Source of the DNA: Laetmonice hystrix
Lineage: Eukaryota
DNA: 64,000 bases
Reading direction: 5' to 3'
Assembly: GCA_965235115.1 (NCBI GenBank)
Contig: OZ249440.1
Coordinates: 19,654,001 to 19,718,000, forward strand
In this document: one piece after another, positions 1-64,000 of the stretch
Layout: each line of letters opens with the position of its first letter
Position numbering within the stretch: position 1 is the stretch's first letter
Position numbers and translations under genes: made by a program
The notes under the pieces: generated by a model
Seen by the model: only the letters and a program-made list of their open reading frames with translations
Databases searched by the model: none
Told to the model about the DNA's origin: nothing

Positions 1-1099
1 GGGTTGGAATATGATATAATCAGGTAGGGTAATCATCTGCCAAAAATTGAAAGAGTTTCTTTGTAGGCCTATAATGTGCCTCAGTAATTGCTCTACGAAT
101 TCTGAAATATGGCCAAATTCCCCTCAGAATGCACCATTTCACTCCTAGTTTTATTTTTTTCTGGGGAGCATGCCCCCGGACCCCATACAAATGCGTCGTG
201 CCTACGGCGCTCCCTACAGTGGCTTTGCCGCTGCATTTCACATTCTCAAACATTGGCCCCACTGGTATTGGAAACCAGTTTCAATATCCGTGGTCAAGAA
301 ACAGCCTCTGCGTCCACCCCTGCAAATTTATGGAACTCATTTCGCTATAAGTAACCTACCCATTTTCAGACCAGCCTACGGGCCTGCCATGGGGACACTA
401 AGTAAACATGCACACATGAATAGTATCTCTAAAACTGACAGAATCCTTCATAAATTGAATTACATTATGTCCCTCAACTTGCCCTGGATTGAATTGAAAG
501 ACCTCATTCATCAAACCTACGAACTACCACATAATTTTCAGGATGCCTTTGAACGACACTCAATAAATCCACTGCCGGGGGTTTGTAGTCATTTTGTGGT
601 TCGTGTAGATTGTGTAAAATGTAGGCGAAAACAAACTAATTTCATACTCGAAGATTTGCGACCGGTCGGCACAAACCTGTGTGCCTGCAAACCTGTGTCC
701 CTTTCAATGTATTTTCCGCGGAGGCCACAAAGAAGTGCGAAATTATCGACGACGGTGGACTCTGAAATCTTGCTCGCGTTGACGTTAGATAGTTGGCAAC
801 GTCTTGGGCCATATCACACAAACAACCCTCGACCTTGACCTAATGTCACTGTCGTCTGCTTCTAGCTTGTCAGACAGTGGCAAACTCTATTATCAGCGGC
901 TCGACGAGAACACGTGCCAACTCAAATATCTTATCGAGTCGCCCTCTATCGTCAACTGTGTAGTTCCGGCGGCGGCCGCCCGGGGGACAAGGTTTGATCC
1001 AACAACGTATAACCATAGATGTACACATCTATGGTATAACAAAGTCTTTTTTCAAACTTAATTAATGAAAAAGTTCAAAGGGGGCGTACTAAAAGCAGT

Positions 1100-1395
1100 T
1101 ATAGAGTATCTCTCATTTCAATGACTCCATAATGAACGAGCTGTAAGGTTAGACCAGGCCTTAAGTGCTGAACCCACCAAGGCGATTCCCCTTGCGACAC
1201 CCATGCGATTTTGACATCACCCTTTTATTTTACTGTAATTTTGACATTAAAGGATGGAACCCATTTCCTGAAACGGAGGAGGCCAGCCAGGAAAAATTTC
1301 AGAGTGAAATTCCACCATTAAATCAAAAACCGCATGGCCGTCGCAAGGGGAATCGCCTTGGTGGGTTCAGCACTTTAGACTACATTAATCAACAA
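1100..1395. mobile_element. Fragment of a long-TIR MITE (family of 26755-27062), interrupted by the MITE at 1164-1374
   Basis: TATCTCTCATTTCAATGACTCCATAATGAA...GTAAGGTTAGACCAGGCC-TTA-[insert]-GACTACATTAAT aligns with the left TIR at 26761-26833 (TATCTCTTATATCAATGATTCCAGAATGAA...TTAGGTTAGATAAGGCCTCAGACTACATAAAT). Confidence 0.7.
1164..1374. mobile_element. 211-bp MITE, PIF/Harbinger (Tourist)-like
   Basis: About 45-bp TIRs, outer 34 bp perfect (AGTGCTGAACCCACCAAGGCGATTCCCCTTGCGA and its reverse complement). TTA at 1161-1163 and 1375-1377; a 3-bp TWA TSD is typical of PIF/Harbinger. Confidence 0.9.
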
Positions 1396-1552
1396 GACTT
1401 CCAGATTGCAGGCAATCAGGTATCCCGTTCCTCCATGGATGTATCTAGAAAGGCTCTGTAGGGCATGAAAGAAAATCAACCATGACAGTAATGAACGTCG
1501 GGTAGCCTACCAACAGACCACTAAGCCACCTGTAGTATTAGAGTTGTCATGC

Positions 1553-1620
1553 GTGGGATTTGAACCCCAGACCCTTGGCCTGTGAAATTCCTACACTCTA
1601 CCACTGCACCATCCATGCGC
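1553..1620 (-). mobile_element. Degenerate tRNA-derived SINE head
   Basis: Minus strand has an A-box-like TGGTGCAGTGGTAG and a B-box-like GGTTCAAATCC at tRNA spacing; no convincing acceptor stem. A second A-box-like piece lies near 1790-1818. Confidence 0.45.
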
Positions 1621-1844
1621 ACACATAATTTGTAGAGTCTTGCTGTAAATGAATGGCCATAACCGTAGTATAGTACACAACGATCAATTACGTCATACCA
1701 GGGTGAAGTCATAAAGGTTGCCTAGTGGAAGAAACCAGAAGTCGAATATATAAAAAATAGAAAAGAACAGAAAACCTCTGGCATGAAGAGCTTACACTCT
1801 ACCAATGAGCCATCAATGCACACACATAACGACACGTAAACAGA

Positions 1845-1971
1845 TGTTTGCTCATGACACCTTGGACCATCGCCTCACACCACAGCAGTCCGGCTTCCAT
1901 CCCCGGACAGGGCTGCATTTGTGAAAAGTTTTTCAGTTAGTTCCTTCCGAAGGCAAGGCGTAAAACCCCAA
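1845..1971 (+). mobile_element. 5'-truncated, diverged copy of the tRNA-SINE at 53966-54120
   Basis: Colinear with 53992-54119 (TGTTTGCTCATGACACC...GGACCATCGCCTCACACCA...GTGAAA...CCGAAGGCAA.GCGTAAAACCCCAA); B box degraded. Confidence 0.8.
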
Positions 1972-2255
1972 CTCTGGCGTTAAATGGAAATAGCTAGTAA
2001 CTAACATTTTTGGAAAAATGAGTTTGATGTTTCTTTAAACTTACTATCTGATTGCGCATCTCCCTACACAAGAATTGTATAGATATTATGTACTGGTATA
2101 TTCCACAAACGGTTTATGTGTGAAAGGTTTGAAAGGTCGACGTCCGTCCTAGTACTGGGACTCGGACGGTAATCTGTCTACCCCCACACAAGTGAATCGT
2201 GTCCTCATGAGAGACTCTCAAATAACCACCTGCCCTCTCTAACAGTGGCCGAGTT

Positions 2256-2490
2256 NNNNNNNNNNNNNNNNNNNNNNNNNNNNNNNNNNNNNNNNNNNNN
2301 NNNNNNNNNNNNNNNNNNNNNNNNNNNNNNNNNNNNNNNNNNNNNNNNNNNNNNNNNNNNNNNNNNNNNNNNNNNNNNNNNNNNNNNNNNNNNNNNNNNN
2401 NNNNNNNNNNNNNNNNNNNNNNNNNNNNNNNNNNNNNNNNNNNNNNNNNNNNNNNNNNNNNNNNNNNNNNNNNNNNNNNNNNNNNNNNNN
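2256..2490. other. Assembly gap (235 N)
   Basis: Run of N; ORFs spanning it are artefacts. Confidence 1.
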
Positions 2491-2827
2491 GTGCAAAACA
2501 AAACGTCTCCCCCAGCTGGGGGAGACGTAATAACCACCTGCGCATTGATTTCATCCCGAGCTATTATCACAACTGTCTGGGGGTCATGGAAAGTGTTCAC
2601 CTTAATCAACCCTTGCTCTACTCGAATAACGAGTAGTCATAAGACTCCAATTAGAAAGCACGTAGGCCTTCGGCTATATGCCCTCTGCAAAGAAAACCAG
2701 CTAATACAGTTTCATTAGAGTGACATTTCAGTTGATCTTGCTGGCAGTGACGGTGGTAGTGGGCGGATGTTGGTCCAGCATCTGACAACACGTCAGTTAT
2801 TAAACCGCCGATTACGTTCACTGTGGT

Positions 2828-3070
2828 AAGCAGTGCTGCCGACTGCTTTATCAAAGGCCGGCACTGTCACGATACGTCTATGTGGACGTTAAAGATCCCT
2901 TGGCACCTATCGATAAGAGTAGGGGTTCGCCCCGATGCCAGGTTTCCTCCTATCATCTCATTATCACCCAATGGATTTCACCGACTGAGTTAGTTACCTT
3001 GTTCTCGCCCTGAAATAGCTGAAATACTGCTGACTGGGCGTTAAACACCAACTACTCACTCACTCACTCA
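2828..3070 (+). mobile_element. SINE with Deu/Nin-like central domain and (CACT)n tail
   Basis: GTGGACGTTAAAGATCCCTTGGCACCTATCGATAAGAGTAGGGG resembles the Deu/Nin SINE core as I recall it (not database-checked). Ends TCGCCCTGAAATAGCTGAAATACTG...GGCGTTAAACACCAA plus CACT repeats; related pieces at 18811-18998 and 29090-29106. Confidence 0.7.
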
Positions 3071-3200
3071 CGTTCACTGTGGCCTCCACACGGTCGTCTC
3101 AATGTCCGGGAGAGACCTTGTACGGTGTTCATGACGGTACGGAAAGAAGTATGACAACCTCGTACGAATACGTTTAGTCCTAAGTGCGAAAGGAAACTAG

Positions 3201-3320
3201 GATTTTGACATCATCCTTTTATTTTACTGTGATTTTGAGATTAAAGGATGGAACCCATTTCCACAAAGAGCCATGAAAAACTACAGAGTGAAATTCCATC
3301 ATTAAATCAAAAATCGCATA
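3201..3320 (+). repeat. Second copy of the interior of the 1164-1374 MITE, without its TIRs
   Basis: GATTTTGACATCA...TTAAAGGATGGAACCCATTTCC...CAGAGTGAAATTCCA.CATTAAATCAAAAA.CGCAT matches about 1208-1335. Confidence 0.85.
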
Positions 3321-3337
3321 GACTTCACAAGAATCAA

Positions 3338-3720
3338 GTGCCAGATCCACTAAGCCGAATTTCTTGCGAATTTGCCGTCGCGCCGAATTCGCATGATCTC
3401 ATGAGCTGTCGGCGCGAATTTCGCTGTAGTGGATCAGGTGTTCGCATGAGATTCGCACGATCTCATGCGAATTCGCATGGCCATGAGAATGCCAACCGAC
3501 AAAATCCCAACGTAAATGTGTACTTTTTCTTGCGAATTTGCCGTCGCGCCGAATTCGCATGATCTCATGAGCTGTCGGCGCGCAAATCGCTGTAGTGGAT
3601 CAGGCGTTCGGTTGAGATTTGCTTGTCGCATGGGAATTCGCGTGGCCATGAGAATGCAAAGCGAAAATATTCAAACGTTTAGAAATTTTCGCATGGGTCG
3701 CTTGTGATCGCTTCACTTCT
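3338..3720. mobile_element. Left part of a TTCGC-rich MITE-like element with an internal 167-bp duplication
   Basis: Starts G(T)GCCAGATCCACTAAGCCGA. 3359-3490 recurs at 3526-3658. Shares CGCTGTAGTGGAT with 6030-6289. Confidence 0.65.
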
Positions 3721-3976
3721 CCAAGATAGCCAACTTTGCTGTCCGGGCGGCGTTTTTAGTTACCGAGATTGATACTATAGCTGGCAGGGGCCGGTCATGT
3801 GATCAAATCTGGGATCGTACACAAACCAGCGACAACTTGGTCGCTGGTTTGTGAACCCAAGCCGGTCGCCACGCTCTCAATTATGCGAATACCTACCGTC
3901 TGTGGCGAGTTCCACTGCCAAAACCCAGCCCGGTCACTCTACCAGGCCGTAGTCTACTACGCCCTGCCCAGATCGC

Positions 3977-4411
3977 GCCGGTGTGGCGTAGGCCTGCTTC
4001 CGCCGTACTGTACATTCCGCTCAGCCATCTACCCGGCTTGGAGCCATCACTGGCCGAGACTTGGACGCACCAAGTCTTCGTTAACTTCGTTGACTCGCAT
4101 AGCCTAAATCCAACTAGTTTGACCGCAGTTTTCCATTTTACACAGAAAACGTACGCCCGATACTTACAATACCCCCTGGTGGTACTACAAATGTTTAGGT
4201 TGGGTTTTATAAAATACAATTTAAATAGGTACACAATCGTGTACGATTGCCCAGTGCCCGACAAGTCACGGCCAGAGAGACCGGCTGCCCAACTGCACTC
4301 TTGCGGCTATTGGTGCGTGCAAGTCCCGGTCAGTGACAGCTCCCATTGCAGCCGGGAAGGTGCCTGAGCGGAATGTACAGTACAACGGAAGCTAGAGTAC
4401 GCCACACCGGC
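3977..4411. mobile_element. About 435-bp MITE with about 95-bp imperfect TIRs
   Basis: GCCGGTGTGGCGTA...GTACTGTACATTCCGCTCAG...ACGCACCAA pairs with TTGGTGCGT...CTGAGCGGAATGTACAGTAC...TACGCCACACCGGC. No clear TSD. Confidence 0.8.
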
Positions 4412-4421
4412 CCTCAGTGCC

Positions 4422-5035
4422 AGTGTACTATGAAATATTTTTGAAATATTTCATAGGCAGCAATATTTCATAGCCTGTAGCTATGAAATATTGCATAGCT
4501 TATAGCTATGGAATAATGCCGCCTATGAAATATTGCAGTCATGAAGTACCTTAGTACATGTACTGCAATATTCCACGGACTGCAATATTTCATAGCTATA
4601 GCTATGGAATAATGCCGCCTATGAAATATTGCAGTCATGAAATGCTGAAATATTCCACGGACTGCAATATTCCATAGCTATAGCTATGGAACAATGCCGC
4701 CTATGAAATATTGCAGTTATGAAAATGCTGCAATATTCTACGGACTGCAATATTTCATAGCTATAGCTATGGAATAATGTCGCCTATGAAATATTGCAGT
4801 CATGAAATAGCCTAGTACTGCAATATTCCACGGACTGCAATATTTTATAGCCTATAGCTATGGAATAATGCCGCCTATGAAATATTGCAGTCATGATATA
4901 TTGCAGTACGAAAGCACAATGCGGCAATATTTTATGACTGCAATATTTCATAGCCAATGTGTATGAAAAATTGCAGTCATGAAATATTGCCACATTTTGA
5001 CGCATTACTGCAATATTTCATCCCTGCAATATTGG
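4422..5035. repeat. Array of palindrome-rich units of about 83 bp, possibly a MITE interior
   Basis: About 5 units near TATGAAATATTGCAGTCATGAA...CCACGGACTGCAATATTTCATAGCTATAGCTATGGAATAATGCCGCC, with degenerate flanks. The right end reads CAGGGATGAAATATTGC on the minus strand (hAT-like). Confidence 0.85.
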
Positions 5036-6029
5036 CCCTCAATCCTCAGGTCTGGGGTGAGTTTATAACAGATGCCAGCCAGTCTGCAGGAGTGCCGGGA
5101 GAGGAGGCGACACATAGCTTGGCTGAGGTCACACAGCATGAATGTGGGGAGTCAGCTCGGCCCGCTTAGTATACGGGGGTTGGGGTATGAGGGCACCTTC
5201 ACATTAGCACCCAATTTTTAAAATGAACGCTCACAGATCCTGCACGGGGCTTTGGGTAAGCCGCAGGGGACCGGCTTGCCGAACTAGGCCTATTCCTTTT
5301 GAGAAGATATATGGCGGATTTCCCTGTGACAGAACCGGTGGTTATATAATCCAAAAACAAACACCCAGCGTAAGTTTAACTAAGGAAATATCACTGCTTG
5401 ATGCCGCTCTTCGCCTAGGCCTACTTTATGCCACTGCATGGTGTAGTGAGAGGTGGGGGTTGTTAGGGGCATCGCTGTGATGAGGGGGTAGGCCTATCCT
5501 AGGTACGGTACCCCTCAATGTAGGCCGGCCCCCTCTGAGGCCCTATTCATCATAGTTGTACTGCATCTGCGAGCAAGAATATTGGGATCCTAATATTCTT
5601 GTGAGAGGGTCACATGTGTAGAGTTATCCTAAAGACAGCTGATTCCTAAAATAAAGTTCACTACACACAGCTAGGAAAGAAAATACTTTTCTTTTAAGAA
5701 ACAGCAAACTCTTTATACTATACAGAGAAATTAAGACTGTATTTTATTATGAACTATGGTTACCTAAATAAAAATAGTAGTTTGTTAACAACTGTGGCTA
5801 AAACTTTTTTCGTGTGGCCAGTTTTTTTCCTCAGTTGTTAGCCTTTGTGGCTCAGACCCAAAATTCACTAGCGAATACTCCCTGTAATGAATATAGTTGC
5901 AGTCGCAATGGTTGCTACCACAGGCTCCAAATTAATCGGCATCCCCATGTTGATGGGCGAACATTAGGCCTGGGTGAACTTGGACACGAATGCTTCCAAA
6001 GGGTAATCTAGTGTAGGTTAGGCCTAACC

Positions 6030-6289
6030 CGTTATTCAGTCCCGGCGACCAATACGCTCAGACATTCGCATGAGAAATTCGCATGAATCGCTGTAGGGGA
6101 TTTGCCATTCGCAAGAGAAATTCGCATGAATCGCTGTAGTGGATTTGCCATTCGCAAGAGAAATTCGCATGAATCGCTGTAGTGGATTTGCCATTCGCAT
6201 GGGATTCGCATCAGTCGCAAGATTCGCATAATCGCATGCGTCGCATGAGAATTTCAATGCGAATGTCATCGCCTTAGTGGATCTGGCCC
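6030..6289. mobile_element. Right part of the TTCGC-rich element with 43-bp tandem repeats
   Basis: About 3.3 copies of ATTCGCAAGAGAAATTCGCATGAATCGCTGTAGTGGATTTGCC (6065-6205). Ends TCGCCTTAGTGGATCTGGCCC, the near reverse complement of 3338-3358. Confidence 0.65.
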
Positions 6290-7202
6290 ATCACGACCCA
6301 ACACGTTGGATACAACATGGTTGCATTCAACAAATCTGGTGGCGTTGGGTTGTGTGTATCACCATCAAAAAAATTGTATTCAACAAAAGACTCGTTGGAC
6401 GAAAGTTGAACTAAGCATTACTTCATCCAACAAGTATGTTGTCAAATGTCAAGACGATACCACAACTAATTAGAAGTTCCCTTGCAGCGACACTCAGGCC
6501 ACATGATTAAGCTATGCAAAATGGCGTCCTGTACCAAACATGTTCATGGTCAAACGAAGAAATAGAAAGATTTATAAAGCTATATATTGACAATCCCCTA
6601 CTCTATGATAGCCAGTGAAAGTATTTTTTTAACCTTCCCCGTCTCTCTTCCATCTTTGCAAAACTAATAACTAACACGTTCCATGAATTATTCTATCGGT
6701 AATTATGATATCGTCATCAGACAGGGTATGAACCAATAAGACTTATTTCTTGGTTAGACATGCAGGCTGATACAATTAATATTTTTGTTATGCTCCCAGT
6801 CAATTTCTCTAAAAGCTGCTCCAAGAAGACTATGTTTTTTTTTCTTGTCATCGTTTCACGTGATCCTGTCCAAACCGAAGTGCAGTCGCCGACACGAACG
6901 ACTGGTGAGGACTATAAAGCATTCATCGTTTTTTCTTCCCATTTGCTTTTAGTATAATTAAGTATCGTCAATCAAAGTTTAATCATCTATCAGCTATGCA
7001 GTGAACTATCTTATGACAATTATTTTACTTGGTCTAATTAGATCATATATACGATGTGAAGGATTATTTTTGTTTTGAAACACCTTCCATCATCAGTTTT
7101 TCCTTATGTTGGATGTTGATGTTGGAGTTTCATCTGATGTCATTATAAAGTAAACCCGCCCTTCCGACCCATAGCCAGAGTTCAGTACATGGAGAATATT
7201 AT

Positions 7203-7375
7203 AACTACTTCCGCCAGCCAAGTTGGAAGGAGGTTACAATTTTCAGCCCGGTCTGTCTGTCTGTTTGTCTATTAACAAGATATCTCAAAACGTCCCGAAC
7301 GGATTGTCATGAAACTTTCAGGTATGATTGGTCTCGTGCCAGGGAATAATCGATTAGATTTTTGATATTTTATCT
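7203..7375 (+). mobile_element. Helentron-associated (HINE/DINE-1-like) element, 5' portion
   Basis: CTTCCGCC...GGAGGTTAC, then a (TCTG)n microsatellite, then GAACGGATTGTCATGAAACTT...GGGAATAATCGATTAGATTTTTG: the layout of HINE-type elements as I recall it. Confidence 0.6.
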
Positions 7376-7574
7376 GGTATAACAATAATATTTTGTTTTT
7401 CCTGTTGCCGCGCAGGGGTGTGATCGGGTGTGAGCAAAAAAAGTCCCCCCGCCGTCAAAGACGCTACTACGTTTATGTTAATACTGGAATGATTTAGTAC
7501 ATATTTCTGCAAAAAGGTTTGAAGTTAATGCCAGTTTTCTGGCGGGGTTGACGAAGTTTAACCACCACCACCCC

Positions 7575-7930
7575 CTATATAAGTGTTATAAGATCTCGAG
7601 AATCTTAGAAATAACCGACAGGACGGACGTGGGTCTGTAATTAGTGAATAGATGGGGACTTTGGGCTTTGTATATGGGTTTATATCGTGCCATTTTGAGT
7701 AGGCGAGGAATCTTCCCGGTTTCAAATGATAAATTAATAATGAGACGTATAAGTAAACGGTTAATTGCTTTTATCATTTTAGGTTGTACCCGTCAATACC
7801 AGCGGCAGCATTTTTTAAAAAGAATTTATGGTTCGCGCTACTTCATCATAATTGGTAGGAGTTATAAATATCGAACATAAATATTATATTGGTTAATCCT
7901 AAGTAGTTATCAAATGGGACCTGCGTTTGG
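7575..7930 (-). pseudogene. Decayed non-LTR (CR1/L2/Jockey-group) ORF2 fragment, RT N-terminal region
   Basis: Translation IINLSFETGKIPRLLKMARYKPIYK...NYRPTSVLSVISKILE matches the INxSxxxGxxPxxLKxAKVxPIxK...NYRPISLLxxxSKILE block. A weak ORF1-like remnant may lie at about 8250-8600. Confidence 0.85.
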
Positions 7931-10900
7931 TATTTTATCTAATTGAGAGGACTACTTTGTGAAATATTTCTTTTATTTTTGCATACACCCGAAAGTAGGC
8001 GTATACATACGCAGAGCTCTAAGCCCATGACCATGCAGAATGAATAATGTTTTACCAGTTGTGACCGGAGAGATATTTGACCACTCAACATCTGTCTGTG
8101 AATGATGATGACGTAGGCAGGCGGGCAGCAGCACTGACGTGACCCCTAGCGGGCTGTTCACGGATTACATGCGGCGCTGCTTCCTGCCCTCATCACTGAA
8201 CAGCTGAGCAGCCGACTGGAATGGCGACCGATTGTAAATTGGGTTTAAGTAGAGCTTGAAAGAGGTAGGTTGTGCTCAGAATCATATTAAATCTCTACAC
8301 AGTGGCATTTAGTCGGGCAGAACCTACTTGGTTGCTTTACTCTAGCGGAAGATTGCCGCGCCTCAGCTAGATATTCGGTATGCAACAGACTATTTGTTTA
8401 ACAATCCGATAAACGGTGTATCTCTAGTCAATCGGACAGAGTTCTCTATGGTCAGTTGATATTGATATCATTGTTCTAAGAGTCACAGATCTGTTGGACA
8501 CACTATACCTGACAGTCCATTTGAATAGTAAGTATAAAAGTGTATTTCTAGTCCAATTGTTTGTTGATCAAAATCTGGTGACTATATTAGGAGTCAGAAA
8601 AAGGGCTGAAGGCTATAAGGTACGGACATTTGAAAAGTGAGACTAGGCAGAGTCGATTTGTGTCATCAGACTGGATGAGATTTTACAGAAGCAGTTTCAT
8701 GACGTTTTAGTTTTGGGGCCAGATAATACCCGGCCCTTAAATATCATGAGCTTACTCTCCCTCCACGTTTCTATGAAAGTTCAATCTACAAAGCGGGGAT
8801 TTTTCAAATGGTGTACGTAATATATGCTGATTTAGAAGAAGACCATCTGAAGTTGTGGGATCCTGTAGCAGGATCACGTAATCGTTCCTTCCTTCCAGAA
8901 TGATGGCATGATAATTAGATTAGTTTTTATAGTCCACTTCTTCGTTGTTCTTTGATAAAAATGAAGGTATTTAAACTTTATCTGACCTCTGGCCTCTCAA
9001 AATGTTAAAAGAGTAGTTTTGAGCATATCGTTGAATGGTGCTTGACAATCAACATTCAAACGTAGCTATAATTTAAACGGATTTTCAAACGGCAGGCTCA
9101 ATTACGACTGGAAAGGGCGAGTTTTACGAACCATCGACGTTTATCGATTCTCAGACAGTGTCAGGCTAAACATGATTGAGTTGAAGCCGGTTAACTTTAA
9201 TCGCATTGGTTGAAATTGACTCCGAGCTAATTTTGTGCAAGTTGATTTTGTCTCTGAATGGGAATTATTCTGATCTTCGCAAAATAAGCAAAGAAAAACG
9301 TTGTTCCGCCTGTGTTAAATAGATTATTTTAGATGTTTGCAAACTGTATTATTGGAGGACGCACTCCGGCATCAAACATAGACACCCACATAATATGTTA
9401 TACGAGCAGGGAGTGGGGGTATAGCATTTACTTAGGCATGTTTGGGACAATAACATACCTTTCAGCGCCTCTCTTCAGCTGTGATTTCCTTTATGCAGGC
9501 AGAACTCGGACACCTTATTGTTGTTGAATGGGTGACACATATTTATTCAATATTAAAACAAAAGGATGTAAATATTCAGAAAGTGAGCCCACGCTGCACT
9601 GACTGACAGTGATATACAAGATAAGATTGAAATGTGTCACCACCCAGGGTGAGCCCTCACTGCACCATCCGGGTTAAGAAGAATGTAAAAATTGAATATG
9701 ATTCAAACAGAAGAAGATATAAGTTATCTAAGGATAATATTGTGACGATAGTTTCTCCTGGACAGTGAGCCCACACTGCACTGCCTGGAAGGGTTGTTAT
9801 AAGTTTGAGGAGACTGGGTGTAATAATGAACAAAGTTGTTGTAAGTGGTATAGATTCTGAATTATGTGTCTGTCAAAAAGGGGTAGTAGGTGGCGACAGT
9901 GCCACGAAGAACCGGAATACGGTAGGAGGAAGATGGGGAGGCGGCGGGATTGAAAAATTCGTGGATGTCCGACTGAAGACGTAATGGCGACGATGAGACG
10001 CATGTGGAAGATGACCTTGACCTCAACTGTATATGACGTCACGTGTTCCCCTGGCGGAGGCAGGGGAAATTTGAGTTATCCGGAGAAGTAGCGCCCACTT
10101 GCGGCTTAGATGAGAATTACCGAGTTCTCCTGCATAAAACTCGTCGAGCCTGCGGCTGCAACGTTCCTTTATGCAGGCAGAACTCGGACACCTTATTGTT
10201 GTTGAATGGGTGACACATATTTATTCAATATTAAAACAAAAGGATGTAAATATTCAGAAAGTGAGCCCACGCTGCACTGACTGACAGTGATATACAAGAT
10301 AAGATTGAAATGTGTCACCACCCAGGGTGAGCCCTCACTGCACCATCCGGGTTAAGAAGAATGTAAAAATTGAATATGATTCAAACAGAAGAAGATATAA
10401 GTTATCTAAGGATAATATTGTGACGATAGTTTCTCCTGGACAGTGAGCCCACACTGCACTGCCTGGAAGGGTTGTTATAAGTTTGAGGAGACTGGGTGTA
10501 ATAATGAACAAAGTTGTTGTAAGTGGTATAGATTCTGAATTATGTGTCTGTCAAAAAGGGGTAGTAGGTGGCGACAGTGCCACCAACCTGCCAGTTGGCA
10601 GGTGGAGCCACCAAAAGAAAAAAGAACTGACGACTCAACAACAAAATGAGTCAAATTGACATCTTATCTGGGGTTAAGAGAACCCGAGCTGATCCACATG
10701 GAATGTCACACCAAATCCAAAGGTTGACGATTGAAGGTGCCGTATCCAGGTCTGGTTAAATGGGTTTAACTGTGAGGAGCGGGCTCCACGGGCAGTCTGT
10801 GTGTTAAAAGCCCCTGTACAACTCCAAACCATCGTCTCCCGATGACATGAAACATAAGAAGATCTGGTCAGTAAAGTATGAACTGTAAGTCATTCTCAAG

Positions 10901-11059
10901 GTGAGGTTGAAACTCCGATGTAGGAATTCGACGGAAGATACATTCAGATGAACTTTCCAACTACAGTCAAGGCACGCACACAAGCTAAAACCCACTCGCT
11001 ATATAAAGGAGAATAACGAAACGATGGCGAGAACCATCGGCGAGACGGGTAGTCACTGC

Positions 11060-11600
11060 CAACACTTGCTAAGTGAATGATAAATCGCACCCAAAGGTGC
11101 AACGTCCCAACCACACGGAGCAAGGCACGGCAGATAAATAAAGTACCACTCGCTAAGTAAAAGAAAATGGACCAAACATTGGCACAAATTCAATCACACG
11201 GGGCGAGACTGACGGTACAGTGCAACTTTGCTAAGTGAATGAGAAATCGCACCCAAAAGCGAACATCCCACCACAGGGGCAAAGCACGCACACCTAACAG
11301 TGCAACACTTGCTAAGTGAATGAGAAACCGCACCCAAAGGTGCAACGTCCCCACCACACGGTGCAAGGCACGCACACAGAATAACGTGCAACCTTGAATA
11401 AATGAATTTGAGGAAATATAAGTAATGGAATAATCACCACATGGGCAAAGCACGAACACCTAACAGCGGAACACGTGCTAAGTAAATGAGAAACAGCACC
11501 CAAAGGAGCAACGTCCCCACCACACGGTGCAAGGCACGTACACAGAATAACGTGCAACCTTGAATAAGTAAATCTGAGGAAATATAAGTAATGGAATAAT
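11060..11600. repeat. Four diverged modular repeats inside the split-repeat element
   Basis: TTGCTAAGTGAATGA.AAA.CGCACCCAAAGGTGCAACGTCCC.ACCACACGG.GCAAGGCACG-type modules near 11066, 11229, 11309 and 11477. Confidence 0.85.
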
Positions 11601-11799
11601 GACCATCATATACATCAACAGTACCTCAGATGGATCAAAATGTAAAAAAATGGGAAGGCAGGGGGACAATAACCTGTATCATGGCCCAGAATAATATTAG
11701 GTATACGTAATAATCGATTATTACGATAGAAATATAATTGTCCAAGAATTGAAATACCTGATGAGCCAAAATATAAAACTGTGGTTCCAGAAGAACAAT

Positions 11800-13215
11800 A
11801 CGTACCATGATGTCCAATAATAGAGAAGTAAAGATATAAGAAAACCAATAATAATGACACAATCCCGTGATCCAATCACTAAAGCAGTAGTCTTAATGAG
11901 ATGATTCAACATAAAAAAAACCTGTGAACCCATCAGGACTATAATATATTATGATGGGTAAATATAGATAAGTAAATATATTACAATAATAATAATAACG
12001 ACAGAATATCACTTGTCCAACCACTGTACCAGTGGACCAATAACCTATAACCTAACCAATAACCTATCATGATGTCCCAGTATAGGGAAGTAAAGATAGG
12101 AGAATAATAATAATAATGGCACGGATCCATTGATCCAACCAAAACCCATCAGGACCATAACACATTATAATGGGTAAATATAGAAAAGTAATATATTATA
12201 ATAATCAATAATCATGATAGAAATATGACTTGTCCACCCCGTACCAGTGAACCAGTACTATAAGATGGATAAACTATAAAACTGTGTTTCAATGAACAAT
12301 ACCATATCATGATGTCCCAGTATACGAAAGTAAAGCTATAAGAAGATAATAAAAATGGCACGGATCCATTGATCCAACCAAAACATCAGGACCATAACAC
12401 ATTATGGCACGGATCCATTGATCCAACCAAAACACCAGGACTATAACACATTATGGCACGGATCCATTGATCCAACCAAAACACCAGGACTATAACACAT
12501 TATGGCACGGATCCATTGATCCAACCAAAACACCAGGACTATAACACATTATGGCACGGATCCATTGATCCAACCAAAACATCAGGACTATAACACATTA
12601 TGGCACGGATCCATTGATCCAACCAAAACATCAGGACTATAACACATTATGGCACGGATCCATTGATCCAACCAAAACATCAGGACTATAACACATTATG
12701 GCACGGATCCATTGATCCAACCAAAACCCATCAGGCCCATAACACATTATAATGGGTAACTATAGAAAAGTAAATATATTATAATACTCAATAATCATGA
12801 TAGAAATATAACTTCTCCACCCAGTACCAGTGAACCAGTACTATAAGATGGATAAAATATAAAACTGTGTTTCAAGGAACAATAACATATCATGATGTCC
12901 CAGTATAGGAAAGTAAAGATAAGAAAATAATAATAATGACACGGATCCATTGATCCAACCACTAAACCAGTCTCTCATGTGATGACATGATTCCGCATAG
13001 AAAACTGGGAACCGATCAGGACCATAACACATTATGATGGGTAAATATAGAAAAGTAAATATATTATTATACTAATCAATAATAACGATAGAGATATCAC
13101 TTGTCCAAGGAGTACCAGTGAACCATTACCATAAGATGAGTCAAAATATAAAAAGAAAAGTAAAGATATAAGAATAATAATAACGGCACGGCTCCATTGA
13201 TCCAACCACTAAACC
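11800..13215. repeat. A-rich modules of about 240-290 bp inside the split-repeat element
   Basis: CATGATGTCC...GTAAAGAT...AATAAT..CACGGATCCATTGATCCAACC...CAGGACCATAACACATTA...GGGTAAATATAG modules near 11807, 12068, 12308 and 12891, partial at about 13150. Confidence 0.85.
12355..12750. repeat. 49-bp minisatellite, 8 copies
   Basis: ATGGCACGGATCCATTGATCCAACCAAAACA(T/C)CAGGACTATAACACATT at 12355, 12404, 12453, 12502, 12551, 12600, 12649 and 12698. Confidence 0.97.
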
Positions 13216-15833
13216 AGTCCCTCAGGTGAGACAAAATATAGTCAGATTAAAAGTGTAACCCGATCGTATCCTAACAACTTATAATGGTTACAAACGTAAA
13301 TATATAAATAATAATTATAAATTCAACTGATCCAACCATTAAAGATCAGTCAGTACAGATGAGTTATGAAAAACTGTGAAATCAACAGTACAATAATATA
13401 TTTAATGATATCCAGGGAAGAAGAAAAATTTGAGTAAAATACCCAGGCCAAATTATAAGAATCAATAATACGAATACTGGCCCGGGCACTTGACCGGTAC
13501 ATCAGGTCAGTCGAAAAACCCGTGAAAGAAGGTCGAGTTGTCCGCTAGACAACCTATATAATATAGAATCATGGTTGTCTGCAGGAATTTCTGGTTGACC
13601 CGCACTGTACCAATGCCTGGAACATCCTTTTGCTCTTCTTCTTCTTCTTCCTACGCTCCTGTTCCTGGTTTGTTTGTGTGGAATTGGGACTACCCAGTGA
13701 ACAGGAGACGATTATGTCACCTATCATCCACTCGTAGAGAGTCGAACAATCAGGCGGTCGGCCTGCTGTTCCAGAGCCAAATTTGAGGTTATCAAATGGA
13801 CAACCGTGCCATAAAGGCAGGGTTGTAACTTGTACGACTTCGCTTTATCTTGTCTCGTACAACCGTACAACCACTTACTTGAATGGTAAAAGGTATTAAA
13901 TATATTATAATAAACAGAATAATGTATGAATCCACCGGTCCCAGACCGAACCAGGGCAATCAAATTAAGTAGAAGAAATGAAAACCACTAAACAACAAGA
14001 TTAGATAATATATTATCTGGGGATATAAAGAATAATAATACTCCATGGTGATGATAAAATTTGACTGGTCCTAGACCGAACCATTAGATAAAACAGGGCA
14101 AAGCTACATTAATGAGGAGTTAATAAAGATGAATGCCAGAGCTGAACATTTATTTACACTGGACAGACTGAGGGAACTAAGGTAGATGATCATGATATAT
14201 TGTGACTGTAATATAACGTATAATTATAACGTCTAGAAGGAGATACCGAATTAAATAATATAGTATGGTATAGTAAGTAGATGTATACCGGTACCATAAT
14301 GATATTATACTAGTATAAGGAGGGATTCAAGCCCCTGTACCTGTGGTTAAACGAAAGAATGGTAGGGCTAGAATGGAATCATTGTAAATATTAATATAAC
14401 AGAGAGACCGACGTTGGAGAACGTACTACTTGGATCAGATTATATATCCTATATTATATTAAGGTATAATATAATGTAACTATGACATTTCAAATAAGCG
14501 GCAGGCTAACGTGACTAGGGCTACTACAGCTCCTATAACTAAGTTATAGGTACCAGTACTGCAGTACTACAGAGTGAAAAGTAGTTTTATTAGAGTCAAT
14601 TGAAAACTAACGTTAGGCCTAACACTGTAGATAGAGTGTTGTAACACTAACGTCGTTAGTTAGGCTACGTTATAATATAAGGTTAGGCTATCGTGAATCA
14701 ATAATTATAGCCTAAATTAGGTCACAAGCAACCTAATGATGCCGAATTTAACAGTAGGGCTAGGCCTTTTAATGAGACCCTATCCTACTTAACTTATCGT
14801 CGACAAGACATCTTCCCCTTGAGGCTTGACATGCGGGCGACTCCCAGTCGGGACGCAGACGCGCACGTGTCCAAATTGAAGGACGACGGGCTGCCCTACA
14901 AAACTCTTGAGACGGAATAGGCTACAGGCCCGGCCTGGGTCGTCAAGCGGGGGGAATGGGATCCCGATCGTCACGAAACCATGGTATCAAACGGCAAAAG
15001 AACACGTCCAGCAAAACCAGTGATAAACGTCCCATGACGTAGCCAACACGACAAGGAAGGCGCAAGGCAGAATCAACGCTGCATGCCAAATTGAAAAATT
15101 GGTGGATGTCCGACTGAAGACGTAATGGCGACGATGAGACGCATGTGGAAGATGACCTTGACCTCAACTGTATATGACGTCACGTGTTCCCCTGGCGGAG
15201 GCAGGGGAAATTTGAGTTATCCGGAGAAGTAGCGCCCACTTGCGGCTTAGATGAGAATTACCGAGTTCTCCTGCATAAAACTCGTCGAGCCTGCGGCTGC
15301 AACGTTCCTTTGCGACGTCCCAGTCGCCTGTTTTGGTCGGAACTCTAAGCGTGCCCAATAGTTAGGCCTATCAGATAGATCGCTGTATGTCAGTAGTTTT
15401 TCATTCTGTAACTGATCGGTAAATATTGATAACCCATCCACAGAACCCTAGCCCTGTCTCATTGATGGCTTCCCCCAGACAGGCCTATCTCCTGTCCTCC
15501 TACCTTAGCCCGGACCTCCCAAGACGGACGCTAACTGAATTAGAACGAGGAAGCCAGTGAATCGGCCCCAATTGGGAGGCGCCACCTACCGTTAACACGG
15601 GGAATTGAATTTCGCACTAATCCGATGAAACGATGATTGGATGATGAAAAAAAACGCGCCACGTCGGTCCATGAAATGACAAGTGCCCCGCCCTGATTCC
15701 ATCCCCCTTTTTATCAGTATTATTCTATTTGAAGGCGAGGAGGTCGAGGTGCACAGTAGAAAGGTATCATCAGTGACGTTTGGCCCTTGTCTGCTTGGAA
15801 TGATGAATCAATATTATGTCTTACAACATACAA

Positions 15834-16497
15834 TGTATAATATAAAACTACAACTTATTGATGATTCTGAACCATTGTATACTATAAAACTACAACTTAT
15901 TGATGGTTCTGAACCATTGTATACTATAAAACTACAACTTATTGATGATTCTGAACCATTGTATACTATAAAACTACAACTTATTGATGATTCTGAACCA
16001 TTGTATACTATAAAACTACAACTTATTGATGATTCTGAACCATTGTATACTATAAAACTACAACTTATTGATGGTTCTGAACCATTGTATACTATAAAAC
16101 TACAACTTATTGATGGTTCTGAACCATTGTATACTATAAAACTACAACTTATTGATGATTCTGAACCATTGTATACTATAAAACTACAACTTATTGATGA
16201 TTCTGAACCATTGTATACTATAAAACTACAACTTATTGATGGTTCTGAACCATTGTATACTATAAAACTACAACTTATTGATGGTTCTGAACCATTGTAT
16301 ACTATAAAACTACAACTTGATGGTTCTGAACCATTGTATACTATAAAACAACAACTTGATGGTTCTGAACCATTGTATACTATAAAACAACAACTTATTG
16401 ATGATTCTGAACCATTGTATACCATAAAACTACAACTTATTGATGATTCTGAACCATTGTATACTATAAAACAACAACTTATTGATGGTTCTGAACC
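15834..16497. repeat. 42-bp minisatellite, about 16 copies (two are 39 bp)
   Basis: Unit TATACTATAAAACTACAACTTATTGATG(A/G)TTCTGAACCATTG; explains ORFs 15683-16630 and 15814-16425. Confidence 0.97.
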
Positions 16498-18439
16498 TCC
16501 GCATCAAAGCACAGTTATTATTGTACGTACGTGGGCGTGGCGGTTTATGATTGTTTTTATGAAAAAATGTAGATATCTCGATGAACAGTTAGAGTTGGGC
16601 ATATACTCCAACGGAAACCTATTTTTGTAGAGAACGGAGACGACACATTGACAGGTTTTGGGGATGCAAGCTGTAAGCGTGCTCTTTAAGGTGTTCAAAT
16701 AAGGTGCAATGTCTCAAGGGACGAATATAAAGGGGATAGCTAGATGGCAACAGCATGGAATCGTTCGCTCTACCAAGTCCGTCACTGATAACCCAAAGGC
16801 ACAAGAACATTTGGAGTGGTCTTTGATGTTTTGAAAAAGGGAAACCACCACCTACCCCTCAGAATTAATTTTACAGAGGATATTTTTTGTTTAAAAGATG
16901 AGGTCCTGCATAGACACGTATATGTACAGTTGGGCGCATAACGCACCAGACCCAAGGCAGTTACGGAGCATTGGGGGGGGGGGGAGTTGGTAAACATAAT
17001 TGTCACACGGAAGAGTTCAGTGTCCAAACTAGAACTAGTCGTTAACCCACCGAGCTGGTTTATTTATTTAAGGTTCCTAGGAGTGTGATTTATTTACCAC
17101 AGACAATAACAACTATTTCACGAATGAATGGGGCAAGGGTTCACGGAGTATAACTGCCATTGAAGATAATCTTACGATGTCGCGAGCTGGGATGAATGGA
17201 AGGAGATTGTGAGAGGTATAAGCCGAAAAGCCGGCCCACACAAAACGTCACAGAACCGCCTTAATTACCCATTATAACGTTCCCAAAACGGGTTTAACCG
17301 TTCTTTGCTGCCTGAAGGTAGTGCGCCATCTCCGTCGTGATTTCCAGGCCTAAGTCAATTCTGCCAAAGCCAGCCAGCCAGGCAGCCAGCCGGCCAGCCG
17401 GCCAGCCAGCTAGTCAGCCTCATTCAAAGGACGTTCCAGTCAAGCGGCGTACATGTATTAAACCAAGGTTTCCATCTGTATAGGCCGGGTACACGGCTGA
17501 TGAGGCTAAACGGGTGGGTCTCTTTTGGGCAATTGTAACCGGTTATTCTGGGTGCAGTGGCGTCCACACGGACATAATCTACCGACAACCACAGCCCAAC
17601 CCCCCGAAGTGCACCGAAATTACTCCCACACTTTGCACTTGGCATTTCGTTCTGTTGCATCAGATTCTGCCGCCTCCAGGCCCCCTCCCCCTTGGAGTGA
17701 GTAAACCGAATCCGAATAATCCCTTTCTGGTTGAGCGCCGTCACTGTACATAAGTGACTCGGCCTCTGAGCGGTTTAGATATAAAGGGGCATGTAACAAA
17801 TTCATCGCTACATGCCGAACAACTTTTAGCACTCATTGTAGCCTTGATATCTGTAAAGAGGGCAGCATGCACATTTCGTCGAGCAGTGGCCGCAGATCTA
17901 GGAAAACGGGTAGGGTAGCTCTGAGAACCTACAGAACTCACTATACCAATTCGGACAGAACTGAAAGGAGAGTCGGCACTGGGGGGGGGGGGGGGGGGGT
18001 GTTCGTGTACGTGACTCCTTTAGAGACTTACTTTATATTTTCTTGTTCTATATGCCAACACCTTCAGAAAAAGTTTGAGTAACACTTCCAGATCTGGTAC
18101 GTTTTCTCTGCAGAGCCCAGCTAAGATGTTGGCTTGAGTTCCAATGGGCTGAAATTATGATATGTTCATATAGTATTTTGAGTTCCTTGGTGTACAAATG
18201 AATAGAGTCATATCTATTTGCTATGCTTCTTCAACGTTTTCTTGTTTTGTTTCTGGACAACGCCAAACTGTTGGAATTTGGTAGGTTAATAACAAATTTG
18301 TTACGTTGAATTGAAATAGTTTGTATAAACTTCGCAACATGTATGCTTAGCCCGAGCCTGGAGCTCTTACAAGCCATAGATAGATAGATAAGTTTATTAC
18401 TATAATATTCAGTATACAGCGATGTCATACTGAATACAT

Positions 18440-18690
18440 GCCTACAAGACGCATTCGGGATTCCCTCGGGCATATGACATCATGACCGCGGGATTCCCGA
18501 TTGGTATCGATGCTGCGGGCAACGATGAACATCTTCCGGATTCGCGGATTTCAATTTTTGTTAGACTTAAATATGTGTTAAAATCCCACTTCAATACCAC
18601 CGGATACACAAAAATGCACTAAATTTGTGTCAGATTTATAAGTTTCCGCGATCTATTGGAACTACTTAGCACAGCGGTAGAACATGAGTG
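18440..18690 (+). repeat. Diverged fragment of the family duplicated at 46980-48034
   Basis: CGGGATTCCCTCGGGCATATGACATCAT resembles 47703-47740, and CGATCTATTGGAACTACTTAGCAC resembles 47380-47403. Confidence 0.5.
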
Positions 18691-18810
18691 GTGATGTGAC
18701 GTCACAGGCGTTTTACGCCTGTAGCTTTGGGCCTGTCTTACATCCGAGGGTATTTCGCAACCAGAAATGAAATGACGTACACATAGATGCTCGGACGTTC
18801 CGATTGCGAC

Positions 18811-18998
18811 TGGGTATTAAAAGACCCCTTGCCATTTTTCGACAAGAGCAGTTTTCTGTCTCACTTCATCCTCAGCATCGCTCACCCCCTTGTACTCGGA
18901 GGTGAAATAGACGCCCTGACTGAGTGGCTTCTATCGCCCTGAATATGACTGAAATACTGTCGACAAGGCGTGAAACTTCCAATTCACACATTCACTCA
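18811..18998 (+). mobile_element. SINE 3' half related to 2828-3070
   Basis: TTAAAAGACCCCTTGCCATTTTTCGACAAGAGCAG core, then TCGCCCTGAATATGACTGAAATACTG...GGCGTGAAAC and a CACT-type tail running into the gap. Confidence 0.65.
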
Positions 18999-19231
18999 NN
19001 NNNNNNNNNNNNNNNNNNNNNNNNNNNNNNNNNNNNNNNNNNNNNNNNNNNNNNNNNNNNNNNNNNNNNNNNNNNNNNNNNNNNNNNNNNNNNNNNNNNN
19101 NNNNNNNNNNNNNNNNNNNNNNNNNNNNNNNNNNNNNNNNNNNNNNNNNNNNNNNNNNNNNNNNNNNNNNNNNNNNNNNNNNNNNNNNNNNNNNNNNNNN
19201 NNNNNNNNNNNNNNNNNNNNNNNNNNNNNNN
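18999..19231. other. Assembly gap (233 N)
   Basis: Run of N. Confidence 1.
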
Positions 19232-19990
19232 TCTCTCACTCCCTCACTCACTCACTCCCCCACTCACTCACTCCCCCCTCACTCACTCACTCACTCACTC
19301 CCCCTCACTCACTCACTCCCCCTCACTCACTCACTCACTCCCCCATTCACTCACTCACTCGCCCACTCACTCACTCACCCCCACTCACTCACTCACTCCC
19401 CCACTCTCTCACTCCCTCACTCCCCCTCACTTACTCCCCCCTTACTCACTCACTCACTCACTCACCCCCCACTCACTCACTCACTCACTCACTCACCCCC
19501 ACACACACTCATTCCCTCGTCCACCCCCACACACACTCATTCCCTCACCCACTCCCCCATTCACTCACTCACTCACTCAATCACTCCCCCACTCACTCAC
19601 TCAATCCCCCACTCACTCTCTCATCACTCAATCCCCCACCCACTCACTCACTCAATCCCCCACTCACTCACTCACCCACTCACCCACTCACTCGCCCACT
19701 CACTCACTCACTCACTCACTCACTCACTCACACATTCCCCCACACACTCCCCCACTCACTCACTCCCCTACTCACTCCCCCACTCACTCACTCAATCCCC
19801 CACTCACTCACTCACTCCCCCACCCACTCACTCACACTCACTCCCCCACTCACTCACGCACTCACTCACTCCCCCACTCACTTACTCAATCACTCCCCCA
19901 CTCACTCACTCAATCACTCCCCACTCACTCACACTCTCACTCCCCCACTCCCCCACTCACTCACTCACTCACTCACTCACTCACTCATTC
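19232..19990. repeat. Degenerate (CACT)n microsatellite
   Basis: About 760 bp of CACT/CCCC variants; source of the H/S/L/T/P ORFs. Confidence 0.98.
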
Positions 19991-21519
19991 ACGGGACTAA
20001 TACAAAGATGTTGTTATAATTAGCACAGTGATGTGTACCCTCAGAGTTCAGTATGAATTACCACCCCATCCAACGCTTACATCATGTTTCCTTCATACAT
20101 GACAGCAGTGTTAGACGATACTTTTTGAGGTGAAGGATCTTCGATTGAAAATATCAGGCGAAGAGCAACTTGTTACACGAGTCAGGGAAGGGGCCAGAGT
20201 TTCTCGTTAGCCTGCATCCAATTAAAACTACACTGTATTGAAACATGATGCCACACCGTCGATAAAGGAGGCCTTAACAGATGATGAGGACATTTAGATC
20301 AGGTGTCATCTGAGCATTATGCTACACTACACGGTGCCCGATTCATATTTTGCAGCCGGACAATCGGCCTATGCTTGTTTACATGTCTGGCGCCACAGTC
20401 TTTAGCTGAAGCCTGTGAGTAATATTCTATTTACGGTCGTTGACTGGAGACGTTAAATCCTCTCGATCAATGTGGTATATGATGAAGATTGCACGCTGCT
20501 ATTCATGACAGATCAATGAGACAGATGCTCAGGGTGAGCTGTCCATCGCTTCGATGGGCTACGTTTATATTTGAGACACATTTAATGGTATTAATGGATG
20601 AAATCTAAGATCAGACAGTCCGTTCCATTATATTCGATTAAAAAGTAAAAATGAAAATGGTAAAAAATGTAATTCTTCACCTTTGCTAAGGGTGCAGACA
20701 CCCAACCCTCACGCCAACAGGGGCCTTCCCCCTCCACCCCCGCCCGCCTGGTACAGTATAATCAGATGTGACATCTATGTTCCATGATCAGCGAGAGCCA
20801 TGTCATTGAAATGAATAATGATTTCTATGTTTAACCAGTTGTATTTAGTTGTATTACGCTAGTCTATCCCCATTTTCAGTTGTCGTAACAGAAAAACACC
20901 TTCTTTTCTCCCGATTCTAACTATTCGATGGCCCTTGAGCAGACACTTTTTGTCACAGAAGAATTGCAAAACATTCTGGGGGGTGGGGGGGGGGCGGAGT
21001 CCTCCATCCAATTAAACCTGCACAGCGTCTCGTCAAATCCTTGATCAAGGAACCCGCCAGCGTTTTGATCATTGACTTTGACAACTGACAAAGCCTACAC
21101 GGGTTAACATTTGGTATGATGTGCAACAAGACTTTGGTAAGAGGAAAAGATATAACGGATTATGTTCATCTGATAATCCGATGAGTCTCATTCCTACGGT
21201 ACTATAGGGGGTGGGAGAGGGAGTGTTCACACATTGCTAAACGCTGCCCCCGGACAAACCAGGAGAAAATCTGTCGTCGATGGAACGTGCAGCATACTGT
21301 CGATGCAGGTAAAATGCAGTTATAAGACATCGTTTCCCAGGATAGGATATTACAGGGGATTTAGTTTCCTTAAAACTCCTTGAAACATGCGTCTGGCAGC
21401 TTGAAGTATTCGGAATTTGCCATTTGATACTTACCCGTCGTAACAATGGAAGAGAGAGACTTGTGGAGTCGACAATCCCGGTACCACACGCCATTGTTAA
21501 GCCAGGAATCAATGTGTCG

Positions 21520-21642
21520 GTAGTGCGTATTGCGTAGTGCGTAATCAAACCAATGAAAACACGCACTACGCACAAATGGGATCACTCCAACTTGTTTTCA
21601 TTGATTTTGATGATTACGCAGTACGCATTACGCCCATACTAC
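21520..21642. mobile_element. About 120-bp fold-back mini-MITE
   Basis: GTAGTGCGTATTGCGTAGTGCGTAATCA pairs imperfectly with TGATTACGCAGTACGCATTACGCCCATACTAC. Confidence 0.6.
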
Positions 21643-22673
21643 GTACACATGGATTGCTGTAGAATGGTGTTGTGTTTCGTTCCTTGGCCCCGTCGCAGGG
21701 CCCGTACTACGCGATCCGTTCTGGACACGTTAAACAATGAAATAGATTCCCTCAAAAAGTTAGGCCCACTGTTTGATTATCCCAGAGAACTTTCCTGATC
21801 AACATGTGAAATTTTAGATTTATTTCCTTTAAAATAAAGTTCATTGTGACTGTTCAATGAGCACGGCGATGCTGACCAAATGGTCTCTGCAGAAACTTGG
21901 ATTGGATGCGGTATGATCAGTGAAGGTGGCTGCACTATTGATTACTATAAGTTGTAGTGACTGAGCATTGAAACTCGCCATTCAGGGATGATAACGGCCT
22001 GTCCGTTACGGTATCAACCAGTATCCTCCCCAACTAGAGCCAGTGCTGTGTTCTTTGGTCAGAAATCGGCAGCATGCCAGTGGCCGCACAACTGGCTGTA
22101 TTCCTGAAGAGCTTTGGTCACGAATGGTACGGGGACCAAGCTACGATCTTTGTACACCGTCTGTATGATTCATTACAGACCGACCTGTAGGTAGTCATGC
22201 TGGAAGAAGTTTTTATGGGTTCCTAACCTGCCGATATATTGCCGGTGTCAATTGGGCATGTTTGGGACGGGCTGGAATGAGAAACTTCTATCGGCCTACC
22301 TGTCACCAGACAGTCACATACAGGAGACGTGGATCTACGGCTACTGTGTCCAGCCACTAACCATTTGGAGACGATTGTTGAAAAGAACAGGGTAAGATAT
22401 TTGATTTATTTTCCGGCAAGTAGCGTTGCTTAAAAATGGTGTTCTCCCGCTCGCTGAATAAGAACAGCCGGCAGCTTATATCAAGCATAAATAAACCTTG
22501 AGGTAGACTATATTTTACATACCTAACGTTAGTTGTTCGTCCGACAGATCTCTTGCTAACTACTGCAGCATAAAGTTTTTTTTCATTATTGGGCTCCCGA
22601 GACTTCATCTCCCTGTATGATGTATGACCTAGTCCACCGGAAGTGGCATTAAAAACTTGCCAGCATGCCGTCC

Positions 22674-22833
22674 TATTGACATACACCCACATGTTAGTTA
22701 CATTGTACCCTATATGTATGCTACAGTGTAAGATCAACACCACGTGCAGTGATTATTGACATACACCCACATGTTAGTTACATTGTACCCTATATGTATG
22801 CTACAGTGTAAGATCAACACCACGTGCAGTGAT
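22674..22833. repeat. Perfect 80-bp tandem duplication
   Basis: 22674-22753 equals 22754-22833. Confidence 0.95.
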
Positions 22834-22993
22834 TTTTAGAAACACAACAGTCGGCCTGGCTTGTAATAATTCACTTAACCTACAATGATGGAATACATTA
22901 CATTGCATGGTAGAAAGTCTCAGGGTCGTAGCAAGCGCAGAGAAGATGGAGGCAGGGAGTTGTCACCCTATAGGGATGATGAAATGGCACGTG

Positions 22994-22995
<2 letters not shown>

Positions 22996-23030
<35 letters not shown>
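22996..23030. repeat. (GA)n microsatellite
   Basis: Pure GA run, followed by a G-rich tract and a 2x33-bp duplication at about 23066-23130. Confidence 0.95.
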
Positions 23031-23037
<7 letters not shown>

Positions 23038-26000
23038 GGGGGGGAGGGAGAGAGATGTATTGCAGGGTCCACTGTAGCCCTTCTTTAATAATAGGGGGAT
23101 CCACTGTAACCCTTCTTTAATAATAGGGGAAATCTTTCACCAAGGCGACAGGTTTGAAGATGGTTCTCGTATCATTATACCAAGCTGTTACTGACCTTCG
23201 CCCCTTGGGACGGGCCACTAATAAGATGGGTTAATTGGACCCAGACCCTGTAAACATTAGTTAATGTCTGACTGGACACCTGTCTACTATAGGCCTTGTT
23301 ATCAGCCTCCACCTCGTCAGTGGGCAGGGATGAGGTGAACAAATCATTCACGGACAATTCCGTCCAATTATGTTTCTAACAGTACGTAGTGTGCCACTCT
23401 CAGCTGATCTATAGAAAAAATATGAAAATAAAATACTAAATAGTGCATTATCTGAATAAATAAATACTTTGGTGTTAGATATATCAAGGCAAAGAGAGAC
23501 CTCGGGCACATTCGAAGTGTGCGGAACTTGTCCTATTCATAGATTTATCAATGCTATATGAAAAGTGTAACCTTCAGGGATAAAGTCACTTATTTAAAGG
23601 TCACATGTAAACTGTGAAAAGGTAAGCAGATTACCAGGGCACTCCAAATTCACCGTAACTTGCGATGGCCCTGAATATCCTGTTACTCCGGAAACCACCG
23701 TCTTCTCTCTGACAGGAAATAGGTGGCGCCACCTCCGGAAGATATTTGGACTAAGCTGACAGAGATTTGTGCAAAACATATTCACTATAAGTTTATGTAA
23801 AATGGAAACACGAGTAAGGGGCACTAAACAGGTATCGGTGTGGTATTTTTGTTATTATTTAAGGATAGGACTACCGAATGAGTGATGTTGTTGCGTGCAC
23901 CTTGGAAATGTGCTACGTTTACGCATACTATTTCATTTAAAAGGTGATGATCTAGATAAGGGCAAAATGGAGTGATTTTATAAATATCGCCTTCCTTCAG
24001 ATTAACGCTAGGTCTTATCATCATGCGTCGGTGCACCCATAGCTTCATCGTATAGACTACGGATGCGCAAGTCAATTTCTCTTCTGGGTCATCCTCGGCC
24101 CAAACCTCGTTCGTTCTTCGATCACAAATACCACCGATGGAAGATTTTGCACTGCAGTATTTGCTATGGCAACACCATGTGTGAAGAATATGAGTGCGCA
24201 TGCGTTTGGATTAGGACCTCAGCCCGTGAGGATCAGCAGTTATCCTGACTTGGTAATCCACGTCGTGGTCGTCTTTGATGTCGATCTGCGGGATCTATAA
24301 CTTGTGTCCTGTAGATAACTTATGGCTGAACGTCAGTGGTTTCGCTTTTTACAGTAATCCACAGTCCTTTAAGGGAATACTTTCAGATCTGTGTTTTAGA
24401 AGACTGCATTACGGTGGTGGGGATGGGGGGGGGGGGGGGGTGGCGGGTAGATATAATGCTGGCGTGCATGCCAGCATTATATTGTTCATATCCAGGATAT
24501 TTCTCTGGAATTTCTGGAATCATTCTTCCAATCCAAAAGGCCTTTACCTAAAGACTGCAATTATGCTTCCAGTACTACTTGATACGGAATGGAAGTCAGG
24601 CCGGATTAAAAAGGAACTTGGTCGCGGCTGCCAGTTAATTGTAAAGACAAACACAACCATAATCCAATGGTTTGCTGCCAAGTACTCATGTTGCATGGCA
24701 AACCTTGCCCCAAGCTGCCTATTGTTTGTGGTTATCTGACTATTCGATTAACAAGAAATATGACAACAAACGTTCAAGTAGGGAGACAGAGAAACCCTCA
24801 GATAGTTCGGTCATTCTTCACCCTTTTGCTATTTTAATGGATGAAATATTCATCTGCTTTGCAAATAACACATAAGCTTGAGGTTGTTAATGTTTTTATT
24901 GTCAGACGCTGTGAGCCAAAATTGTCGATTTTTCCTTCAGAAATCTTAGCAAGTAAACTCAATTAATCAAGCATTCCAAGGTCGGTCTTTCAAACGATAT
25001 TGATACCAAGTGTAGACGTTGAGACAGCCATTCCAGCGTTTTACAGTTGGTGCAATCATAATGTAGGTAGGTTAATGCCATAGAGACACCGATCTTCTTA
25101 GTTTCCAGTGATAAACGTATGAGCTGGTCATATGTTGAAGCATTGCCAGTCAATGAAGGGATCAGGGAAGCAATAACCCGACCATGTATCGGTGTGCTTT
25201 CACATGGAGGGTAGTCCCCAATACAACACTCCCTGATGTCTCCACAGAGCTGGCAATTTCCTGAAGATTACGGCTCAGGCACAGGACGGGAGAGCATAAA
25301 TGATATGATTATTCATGGCCACAGCAGACAGAACGAGACAGGCTCGTTGGTTTTATGTGCCACGGCATTGAAAACATTGTAAAACCATCCTCTGGAGGGT
25401 GATCCCTGCAGCAGTGAGAACATAACATTGAAGTTTCAACAGGAAAATGGTGTCACTAGCGTCAAGCGTTAAGTGTTTGACATCATTATAGCTTATCTCA
25501 ATCCGATAATAACAGATTTCATTAATATTGAAATTCACTGTTAATTTCCGCTGGGATGACGTTGGTTTGAGACCAACGTTGGAAAATGGCGATCACTGCT
25601 AGATTCCGTCACACATGACATGCTAGACTAGTTTCCTCATCTCTCGGCGTGCCAGAGTTGCTCTGATGTACTGTTGGATTCAGTCTTTGATAACTTCCCT
25701 CATACCCTCGGTTTTTGTTATTTATATTCACGCCAAGTTTGAGGTGGCTTGACGGCCGAGTAATAAAGTAACTTTCGTTTCCAGTTTGATTCCACTGCCA
25801 CACAAAACCCACCCTAAGCGTACTTCTCGCTGAAGAGTAGAATCGGTGTCATAATCTCACCAATCAACATTGTAACCAAGTGAAGAATACGCGGCACCCT
25901 TCGATACTGGCTTGATGTTAAACAGTCATTCAATTCATCGTTCCCTTAAAATCAACATATCTCCTCCTGTCGTTGTCAACTTCGCAGAAAGCTGAGGCTC

Positions 26001-26754
26001 AGAGCACCACTCTTGATGCATCATCATCCCGATTCGTCCTCTGCTTCGTCTTCTTCGCTCCATTTCCTCATTCATCAATTCCTGTTTTGACCCTCTATGC
26101 CGTCTTAACGTTATTGATGCCCTTGAAGGACGGCCGTTCAGTGAAAGTAAAGGTTGTCCTTGGATAAACACCGTCATTCTTGTCCCAACCACTAAATCAC
26201 TGGCTTCAGTAGTACATTAATCTGATTCTATGAGGTAAGGATTGCGTTGATTTATATACCAGCCTCTCCTTAATTTGTGGACATTGACGTGGTTGGTCAA
26301 GGCAAGGAAGATACTGCACGGGTGACTGGGACTCATCTGCTTTGAACCAAGATTTCGCTGTCAAATATGACCTTGGCACCTCGTCTGAGCAAAGGCCCAG
26401 GTCGGGCAAGTCTACTTTACCAAACCGAGTATTTTTACGAACTGAAGCGAAGCCTTAGGCACTCAGTCTTATCTCCTAATTCCGTGTCAATCCTTCAGAA
26501 CGGATGCATATTGCCACAGAGATTAATGCTCCACACTTGTAAGATTGCTCTAGTCGTATTATCACACCACATATTCCGAATGTACCGTGAGTGGCATATT
26601 TGTAATAATAATTATTAATTCAATATGATCATTATAAAGTCATGCCGTTTATTAAGGAAGGTAAGAAAAATAGTGTTCATGGGTTCATTATAATATAGGG
26701 TCACGTCGTAGCTGTAAACTCGAGAAATAACTTTTAACTAATCTGAACGCAAAT

Positions 26755-27062
26755 CACGATTATCTCTTATATCAATGATTCCAGAATGAAGACATGGGCC
26801 GTTAGGTTAGATAAGGCCTCAGACTACATAAATTTTTTCATTGGCTGTTCAGTCAATGCCAGGTCAACGATTTTGTCAACAACCAGCCATAAACCGATCG
26901 TTTCATAGCGAAAAGAAGGAACTGAAATGTTGAACTTTATTAGATTTGCCCATTTCTGTGCCATGGGTTTACATAATTTATTGATTTTTGTAGTCTAAGG
27001 CCTTATCTAACGTAACAGCCCATGTCTTCATTTTTTGAGTCATTGAAATAAGCGCCAATCGT
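26755..27062. mobile_element. About 300-bp MITE with about 75-bp imperfect TIRs
   Basis: Left TCAATGATTCCAGAATGAAGACATGGGCCGTTAGGTTAGATAAGGCCTCAGACTAC pairs with right GTAGTCTAAGGCCTTATCTAACGTAACAGCCCATGTCTTCATTTTTTGAGTCATTGA. Relatives at 1100-1395 and 50135-50335; exact ends uncertain. Confidence 0.85.
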
Positions 27063-28995
27063 GGTTTTTAAGTATACAACACAGAACAGGGATTTTATTA
27101 TTTATATTGGCAATATTAATTACCTTAAATCCACTCAAACAAAACGGCATTGCATTAATTTTGTCGTGCATTTAATCCAAATAGATTTATGTCCGAACAA
27201 CAGGACCTGAGCAGAGAATAGAAATATATATGTCATCCGTAATCTATAATAAACTCATAAATCCTACATGGATACCGAGACCAATACCGTACTTCAACTT
27301 GATGTTTAGTGACAGAGATTCAGTGTAAAACAGGGAAAGTATAATTGCCTTCAGAAACAGCAAACATTGGCCGATTTCTTTTTCCTTGGCTGCGGATTAT
27401 TACTATACCCTTGGAGAGAAACCTTTTTTACTTTCTATGCCTTTGTTTGCTGTAGTTACTGCTCAATATGTAGTTACATCACTTTCAAACATGAAATATT
27501 CCTTCCGTCTTTATTAGCATGCATTATCAATGGTAAGCATATTACTGTATAAATATCAATGTGCCTAGCGGTAATTTTTCATAAGAGTTAAATGTTAAGC
27601 CTATAAAGATCACAGTTTCCATGGTCCCAGGACCTGGTTTAAAAAGACACAGTAGCTGATCGTCAGTGATTATGGACGTAGAGAAGATATACTAAGGATT
27701 ATCTGTGCTTCCTTCATAAATACCTGGGGAAAGTCTCTGTTTTTCATTGCACATCAAAGGTAACCCGCACAGGATGTTTGCGTGTGTATTAGAGACGACT
27801 AAATCCGTAAGGCTGCACCAATCGTTTAAAACATGGCGGCAGAGTTTCAAGGATGGAAATAAAGTAGGCCTATATTGAACGAGAAGGACACTGCTACATC
27901 ATCTTGTCTGATACAAACTCCTGACACGCACTGCCGGTATGTGTTTCATGACATTGAATGACCATACATGAGGTTGAAATGTATCTCCAGGGTTCAGCGA
28001 AGTTGTAGTTGGAGATGTCCTGTCAATTTTTGGTGCACATCTTTATGTGCAACTCAAGGGTGGCAACGTCTTGGATTACGTCTCAGATGGCATATCAGCT
28101 CCGAGAACCCAAAGTCAATCATTTGTTTCTTGACAGCAATGGTACTCCATGTGACCGCAGTATATTTCAACAACTTCAAAGTGCGATATTTGGCGTGAGC
28201 GAGGAGTATCTCGACTGGCGGGTGGTTCGCCGACAGTCAGTCAAACAACCACCCACATTCGTGTGTAAAAACCTAACCGTAACATCATTTCCGTTTCGTC
28301 AAGATATCTCCTATAAACTTTGACACATGAGTGTTGTGTCATCATCTGAACCCACTGAAGATTAACCAGCGCCGATATCTGATGCATGCCGTCTATCGGG
28401 CTTAGCGTTTGCCAGGCCAGCCCACATTCAGGGGACCCCAGCTGGGGGCTACCAGGGTCTGATCCATTTCAGAGGCTAATCCATAGCTAATCCGCGTGGC
28501 GCATTGAATACGTTTGCACGCATGTCCACACGTTGCTTCGCCGACTGCATGAGTTTGGTGTGCCTTCCGCGCTCGTATGATCAAATGATGGATTACGATG
28601 GTGCTGGTGGTGGTTCTGGTGGTGGTGGTGGTGTAGAGGGCGGACCACTAACCTTGACCTCCTAGGATGTCATGGAGGTGGCACTTTTAGTGACCTCTGT
28701 CCATCCCAACAGATTCGGTCGGAGAACATGGACTGGGCGCGGAGGTGGACGGGGTCAAATAATTTCTTGCCCCCCCCCCACCTACGTATCTTACACATTC
28801 AGCATATCGAGGGGCGGGGCTCCAGGGAAGAGTTATGTAATCATTTATCTTGTCGCCAATAATCAGACCAGAGATCTAACATGATTGTAACGGCGACAAT
28901 GAACAGACATGGTTCAGATAGACAAAACAAGTTAAATATTCTGACTAAATATCGGATTCTCGATGATCATGATGTGCTTTACGCTAAATATGGGG

Positions 28996-29130
28996 TGGGG
29001 GTGGGGGTGCCGCAGTGGTTATACCGCGGGATTTTGATCCAATGCTTTGTGGGTTGGAGCCACGGCCTCGCCGGACCTTCCTGTATATAGCAGTGCTGCC
29101 GACTGTCCCCCTTGAGGATCAGGGGTAAGA
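28996..29130 (+). mobile_element. Probable degenerate SINE head
   Basis: A-box-like TGCCGCAGTGGTTA and B-box-like GGGTTGGAGCC, then GCAGTGCTGCCGACTG identical to 2830-2845. Confidence 0.45.
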
Positions 29131-29373
29131 GTTGGTGTGGGGAAGTGACCGGATTACAAAATCATCTGCGTGGCACAGATGAATTTCCTTGCTTCCAGTA
29201 CCATTATTTCTCCCTGTGATGTAATTGTCTATGGTAACTTTCCATGGTCACGGAAGTGGCAATGTAGAGAAATTAAAAGTATCTGGAAAAGAACAACTTG
29301 GTGTTCGAGTTGTGTCTAATTGAAATGGGCATTACTTTACAGCGGATATAAAGAAAACAACTTCTAGGCGCGG

Positions 29374-31250
29374 ATCCACAGGGAGGATAACGGACACGTA
29401 TACCACCCTATCCACAGGGAGGATAACGGGCACGTATACCTCCCTATCCACAGAGAGGATAACGGGCACGTACCTCCCTATCCACAGGGTGGATAACGGA
29501 CACGTACCTCCCTATCCACAGGGTGGATAACGGGCACGTACCTCCCTATCCACAGGGAGGATAACGTGCACGTACCTCCCTATCCACAGGGTGGATAACG
29601 GACACGTATACCACCCTATCCACAGGGAGGATAACGGGCACGTATACCTCCCTATCCACAGAGAGGATAACGGGCACGTACCTCCCTATCCACAGGGAGG
29701 ATAACGGACACGTACCTCCCTATCCACAGGGAGGATAACTGGCACGTACCTCCCTATCCACAGGGAGGATAACGTGCAGGTACCTCCCTATCCACAGGGA
29801 GGATAACGTGCACGTACCTCCCTATTCACAGGGAGGATAACGGGCACGTACCTCCCTATCCACAGAGAGGATAACGGGCACGTACCTCCCTATTCACAGG
29901 GAGGATAACGGGCACGTACCTCCCTATCCACAGGAAGGATAACGTGCACGTACCTCCCTATCCACAGGAAGGATAACGTGCACGTGCCTCCCTATCCACA
30001 GGGAGGATAACGGGCACGTACCTCCCTATCCACAGGGAGGATAACGGGCAGGTACCTCCCTATCCACGGGGTGGATAACGGGCACGTACCTCCCTATCCA
30101 CAGGTAGGATAACGTGCACGTACCTCCCTATCCACAGGGAGGATAACGGGCATGTACCTCCCTATCCACGGGGAGGATAACGTGCACGTACCTCCCTATC
30201 CACAGGGAGGATAACGGGCATGTACCTCCCTATCCACAGGGAGGATAACGTGCACGTACCTCCCTATCCACAGGGAGGATAACGTGCACGTACCTCCCTA
30301 TCCACAGGGAGGATAACGGGCACGTATACCTCCCTATCCACAGGGAGGATAACGGGCACGTACCTCCCTATCCACAGGGAGGATAACGGGCAGGTACCTC
30401 CCTATCCACGGGGTGGATCGGGCACGTATACCTCCCTATCCACGGGGAGGATAACGTGCACGTCCCTCCCTATCCACAGGGAGGATAACGGGCATGTACC
30501 TCCCTATCCACAGGGAGAATAACGTGCACATACCTCCCTATCCACAGGGAGGATAACGTGCACGTACCTCCCTATCCACAGGGAGGATAACGGGCACGTA
30601 TACCTCCCTATCCACAGGGAGGATAACGGGCACGTACCTCCCTATCCACAGGGAGGATAACGGGCAGGTACCTCCCTATCCACGGGGTGGATCGGGCACG
30701 TATACCTCCCTATCCACAGGGAGGATAACGGGCATGTACCTCCCTATCCACAGGGAGGATAAGGGACACGTACCTCCCTATCCACAGGGAGGATAACGGG
30801 CATGTACCTCCCTATCCACGGGGAGGATAACGTGCACGTACCCCCTATCCACAGGGAGGATAACGTGCACGTACCTCCCTATCCACAGGGAGGATAACGG
30901 GCATGTACCTCCCTATCCACAGGGAGGATAACGGGCATGTACCTCCCTATCCACAGGGAGGATAACGGACACGTACCTCCCTCTCCACATGGAGGATAAC
31001 GTGCACGTACCTCCCTATCCACAGGGAGGATAACGTGCACGTACCTCCCTATCTACGGGGAGGATAACGTGCACGTCCCTCCCTATCCACGGGGAGGATA
31101 ACGGGCACGTACCTCCCTATCCACAGGGAGGATAACGGGCATGTACCTCCCTATCCACGGGGAGGATAACGTGCACGTACCTCTCTATCCACAGGGAGGA
31201 TAACGGGCATGTACCTCCCTATCCACAGGGAGGATAACGGGCACGTACCT
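29374..31250. repeat. 34-bp minisatellite (36-bp variants), about 55 copies
   Basis: Consensus TACCTCCCTATCCACAGGGAGGATAACGGGCACG, with internal hairpin CCTCCCT-ATCCAC-AGGGAGG. Confidence 0.98.
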
Positions 31251-31914
31251 ATATACAAGCCCTCAAGGAAAATGTGACACATAGACCCAAAATATTTGTG
31301 CCGACAGCATTTATTTATTCATTGAAAGGCCCTGATTTCTAGTATCATAATTATAAGGGAACCGTCAATTAGTTATAATATCCATACGGTGTATAATAAT
31401 AATTATAGAAAGAAACCACTTAAACTAATGCGGAATCAAATTGGAGAGTTAACGTTGTTGTTCGAGAATAGACGAGGATGACATGCTTTGTATAGCAGTA
31501 GAATTTGTTCCCCTCGCCTTCACTTTGTACAAATAGGCTCATGAAAGAAGTAGGTATTTTCGTTTGGAAGATTGGATGTCAGACACAATATTGCAGATGT
31601 AAACATGATCGTAGCAACAAACAGCCGTTTTAATAGAAGGTCTGTGTTATCGACGCTACTAATGGATATGGATTAGACTTATTGAACTGGAAAACACATT
31701 TTGTTTTCATTCTTTGCGCTCAGATCTAGAGACCATAGTGTCTCTTTTAGCGACCAGGCTTTCAACATTATGCCGTTTTATACGCCCACGTAAAACGTTT
31801 ACTATAGGGAAGGAGAGGGCCTATGTTACCATCGATCAAAGTATCACCATATACATCGTGCATGCATCAGATCGTGTCTCCAAAATGTTAACATAGACGG
31901 CCCCTTCGAGGGTG

Positions 31915-31920
31915 GAGAGG

Positions 31921-31952
<32 letters not shown>

Positions 31953-31957
31953 GAGAG
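31915..31957. repeat. (GA)n microsatellite
   Basis: Direct reading. Confidence 0.95.
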
Positions 31958-34900
31958 GGGGGAGGGGGGCATAGGCTCGCTCTCTGCTTATTAAGACCTG
32001 GTATATGAGTGTATATTGATCCATCTTTATCTTTATGTAGTCAAAACTCAGAGGCTGTATATGTGTAAAGTGTTGTAGGTTACTTTTATTGCGTCGAGTC
32101 CGTATTTTGATAGTACACCAAGAGGCTAAACCCCAGTAAGAGTCATGTGTATGCACTAGTCCGCCAGCTCGGCCAATTTTCGTATGGTTGACCGGAGTGA
32201 ACAAAAATAAAGAATACACGAGGATGCATAATCAAAGATATATCCTGGGCCCACATAATAACTGGCATCTGGTTGGTTAATTTAATGCAGACATGAATAA
32301 GGTATGTAATTTTACTATGGTACTCGATTATACCTATAATCATGTCCTTATTTTTTATTACTCTACGGTTAACCATACCCGTACAACGCCCAAATCCTTG
32401 CCTTACTTAGTGAAGTGTAAGAAAGGAGACGGCCCTCTCGTCAAGAACCTGGAGTTCCCCCACTATTCACTTCGAAGTGATCGAGTGATTATTGATTTGA
32501 ACTGAATTACAATCGGATAATTAAGGTTTCAATCAGCATTCCAAAGGAGATCATGCACTTTTTGTATTCCCTTTGTAAACAAAGGTGGCAAGGATAAATA
32601 GGTTGCTTGGTCAGAATTGGCGCCTGCGTGCTAGCTCTGCTCGTATATATATTTGTGACCTATCGTCATGGTTTCCGCCCCCTCCCACCATCCTTTGTTT
32701 TCCTGCTTTGCTTGTATTGTCGTACAATCTGTGACAGTCCCCGGTTATAGTCGAAGGTGAGGGAGACCTTCATTTTGTTGTTGTTGTTCTTGGACTTGCC
32801 CGCATGGCGGATCGTATTTGGGGGAATCTTTAAGAGACATTACAAATGACCATCCAGTATTAATGTGCTGTGCTGGCAACCAGTATGTTCACGCGGTGCT
32901 ACAAAGACGGCTAATTTTCACCGAATGTTCGGTCTTCACCGAATGGCCGTGACATGCCCTTGAGACGGTCTGATTATGAATCGTATTCAATGACACAGAA
33001 CTTTTCTAAGTCTGCAATGTTGAGGAGTTCTCGAAATTGCAATTTGGCTGATAGATTTGTGGATATTCGTCAATCTGTCCCGGACTGATAGAGGAGCGGG
33101 CCGCCGGGCGAGACAAGCATTTGTTTATAGATAATACATTTACTTACCATCGGAAAGTCTAAAAGGGTCTGGGTAGAAGGTGTGGCCGTGTAAATGATGG
33201 TATGGTGAATTGAACAAGAATTTTCATTATTTAATCAACCAATTATACAGCTGGGGCTTCCTGATAACATTTAATAACTGATAAAAATGATACGAAGAAA
33301 GATCTATCAGTGACAACCCGAAACTTAATGATTACCGTGGAAATTTGAGATCAACCAAAATTCACCGAAAGAAATTGCGGATTATTATGCGAAGAAATGT
33401 ATTGGATACGATATGGTCGATCAGAATCAGAAAGTTGGCGCTGCAGTTTCCCAACAACCTCCTGAATTCGGTAGTGAACATTTTCTCCTAATCCGGTATT
33501 ATGTACAATTTTGACTTACGTAGGAAAAGTCAACGGGAAAAAGACAACATCACATGCACCTCCCATGCATCCAACCACTTTTTCAAAATCGTAAAAAAGG
33601 AGTAAATCTTGTTACAAACTGAACGCATCCGACTCTATCGATTAGTCGCCAATTCTGAACGCTTGATGTCTTATTAAGTACTTCAAACGCCACCGCCATG
33701 CAGTTTGATTTATATGTCGTTATATCGTTCTGCTACAATTACATTGTAATATCATAACATATAATTTAATGTACAAAATGTATTCTCAACGTCCCTGGAT
33801 TTGATTCACGGCATCGTTCATGTTAAGCGTGAAGTTTGCGACCGGAAGTCATAAAGGAGTGTGCAATGTGCATGCTCCAACGGAAAGAGAAATGTTGAGC
33901 GGGGGTTCCGGACTGGTTGTAGGCGGTTGTGGGCCGGCAGACGCCGACCAGGTCAGGGCGGGAAGCTGCCTTCCTTGGCCGCGGTGTCCGTAAAGCTGTT
34001 CGCATGCGCTGTCACCCACAGTGTCGACCATCGGCACACGGCTGTCGGTTGGTGTTCCGTCGGTGATGTCGCTACTGGCGACAAGGCCGACACTCTCACG
34101 TCATTACGTCCAGCAGGGTCAGCGTCCCGTTGACCGGACACTCGACACGTGTCTGTGATGTCCATTTCCTGGCACGTGCTTGTGAGCAGCCGACATTGCC
34201 AGTGGTGGACAATGGTTGCTTGTTGACATAGGAACCAATTGCACTGGTAGGCAATGGTTAGCCTGAAGCCAAGGGCAGATGACGAGCCCAGAGAACAAGC
34301 GCTTCACTCAATGACACATGGCGGAATAAGCCCCAGAACGAAAAGAAAGGAGATAGGTCTGCACCAATCTATCTTCCAGCTGGCTACTTTATCTACAGTC
34401 GTTTACTTGTAAGCTTATTGCCTGTCGAGGCCGCGTTGGAAAGTTAATGAAGTCGATTTTCTCTGAGCACAGCTCCGTACGTGCACGCCCCAGAACGGGT
34501 ATTTGTGGCCGGCCGGAAGGGGCCCGGCATTTCGATTGTGGCTCACCACCCCTTTGGTTCACCCCCTCCCCCCAACACACACACCCTCCCCCCAACGCAC
34601 GCGTTGGGCTGGAACGCCTACCCCCCACCAGGTGGCGCCCCACCTGACAACGGCGCTGACAAATGAGGCTGCCACGTCTTTCTGTGTGGAACAACCTTTG
34701 ATGCTCGACAGCATGGCTTCCGAGAACCAGAGACCTAAGGCCAATCACCGGAAGCATGAAGGCTTTGTGATGTACACATGTACGGAGGATCTTTCGCCGG
34801 GCTGTGGCGACTGACGTCGAACGAGGTCAGTTCATGAAGAACAGTTACTATACTGGAGGATCGAGTCAAGCACCTGATCTCCGCATGCTGTCAGACGTGG

Positions 34901-36410
34901 GAATAACCGGGGCAGTGAGAAGTTTCACGCCACTGATACTCTATAGTTGTCGACTGTCGTTTCGCGTGGAACTATATCATCTACCAATACTCCATGTAGT
35001 TTACAGTAATTCGTCCGCGTGGTGTAAAGGTGTAATCAGTGCGTACCGAAACGGTAACGAACATTTGCCAATCGATGTTAACAGGTCGGGCCCGAGGAGA
35101 ATAACAATACAGTGCAAGACTGAGCTCAACCAACGAGCCAAAATACCTACAAACAAGTAAGTCTTGAGTTTGAGTTTATCGAAGTCATCTTAGCGGACGG
35201 CAGAATGATACTAACACTCGTCTTGTTTTGAAATATTTGAAGGAAGTTACTTTCTTGGCAATCGTTCGTGTGTCAAAGCGCGCCAGCCTGAGATTATGGG
35301 ATGTCCTGATGTGGGCCGGAGGTTGCTAATCTCTGCACCCAATTAAACAGAAGTCAGCCAGATTCCACCAGACTTAACGCCCACTAGCACGGAGGTCTTA
35401 CCTTCCTCTCCCTTCCTGCCTCTCCCCTGAATAATGACAGGTAATTTTATTTATAAAATGAGCGCTTATTTTAGCCAACGTTATGCTAGGTGGAGGTGGC
35501 ATGACCGTACATTGTGTTGGCCGAGCTTGAAGACGGTGATTCAAGGCAGACTGTCAGGTTGGGTGGCGGTCCAGGGTAAACTCTCTTATCGTCGGGGGAC
35601 TGGTGAACAGCCACCTGCCCAAGTCCCCGCGTCGACCTGCATCACCACCCGTTCTCTATCACCCACAGCGCATTCAGAGCGCGCTAAGAAGCCTGTTTGA
35701 TTTGTATGCATCTACGATGCGGTAACCCGTGAAGAGGCCATTAATATGTACGAAAAGAGTCAGTGCTTCCATTAGGAATTCCAAGGTGGATTCAGGGTGA
35801 AAGTACCTCAATAATCTACACCAGTACATCATCGTATCGAGGCGGCGCGCTCAAGCTGTCCGGCCCGGGGAGCAGCTCGCCACCGGGGAGTGAGGGCGAC
35901 TGCCCACCGACGTCTGCCCACCTTGACCGTAACAGGTCCATCGAAGCGCACCCGACCTTTCTTATTTATGGTTGGGTGATGATCGATATGACCGGTGTCT
36001 TTAGACGGCCGCTTGCTCATTCACCAGCTAAGTTACCCTGCCACGGAACGTGGACTGGAGCGTTACGTCTAAAGCAAAACGTAATGTCGGAGCTTGGCCG
36101 GTCATGTCCTGTATTCGGCTGCACTGATTGTAAAGTGGCTGTCTCCTTTCATATCTGTCTACACCAGAGTTTTTGGTCCGGACAGATTACTAAGGTCACC
36201 AAATTGTGAGGTTTCACATAAATAACCTAAATTTGATCAGACGAAACGTAAGGCCAAATCCTAACAGAACCTCATAATTGGACGAGGTGAAAATAAGAAA
36301 ATATGAAAGTGAAGAAAACCTCCCAGTATGAGGAGAATGATGTTAGGTATACGGTGATTATAATACGTGATATGTACTGATTGTCACCCAAACTAGTTTA
36401 TCTAAACATA

Positions 36411-37266
36411 TATCGGGTGGATAAAAAAAAACGCCCCGAACTTTAAACTCCAATATTTCAAAAAGTTTTGATTGTAATTCAATGAAATTTTTCTTACTAT
36501 CACTTTATGATGTTGTCTCTTAGTTGTTAATGTTACAACTCAATAGCTTGGATAATATTTCCGTAGCGCTGAAAACAAAAATCATTGTACAAAAGCGCAA
36601 TGCCGGCCTAAAGTGAGTGGTAGTCGCACCAGAGTCCCTGGCCTCACACTAGAGTAGGTGTCAATCGGTCCCCCGTTTTCACTTCATACTGCTCTCAGTC
36701 TCTTTTTACATCGCCAAAGCACTTCCTGATCTATGATAGGGAATTATCTTCCCATTATTGGGAAATAAGCAGCGTTCTGAACGTGTTGCTAAACGTGATA
36801 ATGATACGATTTCCCTTAAACTTCTGCTTACAGTCATATCGTCCTAATGTTGCAGTTTCTCTGTAGGGTTTGGCAAATTAAACATCTGGGTTTCTCTAGA
36901 AGTACTAGGAATAGGACATAATTTATTATATCTAGTGGTTCACAACATTATACATATTGTAAAACATGCAAAAACTAAATATTGAAAATGTTTTTACCCA
37001 AAGTACAATGCGGTGCATCAAACAGGTATCAAATTGGACACCTGGCAGCTGCATGATATTTGACCTAATTCCGGCATTGTGTTTTTAGACACTGATTTTT
37101 GTTTTTAGCGCCACGGGATTAATATCAAAGCTATTGAGCGGAAACTTTAACATACAAGAGATAATATCATGAAATTATATTAAGAGAAATTTTATTGAAT
37201 TATAATGCAGATTTATTGAAATATTAAAGTTTAAAGTTCGGGGCGTTTTTTTTTATCCACCCGATA
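36411..37266. mobile_element. 856-bp Tc1/mariner-like MITE with about 195-bp imperfect TIRs
   Basis: TATCGGGTGGATAAAAAAAAACGCCCCGAACTTTAAACT is mirrored at the right end; similarity continues to about 36606/37071. TA at 36409-36410 and 37267-37268. Confidence 0.9.
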
Positions 37267-38072
37267 TAAGGCCATAAGGCCATATTTGTAGCCAAAGGCT
37301 TGATAAGATTTAAAAACACTTTTTGACAAATTTGACTTTGAAACTCAATCAATTGTATGCTTTCTCCTGTTTAGACTCCAAATCCCGGTTGGCGTCATCT
37401 TGTTAATTTGTTTACTTCACATTCGGTTTTAGTTCTCTCATCCAGTCATGCATGTCTTTTGATTCATGAATATGAAAGACATCTGATTACCATAGACTGC
37501 GATGTTTGCAGAGTTTGTCTCACGGATTACCAGGAATAGGTGGTGTTTGGCAAAAAAAAAAAAAAAAAAAAAAAAAAAAGAAGTTTATATGCGACTTATG
37601 TACGTCAGAATGGCATGGTCCATGGGCTTTCTCTCCACTGTTGCTAGTTTTGTGCACGCCCTTAAACCAGTAAGTGCAGCAAAGGGCGTCAGTGGTGAGG
37701 AGGTGGAGCATACAACTGAAGATTGCGGTCTATTTATACTTTAGTGACGTCTTTTATACAAAGGGTGGAGATCTTGTAGTCAGCATACAGATAACAACCA
37801 CAATGACGAGGTACGATCTAACAGGATAGAATGTTCAAAGGGAAGGTCTAGAATACTATTAAATCATACGTTTACCTCTTATAATGGTCCTCTGGTTGTT
37901 GGCCAACATATTGACAGGTATATAAGATATTCTTCTGTAAGCCTAACTTTGGTACACATATTGTTTTACAATCACGAATGAATAATACACCAGGTAAAAC
38001 ACGATCACAGTTTTCAGTTTGATGGAAAATATTCAATTTTTCTCTCAAAGTTCGCAATGAAATATACCTTAA

Positions 38073-39106
38073 GGACAAGTGCTAGTGTGAGGGAAAAATA
38101 TTTTTTTGAGACAGATCTTTTTTGAAGGGGCATATTATGAGGAAACAAAGACAGACTTATCAGTTTCATTTTGCGTGAGAAATCGAAGTTTATGACGCTC
38201 CCTTGCCTGCTTCTCTGCCGATTTCGTAAAATATTTTTTGGGTGGCATTCTGATGCCGGACGATCGAGTGCAGCTGCTGAATTGTTTACAACTAAACAAA
38301 GCACGTGACTAAGCACATGCAGAGAGTGCACACGCAGGATGTGACGCAGTATGCAATTACACGGGTTGATGGGAGGTTGTCTACCAAATTATGGCGGGAG
38401 ATGTGCTATCGGGAGAAATCTATGCGTTTGGTCGTATAGAACCTACTTGTGCTGCATACGCAGCGAAAACACGTCGGAGGACAAAATGCTGTGGTAGGAT
38501 TATTTACTTGGATCCCTAATACACGGTCATGTTAGATAATTGCCGGAAATCCTCCAAAACGTGTTCCATAGCATGCCCCTTTAAGATTTTGCAGATAAAC
38601 AGAGTATATTTTCCTCTGTCAAAATTCAGCAAAAAAAAGATACCTCACCGGGTTAGCTTTCATTGTTAAGCGTTTGAAATTTGTATGTTCCTCATTTTAT
38701 GTATTAATAAATACATAGTTTGCATTTTTTACCACTTCTATTTGTCATAACGGTCTTGAAGTTATAGAAGTGGTAAAAAAAGTTTGATTTTGAACATTTT
38801 CACTTTTGCTCATTTACACCAGTGAAAATGTTCAAAGTCAATTTTTTCTCTCTCTTTTTTTTAACCACTTCTATTTGTCATAACACCGTTCTCACAAATA
38901 AAAGTGGTAAAAACAAAATTGCAAACAGTGTATTCATTAACATGAAGAACATACCAACTTCAAACGCTCTTAACAAAAAAACTAAGCTGTTGAGGTATCA
39001 CTTTTTTGTTGAATTTTGAAAGAGGAGAACATACTCTGTATATCTGCAAAATTTAAAAAAATAATCCGTCTCAAAAAATTGTTTGGCCTCACACTAGCAC
39101 TTGTCC
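38073..39106. mobile_element. 1,034-bp non-autonomous Kolobok-like transposon
   Basis: Perfect 20-bp TIR GGACAAGTGCTAGTGTGAGG/CCTCACACTAGCACTTGTCC, with TTAA at 38069-38072 and 39107-39110. Purine-purine ends with TTAA fit Kolobok better than piggyBac. No transposase ORF. Confidence 0.9.
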
Positions 39107-39599
39107 TTAAATGAAGTAATTAGTGGCAACAATCTCTTGTTGACGACCCCAATCATACACATAATACCGGTTTAGAAACTTCTTGCAGTTTACCTTGTCA
39201 TTTTAAGCGACCAGCCATAATTTAATACCATCCTCCGTATCGCACATGATTTTAGTCTGTGTGGTCACTTCTTGAAACTCGACCGTGAATGAATAGTGTA
39301 CACATGTTCATTTATAAACGTTCAGCTGGTAAATTAATCTGCCGAGGTAAAGCATAGCAGTAAATGAGGCCTCTTCGTGAAAGTAGGACCAAATGAAACG
39401 AATAAATAAGACAAAAGGGCAGTCCCCTTTCCTTCCACTTCCCTTTCTACAATCCTTTTCTCCGTATCCATTTGATGTATAGTGGCTTGATTAGGGTTTT
39501 CTCTAGGCAGAGAGATTCATGGCTTTGGTCACTGTCATTGATAAATGAATCTGGTTTGAAAACACTGACGTGATTTTCCGAAGCCTTTGTTAACGGAAG

Positions 39600-39990
39600 T
39601 CATGGCAGTCGGCGCATGGCCGAGGTCGGGAATACCGTTTTACAGCGAGCCCTTTGGTAAAGACCAGCAAGTGACCTATTACCGTCCACAAAATCTCCTA
39701 CACTTAAGTCTTCCTTGTACTTAGTGCCAATGCCAAGCCCATAAAAGGTGACTGAGACCAGTCGTTGGAGGTCTTCTGTCACGATCTCTCTAAACAAGGA
39801 AGACGCCAGGGGTACCCGGGTAGGGTTTAGGCTCTGGTCAATCTTCAAGGTGGACACTTTCAAACCGTCGTTGTTTCTTACCTCAACCCTCTTACAAACC
39901 GATTTGAAATCTGAATTCGTAACTATAGCCCCCCCCTGATTGATGTCAATAAACACCAGGGGATTAAGCCTATATCTGTTGGAATGCATT
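39600..39990 (-). pseudogene. Possible decayed DIRS/Ngaro RNaseH-end and tyrosine-recombinase-start relic
   Basis: Colinear motifs by eye: FIDINQGGAIVTNS, VSTLKI, PTRVP, then with frameshifts LALALSTRKT* and GLAV/KTVFPTSAMRRL. Family patterns are recalled, not searched. Confidence 0.45.
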
Positions 39991-40489
39991 GTCTAACGGA
40001 TTCTAACTTACGATTGGACGAGTGGTGCGTCTCTTACCATGTCAACCTAACTTCACATCATGCTCAGTCAATTTTTATCACAATTGTGTAGAGATAAGGA
40101 GGGTGTCATAGACGTGATACCCTCAGTCATGTTTGGGATCAATGTATAATTATGTACAGTTTATCTGTACTGGGAGTCCCTGTAATATCGCACAAACATA
40201 AGTAAGGGCCAGGGTCATGTTGGCCTAGCAATGTCTGCTTTCCAATGACATTTCTGACCTTTCATTTCTCATTGCGGCTCATCGTTGCGACTCAGCAGTC
40301 AATAATATTTTATTATTATTATTTGTTTCTTTCTATCTATATTCACTGATTTTATTTTTGATGCGTTAGGCTATATTTAGAGTCGACCTTCTGAATAGAT
40401 ACTAACTTGCTTTTTGACGCGGTGTCGTCGTCTCTGTGGATTCGCAGTGGTCTGCGACTCGGGAGTCGAATCCAGAATTCAATCAGGAC

Positions 40490-40808
40490 TTCCACCGCAG
40501 ACGGCGAACATTTTGTTCGCGAACATTCACGAACAAAAATCAAATCACCGTACACGGCGGATTTTTGTTGGAGCTTGGAATTCTGAAAACAGTGAACGCA
40601 GTAGCGTGATCATCTCCACAGGTGGAGGCTGCCATTTTGGTCATAGCACGACATCACATGACCTCGGGACGCAAACTCGTCGAACAAAAAATACCAACGA
40701 GCAATTGTTCGCGAATATTGTTCGGCGTTTTTATCACCGCACACGAGCGGATTTTTGTTCGCGAACAAATTTTCGCAAACAAACTTATCTTTGTCGTCTG
40801 TGGCAGGC
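40490..40808. mobile_element. Degenerate palindromic MITE
   Basis: CAGACGGCGAACATTTTGTTCGCGAACATTCACGAACAAAAATC pairs imperfectly with GATTTTTGTTCGCGAACAAATTTTCGCAAACAAAC...CGTCTG; internal ACACG.GCGGATTTTTGTT occurs twice. Confidence 0.6.
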
Positions 40809-41638
40809 GACATAAAGCTTTATGTGACATGCCCTCTCCGCAGGTTCCATAGGGGGCGGGGCGGAAGTTGAGCATCTCACATGTAAAAAGGGCAATATTA
40901 TTCTCGCTATATATCTTTATGTCGTAGTTCTAATCCTTGGTGAGTTCTGGTATGCCGCTCAGACTGTGCATTTCTTCTACAAGCTTCCCTGTATATTTTC
41001 AACATTCCAATACCTTTTCGATAGCTTTAAATAATTACACAATTATTGTATAAGTGAATCCTGACGATTAATTTATTCTCGCAGACTGATGGTAAACATA
41101 ATTGGAGTCGGTGATTTAAAGAAATACTCGTCCACGCGTAAATGAATACCCAAATCAGATTTATATTGAATATTTGTTTTAGACATGGACGTTTGACTTA
41201 ATTACCTATTAACATTCTTCAGCCGATTTAATTATTTCTCACCTCAATGAGTGCCTTCATAACGATTACAGAGTACACTACCCACGGAATATATCCTGAA
41301 AGTATATTAATATATACACTTAACGGAAACGACCTTATCATAAAGTAGTTCGCAACTGTCTGACAGAATGACATCGCAAATTATGTTATTGCCATGTCAA
41401 ACGGCCCACTTGTTTATCAATGAGTGAATCCAGTGGAGCATCTAACCGTGCATTGTTAGTGGATGGTGGAGATGGGAGAACACAGGTTGATACACGACCA
41501 TATTTATAGAACAACGTCCAGGGGCACACTGAAAAAAGTCTTGACAGAATTATTGCTCTATAAATCATTTAAAAAAGAAAGAAAAGGGGAGGACGAATCA
41601 CGGTCATATCTGAGTGGCTGCAAGTCAAAGTGGCGGAG

Positions 41639-41806
41639 CGAGTTTTTAACGGAAAGGGTCGAGTTTCTAACGGAAATGGTCGAGTTTCTAACGGAAAGGG
41701 TCGAGTTTTTAACGGAAAGGGTCGAGTTTCTAACGGAAAGGGTCGAGTTTCTAACGGAAAGGGTCGAGTTTCTAACGGAAAAGGTCGAGTTTCTAACGGA
41801 ACGGGT
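41639..41806. repeat. 21-bp minisatellite, 8 copies
   Basis: Unit CGAGTTTCTAACGGAAAGGGT; explains the EFLTERV and PLETRPF ORFs. Confidence 0.97.
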
Positions 41807-42559
41807 TCCTCTTTCGCAGAGGGAATTTCTATAGGTTCAAAGAGCGATGGCAAAAACTGCTATCAAGTGGCCTCTTTCAACATGTCACACTTTAACGAGG
41901 TTTTTAACACAGAGATGATGTTGACGAGGACGGTATAGAAACATACAAACACCCTTCACGTCAGCGTGACATACAATGTTTGCTCCCACGGTAACCGATG
42001 TACGTATGCCCGGGTAAAGTCAAGGGATGTATACATATAGTAACGCCCGAGGGAATACAAAACATGTGTTCCAACGTAGGATGTATACAACATAATGCAA
42101 GGCTTTTGACGACACGTCCACATTGCTACTGCAACGACCTCGTGACGTATAAAGGTTAGACCGTCCCCCTGAGGGGTTCCCTGTATAATAGCATGGTTGG
42201 TTGTATTCCTACATTCGACTCACTTGCTCACGTTCACTGTAAATAGCCAAAGGAGGCATGCAGACTCTGAAATACCAATAGACACAGAGAATGATAAAGC
42301 CCCGACGACGTGGTAAACAGCTATAGGTTACAAGTAGGGTTTATGATATACCCGTCTGTTTGCCAAGTTCAGGAATGTGCAAGACATTTACGGCGAGTGC
42401 TGTCCAGAAGCGACCTTTGACATTTTCTTGACACACACTTGACAGGATTTGACAGGACAGCACCAAGCATGGCCATCGGCAAACACAGGTGTGAACTGGA
42501 GGTCTGCCGGAATGGAGGTCCGTCGGACCTGGATTCCCTGGTTATGCAGATCCTAACAT

Positions 42560-42756
42560 CACGGACTTGAAGTCCTAGGAACTCACGTCCGTCGAACTGA
42601 TACTTCAGAGATATTTCAGGGGGACTTGGATTCCTTTCATACCTGCCTGCATCTATGGCAAGATAACTCAAGCTGGTTACGTGCTGAAAATTTTTTTTAA
42701 GAAATTATTAAATATACTTGATAAGGAGATAAGGGGATCTTGTAGTTACTAGGGGG
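42560..42756 (-). pseudogene. Possible decayed 3' end of a CR1/L2-group LINE ORF2
   Basis: SYLAIDAGRYERNPSPPE...DGREFL resembles the HxLAIETGRY...EDExHFL C-terminal block; truncated by the gap. Confidence 0.4.
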
Positions 42757-42939
42757 NNNNNNNNNNNNNNNNNNNNNNNNNNNNNNNNNNNNNNNNNNNN
42801 NNNNNNNNNNNNNNNNNNNNNNNNNNNNNNNNNNNNNNNNNNNNNNNNNNNNNNNNNNNNNNNNNNNNNNNNNNNNNNNNNNNNNNNNNNNNNNNNNNNN
42901 NNNNNNNNNNNNNNNNNNNNNNNNNNNNNNNNNNNNNNN
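42757..42939. other. Assembly gap (183 N)
   Basis: Run of N. Confidence 1.
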
Positions 42940-43085
42940 TGCAGCACGGCTGCCTGATTTAAGAGACGAAGAAGAACTCCTAAACAGTTACCAAATTCTG
43001 AATTCTGAATGCATGATATGGCTAAAGATCTGTGGGTATGGGAGTAAACCCTTCCTGTGGCCACTGGAAAATTGTTGTGAAAGAT

Positions 43086-43407
43086 GCCAGTAGAGACAGA
43101 GATTATGTCGGAGGTCAGTTCCAGCATAACCTGCCAGTAGAGATGGAGATTATGTCGGAGGTCAGTTCCAGCATAACTTGCCAGTAGAGACTGAGATTAT
43201 GTCGGAGGTCAGTTCCAGCATAACTTGCCAGTAGAGACTAAGATTATGTCGGAGGTCAGTTCCAGCATAACCTGCCAGTAGAGATGGAGATTATGTCGGA
43301 GGTCAGTTCCAGCATAACCTGCCAGTAGAGATGGAGATTATGTCGGAGGTCAGTTCCAGCATAACTTGCCAGTAGAGACTGAGATTATGTCGGAGGTCAG
43401 TTCCAGC
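43086..43407. repeat. 47-bp minisatellite, about 7 copies
   Basis: Unit GCCAGTAGAGA(CA/TG/CT)GAGATTATGTCGGAGGTCAGTTCCAGCATAAC(C/T)T, 47-bp period from 43086. Confidence 0.97.
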
Positions 43408-44698
43408 GTATCCTCAGACGAAAGGCGACGCCTATGACTTGAGCACTCTCATACACGTCTTGGGTGTGAATCAGAAAAAGAAGTAGACAAAGATGAAGAA
43501 AAATGGTGTTCGCGTGCCGCCAACCCCTATACATAACATTTAAATGGACCACCACCAGAGTCTGTAAATGGTGGCAGTTAGAAATTGTGAGGTTGATCAG
43601 TACGTGTTTTATATTCATCCCTCGAGACGTAGCGCTGACAGATCCGACAAGGCGTCATGCACCCATCTGATGCCGCCTTTACGAGAGTTACCGGCATTCT
43701 GATAGCTTGACAAGAGAACAAAATGCCAACAAAAAGGTGGGAGGCGACTTTACATGTTTGAGGGTGATGAACCTTCCTATACTATACCCACGGCAATCGA
43801 TCCCTTTTATTTCTGGCTTTTAAAATGTGTTGAATGTTTCCCTTTGCGTCTGCTGCCGAGTATATCTATCTTCTGGTGGTTAATTGAGGGGGTTGGGGGC
43901 AGGGGAAGCAGTGGTTGCACCTGCTGCGAGTGATGGAGTCTACTAGTAAAAACGAAAGCCATTCAGCACTCTCACATACAGGGGTCCCACCCCGAAGGTG
44001 TCGTGTTGGTGTTAAGGGTCGACTAATTGGGGAGAAAGGGACGAGAGGACTCTCAGTGGCTGCTCCTCTGCTCCGATGCAAGGCCAGTCAGGAATTTGCC
44101 AGGTTGATGAGGGTCCAGTCTAGTATGCAGTGGCGTATTTTACTACGCTCACCCATACTTGTAGTATTGACGAGGCTTGGATAGGGTCCGTACAAGAGCA
44201 TGCCCTTGGTGGGCGAGGAGGTATGAAGGTGGCCGACCAGCAGGGGTGTGTTCACATGAACAGGTGAAGGTGAAGTTAGCGGTTCAGATGGTTCGGAGAC
44301 CACCCGGCCGGCCGGGCGTGCCAATCACACGAGTACGGGCATCGGGCAGCATGGCGGGGTGTGCGTACGGAGGTAGGTGTGCGTGCGATGTGCGTGTGAT
44401 AACGGGTGCGTTTGGGTTGGACGAGGGGATTACTTTTGCTACTCATTACTTAGGCTTATATTTCATGACACGAGCGTGGTGATAATTTTGTTTTTCAATG
44501 TAAGAATGTAAGAATGTAAGAATGATATCTGAGGTACATGATAACGGCGTGGTGTCCCTCACTATAGACGAGAACGACAATTCCTGCGCACGCCCTGGAG
44601 TTGAAAACACAAGATCTCAGTTCATCTACTTCACCACCTCGGACTCATCGAGTGCGAACACAGTTTACGTTTTGCTGCCATAACCAAGAGCGTGCCGG

Positions 44699-45082
44699 GG
44701 ATGGATGGATGGATGGATGGGCGGATGGAGGGAAGGAGGGAGGGAGGGATAGATGGATGGGGGATGGAGGGAGGGAGGGAGGGAGGGGGGGATAGATGTA
44801 TGGGGGATGGATGGAGGGACGGACGTACAGAGGGAGGGAGGGAGGGAGGGAGGGAGGGAGGGAGGGAGGGAGGGAGGAAGAGATGGATGGGGGAGGGAGG
44901 GAGGGAGGGAGGGAGATGGATGGGGGGGATTGAGGGAGGGAGGGAGGGAGGCATGGATGGAGGGACGGACGGACGGACAGAGGGGGGGGGGGAAGGAAGG
45001 GAGGGAGGGAGGTAGGGAGGGAGATGGATGGTAGAGGGAGGGAGGGATTGAGGGAGGGAGGCATGGATGGAGGGAAGGAGGG
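44699..45082. repeat. (GGGA)n/(GGAT)n purine-rich tract
   Basis: Direct reading; source of the P/S/L- and G/R/E-rich ORFs. Confidence 0.97.
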
Positions 45083-46087
45083 ACAACCATTTGGCGGCGA
45101 GTCTGATCATGCCTTTGTACTCCACCCTCCATTCACATCTATTGTCGCACGAGCTTCAACCACACCCAGCCCGACAAACGACAGGGGGCGCAGTTTTATG
45201 TTAAGGTAAGTGCACGGACCTTTGCGCTGAGATCTCGTGTCTTACGCCTGGAGCTTCAGTGTACCCGCCAAACCTGATTGTGAGGGTGGGATCTTTCGGT
45301 ACTTGTGAGCATATCACAACTACCTGCTAGCGCAGGCCACCCGTACTAGGCGCCTAAAACGGTACACCTTTGTCGTTCTCTGTGTGCTTTTGTGTTAAAG
45401 AGAAGTCTAAAAGTAAAAAGGGAGAAACGCAAAGAAAAAGAGACTTGAAAAAAAGTCCAAATGAGCAATGCATAACACATCAGACACATAATTCACCTGC
45501 GGCGGGAGAAACCTGTGGACTTTGTGACATTTTATAATTATGTGTTCGTTTTAAATAACCAAAATACTGCGCCACTCGTCTTTAAAGAATAATTGTACTG
45601 TAAAATAGACACGCCAGGGTCAACAGAAGATTGAATTACACATTTGATACAAAAAACGGACTTCGTTTAAAGCGGAGGTAAAGATTGAACAAGTTGCAAA
45701 ATTGACATTCTAAAAATATACCTGTGTGATACCTAGAGCCCATATCCAGTCAATGACACCACTAGTTTGGTGTTTTTTTAACCTCCTTTTACCTCATTTG
45801 GTGTCTATTTCATACTGAAATGCCGATAAAATCACCTCCTATTGAAAAAGACTATAGTCTCCCCCCTCCCCCTTGTTGGCATCTCTGCGCTGGGAAGCGT
45901 TTCCCGCTGAGAAGTTGGTCGGAGCGTGAGAACAAACACATAGCTGGATCTGATGTCAAATCTATCTTGAGTTGTCAAGCATCTTGGGTTGTCATGGGGC
46001 ATCGCGCATCCTGCATTCTACCCCTTGAGGTCAGGCCCAGGCTAAACCGTGGGAGGTTGATCTTGAAGTCAACCTCATGAATATTAA

Positions 46088-46617
46088 AGGAAATCTGTCA
46101 GAAAATTGAAATAAACGCAGTCAATTCAACAAAACTTGAGTAAAAACAATTATTTTAAGGGGGTTCAAGCAGTCTGGTACCATGGCGCGTCCATATCGAC
46201 AATATTTTAAATTAATTAATTAAGCGTTTACCTATTTGGCTAGAGACGAGAGCACGCGAATAAAATCATGCCCTTATTTGGATTATGGGAGGAGGGAGGG
46301 CGGGCGGAGCAGTGCGAGGCAGCGCATGGGTCCAATCCCGTTGCTATAGTAACGAGCGCCATTACCGTTAGCCTCGCGAAGCGGCAGTGTTCTAGGTTCT
46401 CAGTCCATTGAGATGAAAAAATGGGATGTATCGCATCATTAGGCTATGGGTCATAATCAACAACAGACCTAGCACAACAATGTTAGGATTACGACAGAAT
46501 GTTTTATCAGTCCAGTGGGATAGATTCAAGATCAGGTAAGCTTGAAATACGCGGACTCTTAGGACATGGGGACACCGCTCCAGCAAAACATGGCGGCTCT
46601 AGGGTGATCGATTACCT
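46088..46617. mobile_element. Probable 530-bp Kolobok-like non-autonomous element
   Basis: TTAA|AGGGAAATC...GATTACCT|TTAA (TTAA at 46084-46087 and 46618-46621); TIR short and imperfect. Confidence 0.5.
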
Positions 46618-46979
46618 TTAATATGATCTGGCATCGGCGTAGACTCGCCACACTCTCCGGACAGAGATCGTCACTTCATTATATCTCTGCCACAGGCTGG
46701 GTACTGCCGTTTGAGTGACTCCTTTCCTGTCCTAGAAATCCCCGACCGGGCCAGCCGAGCTGGAATCGTGGCTGCCCGATTTTGCTGAGGCACTCTTGTT
46801 GTCTACTTTTACGGCCGACACACCGATAAAGGTGAAAGACAAGCACACTCGGCCAACCTCGGGACTGTCCGGGCCAGATCCTCTCGGCCCTCGCACGGTC
46901 GTCACCATGTTGGATCTTCTTTTATCACGTGACACAACGTGGTCAAAATGGCGACAGCCGACACACTGACAAAGGGGAA

Positions 46980-48034
46980 AGACAAGCAGTGTCTGGCTTA
47001 AGCAGATCTCCGCTTGACACCTCTGACAAGTGGATTAGACGTCAAAGAAAATCTATTCAGATCTCTATAGATACTTTTTTAGATGTTGACATTCCTATTG
47101 GCATTGTTTATCGTCAGACGGAGGCCAACCTTCGTCCCACGGACGCGCTGTCTCACTCAGGATTCCCTCGGGATTCCTTCGGGCGTATATATATATGACG
47201 TCGTCATTTCTTATGTTGATGCAAGCTAGTAGGCCTAAAGTCGTATGATTTCATAAATAGGCCTACTCGCTACTGCAAAACTGAATGTGTTGCGGTTGCT
47301 AAGAACGATGGAGACTGCAAATCTTGGGGAATTATCCATCTTTCCCGATGAACAATCCCGCGTTAGGCCGAATACCGACGATCTATGAACTACTTTGCGC
47401 ACTACGCGAGTTGTGATGTGCCCAAACCCGTGGAATCTCTGTCATAGCTCTACAGCTTGCGAGGTCCGAGACCACAACTAGCGAAGCGACCGGAAGTTGG
47501 GCCGAGGTGTTCCGAATGAGACAAGCAGTGTCTGGCTTGTTTAAAAGCAGATCTCCGCTTAATACCTCTGACAAGTGGATTAGACGTCAAAGAAAATCTA
47601 TTCAGATCTCTATAGATACTTTTTTAGATGTTGACATTCCTATTGGCATTGTTTATCGTCAGACGGAGGTCAACATTCGTCCTACGGACGCGCTGTCGCA
47701 CTCGGGATTCCCTCGGGATTCCTTCGGGCGTATGACGTCATTTCTTATGTTGATGCAAGCCAGTAAAGTCGTATGATTTCATAAATACTTCAAAACTGAA
47801 TGTGTCGCGGCTGCTAAGAACGATTGAGACTGCAAATCTTCGGAAATTATCCATCTTTCCCGATGAACAATCCCGTGGTAGGCCGAATACCGACGATCTA
47901 TGAACTACTTTGCGCACTACGCGAGTTATGATGTGCCCAAACCCGTGGAATCTCTGTCATATCTCTACGGCTTGCGAGGTCCGAGACCACTTCTAGTGAA
48001 GCGACCGGAAGTTGGGCCGAGGTGTTCCGAATGA
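46980..48034. repeat. Diverged tandem dimer (about 540 + 515 bp)
   Basis: Units run AGACAAGCAGTGTCTGGCTT...GGTGTTCCGAATGA (46980-47519 and 47519-48034) with several substitutions and small indels. Confidence 0.95.
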
Positions 48035-50098
48035 TGATTTTGCCTTGCCCAGTTTGCTGATACACAAATATGTCCCTCCCTGACAATACAGTTTGTAGGA
48101 CTCTGACTTGATATACGGTTTAACACGCGAAATTCCAAATTTTATCTTCCCCGATTTCAGCATCACTCGGCCTATAGATAGATAGCTCTGTCGTGCCCGT
48201 GGGACAGTTGTTCCTCCCACTGTCTGGATTTAATGCTTTGACCACAACAACTTTACTTGGGATGATCCTATTGGCTAACCAGAAATGCAAGCTAATTTTT
48301 AGGAATGGCGGCTCAGGCTGTGCTGTAATCTGATTGGTCGGGATACTCGTCACTAAACGCACGGTGACGCTGCGAAGCACTACGCTACGAGGATCAGGCA
48401 TGGTGTCGTGAGGGGTAATCACTGGAAGCGGTTCAACCCCGAGCGTGGGAGGAGGATGTCAGTCTGATTTTCGTGTACACGTTCACTAATACCACGAATT
48501 CAATCCTATAAACATAGGATCTTATCTGCAGAATGGGCACACAGGAGCAACGCTTCGTCTGACGATTCATCGACCATAGGAAATAGTAGTAAACAATCTT
48601 AGAAAATGCAATTGACTTGAAAGTAGCCTGTAAGATAATCTATTTCTTTGTAAGATTATATTGTTTCAAGTAATGGACAAGTTGCATTTTGTGGTCAGGC
48701 TGAGCTGGGACAGACATAGAGAGATACGGCTTGTGTAATTTCCGCATGTCGAAATATGCCAAAGTGACGACACGTGATAGGGAGACATCCTGACCAATTA
48801 GCCGTGCTAGCCAGCAGGCAATGGAGCGTGTTTGCTGACTGTCTCCGCATGGATGGGGACATAGATTCGGTACGGGATTAACGACTCATAACTTAGATAA
48901 TATATCCAACAAAGGAACACATTTACCATGTACGGTGTTTAATGAACGAATTTCAAGAAATAACTATATTCAGGCAAGATCTTTCTAGGGAAAATGTAAT
49001 AATACTCTTGCGGCCATTTAATTCGTTTTTACCCCTCTAAGCGTCGCCATTTACATCATTAGTCTTCAGTCTGGTTGGGAGGGGGGAGGTGTGATTTGCA
49101 ATGAAGGAAGACAATAATTTCGAGAGGAAAGGTCAATGAAAGAAGTCCGGCGTGTAACGTGTATTTAACTGCCAGCGCCATATTTTATAATCACCTGTAT
49201 ATTAATGATTAATACTCATCCAAGCCTCCTCCCTCCGTTATCATACATCCTGAATCCAAATGGTACATTTTACTTCACGTGCACCGTCCGTGCGACTTCT
49301 CATCCACGGCAAAGTTTGCATGATAGCGGGTCTCCCTTCAAACAAACTTTAAATTTCCGACGAGGCCTCCTCCTTGGCAGTGCAGCAGTAGATCGATTCG
49401 CCATTCATAATACATTCGGGCAGTACAAACCAAACTCCACAGAGCCTTATTAGGCAACGTGACTTACAACAGAACTGTGTAGCTGCCATTTGAATGTCCC
49501 GAGGGACCTCTATAGACGGCTACTTTACTGCAGCACAAACTGTAAGAAAGAAGAAAGAAAGAAAAGAAAAAGGCGATTTTGAATCCCCTGGCTAGTATCA
49601 ACACTGCTTAGTCATGCTCCTTTTGTAACCGTCGATATTCAAGTTATGTCTGGAAGATATAGAGTAAGACGTTTCAAAGTACCCACCTTATTAAATATTT
49701 ACTTCTGCGTCTTTTTCTGAATGGCGACTAAGACATTTTGAAAGCCCTGGGGCCAATCTGGTAACATGTCGGTTCTGTTCGTGTCATATACAGTATTGAC
49801 TTTTTGTAAAGTCCATATTAACATTTTGCAGATTCATTCTGAGTCTAGATAATGTGCAAAAATAAATACCCATAGAACTGAACGGTACTGAGTGAATCAG
49901 TAGGGGGTTGCCCTCTTTCGAAGGTATTTGACCTCTATTCAGGGCGAAGATACAAAACTTAAGTCATGAAAACTTTTACAAATAAAGATACCATGCGTTT
50001 TAATCTTCCTTGAAGTGGTATAGTGGTGGGTGGATTGGAGTTTTAAAAATTCTGTTAATTGTTGGCAATGCACGGAACCAGTTTTTATCTTTTATTCA

Positions 50099-50335
50099 AG
50101 CCAATGAAATTCATCGGGTGACGAACCGATGAATTTCATTGGCTGTTCAAGTCAATGCCAGGTCGACAACCAGCCATGAGACGTTCGCTTCATGGCAACG
50201 ACAGGCAACTGGAATGTTGAATTTCATTAGATTTCTCCATTTCTCTGGGTAAACATTTATTTATATATGTGTAGCCTAATGCCTTTTCTAACCTTACAGC
50301 CCATGTCTGCATTTTGCAGTCATTGAAATGAGAGA
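50099..50335. mobile_element. Truncated copy of the 26755-27062 MITE ending in a perfect hairpin
   Basis: 50135-50335 aligns with about 26835-27052. The left end is a 19-bp perfect inverted repeat with an 8-nt loop (50099-50144). Confidence 0.8.
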
Positions 50336-52135
50336 AACTCGGTATTAAGAAAGGAAAGTAGCTTGGTCGTATGTACAACAAGGTAACTTTCTGCCCTCCT
50401 CAAATCCACCATGACGTATCTGTGTGTAGAAGCAGGTATAGGACGATACGGCAGGAAGCTTTCATGCAGGTTGGAGGATGAGGAGAGAGACTGTCTGTAG
50501 ACTGATAGACGTTCTCTGATGTCAACTATGCTATATATCATGGTCGGCAGGCATTGTGCTCGTGTCGGCACCCATGTGTTCGTAGCAACCAGTCTAGTAC
50601 AAAGCGACAGATGCCTCTCTCCCGATGGCGTTTCCACTGCCTTTCGATCATCCTTACGGATACCAGTTTGGCCATCAAAGCAGCGGCTGATTACTTGATG
50701 ACAAGATAACCACCATCAGGACGATTAGCAGCAAGGATCGGTAACAAGAAGACACCCTAGAAGATGATCGATTTGCCTCGCCTGTCACCTTACTTAGTGT
50801 CAGTTTGCTTTCTTTCCTTCATTAGTTTGCGGTGTATTGGATCGAGGAACTCCCCGTATGTGCAGTAATGTACCTAAAGGTTAATATGCTACACTGTATT
50901 CATAGGGCTATAATTATAGTTTAGTGATACTTTTAATAAGGTCGCGCTGAGTTAAAGCAGCTTACCAATTTTCATTATTTCACTCGTGACTATTTCATGC
51001 AGAATTAATGTCCATGAACAGTTCCACCAAGTATGTTTCTGCTTCGTTGTCATCTGCTTCTTTGTCGTCGTCTTCCTGCATCGCCAAGTACGGAAATTAT
51101 TAGCAGTCTAAAATAGTTTGGCCAATGCTCTTTAGTAGAGGCTCTATTCATCGTTTATGTATGAGCCACCTTCGTCTGGTGTTAAATATTGATCTATGTT
51201 TAGGCCACATACCTGCGAAGATATTCCAGCAAGGGGGTGAATAATACATAGTCGAGCAACATGTCTACTGGACTGAACATATCGACAATCGCTCGTTATA
51301 ACGCCAGCATTGGAACCTGACCCGCATTGGCATAACGAGGAAGATGGAAGAACACTGTCACCTTGTTAACTGTTGCCTTTTCACCAATGACCAGTCCTGA
51401 GTACCAGTAATGTTGGACGGGTGAAAAATGGGGGGAAAGGGATAAAGAAGATGGAGGCTCCCGGGTTTTAAAATCAGGCCCTTCAGTTTACCCTAACCGT
51501 TCATTAGACTAGCGGTGTAACAAGGTGCGATTACATTGTTCTTAAGTCTGTATTGGAAAGATGGTTGGCGGTAAGCCAGGGTGGCGGTAAGCCAGGGTGG
51601 CGGTATCCTATGGTAAGGGACTTTGTCTCACGATCTGATGCCGGCAAGTGAAGGTGGCCTTCTTGGGGACGCTATAACGAGGGATGATAATAATGACCGT
51701 ATACTTAGCAACGGTTGAAGAAAAGATTATCATTGGGTTTCGACATGGCGGGCATCACGCACATAGTAAAACCTGTATATTTGAGCAGGTAGCAGGTTGA
51801 CACACCCTAATTAACGTCCAGACCTGGACCGCCCGCCCCCCTGCCAACATCACCGCGTGGCTATGAAAAATCCATTCAATGTACACCCATGTCTGGTTGA
51901 AATACGTCAGGGGCTAATATATTACACACATGGGTTAAACGGTTCAGGGAGCATTTATAATATTCCTGAATTATACTCTGCACCTGTGAACGTTCAACCT
52001 AGACTGTCTAGGTGGAAAATAGACAAGTCAACGCTAGTCAGTACTTCACGTCAGGAGCGAAGCACTGACTAGGGTTGACTTGTCTAACTAGGTAGAACAG
52101 GGAGGCTTGGGTGGAAGTTGGCTTTTGATCCAGCA

Positions 52136-52665
52136 CAGATAGACGGAGAGAGGTGCGATGGCTTGCCGCCGCCGTTAGGTGGTACAGATATACGGAGAGA
52201 GGTGCGATGGCTTGCCGCCGCCGTTAGGTGGTACAGATATACGGAGAGAGGTGCGATGGCTTGCCGCCGCCGTTAGGTGGTACAGATATACGGAGAGAGG
52301 TGCGATGGCTTGCCGCCGCCGTTAGGTGGTACAGATATACAGAGAGAGGTGCGATGGCTTGCCGCCGCCGTTAGGTGGTACAGATATACGGAGAGAGGTG
52401 CGATGGCTTGCCGCCGTTAGGTGGTACAGATATACGGAGAGAGGTGCGATGGCTTGCCGCCGTTAGGTGGTACAGATATACGGAGTGAGGTGCGATGGCT
52501 TGCCGCCGTTAGGTGGTACAGATATACGGAGTGAGGTGCGATGGCTTGCCGCCGCCGTTAGGTGGTACAGATATACAGAGAGAGGTGCGATGGCTTGCCG
52601 CCGCCGTTAGGTGGTACAGATATACGGAGAGAGGTGCGATGGCTTGCCGCCGCCGTAAGGTGGTA
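52136..52665. repeat. 49/46-bp minisatellite, 11 copies
   Basis: Unit CAGATATACGGAGAGAGGTGCGATGGCTTGCCGCC(GCC)GTTAGGTGGTA; three consecutive units lack one GCC. Confidence 0.97.
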
Positions 52666-53052
52666 TCGATCAGTAGAATTCAGATTTACACCTGCCGACA
52701 CACGACTACGAAACGTCTCCCAGTGGTTCGGCCAGTGCAGTATTTTGTCATTTTCTCCGACATCTTACGGTCGCCTTTTTTAAATCAGCGACTATACTTG
52801 ATTTTTGCACGCGGCAGTGTGTGGTGGTGGGGGTTCTGGTGGGGGTGAGGGGTGGGGGTGGGGGTGGGGGTGGGGGTCTTGTTTCGATACACTGACGAGA
52901 CTTCGCCCTGTCTTTGCTTCATTTTTTCGTTGGACGTTTTCTCCTGCATATATGAGAGGCGATAGAAACGCGATCCGACAGGAACAACACTGTTGTCATA
53001 GTAGGAAAGAACAACGAAATGAATGAAATTGACAAAGACAAATTTAATGTTC

Positions 53053-53295
53053 CTCGGGCATGGCAATAGCCGTTGTTTCAGCTGTTTGAAAGCGATTTCA
53101 AAAATGGCGCCGGACAATAATATGGCGGTCTTGTCTTGCAGACGGTGCTCTTCATATACCTGCTTGAGGCAGATCTTCCACCCTTCCGGAAACGTTCAAA
53201 CAGACGTGATACTGTCGTTAAAGTGCACGTTAAAGAGACGTGCGATTTCGTGTTGCTGTCTCCCCCATGGTCGGCATCCCTACAGCCACAGTCAT
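53053..53295 (-). pseudogene. Decayed Tc1-like transposase, N-terminal HTH region
   Basis: With frameshifts: AVGM...QHEIARLFNVH...TVSRLFERFRKGG...QDRHIIVRRHF*NRFQTAETTA, matching the Tc1-family N-terminus. A weaker GDVS.VVV..AGV block at about 52685-52720 suggests the relic extends. Confidence 0.8.
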
Positions 53296-53382
53296 TGTGG
53301 GTTTTGTAGAGATCAACTCTACACTTTGCATTTGCTACATCGTCCTGACCAAACTGTCTGTGCATTTCAAGGACTCACTGTC

Positions 53383-53450
53383 CAGTGGCGGATCCAGGGG
53401 AGCCCCCCCCCCCCCCGGCCCGCCCCCTATTTTCCAAACTCTTACCTATT
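53383..53450 (+). mobile_element. Left end of a CAGTGGCGGATCCAG-type short element
   Basis: Related to the TIR of 54989-55166 and to the reverse-oriented end at 57057-57077; no matching right end seen. Confidence 0.45.
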
Positions 53451-53806
53451 TGCTATGTTTCATGCTTAAAAATAATGGAATTTCGTTGAACATTTTGGGA
53501 GATAATTCTACTCTACATGTCCAGAAAACAGGTCCTGGAGAGGCCAGATAAAAACTCAGCTGAGAGAAATACCTGTGTTTTAACTTCTCAGTGAGCGCAT
53601 GAACTGACAAGGCAGAGTCGTATAACTCCATGCGTTTAATTACTGCTCGGGTGACGCGTAATTACTGTCTGCGTTGTCGTTCTGGTCACGAGGCGACACT
53701 AGGGGTTATGGAAGCAAACCATGGCTAGCCGTGACATTCTCGTCTATGCCAGGATGATGGAAAACAATCTATGTATTTTAAAACCTTTTCTCTCTATCTG
53801 CTTCAC

Positions 53807-53846
53807 TGTCTGTCTCTCTCTCTCTGCGTCTCTGTCTCTGTCTCTG

Positions 53847-53906
<60 letters not shown>
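53807..53906. repeat. (TC)n/(TCTCTG)n microsatellite
   Basis: Direct reading. Confidence 0.95.
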
Positions 53907-53910
<4 letters not shown>

Positions 53911-53965
53911 AACGAAAATACAAGAAAAATGATTGTAGTTTCCTAAGTATGATGGGGTGGTGCGT

Positions 53966-54120
53966 GGCTCGGGTGGCCGAGTGGTCTAAGGTGTTTGCTC
54001 ATGACACCTAGGACCATCGCCTCACACCACTGCGGTCCGGGTTCGATCCCCGGCCTGGGTTTCATATGTGAAAGGGTTTTCAGTGAGTTCCTTCCCGAAG
54101 GCAAAGCGTAAAACCCCAAA
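53966..54120 (+). mobile_element. tRNA-derived SINE with intact Pol III boxes
   Basis: A box TGGCCGAGTGG and B box GGTTCGATCC, followed by a non-tRNA body and a GCGTAAAACCCCAA tail; second copy at 1845-1971. Confidence 0.8.
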
Positions 54121-54819
54121 TTCCTCTCTCTCTCTGTCTCTCTCTCTGGAAGATGAGCTAAGTATTAAACATTGTTAAATATGCCTACCTTCATCCTTGG
54201 GACCACTTTATTCCATTTCTCGCCGTTCTTATATCCACTGACTCTTGGTTAATTAACGACAACTTCAACTGAAACATGCATGAATGAAAAAAAACCTGTG
54301 CTGTCAGTGAGATAATTTTATAGAATGAACGAACATCTGCACTGCAGATTGCCATGTGGAACTGTTAAATAACGATAAAAATGAGCGTGTAGGCAATCAA
54401 TAAACTCGAGTAGTCTGGTCCTAGTATGTCTCTTGGCTTTATCGAGTTCATATGCTAACACTGATATGAATTATAATTTACATGTGTAAATTTAGATATT
54501 GTAGTAATGAATTACATTGAGGTGACACCCTGCCCGTTCATGTTGTGTGTAGACTACAAGCCGGATCCAGTGGCACACGAGCCATGAAATTTCACATCCA
54601 TCGGGACCGCCGTCTCTTATTCTTACTTTGCGGTACTCTTTCTGCATTACAAAAGCAAAACATCCACGTGTATTGATGTTATTATTACCGATTGGTTAGT
54701 CATTGATTTCTTAGTACAGACTATAATCATCAAATAATGTCAGCTAACACGCCCCATCCCATCTCTTGGTGTACTTCTGAACGTTATACCAGTTCAATCA
54801 GATCTAGTATTTGTTCAGG

Positions 54820-54950
54820 GGGGCTATAGGAGCTTTGGACAGGGCGAGCGCCGAAGGCGCGAAGCCCTGCCATAGGGGGTCCGGGACAGGCCCCTGGAAA
54901 TGTTCTAAATGTGACTTGGTGACATTTAGTGCATTTTGAAGCACAAAATG
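54820..54950 (+). repeat. GC-rich interspersed repeat fragment
   Basis: GAGCGCCGAAGGCGCG...GGGGGTCCGGG...CCCCTGGAAA...GTGCATTTT resembles, in reverse complement, about 128-212. Confidence 0.45.
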
Positions 54951-54988
54951 AGATTAGGTCTCTGGTGTTTTGTGTAGACCTAGACTTA

Positions 54989-55166
54989 GCAGGCGCGGAT
55001 CCAGGAATTTTTGCGGCGGGGGGTCCAGAAGATGCGAGCCGCCGGGGATGGGGCAACGGTCTGGGGGCCTTCCCCGATAACATTACAAAAACCTATGTTG
55101 GTCCCGAGCAGGGGGGGGGGTCCGGACCCCCTGGACCCCCCCCCCCCCCTCTGGATCAGCGCCTGC
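54989..55166. mobile_element. 178-bp MITE, GCGGATCCAG type
   Basis: TIR GCAGGCGCGGATCCAG/CTGGATCAGCGCCTGC (1 mismatch). Flanks read as TTA/TTA or, shifting the ends inward one base, CTTAG/CTTAG. Confidence 0.85.
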
Positions 55167-58100
55167 TTAGGCCTACCGTAACGCGAATCGGAGGCGGCCA
55201 ATTCACTCCCTCCCTGGACATGCCACTGCAGTTATCAAGTAACCCAAGCCACGTCAGTCCGTGGTGGGACCTTTGGCGGCATAAAGTTCAACCCAATCGT
55301 TTCTCGTTTCCTGAAGTGTGATTGTAACACGTTCAGCGTCTCTGGCTGTACACAGTCTGCCCCCAGGTGGTCATCAGCAGGCTGTTAGTGACCAACCAGT
55401 CGGCCTTCCCTCTGCCGACACGACTCGTCAACCAGTCAGGACCCTCGGTAAATAACGTCACCGCTCGATTGACCTTATCAAGGCAGAACCGTCTTCGAAC
55501 GGTGGTAAAATAGCGGCCCCTGGGGCAGGTCTGGGGGACCGACTTCCGGGACAACGGGAACGCTGCTCGAGCAGTTTGATTGGCGCTAGTCTCGGCGATA
55601 TCACTGTGATCCCTTGGTAAATAGACTTCACACGGGATGTCTCACCTGTCGAACCTCAGACGTCAGTAACGTCCAGACCCTGTGCCTTCTCTCCATTCCA
55701 CTCCCAACTCCAAACGTGCCCTGAGCCCTGAGCCCCGCGGGTCTGTGGTCTCATCAACCGTCCAAAACATACCGTTTGTGATGAACGTATTACTGCCTGG
55801 AGCGGAACGTAATCCACCGGATGATACGGAGGTGGGGGACCTGTCAACTACCGGCCCAAGATTCAGATAAGATACCGAAAAGTTCCCTTTTGTCGAACTT
55901 TGATCCAGAGTAAAATGGCATTCTACCAGTAGCCAGGTACAAACCAAAGATCAACATCGTGAGCGAATTCCCACAGAAAATCCTCAGACACGCTGGATCA
56001 CAAGAAAGGGCACAATAATTGGCACAATAACACTGTCTCAAAGTGCCACTAAGTGACGTCCACTTTTTCCCCGAAAAGATCCACGCTTGACTTGCGCTTC
56101 ACATTTTACTTGGAGCATACTTATTTGGGGCTTTGCCTTTTGATATTCTGCAATAGAAGAAGAAATGGGGAAATGCCTATTTGAACCCCTGCCCCGAAAT
56201 GTCCTACTTTTTGGCCAAGTCAGCCATGTTCTTGTCAACAGGATGGACTGTTAATGTTATTAACGCTTCCCTCACTGTTACACGGAATAACGTTCCCTCG
56301 GGAGGTACAACTTCCCTGGCACGAACTGGTCGTCATCAATGTCAACATAATATGTATGGACACCGGCAGTACATATTTGTTTTATCCATGCACGTTATGC
56401 TTGCAACTTGTAGGCATACATGAATATTATCAGTCATTGTTTTTTCTCGATCAGATCATGTGGATCCCAGCCGCGTGTGAACATGAACAAGAACGGGGGG
56501 GGGGGGGAGATTGGGTGGCTTTTAGCTAGGAATACATTGTTGATTACCAGGGTTGGCGGAACGAAAAAACTGGGTGTGCAAACTCCGGCATAGAAATGCC
56601 TGCACGGGGACGGGGTTCTGCGGTCTCCAGCGCGGAATTTACCGATGTTATATGCTCTAAGATGCATTCTGGTGCCATTACCGAGAATTTCCAAATTATT
56701 CTTTACTGAATACATTTTTTTAAACAGTTTTATTTGCAAAATGTTGTGTTGACAGTGATATAAGCTACCTCTGATGTCTATTCCATGATTTCCAACTTAT
56801 CGTTAGTCAATATTGACAGATGCACTTCATTACCAAGATGTGTATGCTGTACCGGGGTGGTCAAGCACTGCTGACCTCTGACCCTAGGCAGAATGAAAAT
56901 GTGACCCTGCAGAGGTCACTAAAGAAAATGTCTGCACTGCTTATGCCCATGTAAAATTAGGCCTAATATTAAGGAGAAGATTTTTTTACACTAGCCTCTA
57001 AAAAAGGGTCTAGGGAAGGGCTGGGGGGCAAAGCCCCCCCCCCCCCCCCCAGCCCTCCCCAGGCTCCGCCACCCCTGTGGATAACCTGCACCTTTAGTCC
57101 GGTTGTGATGAGACCGATGCCTTTCAGATGCCTTTTTAAAGCCACAGTCGACCAATCAGGTAAATCCGAAACCTTTGAGGTGTGACTTGATTTGGCGTTC
57201 ACCACTAGCGTTAAGGGGAGAAATGGTACAGACGAACCTTAACCTTTGGAGAGGTTTGTTTGTGTTCAGTGTGGGGCAAGCTGACCATCAAGAGATCAAG
57301 TCGACTATCAGGAGCCCATCATTGGGATTATCGAGGCATTGCCTGACTTGTGTTGACTCTATTTTGTCAGCAAGCTGATCCACAAGTCCCCTCTGCACTA
57401 AATGACAATCTCGTTTTTATATAATCCAGTAGAGGGAGTATAAAAAAATGTTCTATGGATGTATGTGTATAGCTCTACACCTCATCATATTAGGTTTGAT
57501 GAAGTATAGGTAATTGTTTCCAAGACATCAGATACGGCACACACACGGCCATCTCGGATGAAGGGCCGAGAGCTAATGGGGGCTGATTCTGACCATTGTC
57601 ATATTAAAACTGCCATTGGTTGGCTGCTGATACAGATGGAATGTCATTATTGGTCTAGCGTCTCACGATCCTACGTGTTATTGGATGATGCGGTTAGATC
57701 CAAAATGATATAAAAAATAACAGAAATATTGAACAAAAACTCCCTTATTTGGTTTACGCATTATGACACGTTGCAACCCCCTTCATTATTTCAATTTAAA
57801 GTAAACCTTAATGGAATTCTAGATGGAATGTGACCGTACAAAACTGGTAACAGAATAGTATGGTATTGGAAGCGTGGCGTTTGAAAGAAACGTATATATC
57901 CCTGTACTCTAGAAGAATCTCTTATTTCTTACTCCATGGCACAGAACCTACACAGATGACTTAGATAATACGTTTGTATTTTTTTTTTTTTTTTAATTCG
58001 TTTATTTACCCTGGAGAAGTTTTCGGTACAGAATGAATGAGTACCGGTTTTCAAAACCGTCCAGCACGACGTTCTAACAATGCAAGTAGGAGTACAGATA

Positions 58101-58333
58101 TTTGGCTGAAGGCAACGACACTACTACCATTACACTTTAGTGGAATAAATTGGTCTATGTATCCATAATAAACGAAACGCTATATACATATATACATACA
58201 TTCTGTATACATTCAGAATCAAATTTTACAAAAATGACGGTTGTATATGAGATGTGATGAGATGTGATGTGAATGATTCACGAAGCGTGCCATCATGAAA
58301 CAGTGCTAAGCTGATTAATTGACCATAAGACAA

Positions 58334-58545
58334 TCACACCAGTTTGGATCTTAGGATCCTTTTTTGGGCATATTTAAAGCTTTTAGCGTTTGGAATCTGT
58401 TTTAGGTGTGCTTCCATCTGATTCCACATCGTAGCACCCCTGTAACAAACACTCCTTTTAAACGAGTTTGAGTTAGGACGGGGGACTAGCAGGGTCTTAT
58501 TAACATGGAGCCTGGTATGTAGTGCTCTATTGTCGACAAACGCAG
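58334..58545 (-). pseudogene. 3' end of a CR1/L2-group LINE ORF2
   Basis: HTRLHVNKTLLVPRPNSNSFKRSVCYRGATMWNQM...SFK matches the TR...LxVP...FxxRGxxxWNxL...FK C-terminal motif. Confidence 0.75.
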
Positions 58546-58979
58546 GATCGCAACTTCTGTGGTACATTTTTTTTTTTATAATATTCAATAGGTGAGATTC
58601 TCTTCTATCCTTTAGTAGGTTTAACTTAGCTTTGTGGTGAACTTCTAGTGTGCTGGTTTCATTGGGAAGGTTCAGACATAACCTAAGTCCTCGATTCTGA
58701 ATTCGTTGGAGCTTATTCAGAAGCTAAGTATTGTACTTAGGACAAATATAGCAAACGTGGCACAAGGTGTCGACTGAGGCTTTAGAGTAATATTATTCTC
58801 GAAGAACACACCTGAGCCAAACCTTTGTTTCACCGCATTGATTTTCCTTTACATGGTTCTATATTAAACTAGCTCGGTTCGTGTTAAAATAACTTCCCGA
58901 CACCTGAGTGTGACAGGTCTGGTGATGGCGGACCACGACTATGTAACCTTGCGACACCTGAGTGTGACAGGTCTGATGA

Positions 58980-59247
58980 AGCCGGTGTCACACGGCACGA
59001 TATTCCGTCCGATCTTCCGACCGCCCGAGCTTCCGACGATCGGCGGTAAATCGGGGGTTAGGTCGGAGCGTTCCCGGTGAAAACTGTCAGACTTTGCTCG
59101 GACTCACCGACCCTACGATATTGCTCCGACCATCATTATCACACGGCACGACCTTGTGCTCACACGGCCCGATATTTGGTCCGATCTGTCTCCGATGCCG
59201 GGCGGTCGGAGGATCGGAAGGAAATATCGTGCCGTGTGACCCCGGCT
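58980..59247. mobile_element. 268-bp Harbinger-like MITE
   Basis: About 48-bp imperfect TIRs (AGCCGGTGTCACACGGCACGATATT...CCGACCGCCCG); flanked by TGA and TTA. Confidence 0.85.
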
Positions 59248-60419
59248 TTAGTTCGTTACGGCGAAGAAGATCTATTCAACAAATTAGCACGCAGGTGTCT
59301 TCTTAGTGAACACGTTTATGGTCGTATTCAGAAATAAATTATAAAATTACCGCCCGCCACTTTCATCGTTCCAGGCCAGGGCTGATCCAGACCGATGAAG
59401 GCGGCGGTGGGTTATCCACTGCAGGAAACCATCACAAGTTTAGGAAACCTATTTTATGAGGCGGTCTGCCTCCATCCTAAGCGCCTCCTGCCGTATGCAC
59501 CTCCAAGGGCAGTGACCATCTTCTAGACAGCTTGGTTGTTACGAGTGACAAACTCATCAATAAAGCAATAATAGTTTCAGTATATCTCATCGAGGCATTC
59601 AAGGCTACGACTACAGCGTACATGGAAAAGTCAATTTAATGCACTCTAAAGCCTGACAATCTCATCACAGTGAGAAGGACAGCGTTGGAAGAAACTATTT
59701 GTAGGGACAAGTCCCGCCTACTCAGGGGACCTCCTGTCCGGAAAGATAATCTTCCTTCCACTTACTTTTGTGTAGGTGGCGCAACCTTAAACAATTGTTA
59801 CGTGCACTAGACCTCTCTCTCTTTCTCTGTCTCTCTGTCGGGGTGTGTGTATGTGTGTGTGTCTCGCTCTGTTTCTGAGCATAAAGAACGCATATCACAG
59901 GTGCAATTCGAGATGGATATAGAGTTTAGGATAGCAAATGTAATTTGGAAAGGGTCTGTGACTTTGATAAAAGGCTGCTGTTTCCAGACTTGGAGACTGA
60001 CGGATTTATAGACGAGGTATTGATGCAATTTACAGCCCGCCGTATTAACGTTTCTTCAGGCGAACCAATAGTTAATATTAAGTACATGCGATTAAGATTA
60101 ACTTCTGCTTTTTGTACGTTAATGGTCTGAACACTGACGTCTGCAGTAATATTGTCGCCTTATGTCATTCAGACTGGAAGGATTAAAGATTAACTTCAGA
60201 CGATTAGCGCACATAATTTTGTTGACGCTGAACTTGTAAAAAGAGACCGGGTACGCGTTCATTATACCGCTTGGCCATGCTGAAACTCGCTTTTTCTACA
60301 AGTACACAGAAACGTGAAATCAACATTAATGATTAAATGTTTAAAGAACTCGTATCCCGGCAGAATCTCAGAAATCTAACAAGTCAGTCCGGGTTGAGGC
60401 ATGGGTTTGGGCATGGGTT

Positions 60420-60786
60420 TGTGTACCTCAGCTTTTCACACCCAGCATGTTGTGTACCTCAGCTTCTCACACCCAGCATGTTGTGTACCTCAGCTTCTCA
60501 CACCCAGCATGTTGTGTACCTCAGCTTCTCACACCCAGCATGTTGTGTACCTCAGCTTCTCACACCCAGCATGTTGTGTACCTCAGCTTCTCACACCCAG
60601 CATGCTGTGTACCTCAGCTTCTCACACCCAGCATGTTGTGTACCTCAGCTTCTCACACCCAGCATGTTGTGTACCTCAGCTTCTCACACCCAGCATGTTG
60701 TGTACCTCAGCTTCTCACACCCAGCATGTTGTGTACCTCAGCTTCTCACACCCAGCATGTTGTGTACCTCAGCTTCTCACACCCAG
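60420..60786. repeat. 31-bp minisatellite, about 12 copies
   Basis: Unit TGTGTACCTCAGCTTCTCACACCCAGCATGT; explains ORFs 60337-61063. Confidence 0.97.
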
Positions 60787-61949
60787 TCGGAAAGGTAGCT
60801 CGCCTGTTATAGAGGACATCTCAATTTTAGTTGAAATAGTATGGCTCGTATTGATTTATAGCAATATTCAATTTGAAAAAAAGGAAAAGCGGTTAATTCT
60901 GGGTATGAATGTACTACTCGGTCCGAGCCAGCAAACCCCACTGCGCATGCTTGGCCCCCAACGAACCTTTGTGTCAGAGGTCGCGCATTCTGACACCTTC
61001 ACAGGTGCCCCACCCCAAGTAAACGTTAAACGTCAGTTATGGGATGGCGAGCGACTGTGTTAAGAAAGGGTAGGTTACAGAACACTGCACAGTGCTTGAG
61101 TAAAGCGAAAGATAATCGGATTCCGTTAACACTTTTCATTCCAGTGGGGCACCTCCAATCCGTGAGAATGGGCCCGAGTCGGTGAAAATGCCCCGTTACC
61201 CAGTACAACACCATTTTATCGCCAGACCCTGGCCTGTTTCTATATAACACCATCAGCAGCCGGCTCAGCAAGAGCCGGAGTCTCAGCGGCAAGGGCAGAT
61301 GGCTTGCATGCCACGGCATTCTAAGCGGAGCCCATTCTAAACTTTGACGTGTTTCTAAGTGACCACGTATACGGTGGATGGCTCCTCCGGGAGAGTTGCT
61401 GCCTCCACATAAACACCTTCTCTGTGGATCACAATAATGAAGATTGCGACTTCTCAGAGCTTTTCTCGTATGACAATGTGGATCATATCATTATGAAGTA
61501 CCGGAGAACAACCGTCAGCCTGTCTATTAGTACTGTGGTTCAGATCTTTCCATAACAACCTCCTTTCCTATTATTACAAACTTAATGCGTCACATTAAGA
61601 ATCCTTACACGAGACCACTCTTAATGGCATTAGGTGGCAAGATTTACCTGATTACATTTACTGTAATTTCATGAACTCTAATTATGCAAACCTAGTTAAC
61701 AACCTTTTTAAACTCCTATGCATTTAATTTCTCCCGATCTAATAAGTCAACACATTCTTCCATTGGAGAGATGTGATAATTTTCTAAAAATCTGCCCGTC
61801 TTTCAATAAGTATTAAGGACCCTGGCCTATAATATAACGTCCTATGGAATGTGGGCATACAAAGACATACATGTACACACACATTATGATATACCATATA
61901 TTTATGGCATGTCCAGGCAACTGACGACATTCTAATTATTGGATGAATA

Positions 61950-62260
61950 CTGGGCTAAATGGGGTACTTCCACTTTCTATATCTTTCACGGAAACCTTCT
62001 CGATTACCAAGCCATAAATCTCTTGTTTTTCTTTCGAAAGAAGAGCTTCAAATCCAGGTACTGGTTATTGCTTGAAAACTTCCCACCTGATAGGCATCAA
62101 ATTTGTAGTTACCGATGCACTAGATTTTTGCTGTCTCTGAATAGGCATTGGTAATAACTACATTACCTTTTCTGTTATTGTTGACATGCCCTAATTGTGA
62201 AGCAATGATCTGCTATGAGGTTCTAATTTAGAGATAGATGAGTTTTCCTTCATCAAGAAG
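61950..62260 (+). pseudogene. Possible highly decayed LINE ORF2 C-terminus
   Basis: LENFPPDRHQICSYRC...HW and a later EIDEF loosely resemble the CKFR...GRW...GDEFH pattern; weak. Confidence 0.25.
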
Positions 62261-64000
62261 AAAGGTTCTCCATACTTATTACTCCTTGGAGATTAGGAAA
62301 TTCAAATAAAATCCCACAGTTCGATCCGCTACAATATTCCCAGTATGTTCTTTATTGTAGCATGTATACGTATTCATGACATTCTATTCTGATTAATCTA
62401 AAAATGACTTATTAAACATATTTGTGTCTAGATACTTGTACGTTGAGGGTTTTTCCAAAGATTCAGCGCTGAGTTGAGGTTTGTGATCTGCACAGAACAG
62501 AATATTTCATTCTATGTCTATGCCGTGCATGTTGCACGTTATATAACCATTGTCATCGAAAAAAATGTAAATGAGTAAGGCGTTGTCCAGGTGTGCGCTT
62601 TCTTCTGTATCATCAACCAAAGTAAACGACTTATTGTGGTACTCAAGATGGCCAACAGTCGCCAACCGAACGAGAAACCAACAATCCACGACCATACCAG
62701 AAACACTCGCTGGAACGTGCCTATAGGCATTGGTTTTATAAAGCGGTCTGACAATAAAAAATCACGCTAAATGAATAAAGCTTGTACCAGCAAATCTGAC
62801 AAAACCACATCCTTTGACTGCTCCGGGATGGCGAGTCTCATGGCCATTTTAGATCTCAGTATATTACTGGCATCGATATTTTATCATTTGAATGGGAATA
62901 GCACCTCCGTACCTCGTCATGATTTAATGATTCGCTAGTTGGAAGGAACACTTTCAAACGCGTCGAGATGAACAAAATTAGGCAATCGATACCTGTCTCG
63001 CCCTCAGTCGTAATGAAATAAATTTGTACCGGTGATAGGACGACGGGGACTTGGACCGCTCCTCGCCACTGACTGGTGTCGCTGTGCCCAGTGCTGGACC
63101 GCTGCCATTTCAAATAGCATTGAGAAACTCGCATAAACGATTTAAACCGAGGGAAACAACGTTAAATACTTGATATCCTTGGACATTAAGATCCCTAATC
63201 AAGTCTCTCTTGAGTGGTAAAGTTTTCAGAATCATTTCCTGAGTGTCACGTGGCTATCTGCAAGTGTCATATACCTCAAGGGTAGAACTCTCTTACATAC
63301 AGAACATCCTAGCCCGTTTAGTATGTCCCGACTCAGAGATCACCGACCTCCACACGCTTCGCCTATGTCTACTAAAGAAGCGTATCTGAAGCCTTGCGCT
63401 GTCGTTGTTGAGACAAATTTTGCCAATTAACGACGTGTCTGTCTAAAGATAACTATGTTTTCGTATACCGTAGGGTCTTGGAAGACTCTTATTTCATCTT
63501 TCTCCGTGAAATTCACGTGAGATCATTTTCTATTGGCGTATAGTGTGGACATAGTGTCGAAGACTGGTTCATCGTGGGTTTCGGAGATTTAAGGTACGTG
63601 GTCATGATTAGTACTGTGACTTATTGAATCCACGAAACTTGTGTTTCCGGTCTCCTTAAAGCAATAAGTCAATAAAATGAGAGATACTCGCTGATTGCTT
63701 TAACGGGTGTTTAGTTTGAGAAAAGAAGCGAATCACCATCGCCATCATCCTATCGTTAAAGTCATCCCATGAGAATAGATTGCAATCCCGATTGATGCAC
63801 AAGTATGAATACATGTTTTAATTAATATGATTAATTAATCCCGGGGACAGTAAACAGGATAATTCAGTGGCACGTCCCTGAACCGTTGGTAACTTCCTCA
63901 TGACATGATGCCCTCACCCACGCACACCGCGATGATTATACATACGGCAGGACAGACTCTCGATCCACCAAACTAATTACGGTGTCTTTATATGCACGGC

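What the first reader, a model, noticed from the sequence alone, without database searches (positions are those of the whole stretch)
9486..15311. Young, ORF-less element with Ngaro/PAT split direct repeats
Seen: on the minus strand, A1 (15311-15090), a 4,506-bp interior, B1 (10583-10164), A2 (10170-9949), a 43-bp spacer and B2 (9905-9486). B copies are identical over 420 bp and A copies differ at one base in 222. AATAAA lies about 55 nt before the end of B2. Established: A1-ORFs-B1-A2-B2 is the layout of Ngaro/PAT tyrosine-recombinase retrotransposons, which integrate a circular intermediate without an ordinary TSD. Inference: a recently mobilised non-autonomous derivative that kept all cis signals but replaced gag/RT-RH/YR with repetitive DNA. 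I know few descriptions of such large split-repeat passengers, but novelty is unverified.
Basis: partly seen in the sequence, partly recalled or inferred. Interest (0 to 1): 0.9.

Follow-up and report, generated by a model that had tools for sequence, protein, structure and literature searches.

The report
Young non-coding Ngaro-type retrotransposon copy
This is a very recently inserted, protein-less copy of a tyrosine-recombinase (Ngaro-type) jumping element that must borrow its enzymes from intact relatives found elsewhere in the same genome; the kind is already known, so it is a well-documented example and not a new class.

Summary
On the minus strand the window holds A1, a 4,506-bp interior, B1/A2, a 43-bp spacer and B2. 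The B copies match 420/420 and the A copies 221/222.

It is a mobile element, not a local duplication.
- The same layout recurs in 19 paired copies on 12 chromosomes, with different flanks and no open frame over 190 aa.
- Contigs from the sample's reads hold the predicted empty site, GTGAT-TTCCTTT-GCGACG.

The core shared across the family is only AAA. It occurs once at the B1/A2 junction and once at each end, as expected for a tyrosine-recombinase crossover without target duplication.

I found two intact coding relatives with the same layout. Each has an SGNH hydrolase ORF, a gag-like ORF, RT/RNase H and a Cre-like recombinase, and no methyltransferase, which makes them Ngaro-type.
- The chromosome C29 element is about 80% identical to this family in A and B, and its junction is almost the same.
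- The C20 element matches a second non-coding family of about 30 copies.

All four share a 28-pair junction hairpin with compensatory changes.

Novelty is modest, because non-coding relatives of this order are known (TOC1, SIRE) and the scan already noted one in this genome.

The parts
15090..15311 (-). A1, the 5' terminal repeat (222 bp). It starts AAAGGAACG. It holds the right arm and inner stem of the junction palindrome, and a block conserved with the C29 coding element (ACGTGACGTC / ATACAG / GGTCAAGGTC) that is a candidate promoter.
   Evidence: 221/222 identical to A2. The same repeat starts 19 paired copies. About 80% identical to A of L024.
10584..15089 (-). Non-coding interior (4,506 bp). 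No frame exceeds 100 aa and no remnant of gag, RT or recombinase is detectable.
   Evidence: ORF lists. tblastn with the eight proteins of the coding relatives finds nothing in family 1.
11060..11605 (-). Tandem array with an 84/166-bp unit inside the interior. It is homologous to a short repeat region that lies between the hydrolase and gag-like ORFs of the C29 coding element.
   Evidence: TRF. Window 11069-11376 matches L024 (reverse-complement coordinates 1664-1905) at 75-78%.
12355..12750 (-). Tandem array of eight 49-bp units. It sits within a larger zone of dispersed 143/290/583-bp repeats (11795-13230).
   Evidence: Length differences between copies (5.5-7.0 kb) lie in the interior.
13531..13880 (-). 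Interior segment that resembles an unrelated dispersed repeat of the genome. It is probably captured DNA.
   Evidence: Own-genome search gives 66-78% matches at about a dozen loci that are not copies of this family.
10164..10583 (-). B1, the internal copy of the 3' repeat (420 bp). It contains AATAAA at 10220-10225 and three copies of a GTGCAG(C/T)GTGGGCTCAC motif.
   Evidence: 420/420 identical to B2. The motifs and the AATAAA/ATTAAA signal are conserved in four families.
10121..10186 (-). Junction palindrome spanning the B1/A2 boundary. It is a 28-pair hairpin with the crossover AAA (10168-10170) inside the stem.
   Evidence: Folds as single-stranded DNA at -23.8 kcal/mol, z = -6.2, with 0 of 200 shuffles as good. 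Conserved in 7 sequences of 4 families with 2 compensatory pairs. The arms CCTGCATAAA...TTTATGCAGG, 29 nt apart, occur at 57 loci and never in the control.
9949..10170 (-). A2, the internal copy of the 5' repeat. It overlaps B1 by AAA (7 nt in this copy).
9906..9948 (-). 43-bp spacer between A2 and B2. It is C/T-rich on the element strand (CCCGCCGCCTCCCCATCTTCCTCC...).
   Evidence: A pyrimidine tract of 39-43 bp at the same place is conserved in all four families.
9486..9905 (-). B2, the 3' terminal repeat. AATAAA lies at 9542-9547, 56 nt before the end. By family consensus the element ends at ...CATAAA (window 9490), and 9486-9489 belong equally to the target.
   Evidence: The empty-allele joint 9485->15305 has 7 ambiguous letters.

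Best explanation
Window 9486-15311 (minus strand) is a recently inserted copy of a non-autonomous retrotransposon. It belongs to the Ngaro-type lineage of tyrosine-recombinase (DIRS-order) elements with split direct repeats. It still segregates with an empty allele.

It keeps the cis parts: A, B, the junction palindrome, the pyrimidine spacer and the poly(A) signal. It has lost every gene, and repeats fill the interior.

Likely cycle:
1. RNA polymerase II starts in A1, reads through B1/A2, and ends after the AATAAA of B2. The RNA therefore lacks the outer ends (inferred).
2. A coding Ngaro element supplies gag-like protein, RT/RNase H, tyrosine recombinase and SGNH hydrolase in trans. The best candidate in this assembly is the single intact copy on C29, whose junction differs at 2 of 46 bases (inferred).
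3. The cDNA ends are rebuilt from the complete internal B1/A2 copy and closed into a circle that carries a B-AAA-A junction (inferred, by analogy with the ICR of DIRS-1).
4. The recombinase exchanges strands between the AAA of that junction and an AAA in the target. The element then ends in AAA on both sides with no target duplication. The sequence pattern, the empty site and the repeated use of one target show this outcome. The enzyme step itself is inferred.
For: Layout and identities.

Mobility:
- There are 19 paired copies on 12 chromosomes with unrelated flanks.
- A1/A2 and B1/B2 are 100% identical in most copies.
- An empty allele at single-copy depth (35-51) occurs in three runs of one sample.

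No genes.

Crossover:
- A single AAA sits at the junction and at each end in 15 of 15 copies. Two copies read TAA or CAA at the left end, as expected if the overlap is partly inherited from the target.
- There is no flanking duplication.
- Three independent hits fall at the same position of a diverged host repeat. Flanks are 84-92% identical and the elements 99.1%.

Coding relatives with the same A1-ORFs-B1A2-spacer-B2 layout and 100% identical repeats:
- L024 (C29) and L023 (C20).
- Their ORFs hit RVT_1 (E 1e-13), RNase H and GDSL/SGNH hydrolase (over Pfam cut-off in L024).
- The recombinase ORF matches Cre/Tre in the PDB with the GHSxRxGAA...W...YIR motif.
- No Dam methyltransferase is found, although it is found in a DIRS1-like control.
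- The L024 terminal block is 80-81.5% identical to this family over 1,165 bp.

Literature:
- SDR definition: PMC8969392, PMC9210276.
- Terminal trinucleotide present once at the circle junction: PMC3266345, PMC7192593.
Against: - There is no RNA evidence. No RNA run holds the element, so the transcript ends and even transcription itself are inferred.
- No circle or cDNA was observed.
- The C29 element is only about 80% identical in A and B. A closer helper may exist or may be missing from the assembly. Its RT has no close second copy (next best 59-62%).
- A circle closed end to end would carry two identical B-AAA-A junctions, yet every paired copy examined (16 loci) shows the same permutation. 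The simple model does not explain this.
- The empty-allele joint rests on contigs of one sample, with only 30 letters on its shorter side.
Confidence: 0.85

Rival explanations
1. The element moves only as DNA. A tyrosine recombinase excises it, or its A-interior-B part, as a circle by recombining the identical junctions, and re-inserts it at AAA sites like a Crypton, without reverse transcription.
For: Directly repeated junction sites are ideal substrates for recombinase resolution. Solo A-43bp-B units exist (L017, L018) and are the expected product left behind by such an excision. The genome holds at least 94 Pfam tyrosine-recombinase matches, some in elements without a detectable RT (L019).
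Against: - Relatives with the same termini all carry RT/RNase H.
- A poly(A) signal is conserved at a fixed distance from the end in four families. This makes sense only for an RNA stage.
- The copy number, 19 plus about 30, indicates replicative spread.
- An excised A-interior-B circle would re-insert without A2-spacer-B2. Yet every paired copy examined (16 loci) carries the whole set.
- Solo units are equally explained by homologous recombination between A1 and A2.
Confidence: 0.07
2. It is a non-coding derivative of an ordinary LTR retrotransposon (LARD/TRIM-like) with a nested solo LTR that happens to split the repeats.
For: It has long direct repeats, a non-coding interior of several kb, a pyrimidine/purine tract next to a repeat, and tandem repeats in the interior, as in many LARDs.
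Against: - The outer boundaries fall exactly at the internal B/A junction in every copy.
- There is no 4-6 bp target duplication and no TG...CA ends.
- The coding relatives have a Cre-like tyrosine recombinase and no DDE integrase domain.
Confidence: 0.02
3. It is a local segmental duplication or an assembly artefact of a repeat-rich region.
For: The surrounding window is full of minisatellites and has three N runs.
Against: The identical architecture occurs on 12 chromosomes with unrelated flanks. Read contigs cover the whole element, and a separate contig carries the precise empty site.
Confidence: 0.01

Closest known systems
Ngaro retrotransposons (Goodwin & Poulter 2004, cited from my own knowledge; described in PMC9210276, PMC4157794, PMC7192593)
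   Same: [quoted passage not shown]
- Relatives encode RT/RNase H and a tyrosine recombinase, with no methyltransferase.
- An extra SGNH/GDSL hydrolase ORF, as reported for some Ngaro elements.
- No target duplication.
   Different: The window element has no ORF at all. In the coding relatives found here the hydrolase ORF lies at the 5' end, before the gag-like ORF. PMC9210276 describes it after the recombinase in Xenopus. RT phylogeny against named Ngaro elements was not done.
TOC1 of Chlamydomonas reinhardtii (Day et al. 1988). [quoted passage not shown] Structural details are from my own memory.
   Same: A multi-copy element of about 5.7 kb without coding capacity. It has an unusual split arrangement of terminal repeats and is mobilised by a coding relative of the DIRS order (TOC3).
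   Different: It is from a green alga and belongs to the PAT-like lineage, whose coding partner has a methyltransferase. There is no sequence relationship. I could not read the original paper.
SIRE, the short non-autonomous derivative of VIPER in Trypanosoma cruzi (PMC6681497)
   Same: SIRE corresponds to A2 plus about 30 bp plus B2 of VIPER. The solo A-43bp-B units of this family (L017, L018) have that same composition.
   Different: The window copy is the full-length form with a 4.5-kb interior, not the short form. VIPER is a separate lineage found in kinetoplastids.
DIRS-1 and DIRS1-like elements (PMC3266345, PMC7192593)
   Same: A terminal trinucleotide present once at the circle junction. 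An internal copy of both ends (ICR there, B1/A2 here) that can restore a sub-genomic transcript. Proteins that, by a section heading in PMC7192593, act in trans.
   Different: DIRS1-like elements have inverted terminal repeats plus an ICR and a Dam-like methyltransferase. Such an element exists in this genome (L022) and shares no sequence with A or B.
LARD/TRIM non-autonomous LTR retrotransposons of plants (own knowledge)
   Same: The concept is the same: the repeats and cis signals are kept, the coding interior is replaced by non-coding DNA, and the element is mobilised in trans.
   Different: Those use a DDE integrase and make 5-bp target duplications. This element uses a recombinase-type crossover at AAA.

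Membership tests
Ngaro-type tyrosine-recombinase retrotransposon (DIRS order) | Split direct repeats in the order A1-internal-B1-A2-B2, with A1=A2 and B1=B2 | tested here: met
   The layout is the same in 19 paired copies and in both coding relatives.
Ngaro-type tyrosine-recombinase retrotransposon (DIRS order) | Encodes RT/RNase H and a tyrosine recombinase | tested here: not met
   The window element has no ORF and no remnant, so it is a non-autonomous derivative and not a complete member. Relatives L024 and L023, which have homologous termini, do encode them.
Ngaro-type tyrosine-recombinase retrotransposon (DIRS order) | No methyltransferase domain (this separates Ngaro from DIRS1-like and PAT-like) | tested here: met
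   The RT ORFs of L024 and L023 end about 30 aa after RNase H and give no Dam hit at E<=1 or E<=0.01. The DIRS1-like control L022 gives Dam PF05869 at E 2e-5.
Ngaro-type tyrosine-recombinase retrotransposon (DIRS order) | Optional SGNH hydrolase ORF, reported for some Ngaro elements | tested here: met
   Lipase_GDSL_2 scores 36.8 bits (cut-off 32.9) in L024 and 32.6 bits, E 1.4e-7, in L023, just under the cut-off. Its position is 5' of the gag-like ORF.
Ngaro-type tyrosine-recombinase retrotransposon (DIRS order) | RT and recombinase cluster with named Ngaro elements in a phylogeny | not tested
The Atlas look-up gives only eukaryotic phage-integrase-like clusters.
Ngaro-type tyrosine-recombinase retrotransposon (DIRS order) | Integration without target duplication, with a short sequence shared between the circle junction and the target | tested here: met
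   AAA lies at both ends and once at the junction in 15 of 15 copies, with no duplication. The empty allele holds the shared heptamer once.
Non-autonomous retrotransposon mobilised in trans | Multi-copy, young, lacks genes, shares cis termini with a coding element in the same genome | tested here: met
   Actual trans-mobilisation cannot be tested with these tools.
PAT-like / DIRS1-like | Methyltransferase domain; for DIRS1-like, inverted terminal repeats plus an ICR | tested here: not met
   No inverted repeats in the element and no MT in the coding relatives.
LTR retrotransposon derivative (LARD/TRIM) | Complete LTRs at both ends, a 4-6 bp target duplication, and a DDE integrase in the autonomous partner | tested here: not met

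The most novel reading that the evidence does not exclude
The conserved 28-pair palindrome across the B/A junction may be the working substrate of the cycle, not an accident of sequence.

In a full-length single strand, the 3' end of B2 (...CCTGCATAAA) can pair with TTTATGCAGG inside A1, while A1's own first 30 nt fold back. This rebuilds the junction hairpin with a nick exactly at the AAA crossover and a 3-nt redundant flap. Ends would then be joined, or strands exchanged, on folded single-stranded nucleic acid. That resembles integron attC sites or CTX phage, and differs from a classical duplex core site.

The G-T/G-U wobble pairs kept in all families would point to the sense strand. If true, this would give split-repeat recombinase retrotransposons a concrete circularisation and integration mechanism, fitting the single-stranded linear cDNA reported for DIRS-1 (PMC7192593).
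Probability: 0.2. Interest if true: 0.65.

Novelty: new member of a known kind. Interest (0 to 1): 0.4.

Why it matters
On its own this is an ordinary, though unusually clean, example of a parasitic derivative of a recombinase retrotransposon. Its value is as a natural experiment.

- Two non-coding families, of 19 and about 30 full copies, outnumber their closest coding relatives, which are each single-copy in this assembly.
- Insertions are so recent that at least one is still heterozygous, or absent from part of the reads.
- Only a few blocks survive between four otherwise diverged families: the junction hairpin, the pyrimidine spacer, the start of B, a GTGCAG...GGGCTCAC motif, and the poly(A) signal.

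Those blocks form a short list of candidate cis signals for a transposition mechanism that has been tested experimentally only for DIRS-1. For annotation of this genome, the result also explains a class of 5-7 kb 'unknown' repeats and their 685-bp solo forms.

Tried and rejected
- **Rfam on the element (E<=1):** no match, so no ribozyme or tRNA-like part.
- **Pfam Phage_integrase scan of the genome:** 94 matches, none within 30 kb of any family junction. The recombinase of the true relatives is too weak for that model (E 0.036), which explains the miss.
- **L019 (C1), a 1,442-aa recombinase ORF element, and L022 (C30), DIRS1-like:** fetched as possible helpers, but neither has nucleotide similarity to A or B.
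- **L020 (C1), A1-A2 spacing 8.85 kb:** suspected to be autonomous. It is an older non-coding copy with an extra 3.5-kb ORF-less insert.
- **Degenerate 35-mer and arm-gap-arm patterns:** these found no further large family, but they exposed the C20 and C29 variants.
- **tblastn of the eight relatives' proteins:** no remnant in family 1. Family 2 keeps small hydrolase and RNase H remnants.
- **RNA evidence:** no RNA run holds the element.
- **Limits met:** The 1988 TOC1 paper is not held. Search of the scan's notes by sequence was blank.
- **Target preference beyond AAA:** extra matches to the junction (GG, GGA, GGAA) occur in 7 of 17 sites, but three of these are the same repeat site. I do not claim significance.
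- **Not attempted:** no complex or structure prediction was run, because no binding claim is made.
Full report
**1. Observation**

On the minus strand the order is:
- A1, 15311-15090
- a 4,506-bp interior, 15089-10584
- B1, 10583-10164
- A2, 10170-9949
- a 43-bp spacer, 9948-9906
- B2, 9905-9486

The B copies are identical at 420 of 420 positions. The A copies differ at one position in 222; A1 carries a substitution at that position that none of the 14 other sequenced copies has. AATAAA lies 56 nt before the end of B. The interior has no open frame above 100 aa. It is rich in tandem arrays: an 84/166-bp unit at 11060-11605 and a 49-bp unit at 12355-12750. Rfam finds nothing.

**2. It is a dispersed, young family**

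The window is C5:19654001-19718000 of a 627-Mb assembly. Searching that assembly with A, with B and with terminal patterns gives 19 loci on 12 chromosomes where two A copies lie 1.7-8.9 kb apart on one strand. The loci I fetched have B1/A2 fused and a 43-bp spacer before B2. There are about twenty further partial or solo copies.

The fifteen copies I extracted are 2.4-7.0 kb long. All are ORF-less and their flanks are unrelated. In most of them A1=A2 and B1=B2 at 100%. The window copy is 99.7-100% identical to seven others over the 1.13-kb 3' block.

**3. Ends and target**

Aligning the ends shows that the element strand always starts AAAGGAACG (twice TAA or CAA) and always ends GCCTGCATAAA. 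The internal junction reads GCCTGCAT-AAA-GGAACG. The family-wide overlap is therefore AAA. There is no flanking duplication.

Three loci (L002, L004, and the solo L017) have the element at the same position of a host repeat. Their flanks are only 84-92% identical while the elements are 99.1% identical. These are independent hits on one preferred site (...CCGT-AAA-GGTT...).

**4. Empty allele**

I laid the contigs of four runs of one sample on window 9400-15399. In three runs one contig joins 9485 directly to 15305, with seven letters that fit either side. Its depth is 35-51, the same as the unique flanks, against hundreds to thousands inside the element.

It carries a linked G>C change at 9435.

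Caveats:
- The contigs come from one sample.
- The shorter side of the joint is 30 letters.
- Contigs show presence, not allele frequency.

**5. Coding relatives**

The junction motif GCCTGCATAAAGG(A/C)ACGTTG occurs 54 times with one mismatch or none. This revealed a second non-coding family:
- Its example is L021: A 229 bp, B 567 bp, a 42-bp spacer, and 210-bp tandem repeats.
- It has about 30 paired copies.

A pattern of the two palindrome arms with a free gap found 57 loci and one odd variant on C20. Fetching that locus (L023) gave an 8.2-kb element with:
- A1=A2 and B1=B2 at 100%, and a 43-bp spacer
- ORFs of 211, 354, 627 and 330 aa

An own-genome search with its RT then pointed to C29:14.36 Mb, inside a pair of family-1-like A repeats. 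That locus (L024) is a 6.8-kb element with:
- A 215 bp (100% between copies) and B 430 bp (99.5%), and a 39-bp spacer
- ORFs of 220, 380, 620 and 327 aa

Pfam and PDB results for the ORFs:
- GDSL/SGNH hydrolase for the first ORF
- nothing for the second, which is gag-like by position only
- RVT_1 plus RNase H for the third
- weak integrase SAM-like and catalytic hits for the fourth

The fourth ORF matches Cre/Tre in the PDB at E 2e-4 to 2e-3, with GHSFRIGAA...GRW...YIR aligned to the Cre His-Arg-Trp-Tyr region. Its Atlas neighbours are eukaryotic phage-integrase clusters.

No Dam-like methyltransferase is present. A DIRS1-like element of the same genome, used as a positive control, shows one (L022). 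By the published criteria (PMC4157794, PMC9210276, PMC7192593) these are Ngaro-type elements.

The two elements are 46-61% identical in protein, and each is single-copy in this assembly.

**6. Link to the window family**

- L024 matches family 1 at 80-81.5% over the whole B1-A2-spacer-B2 block, plus about 28 nt upstream.
- It matches at about 80% over A1.
- It matches at 75-78% between its inter-ORF repeat and the 84-bp array of the window interior.
- The 46 nt after the AAA differ at two positions.

L023 is the closer relative of family 2, at 84-88%, and shares its 210-bp array. Family 2 still holds remnants of the hydrolase N-terminus and of RNase H. Family 1 holds none.

**7. Conserved cis blocks**

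An alignment of the four families shows conservation concentrated in five places:
- the first 50 nt of A
- the end of A plus a C/T-rich spacer
- the first 10 nt of B (CGTCGCCAC)
- a GTGCAG(C/T)GTGGGCTCAC motif
- AATAAA/ATTAAA, followed by GGTGT..CCCA..AACAACA and the junction

The junction region folds into a 28-pair hairpin:
- As single-stranded DNA: -23.8 kcal/mol, z = -6.2.
- RNAalifold on seven sequences keeps it, with two pairs changed on both sides (C-G to U-A, G-C to A-U) and several G-U pairs.
- The crossover AAA lies inside the stem, 16 nt from the centre of symmetry. The arms are therefore too far apart to form a classical duplex core site.

**8. Mechanism**

- **Shown:** the layout, the copy number, the youth of the copies, the AAA rule, the empty site, the repeated use of one target, the coding relatives, and the conserved hairpin.
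- **Inferred, from the literature on DIRS-order elements (PMC7192593, PMC3266345):** transcription from A1 to the poly(A) site of B2; reverse transcription by enzymes supplied in trans; restoration of the missing ends from the internal B1/A2 copy; closure into a circle; and recombinase crossover at AAA.
- **Unexplained:** a circle closed end to end would have two equal junctions, yet only one permutation is seen.

**9. Comparison and novelty**

- Non-coding derivatives of recombinase retrotransposons are known. TOC1 of Chlamydomonas is described as a non-autonomous DIRS element (PMC9940879).
- SIRE of Trypanosoma cruzi equals A2 plus about 30 bp plus B2 of VIPER (PMC6681497). The solo A-43bp-B units seen here have the same composition.
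- The scan's own notes list an ORF-less split-repeat element elsewhere in this genome whose helper was not identified (s1-323315), and they describe Ngaro-rich introns (s1-330527).

I rate it a new member of a known kind, of moderate interest.

Noticed in passing
L017:6001-6687 (G000:C7:31110144-31110830) and L018:6001-6685 (G000:C29:6942489-6943173): Solo units made of A, the 43-bp spacer and B only (about 685 bp), bounded by AAA on both sides. They have the same composition as SIRE of VIPER. They are probably products of A1xA2 recombination or of recombinase resolution.
   Followed up: partly
L002, L004, L017 (G000 C10:14.68 Mb, C6:7.21 Mb, C7:31.11 Mb): Three insertions lie at the same position of three diverged copies of an older host repeat. 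Flanks are 84-92% identical and the elements 99.1%. This points to a preferred target (...CCGT-AAA-GGTT...).
   Followed up: partly
L021:1601-8969 (G000:C1:25576200-25583568) and about 30 further loci: A second ORF-less split-repeat family (A 229 bp, B 567 bp, 42-bp spacer, 210-bp tandem array). It has the same junction motif and small remnants of hydrolase and RNase H coding sequence.
   Followed up: partly
L024 (G000:C29:14359300-14366800, minus) and L023 (G000:C20:9373200-9383100, minus): In both intact Ngaro-type elements the SGNH/GDSL hydrolase ORF is the first ORF, upstream of the gag-like ORF. In L023 a 1.3-kb tandem array separates them. PMC9210276 places this ORF after the recombinase in Xenopus.
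   Followed up: partly
G000:C29:5876824-5885506: Three family-2-like junctions lie exactly 4,322 bp apart on one strand. This suggests a head-to-tail tandem array of a shortened element.
   Followed up: no
G000:C5:36673264-36711727: Seven tyrosine-recombinase fragments (129-aa frames) are spaced mostly 6,238 bp apart (twice 6,672 bp). This is a tandem array of a recombinase-bearing unit on the window's own chromosome.
   Followed up: no
L019 (G000:C1:56912485-56920450): A unit of about 7 kb with a single 1,442-aa ORF. Its only Pfam match is a C-terminal phage-integrase domain (no RT), and it has 108-nt inverted repeats. At least five intact copies of 1,115-1,451 aa are present in the genome. 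It may be a Crypton-like DNA element.
   Followed up: partly
window 13531-13880: Part of the element's interior matches about a dozen unrelated loci at 66-78%. This looks like DNA captured from another dispersed repeat.
   Followed up: no
window 15834-16497, 19235-19992, 29374-31250, 52135-52665, 60419-60786: The window is rich in minisatellites: 42 bp x16 just 520 bp from A1; (CTCA)n next to an N run, which causes the strong GC skew at 18-20 kb; 34 bp x55; 49 bp x11; and 31 bp x12. N runs lie at 2256-2490, 18999-19231 and 42757-42939.
   Followed up: no
window 9435 and 15346/15350: Single-base differences occur in the flanking contigs of the reads (G>C at 9435 on the empty-site contig). They may be markers to phase the filled and empty alleles.
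   Followed up: no

What the first reader, a model, noticed from the sequence alone, without database searches (positions are those of the whole stretch)
10120..10187. Recombinase-site-like junction with a half-site at each element end
Seen: CCGAGTTCTCCTGCATAAA (10120-10138) and TTTATGCAGGCAGAACTCGG (10168-10187) are inverted repeats (one-base indel) 29 bp apart. TTCCTTT (10164-10170), where A and B overlap, abuts the right arm. One arm sits at each end (9490-9509, 15261-15279) beside the same core. Established: tyrosine recombinases act on inverted binding arms around a short crossover region. Inference: B1/A2 is an internal copy of the circle junction, and integration split such a site at TTCCTTT.
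Basis: partly seen in the sequence, partly recalled or inferred. Interest (0 to 1): 0.75.

Follow-up and report, generated by a model that had tools for sequence, protein, structure and literature searches.

The report
Ngaro retrotransposon circle-junction hairpin
The flagged 68 bases are the internal copy of the joined ends of a young, gene-less Ngaro-type jumping gene, a kind that inserts with a tyrosine recombinase.

Summary
The arms at 10120-10138 and 10168-10187 are inverted repeats 29 bp apart, and one copy of each sits at an element end.

The element (9486-15311) is a non-autonomous Ngaro-type YR retrotransposon whose sense strand is the window's minus strand. Its layout is A1, a 43-bp spacer, B1·A2, an ORF-less interior and B2. 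The genome holds about 35 loci. A related autonomous family (80% identical over the shared end repeats, ~1.1 kb) encodes SGNH hydrolase, RT/RNase H and an intact YR.

The internal circle-junction reading matches the published DIRS/Ngaro model, but the 7-bp core does not hold. Across 22 ends only TTT is shared. Neighbouring satellite units show an empty site with a single TTT. Targets prefer C-n-TTT-A-y-G, and four loci hit the same satellite position.

The arms are not a lox/FRT-like pair, because the crossover lies at the inner edge of one arm. They are the outer stem of a two-tier hairpin (outer stem, 28-33 nt spacer, inner stem) found in nine families from five assemblies. In the tested pairs, 96% of cells are paired and 11 of 14 pairs carry compensatory changes. 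The sense strand has 28 G·U pairs against 4 on the antisense strand.

The element is a known kind. The hairpin, the target logo and the end asymmetry may be new, but I could not read the primary Ngaro papers. No sequencing reads could be examined.

The parts
9486..15311 (-). Whole non-autonomous Ngaro-type element (5826 bp). The sense strand is the window minus strand.
   Evidence: Split direct repeats. No ORF over about 100 aa. The 80%-related autonomous copy L049 has all its ORFs on the minus strand of the same orientation.
9486..9905 (-). Repeat A1 (canonical B2, the 3' terminal repeat of the sense strand).
   Evidence: 100% identical to 10164-10583.
9490..9509 (.). Terminal copy of the A arm (TTTATGCAGGCAGAACTCGG).
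   Evidence: Exact match. Present at the left end of 22 of 22 readable copies.
9906..9948 (-). Unique 43-bp spacer between A1 and B1. It is C-rich on the sense strand, with the motif CCnCCnCCnnCCCC.
   Evidence: Not repeated within the element. The same position and the same motif occur in 7 families.
9949..10170 (-). Repeat B1 (canonical A2). It contains an E-box, a CRE palindrome and a TATA-like run at 10027-10045, read on the sense strand. The promoter role is inferred only.
   Evidence: 222 bp, 99.5% identical to 15090-15311. The motifs were read directly from the sequence.
10120..10138 (.). B arm, one strand of the outer stem of the junction hairpin.
10142..10163 (.). Inner stem-loop in the 29-bp spacer (CGTCGAGCC / TGC / GGCTGCAACG).
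   Evidence: MFE folds. AGCC/GGCT becomes AACC/GGTT in L050. 4 of 4 tested inner pairs carry compensatory changes across families.
10168..10170 (.). Crossover trinucleotide TTT (AAA on the sense strand).
   Evidence: The only bases shared by left ends, right ends and the internal junction. The empty satellite site has a single TTT.
10168..10187 (.). A arm, the other strand of the outer stem.
10164..10583 (-). Repeat A2 (canonical B1).
10584..15089 (-). Non-coding interior built largely of tandem repeats (166 bp x2, 49 bp x8). Only about 200 bp are related to the autonomous relative.
15090..15311 (-). Repeat B2 (canonical A1, the 5' terminal repeat). It holds the subterminal B arm at 15261-15279 and ends with TTCC + TTT (15305-15311).

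Best explanation
10120-10187 is the internal B1·A2 junction of a young, non-autonomous Ngaro-type tyrosine-recombinase retrotransposon (9486-15311, sense strand = window minus strand). This junction is the element's stored copy of the sequence formed when its two ends are joined.

New copies are inserted, without target duplication, at a TTT. The break lies between ...GTTCC and TTTATGCAGG on the window plus strand. The enzyme is presumably the YR of a related autonomous family. The target preference is A-rich, then C-n-TTT-A-y-G, which mimics about 8 bp of the donor junction.

The two inverted arms are the outer stem of a conserved two-tier hairpin: outer stem ending in AAA·TTT, a 28-33 nt spacer, and an inner stem. 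The hairpin is complete only when the B end and the A start are joined. My best reading is that it acts in a single-stranded sense-polarity nucleic acid, either the genomic RNA or plus-strand cDNA. There it would hold or mark the joined ends, through end juxtaposition, a template jump, or as a recombination substrate. I do not read it as a duplex lox/FRT-type pair of binding arms.

Shown here: the element's architecture, the TTT break point, the empty site, the target bias, and the hairpin's conservation, covariation and strand bias. Inferred: which molecule folds, and what the hairpin does.
For: Architecture. The layout A1, 43 bp, B1·A2, interior, B2 is seen here and in 20 composite loci. It equals the published Ngaro A1-[ORFs]-B1A2B2 on the minus strand (PMC8547959, PMC9210276).

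Related autonomous element. L049 has SGNH/GDSL hydrolase, a 362-aa ORF, RT/RNase H and a YR with R..HxxR..W..Y. It shares only the terminal repeats and about 200 bp with the window copy.

Break point. Left ends read NNNN-TTT-ATGCAGG in 22 of 22 copies. Right ends read GTTCC-TTT-flank.

Empty site. Uninterrupted neighbouring units of an ~840-bp satellite read ...aaacc TTT acggc... with one TTT, where L032 and L034 carry the element.

Target choice. C at -2 in 12 of 20 sites (p = 1e-4), A at +1 in 11 of 20, G at +3 in 14 of 20 (p = 2e-6). Four loci on four chromosomes sit at the same satellite position. Their flanks are 82-91% alike while the elements are at least 98% alike.

Hairpin. It is present in 9 families from 5 assemblies, with YR identity down to 37% and diverged arm sequences. 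Folds give z from -3.3 to -8.4 on the sense strand. In 14 tested pairs, 96% of cells are paired against 81% in shuffles. 11 of 14 pairs carry changes on both sides, with 0 of 500 shuffles reaching that, and slid controls give 35-53% paired. The sense strand is more stable than the antisense strand in 8 of 9 families and equal in one, with 28 G·U pairs against 4.

Literature. The 3-bp circular-junction model is published (PMC3266345, PMC7192593).
Against: The folding molecule and the role of the hairpin are therefore inference.

The inner 10 bp of the arms are invariant in the three closest families, and targets copy the first 3 nt of the A arm. Both fit sequence-specific protein binding to duplex DNA as well.

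The nine families fall into only about six independent lineages, and the tested structure was derived from the same sequences.

A full-length circle would carry two identical junctions, yet only one is ever used (20 of 20 composites). The simple circle model does not explain this.

The trinucleotide asymmetry rests on 5 variants. The four in the window's family are in older copies and could be later mutations.

Goodwin & Poulter 2004 and Poulter & Butler 2015 could not be read.
Confidence: 0.7

Rival explanations
1. The two arms are the two duplex binding half-sites of a lox/FRT-like core site for the cognate YR, with TTCCTTT as the crossover or overlap region that integration splits.
For: Inverted arms flank the junction. 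The inner 10 bp of both arms are identical in WIN, L049 and L050 although the repeats are otherwise about 80% alike. Targets resemble the donor at -2 and at +1 to +3, as expected if a recombinase reads the sequence next to the crossover.
Against: Only TTT is shared among 22 ends. The arms are 28-33 bp apart in all nine families, and the crossover is at the inner edge of one arm, not between two arms 6-8 bp apart. The spacer has its own covarying stem, and the G·U pairs are strand-biased; neither is needed for duplex binding. No arm-like sequence was seen about 30 bp to the left of the satellite target by eye, and targets have no excess hairpin potential.
Confidence: 0.15
2. An RNA-level switch. 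The outer stem hides a poly(A)-signal-like hexamer (CAUAAA or UAUAAA, at the 3' end of the sense-strand 5' arm) at the internal junction, so transcription reads through. At the true 3' end the partner arm is absent and the signal is exposed. The inverted repeat would then serve transcript 3'-end choice rather than recombination.
For: The last six sense-strand bases of the terminal repeat are CAUAAA or UAUAAA in 7 of 9 families. In two of these, L060 and L061, the hexamer ends one base before the repeat end. That these are recognised weak poly(A) hexamers is from my own knowledge, not tested here. The hexamer is fully paired in every fold, and the structure is sense-strand biased. No consistent upstream AAUAAA was seen when reading the terminal 50 nt.
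Against: L051 (UGUAAA) and L052 (CACAAA) lack a recognised hexamer. AAA/TTT is equally explained as the recombination trinucleotide that is common in DIRS-order elements (PMC3266345, PMC9210276). No 3'-end data are available. The model does not explain the inner stem or the target bias.
Confidence: 0.15
3. There is no special site. The junction is simply where two related elements (a short A-43-B unit and a long A-interior-B unit) happen to lie in tandem, and the inverted repeat is a chance or selfish palindrome.
For: Solo A-43-B units (L025, L028) and one A-interior form without the leading unit (L030) exist on their own.
Against: The same order is found in 20 of 20 composite loci. It is also found in autonomous families from five assemblies, each with a 28-53 bp spacer, and it is the published canonical Ngaro/VIPER layout (PMC8547959, PMC6681497). 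No arm matches are expected by chance, and the covariation beat 500 of 500 shuffles.
Confidence: 0.02

Closest known systems
Ngaro superfamily of the DIRS order (tyrosine-recombinase retrotransposons; Goodwin & Poulter 2004, as cited in PMC8547959 and PMC9210276)
   Same: Split direct repeats A1-[interior]-B1A2B2. RT/RNase H plus YR with no methyltransferase domain. An optional SGNH hydrolase ORF. Solo AB units. Insertion without target duplication.
   Different: The window copy has lost all ORFs. In these invertebrate-type families the hydrolase ORF lies first, not after the YR as described for amphibians (PMC9210276). I did not find the conserved junction hairpin, the C-rich unique spacer or the target logo described in the papers I could read.
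DIRS-1 internal complementary region (ICR) and 3-bp circular junction (Cappello 1985; PMC3266345; PMC7192593)
   Same: An internal sequence stores the joined ends. A trinucleotide (NTT; TTT in Xenopus DIRS) is shared with the target. The ICR is experimentally essential for retrotransposition, and the intermediates seen were linear single-stranded cDNA.
   Different: The DIRS-1 ICR is inverted relative to the termini, so a single strand can use it as a splint. Here the stored junction is a direct copy, and the inverted arms flanking it are what can pair.
VIPER / SIRE of trypanosomes (PMC6681497)
   Same: SIRE equals A2, about 30 bp of unique sequence, then B2. This is the same unit as the A-43-B unit here, which also occurs solo.
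   Different: It is a different host group with a different ORF order. No junction hairpin is reported in the paper read.
Folded single-strand YR sites: integron attC and CTX phage attP(+) (from my own knowledge, not tested here)
   Same: Imperfect inverted repeats that fold on one preferred strand, with an unpaired base in the stem. The crossover is at a short conserved triplet in the stem. A single strand exchange would give the one-sided inheritance of the trinucleotide seen here (0 of 22 ends against 4 of 21 in the WIN family, plus one in L060).
   Different: Those systems are bacterial, with no reverse transcription. In attC the crossover is at the base of the stem, whereas here it is at the loop-proximal end. 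No biochemical evidence exists for any Ngaro YR.
loxP / FRT / dif core sites
   Same: Inverted repeats next to the point of strand exchange, with a YR enzyme.
   Different: Those sites have 11-13 bp arms around a 6-8 bp overlap in which both cleavages fall. Here the arms are 28-33 bp apart and the crossover is at one arm edge.

Membership tests
Ngaro-type YR retrotransposon (DIRS order) | Split direct repeats in the order A1-[interior]-B1-A2-B2 | tested here: met
   On the minus strand: 15311-15090, interior, 10583-10164, 10170-9949, 43 bp, 9905-9486. The same order is found in 20 of 20 composite loci.
Ngaro-type YR retrotransposon (DIRS order) | Encodes RT/RNase H and a tyrosine recombinase | tested here: not met
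   The window copy has no ORF over about 100 aa, so it is a non-autonomous derivative. The 80%-related L049 encodes RVT_1/RNase H and a YR with an intact R..HxxR..W..Y.
Ngaro-type YR retrotransposon (DIRS order) | No methyltransferase domain, which separates Ngaro from DIRS1/PAT; optional SGNH hydrolase ORF | tested here: met
   Pfam scans of the four L049 ORFs give a GDSL/SGNH lipase and no methyltransferase. The same gene content appears in relatives from other assemblies.
Ngaro-type YR retrotransposon (DIRS order) | Insertion at a short trinucleotide shared with the circle junction, with no target-site duplication | tested here: met
   The empty satellite units have one TTT, and the filled sites have TTT at both ends and at the internal junction.
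lox/FRT-like duplex core site | Two inverted 11-13 bp arms flanking a 6-8 bp overlap that contains both cleavage points | tested here: not met
   Arm spacing is 28-33 bp in nine families, and the break is at the inner edge of one arm.
lox/FRT-like duplex core site | The recombinase binds the arms as duplex DNA | not testable with these tools
   This needs EMSA or footprinting. Only indirect hints are available: invariant inner arm bases and a target that mimics ATG.
Folded single-strand YR site (attC / CTX attP type) | Imperfect inverted repeat whose folded form is favoured on one strand | tested here: inconclusive
   The sense strand is more stable in 8 of 9 families, with 28 G·U pairs against 4, and there is a conserved unpaired base after 10 bp in WIN, L049 and L050. 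RNA and plus-strand DNA cannot be told apart.
Folded single-strand YR site (attC / CTX attP type) | A single strand exchange resolved by replication | tested here: inconclusive
   Trinucleotide variants occur only at the canonical 5' end: 4 of 21 against 0 of 22 ends in the WIN family, plus 1 in L060. A hand-computed one-sided Fisher test gives about 0.05. The variant copies in the window's family are older, so later mutation is not excluded.

The most novel reading that the evidence does not exclude
The junction hairpin is the real substrate of a eukaryotic YR retrotransposon. A linear or circular single strand of sense polarity folds so that the terminal arm pairs with the subterminal arm. 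This places the two ends side by side, and the YR makes a single strand exchange at AAA|GG with a duplex target, which replication then resolves, as for integron cassettes or CTX phage. That would explain three observations: only the end-to-end junction is used and never its identical internal copy; the trinucleotide at one end comes from the target; and the structure is strand-biased.
Probability: 0.2. Interest if true: 0.8.

Novelty: new member of a known kind. Interest (0 to 1): 0.5.

Why it matters
How DIRS-order elements finish their life cycle is still largely a paper model, and the only experimental system is DIRS-1 of Dictyostelium. This genome offers a very young, multi-copy, ORF-less Ngaro derivative reduced almost to its end repeats. 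That reduction narrows where the cis-acting sequences must lie.

Four results give concrete, falsifiable handles for biochemistry with the encoded YR and for long-read searches for intermediates:
- The break point is mapped to one phosphodiester.
- There is a measurable target logo, and one satellite position was hit four times.
- A covarying, strand-biased hairpin spans the joined ends.
- Inheritance of the junction trinucleotide is one-sided.

If the hairpin proves to be a folded recombination site, it would be a eukaryotic counterpart of integron attC sites.

Tried and rejected

2. More families from this genome. I used the look-up of encoding contigs on homologues instead. P0001 gave no DNA, and L053, L054, L055, L057 and L059 were too decayed to define junctions.

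3. A 7-8 bp overlap model (CCTTTATG). Rejected because positions -2/-1 at left ends always follow the target and +1 to +3 always follow the element.

4. An inner 5-bp inverted repeat, CTGCA(N11)TGCAG, around TTT. It is present only in the WIN family and is not kept in L049 or L050.

5. Hairpin-prone targets. Not supported: mean dG is -15.7 against -17.4 for control TTT windows, p = 0.71.

6. Known RNA family. Rfam gave no match at E <= 1.

7. Tandem insertion of two elements. Rejected (see rival explanations).

8. One literature search was badly framed and returned nothing useful. Goodwin & Poulter 2004 and Poulter & Butler 2015 are not held.

9. The MAFFT alignment of 83-nt segments misplaced three families. 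I re-cut the segments at equivalent ends before counting pairs.
Full report
**Observation**

They are complementary except for one unpaired C, and 29 bp separate them. Each 24-nt arm pattern occurs exactly twice in the window, once at the junction and once at an element end (9486-9509 and 15261-15284). None is expected by chance.

The repeat finder and a pairwise alignment define the parts:
- A1 9486-9905 and A2 10164-10583 are 420 bp and 100% identical.
- B1 9949-10170 and B2 15090-15311 are 222 bp with one mismatch.
- A unique 43-bp spacer lies at 9906-9948.
- In this copy A2 and B1 overlap by TTCCTTT.

**What the element is**

The order A1, spacer, B1·A2, interior, B2, read on the minus strand, is the Ngaro layout A1-[interior]-B1A2B2 (PMC8547959, PMC9210276, PMC4157794). 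The interior has no ORF above about 100 aa and consists largely of tandem repeats.

The window lies at C5:19654001-19718000 of a 627-Mb eukaryotic assembly. An exhaustive pattern census finds 67 A starts. These make 20 composite loci, with A starts about 678 bp apart, plus about 15 single ones. Many copies are 99-100% identical in A and B, so the family is young.

One locus, L049, is about 80% identical in the repeats and carries four ORFs on the minus strand:
- a GDSL/SGNH hydrolase;
- a 362-aa ORF;
- RT/RNase H;
- a 308-aa YR.

The YR's C-terminus aligns to the catalytic region of Cre and shows R..HSFR..W..Y. The window copy shares only the repeats and about 200 bp with L049. It is therefore a non-autonomous derivative reduced to its cis-acting ends.

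A second autonomous family, with a YR at C18:12369700, has an A arm identical to the window's for 23 nt and may be the real helper. I could not fetch it.

I reached the same view independently.

**Where insertion happens**

I lined up both ends of 22 copies.

| Site | Sequence | Count |
|---|---|---|
| Left end | four variable bases, TTT, ATGCAGG | 22 of 22 |
| Right end | GTTCC (or GTGCC), TTT, flank | 17 of 21 |
| Right end, variant trinucleotide | TTA, TTG, TAT or TGT | 4 of 21 |
| Internal junction | TTT | all copies |

The common core is therefore TTT. The TTCC in this copy's left flank is not general.

A true empty site can be read. L032 (C10) and L034 (C6) sit in arrays of an ~840-bp satellite. 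The uninterrupted neighbouring units read ...ttaattaaacc TTT acggcaaacag... with a single TTT, whereas the filled units have TTT on each side of the element. This is what the published model predicts: a 3-bp circular junction recombining with an identical genomic trinucleotide, with no duplication (PMC3266345, PMC7192593).

**Target choice**

Twenty reconstructed targets show this pattern:

| Position | Preference | Count | p |
|---|---|---|---|
| -10 to -3 | A-rich | - | - |
| -2 | C | 12 of 20 | 1e-4 |
| +1 | A | 11 of 20 | - |
| +2 | pyrimidine | - | - |
| +3 | G | 14 of 20 | 2e-6 |
| +5 | C | 10 of 20 | - |

The donor junction reads CC TTT ATG, so targets mimic about 8 bp of the donor.

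Four loci on four chromosomes lie at the same position of the same satellite: L032, L034, the solo unit L028, and L030. Their flanks are 82-91% alike while the elements are 98-99% alike. These are therefore separate hits on a favoured site. The satellite gave 2133 first-look candidates in the genome. Targets do not fold better than control TTT windows.

**The arms are part of a conserved hairpin**

L050 comes from the same genome and its YR is 63% identical. It has the same 43-bp spacer, a 3-bp overlap and 29-bp arm spacing. It also carries paired changes in both the outer arms (AGAAC/GTTCT to AAAAC/GTTTT) and a small stem inside the spacer (AGCC/GGCT to AACC/GGTT).

Homologues of the YR occur widely. 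The named ones are lophotrochozoan. Six further loci from four other assemblies gave intact split repeats: L051, L052, L056, L058, L060 and L061 (47, 48, 55, 56, 69, 70).

Reading the sense strand, each locus has:
- a terminal arm ending in AAA (AAAT in two), which is the junction;
- a 28-33 nt spacer with its own 4-9 bp stem;
- an arm beginning TTT.

The arm sequences differ between families (ATGCAGG, ACACTCAG, GTGAAGAG, ATATAAAAA, ATGCGAAATAAC).

All nine junctions fold into the same two-tier hairpin, with sense-strand z-scores from -3.3 to -8.4. I aligned segments cut at equivalent ends and tested 10 outer and 4 inner pairs:

| Measure | Observed | Controls |
|---|---|---|
| Cells forming a standard pair | 96% | 81% in shuffles; 35-53% when partners are slid |
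| Pairs with changes on both sides | 11 of 14 | shuffled mean 4.6 |
| Shuffles reaching any of the five measures | 0 of 500 | - |

The sense strand is the more stable one in 8 of 9 families and equal in the ninth. It holds 28 G·U pairs against 4 on the antisense strand.

Two caveats apply. The nine families represent about six independent lineages. The tested structure was also derived from these same sequences. Rfam has no match.

The junction is indeed an internal copy of the joined ends, and each end carries one arm. The geometry, however, is not that of a lox/FRT-type site. The crossover lies at the loop-proximal end of the outer stem, between ...GTTCC and TTTATGCAGG on the window plus strand, and not midway between arms 6-8 bp apart.

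The inner covarying stem and the strand bias argue that the pairing matters in a single strand of sense polarity, either genomic RNA or plus-strand DNA. Such folding would place the 3'-terminal arm on the subterminal arm and so bring the two ends side by side. The internal junction carries both arms simply because it copies both ends.

Sequence-specific reading of the duplex is not excluded and may coexist with folding. The inner 10 bp of the arms are invariant in the three closest families, and targets copy the first bases of the A arm.

A separate RNA-level idea is that the stem hides a CAUAAA or UAUAAA poly(A)-like hexamer at the internal junction. I keep this as a rival and could not test it.

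**Two things the simple circle model does not explain**

First, a full-length circle would contain two identical junctions, yet all 20 composite loci have the same order.

Second, every trinucleotide variant lies at the canonical 5' end. There are four in the window's family (0 of 22 at the other end; a hand-computed one-sided Fisher test gives about 0.05) and one in L060. This suggests that this end's trinucleotide comes from the target.

Both points would follow from an open-ended or single-stranded intermediate with one strand exchange. They also fit the linear single-stranded cDNA seen for DIRS-1 (PMC7192593). This is inference only.

**Limits**

- The primary Ngaro papers are not held, so I cannot say the hairpin is undescribed. 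No held paper that mentions Ngaro together with 'hairpin' was, judging by its title and abstract, about a junction hairpin.

**Verdict**

The element is a new, non-autonomous member of a known kind. The hairpin, the target logo and the end asymmetry are useful, testable details. Interest is 0.5.

Noticed in passing
window 9906-9948; L050:1141-1183; L051:10212-10247; L052:10164-10191; L056:9972-10023; L058:9935-9973; L060:10052-10104: The unique spacer between the last two repeats is 28-53 bp long. In seven families from four assemblies it starts with the same C-rich sense-strand motif (CCnCCnCCnnCCCC). On the antisense strand it is a G-rich purine tract. It may be a primer-related cis element.
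   Followed up: partly
L030 (G000:C21:3187013 onward): This copy has the form flank-TTT-A-interior, without the leading A-43-B unit. It lies at the same satellite position as L032, L034 and L028. It arose either by A1 x A2 recombination or by insertion of a one-unit circle.
   Followed up: partly
L032 and L034 flanks; G000:C10:14690085-14691604: An ~840-bp satellite gave 2133 first-look candidates in the genome. Units within an array are 97-99% alike, while arrays on different chromosomes are 82-91% alike. One position of the unit is a hot spot for this element.
   Followed up: partly
window 10027-10045 and 15168-15186: Repeat B carries CACGTG (E-box) overlapping TGACGTCA (CRE palindrome), followed on the sense strand by a TATA-like run. 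This is a likely internal promoter, which would start transcripts about 165-170 nt into the 5' repeat, downstream of the arm.
   Followed up: no
G000 genome-wide: There are 131 matches to the Ngaro YR, from 100% down to about 25% identity, many with open frames. This genome holds a large and diverse population of YR retroelements. In these families the SGNH hydrolase ORF comes first, not after the YR as reported for amphibians.
   Followed up: no
L052:2390-2440: The 5' flank of this Ngaro copy is a diverged copy of the element's own 3' end. This suggests insertion next to, or into the junction of, an older copy.
   Followed up: no
window 15834-16497: A 42-bp minisatellite, 16 copies at 96% identity, lies about 520 bp beyond the element's right end. 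A spurious 315-aa ORF runs through it.
   Followed up: no
window 11269-11605 and 12355-12750: The element's interior holds 166-bp x2 and 49-bp x8 tandem arrays. Differences in element length between copies (4.9-7.0 kb) may reflect expansion or contraction of these arrays; this was not measured.
   Followed up: no
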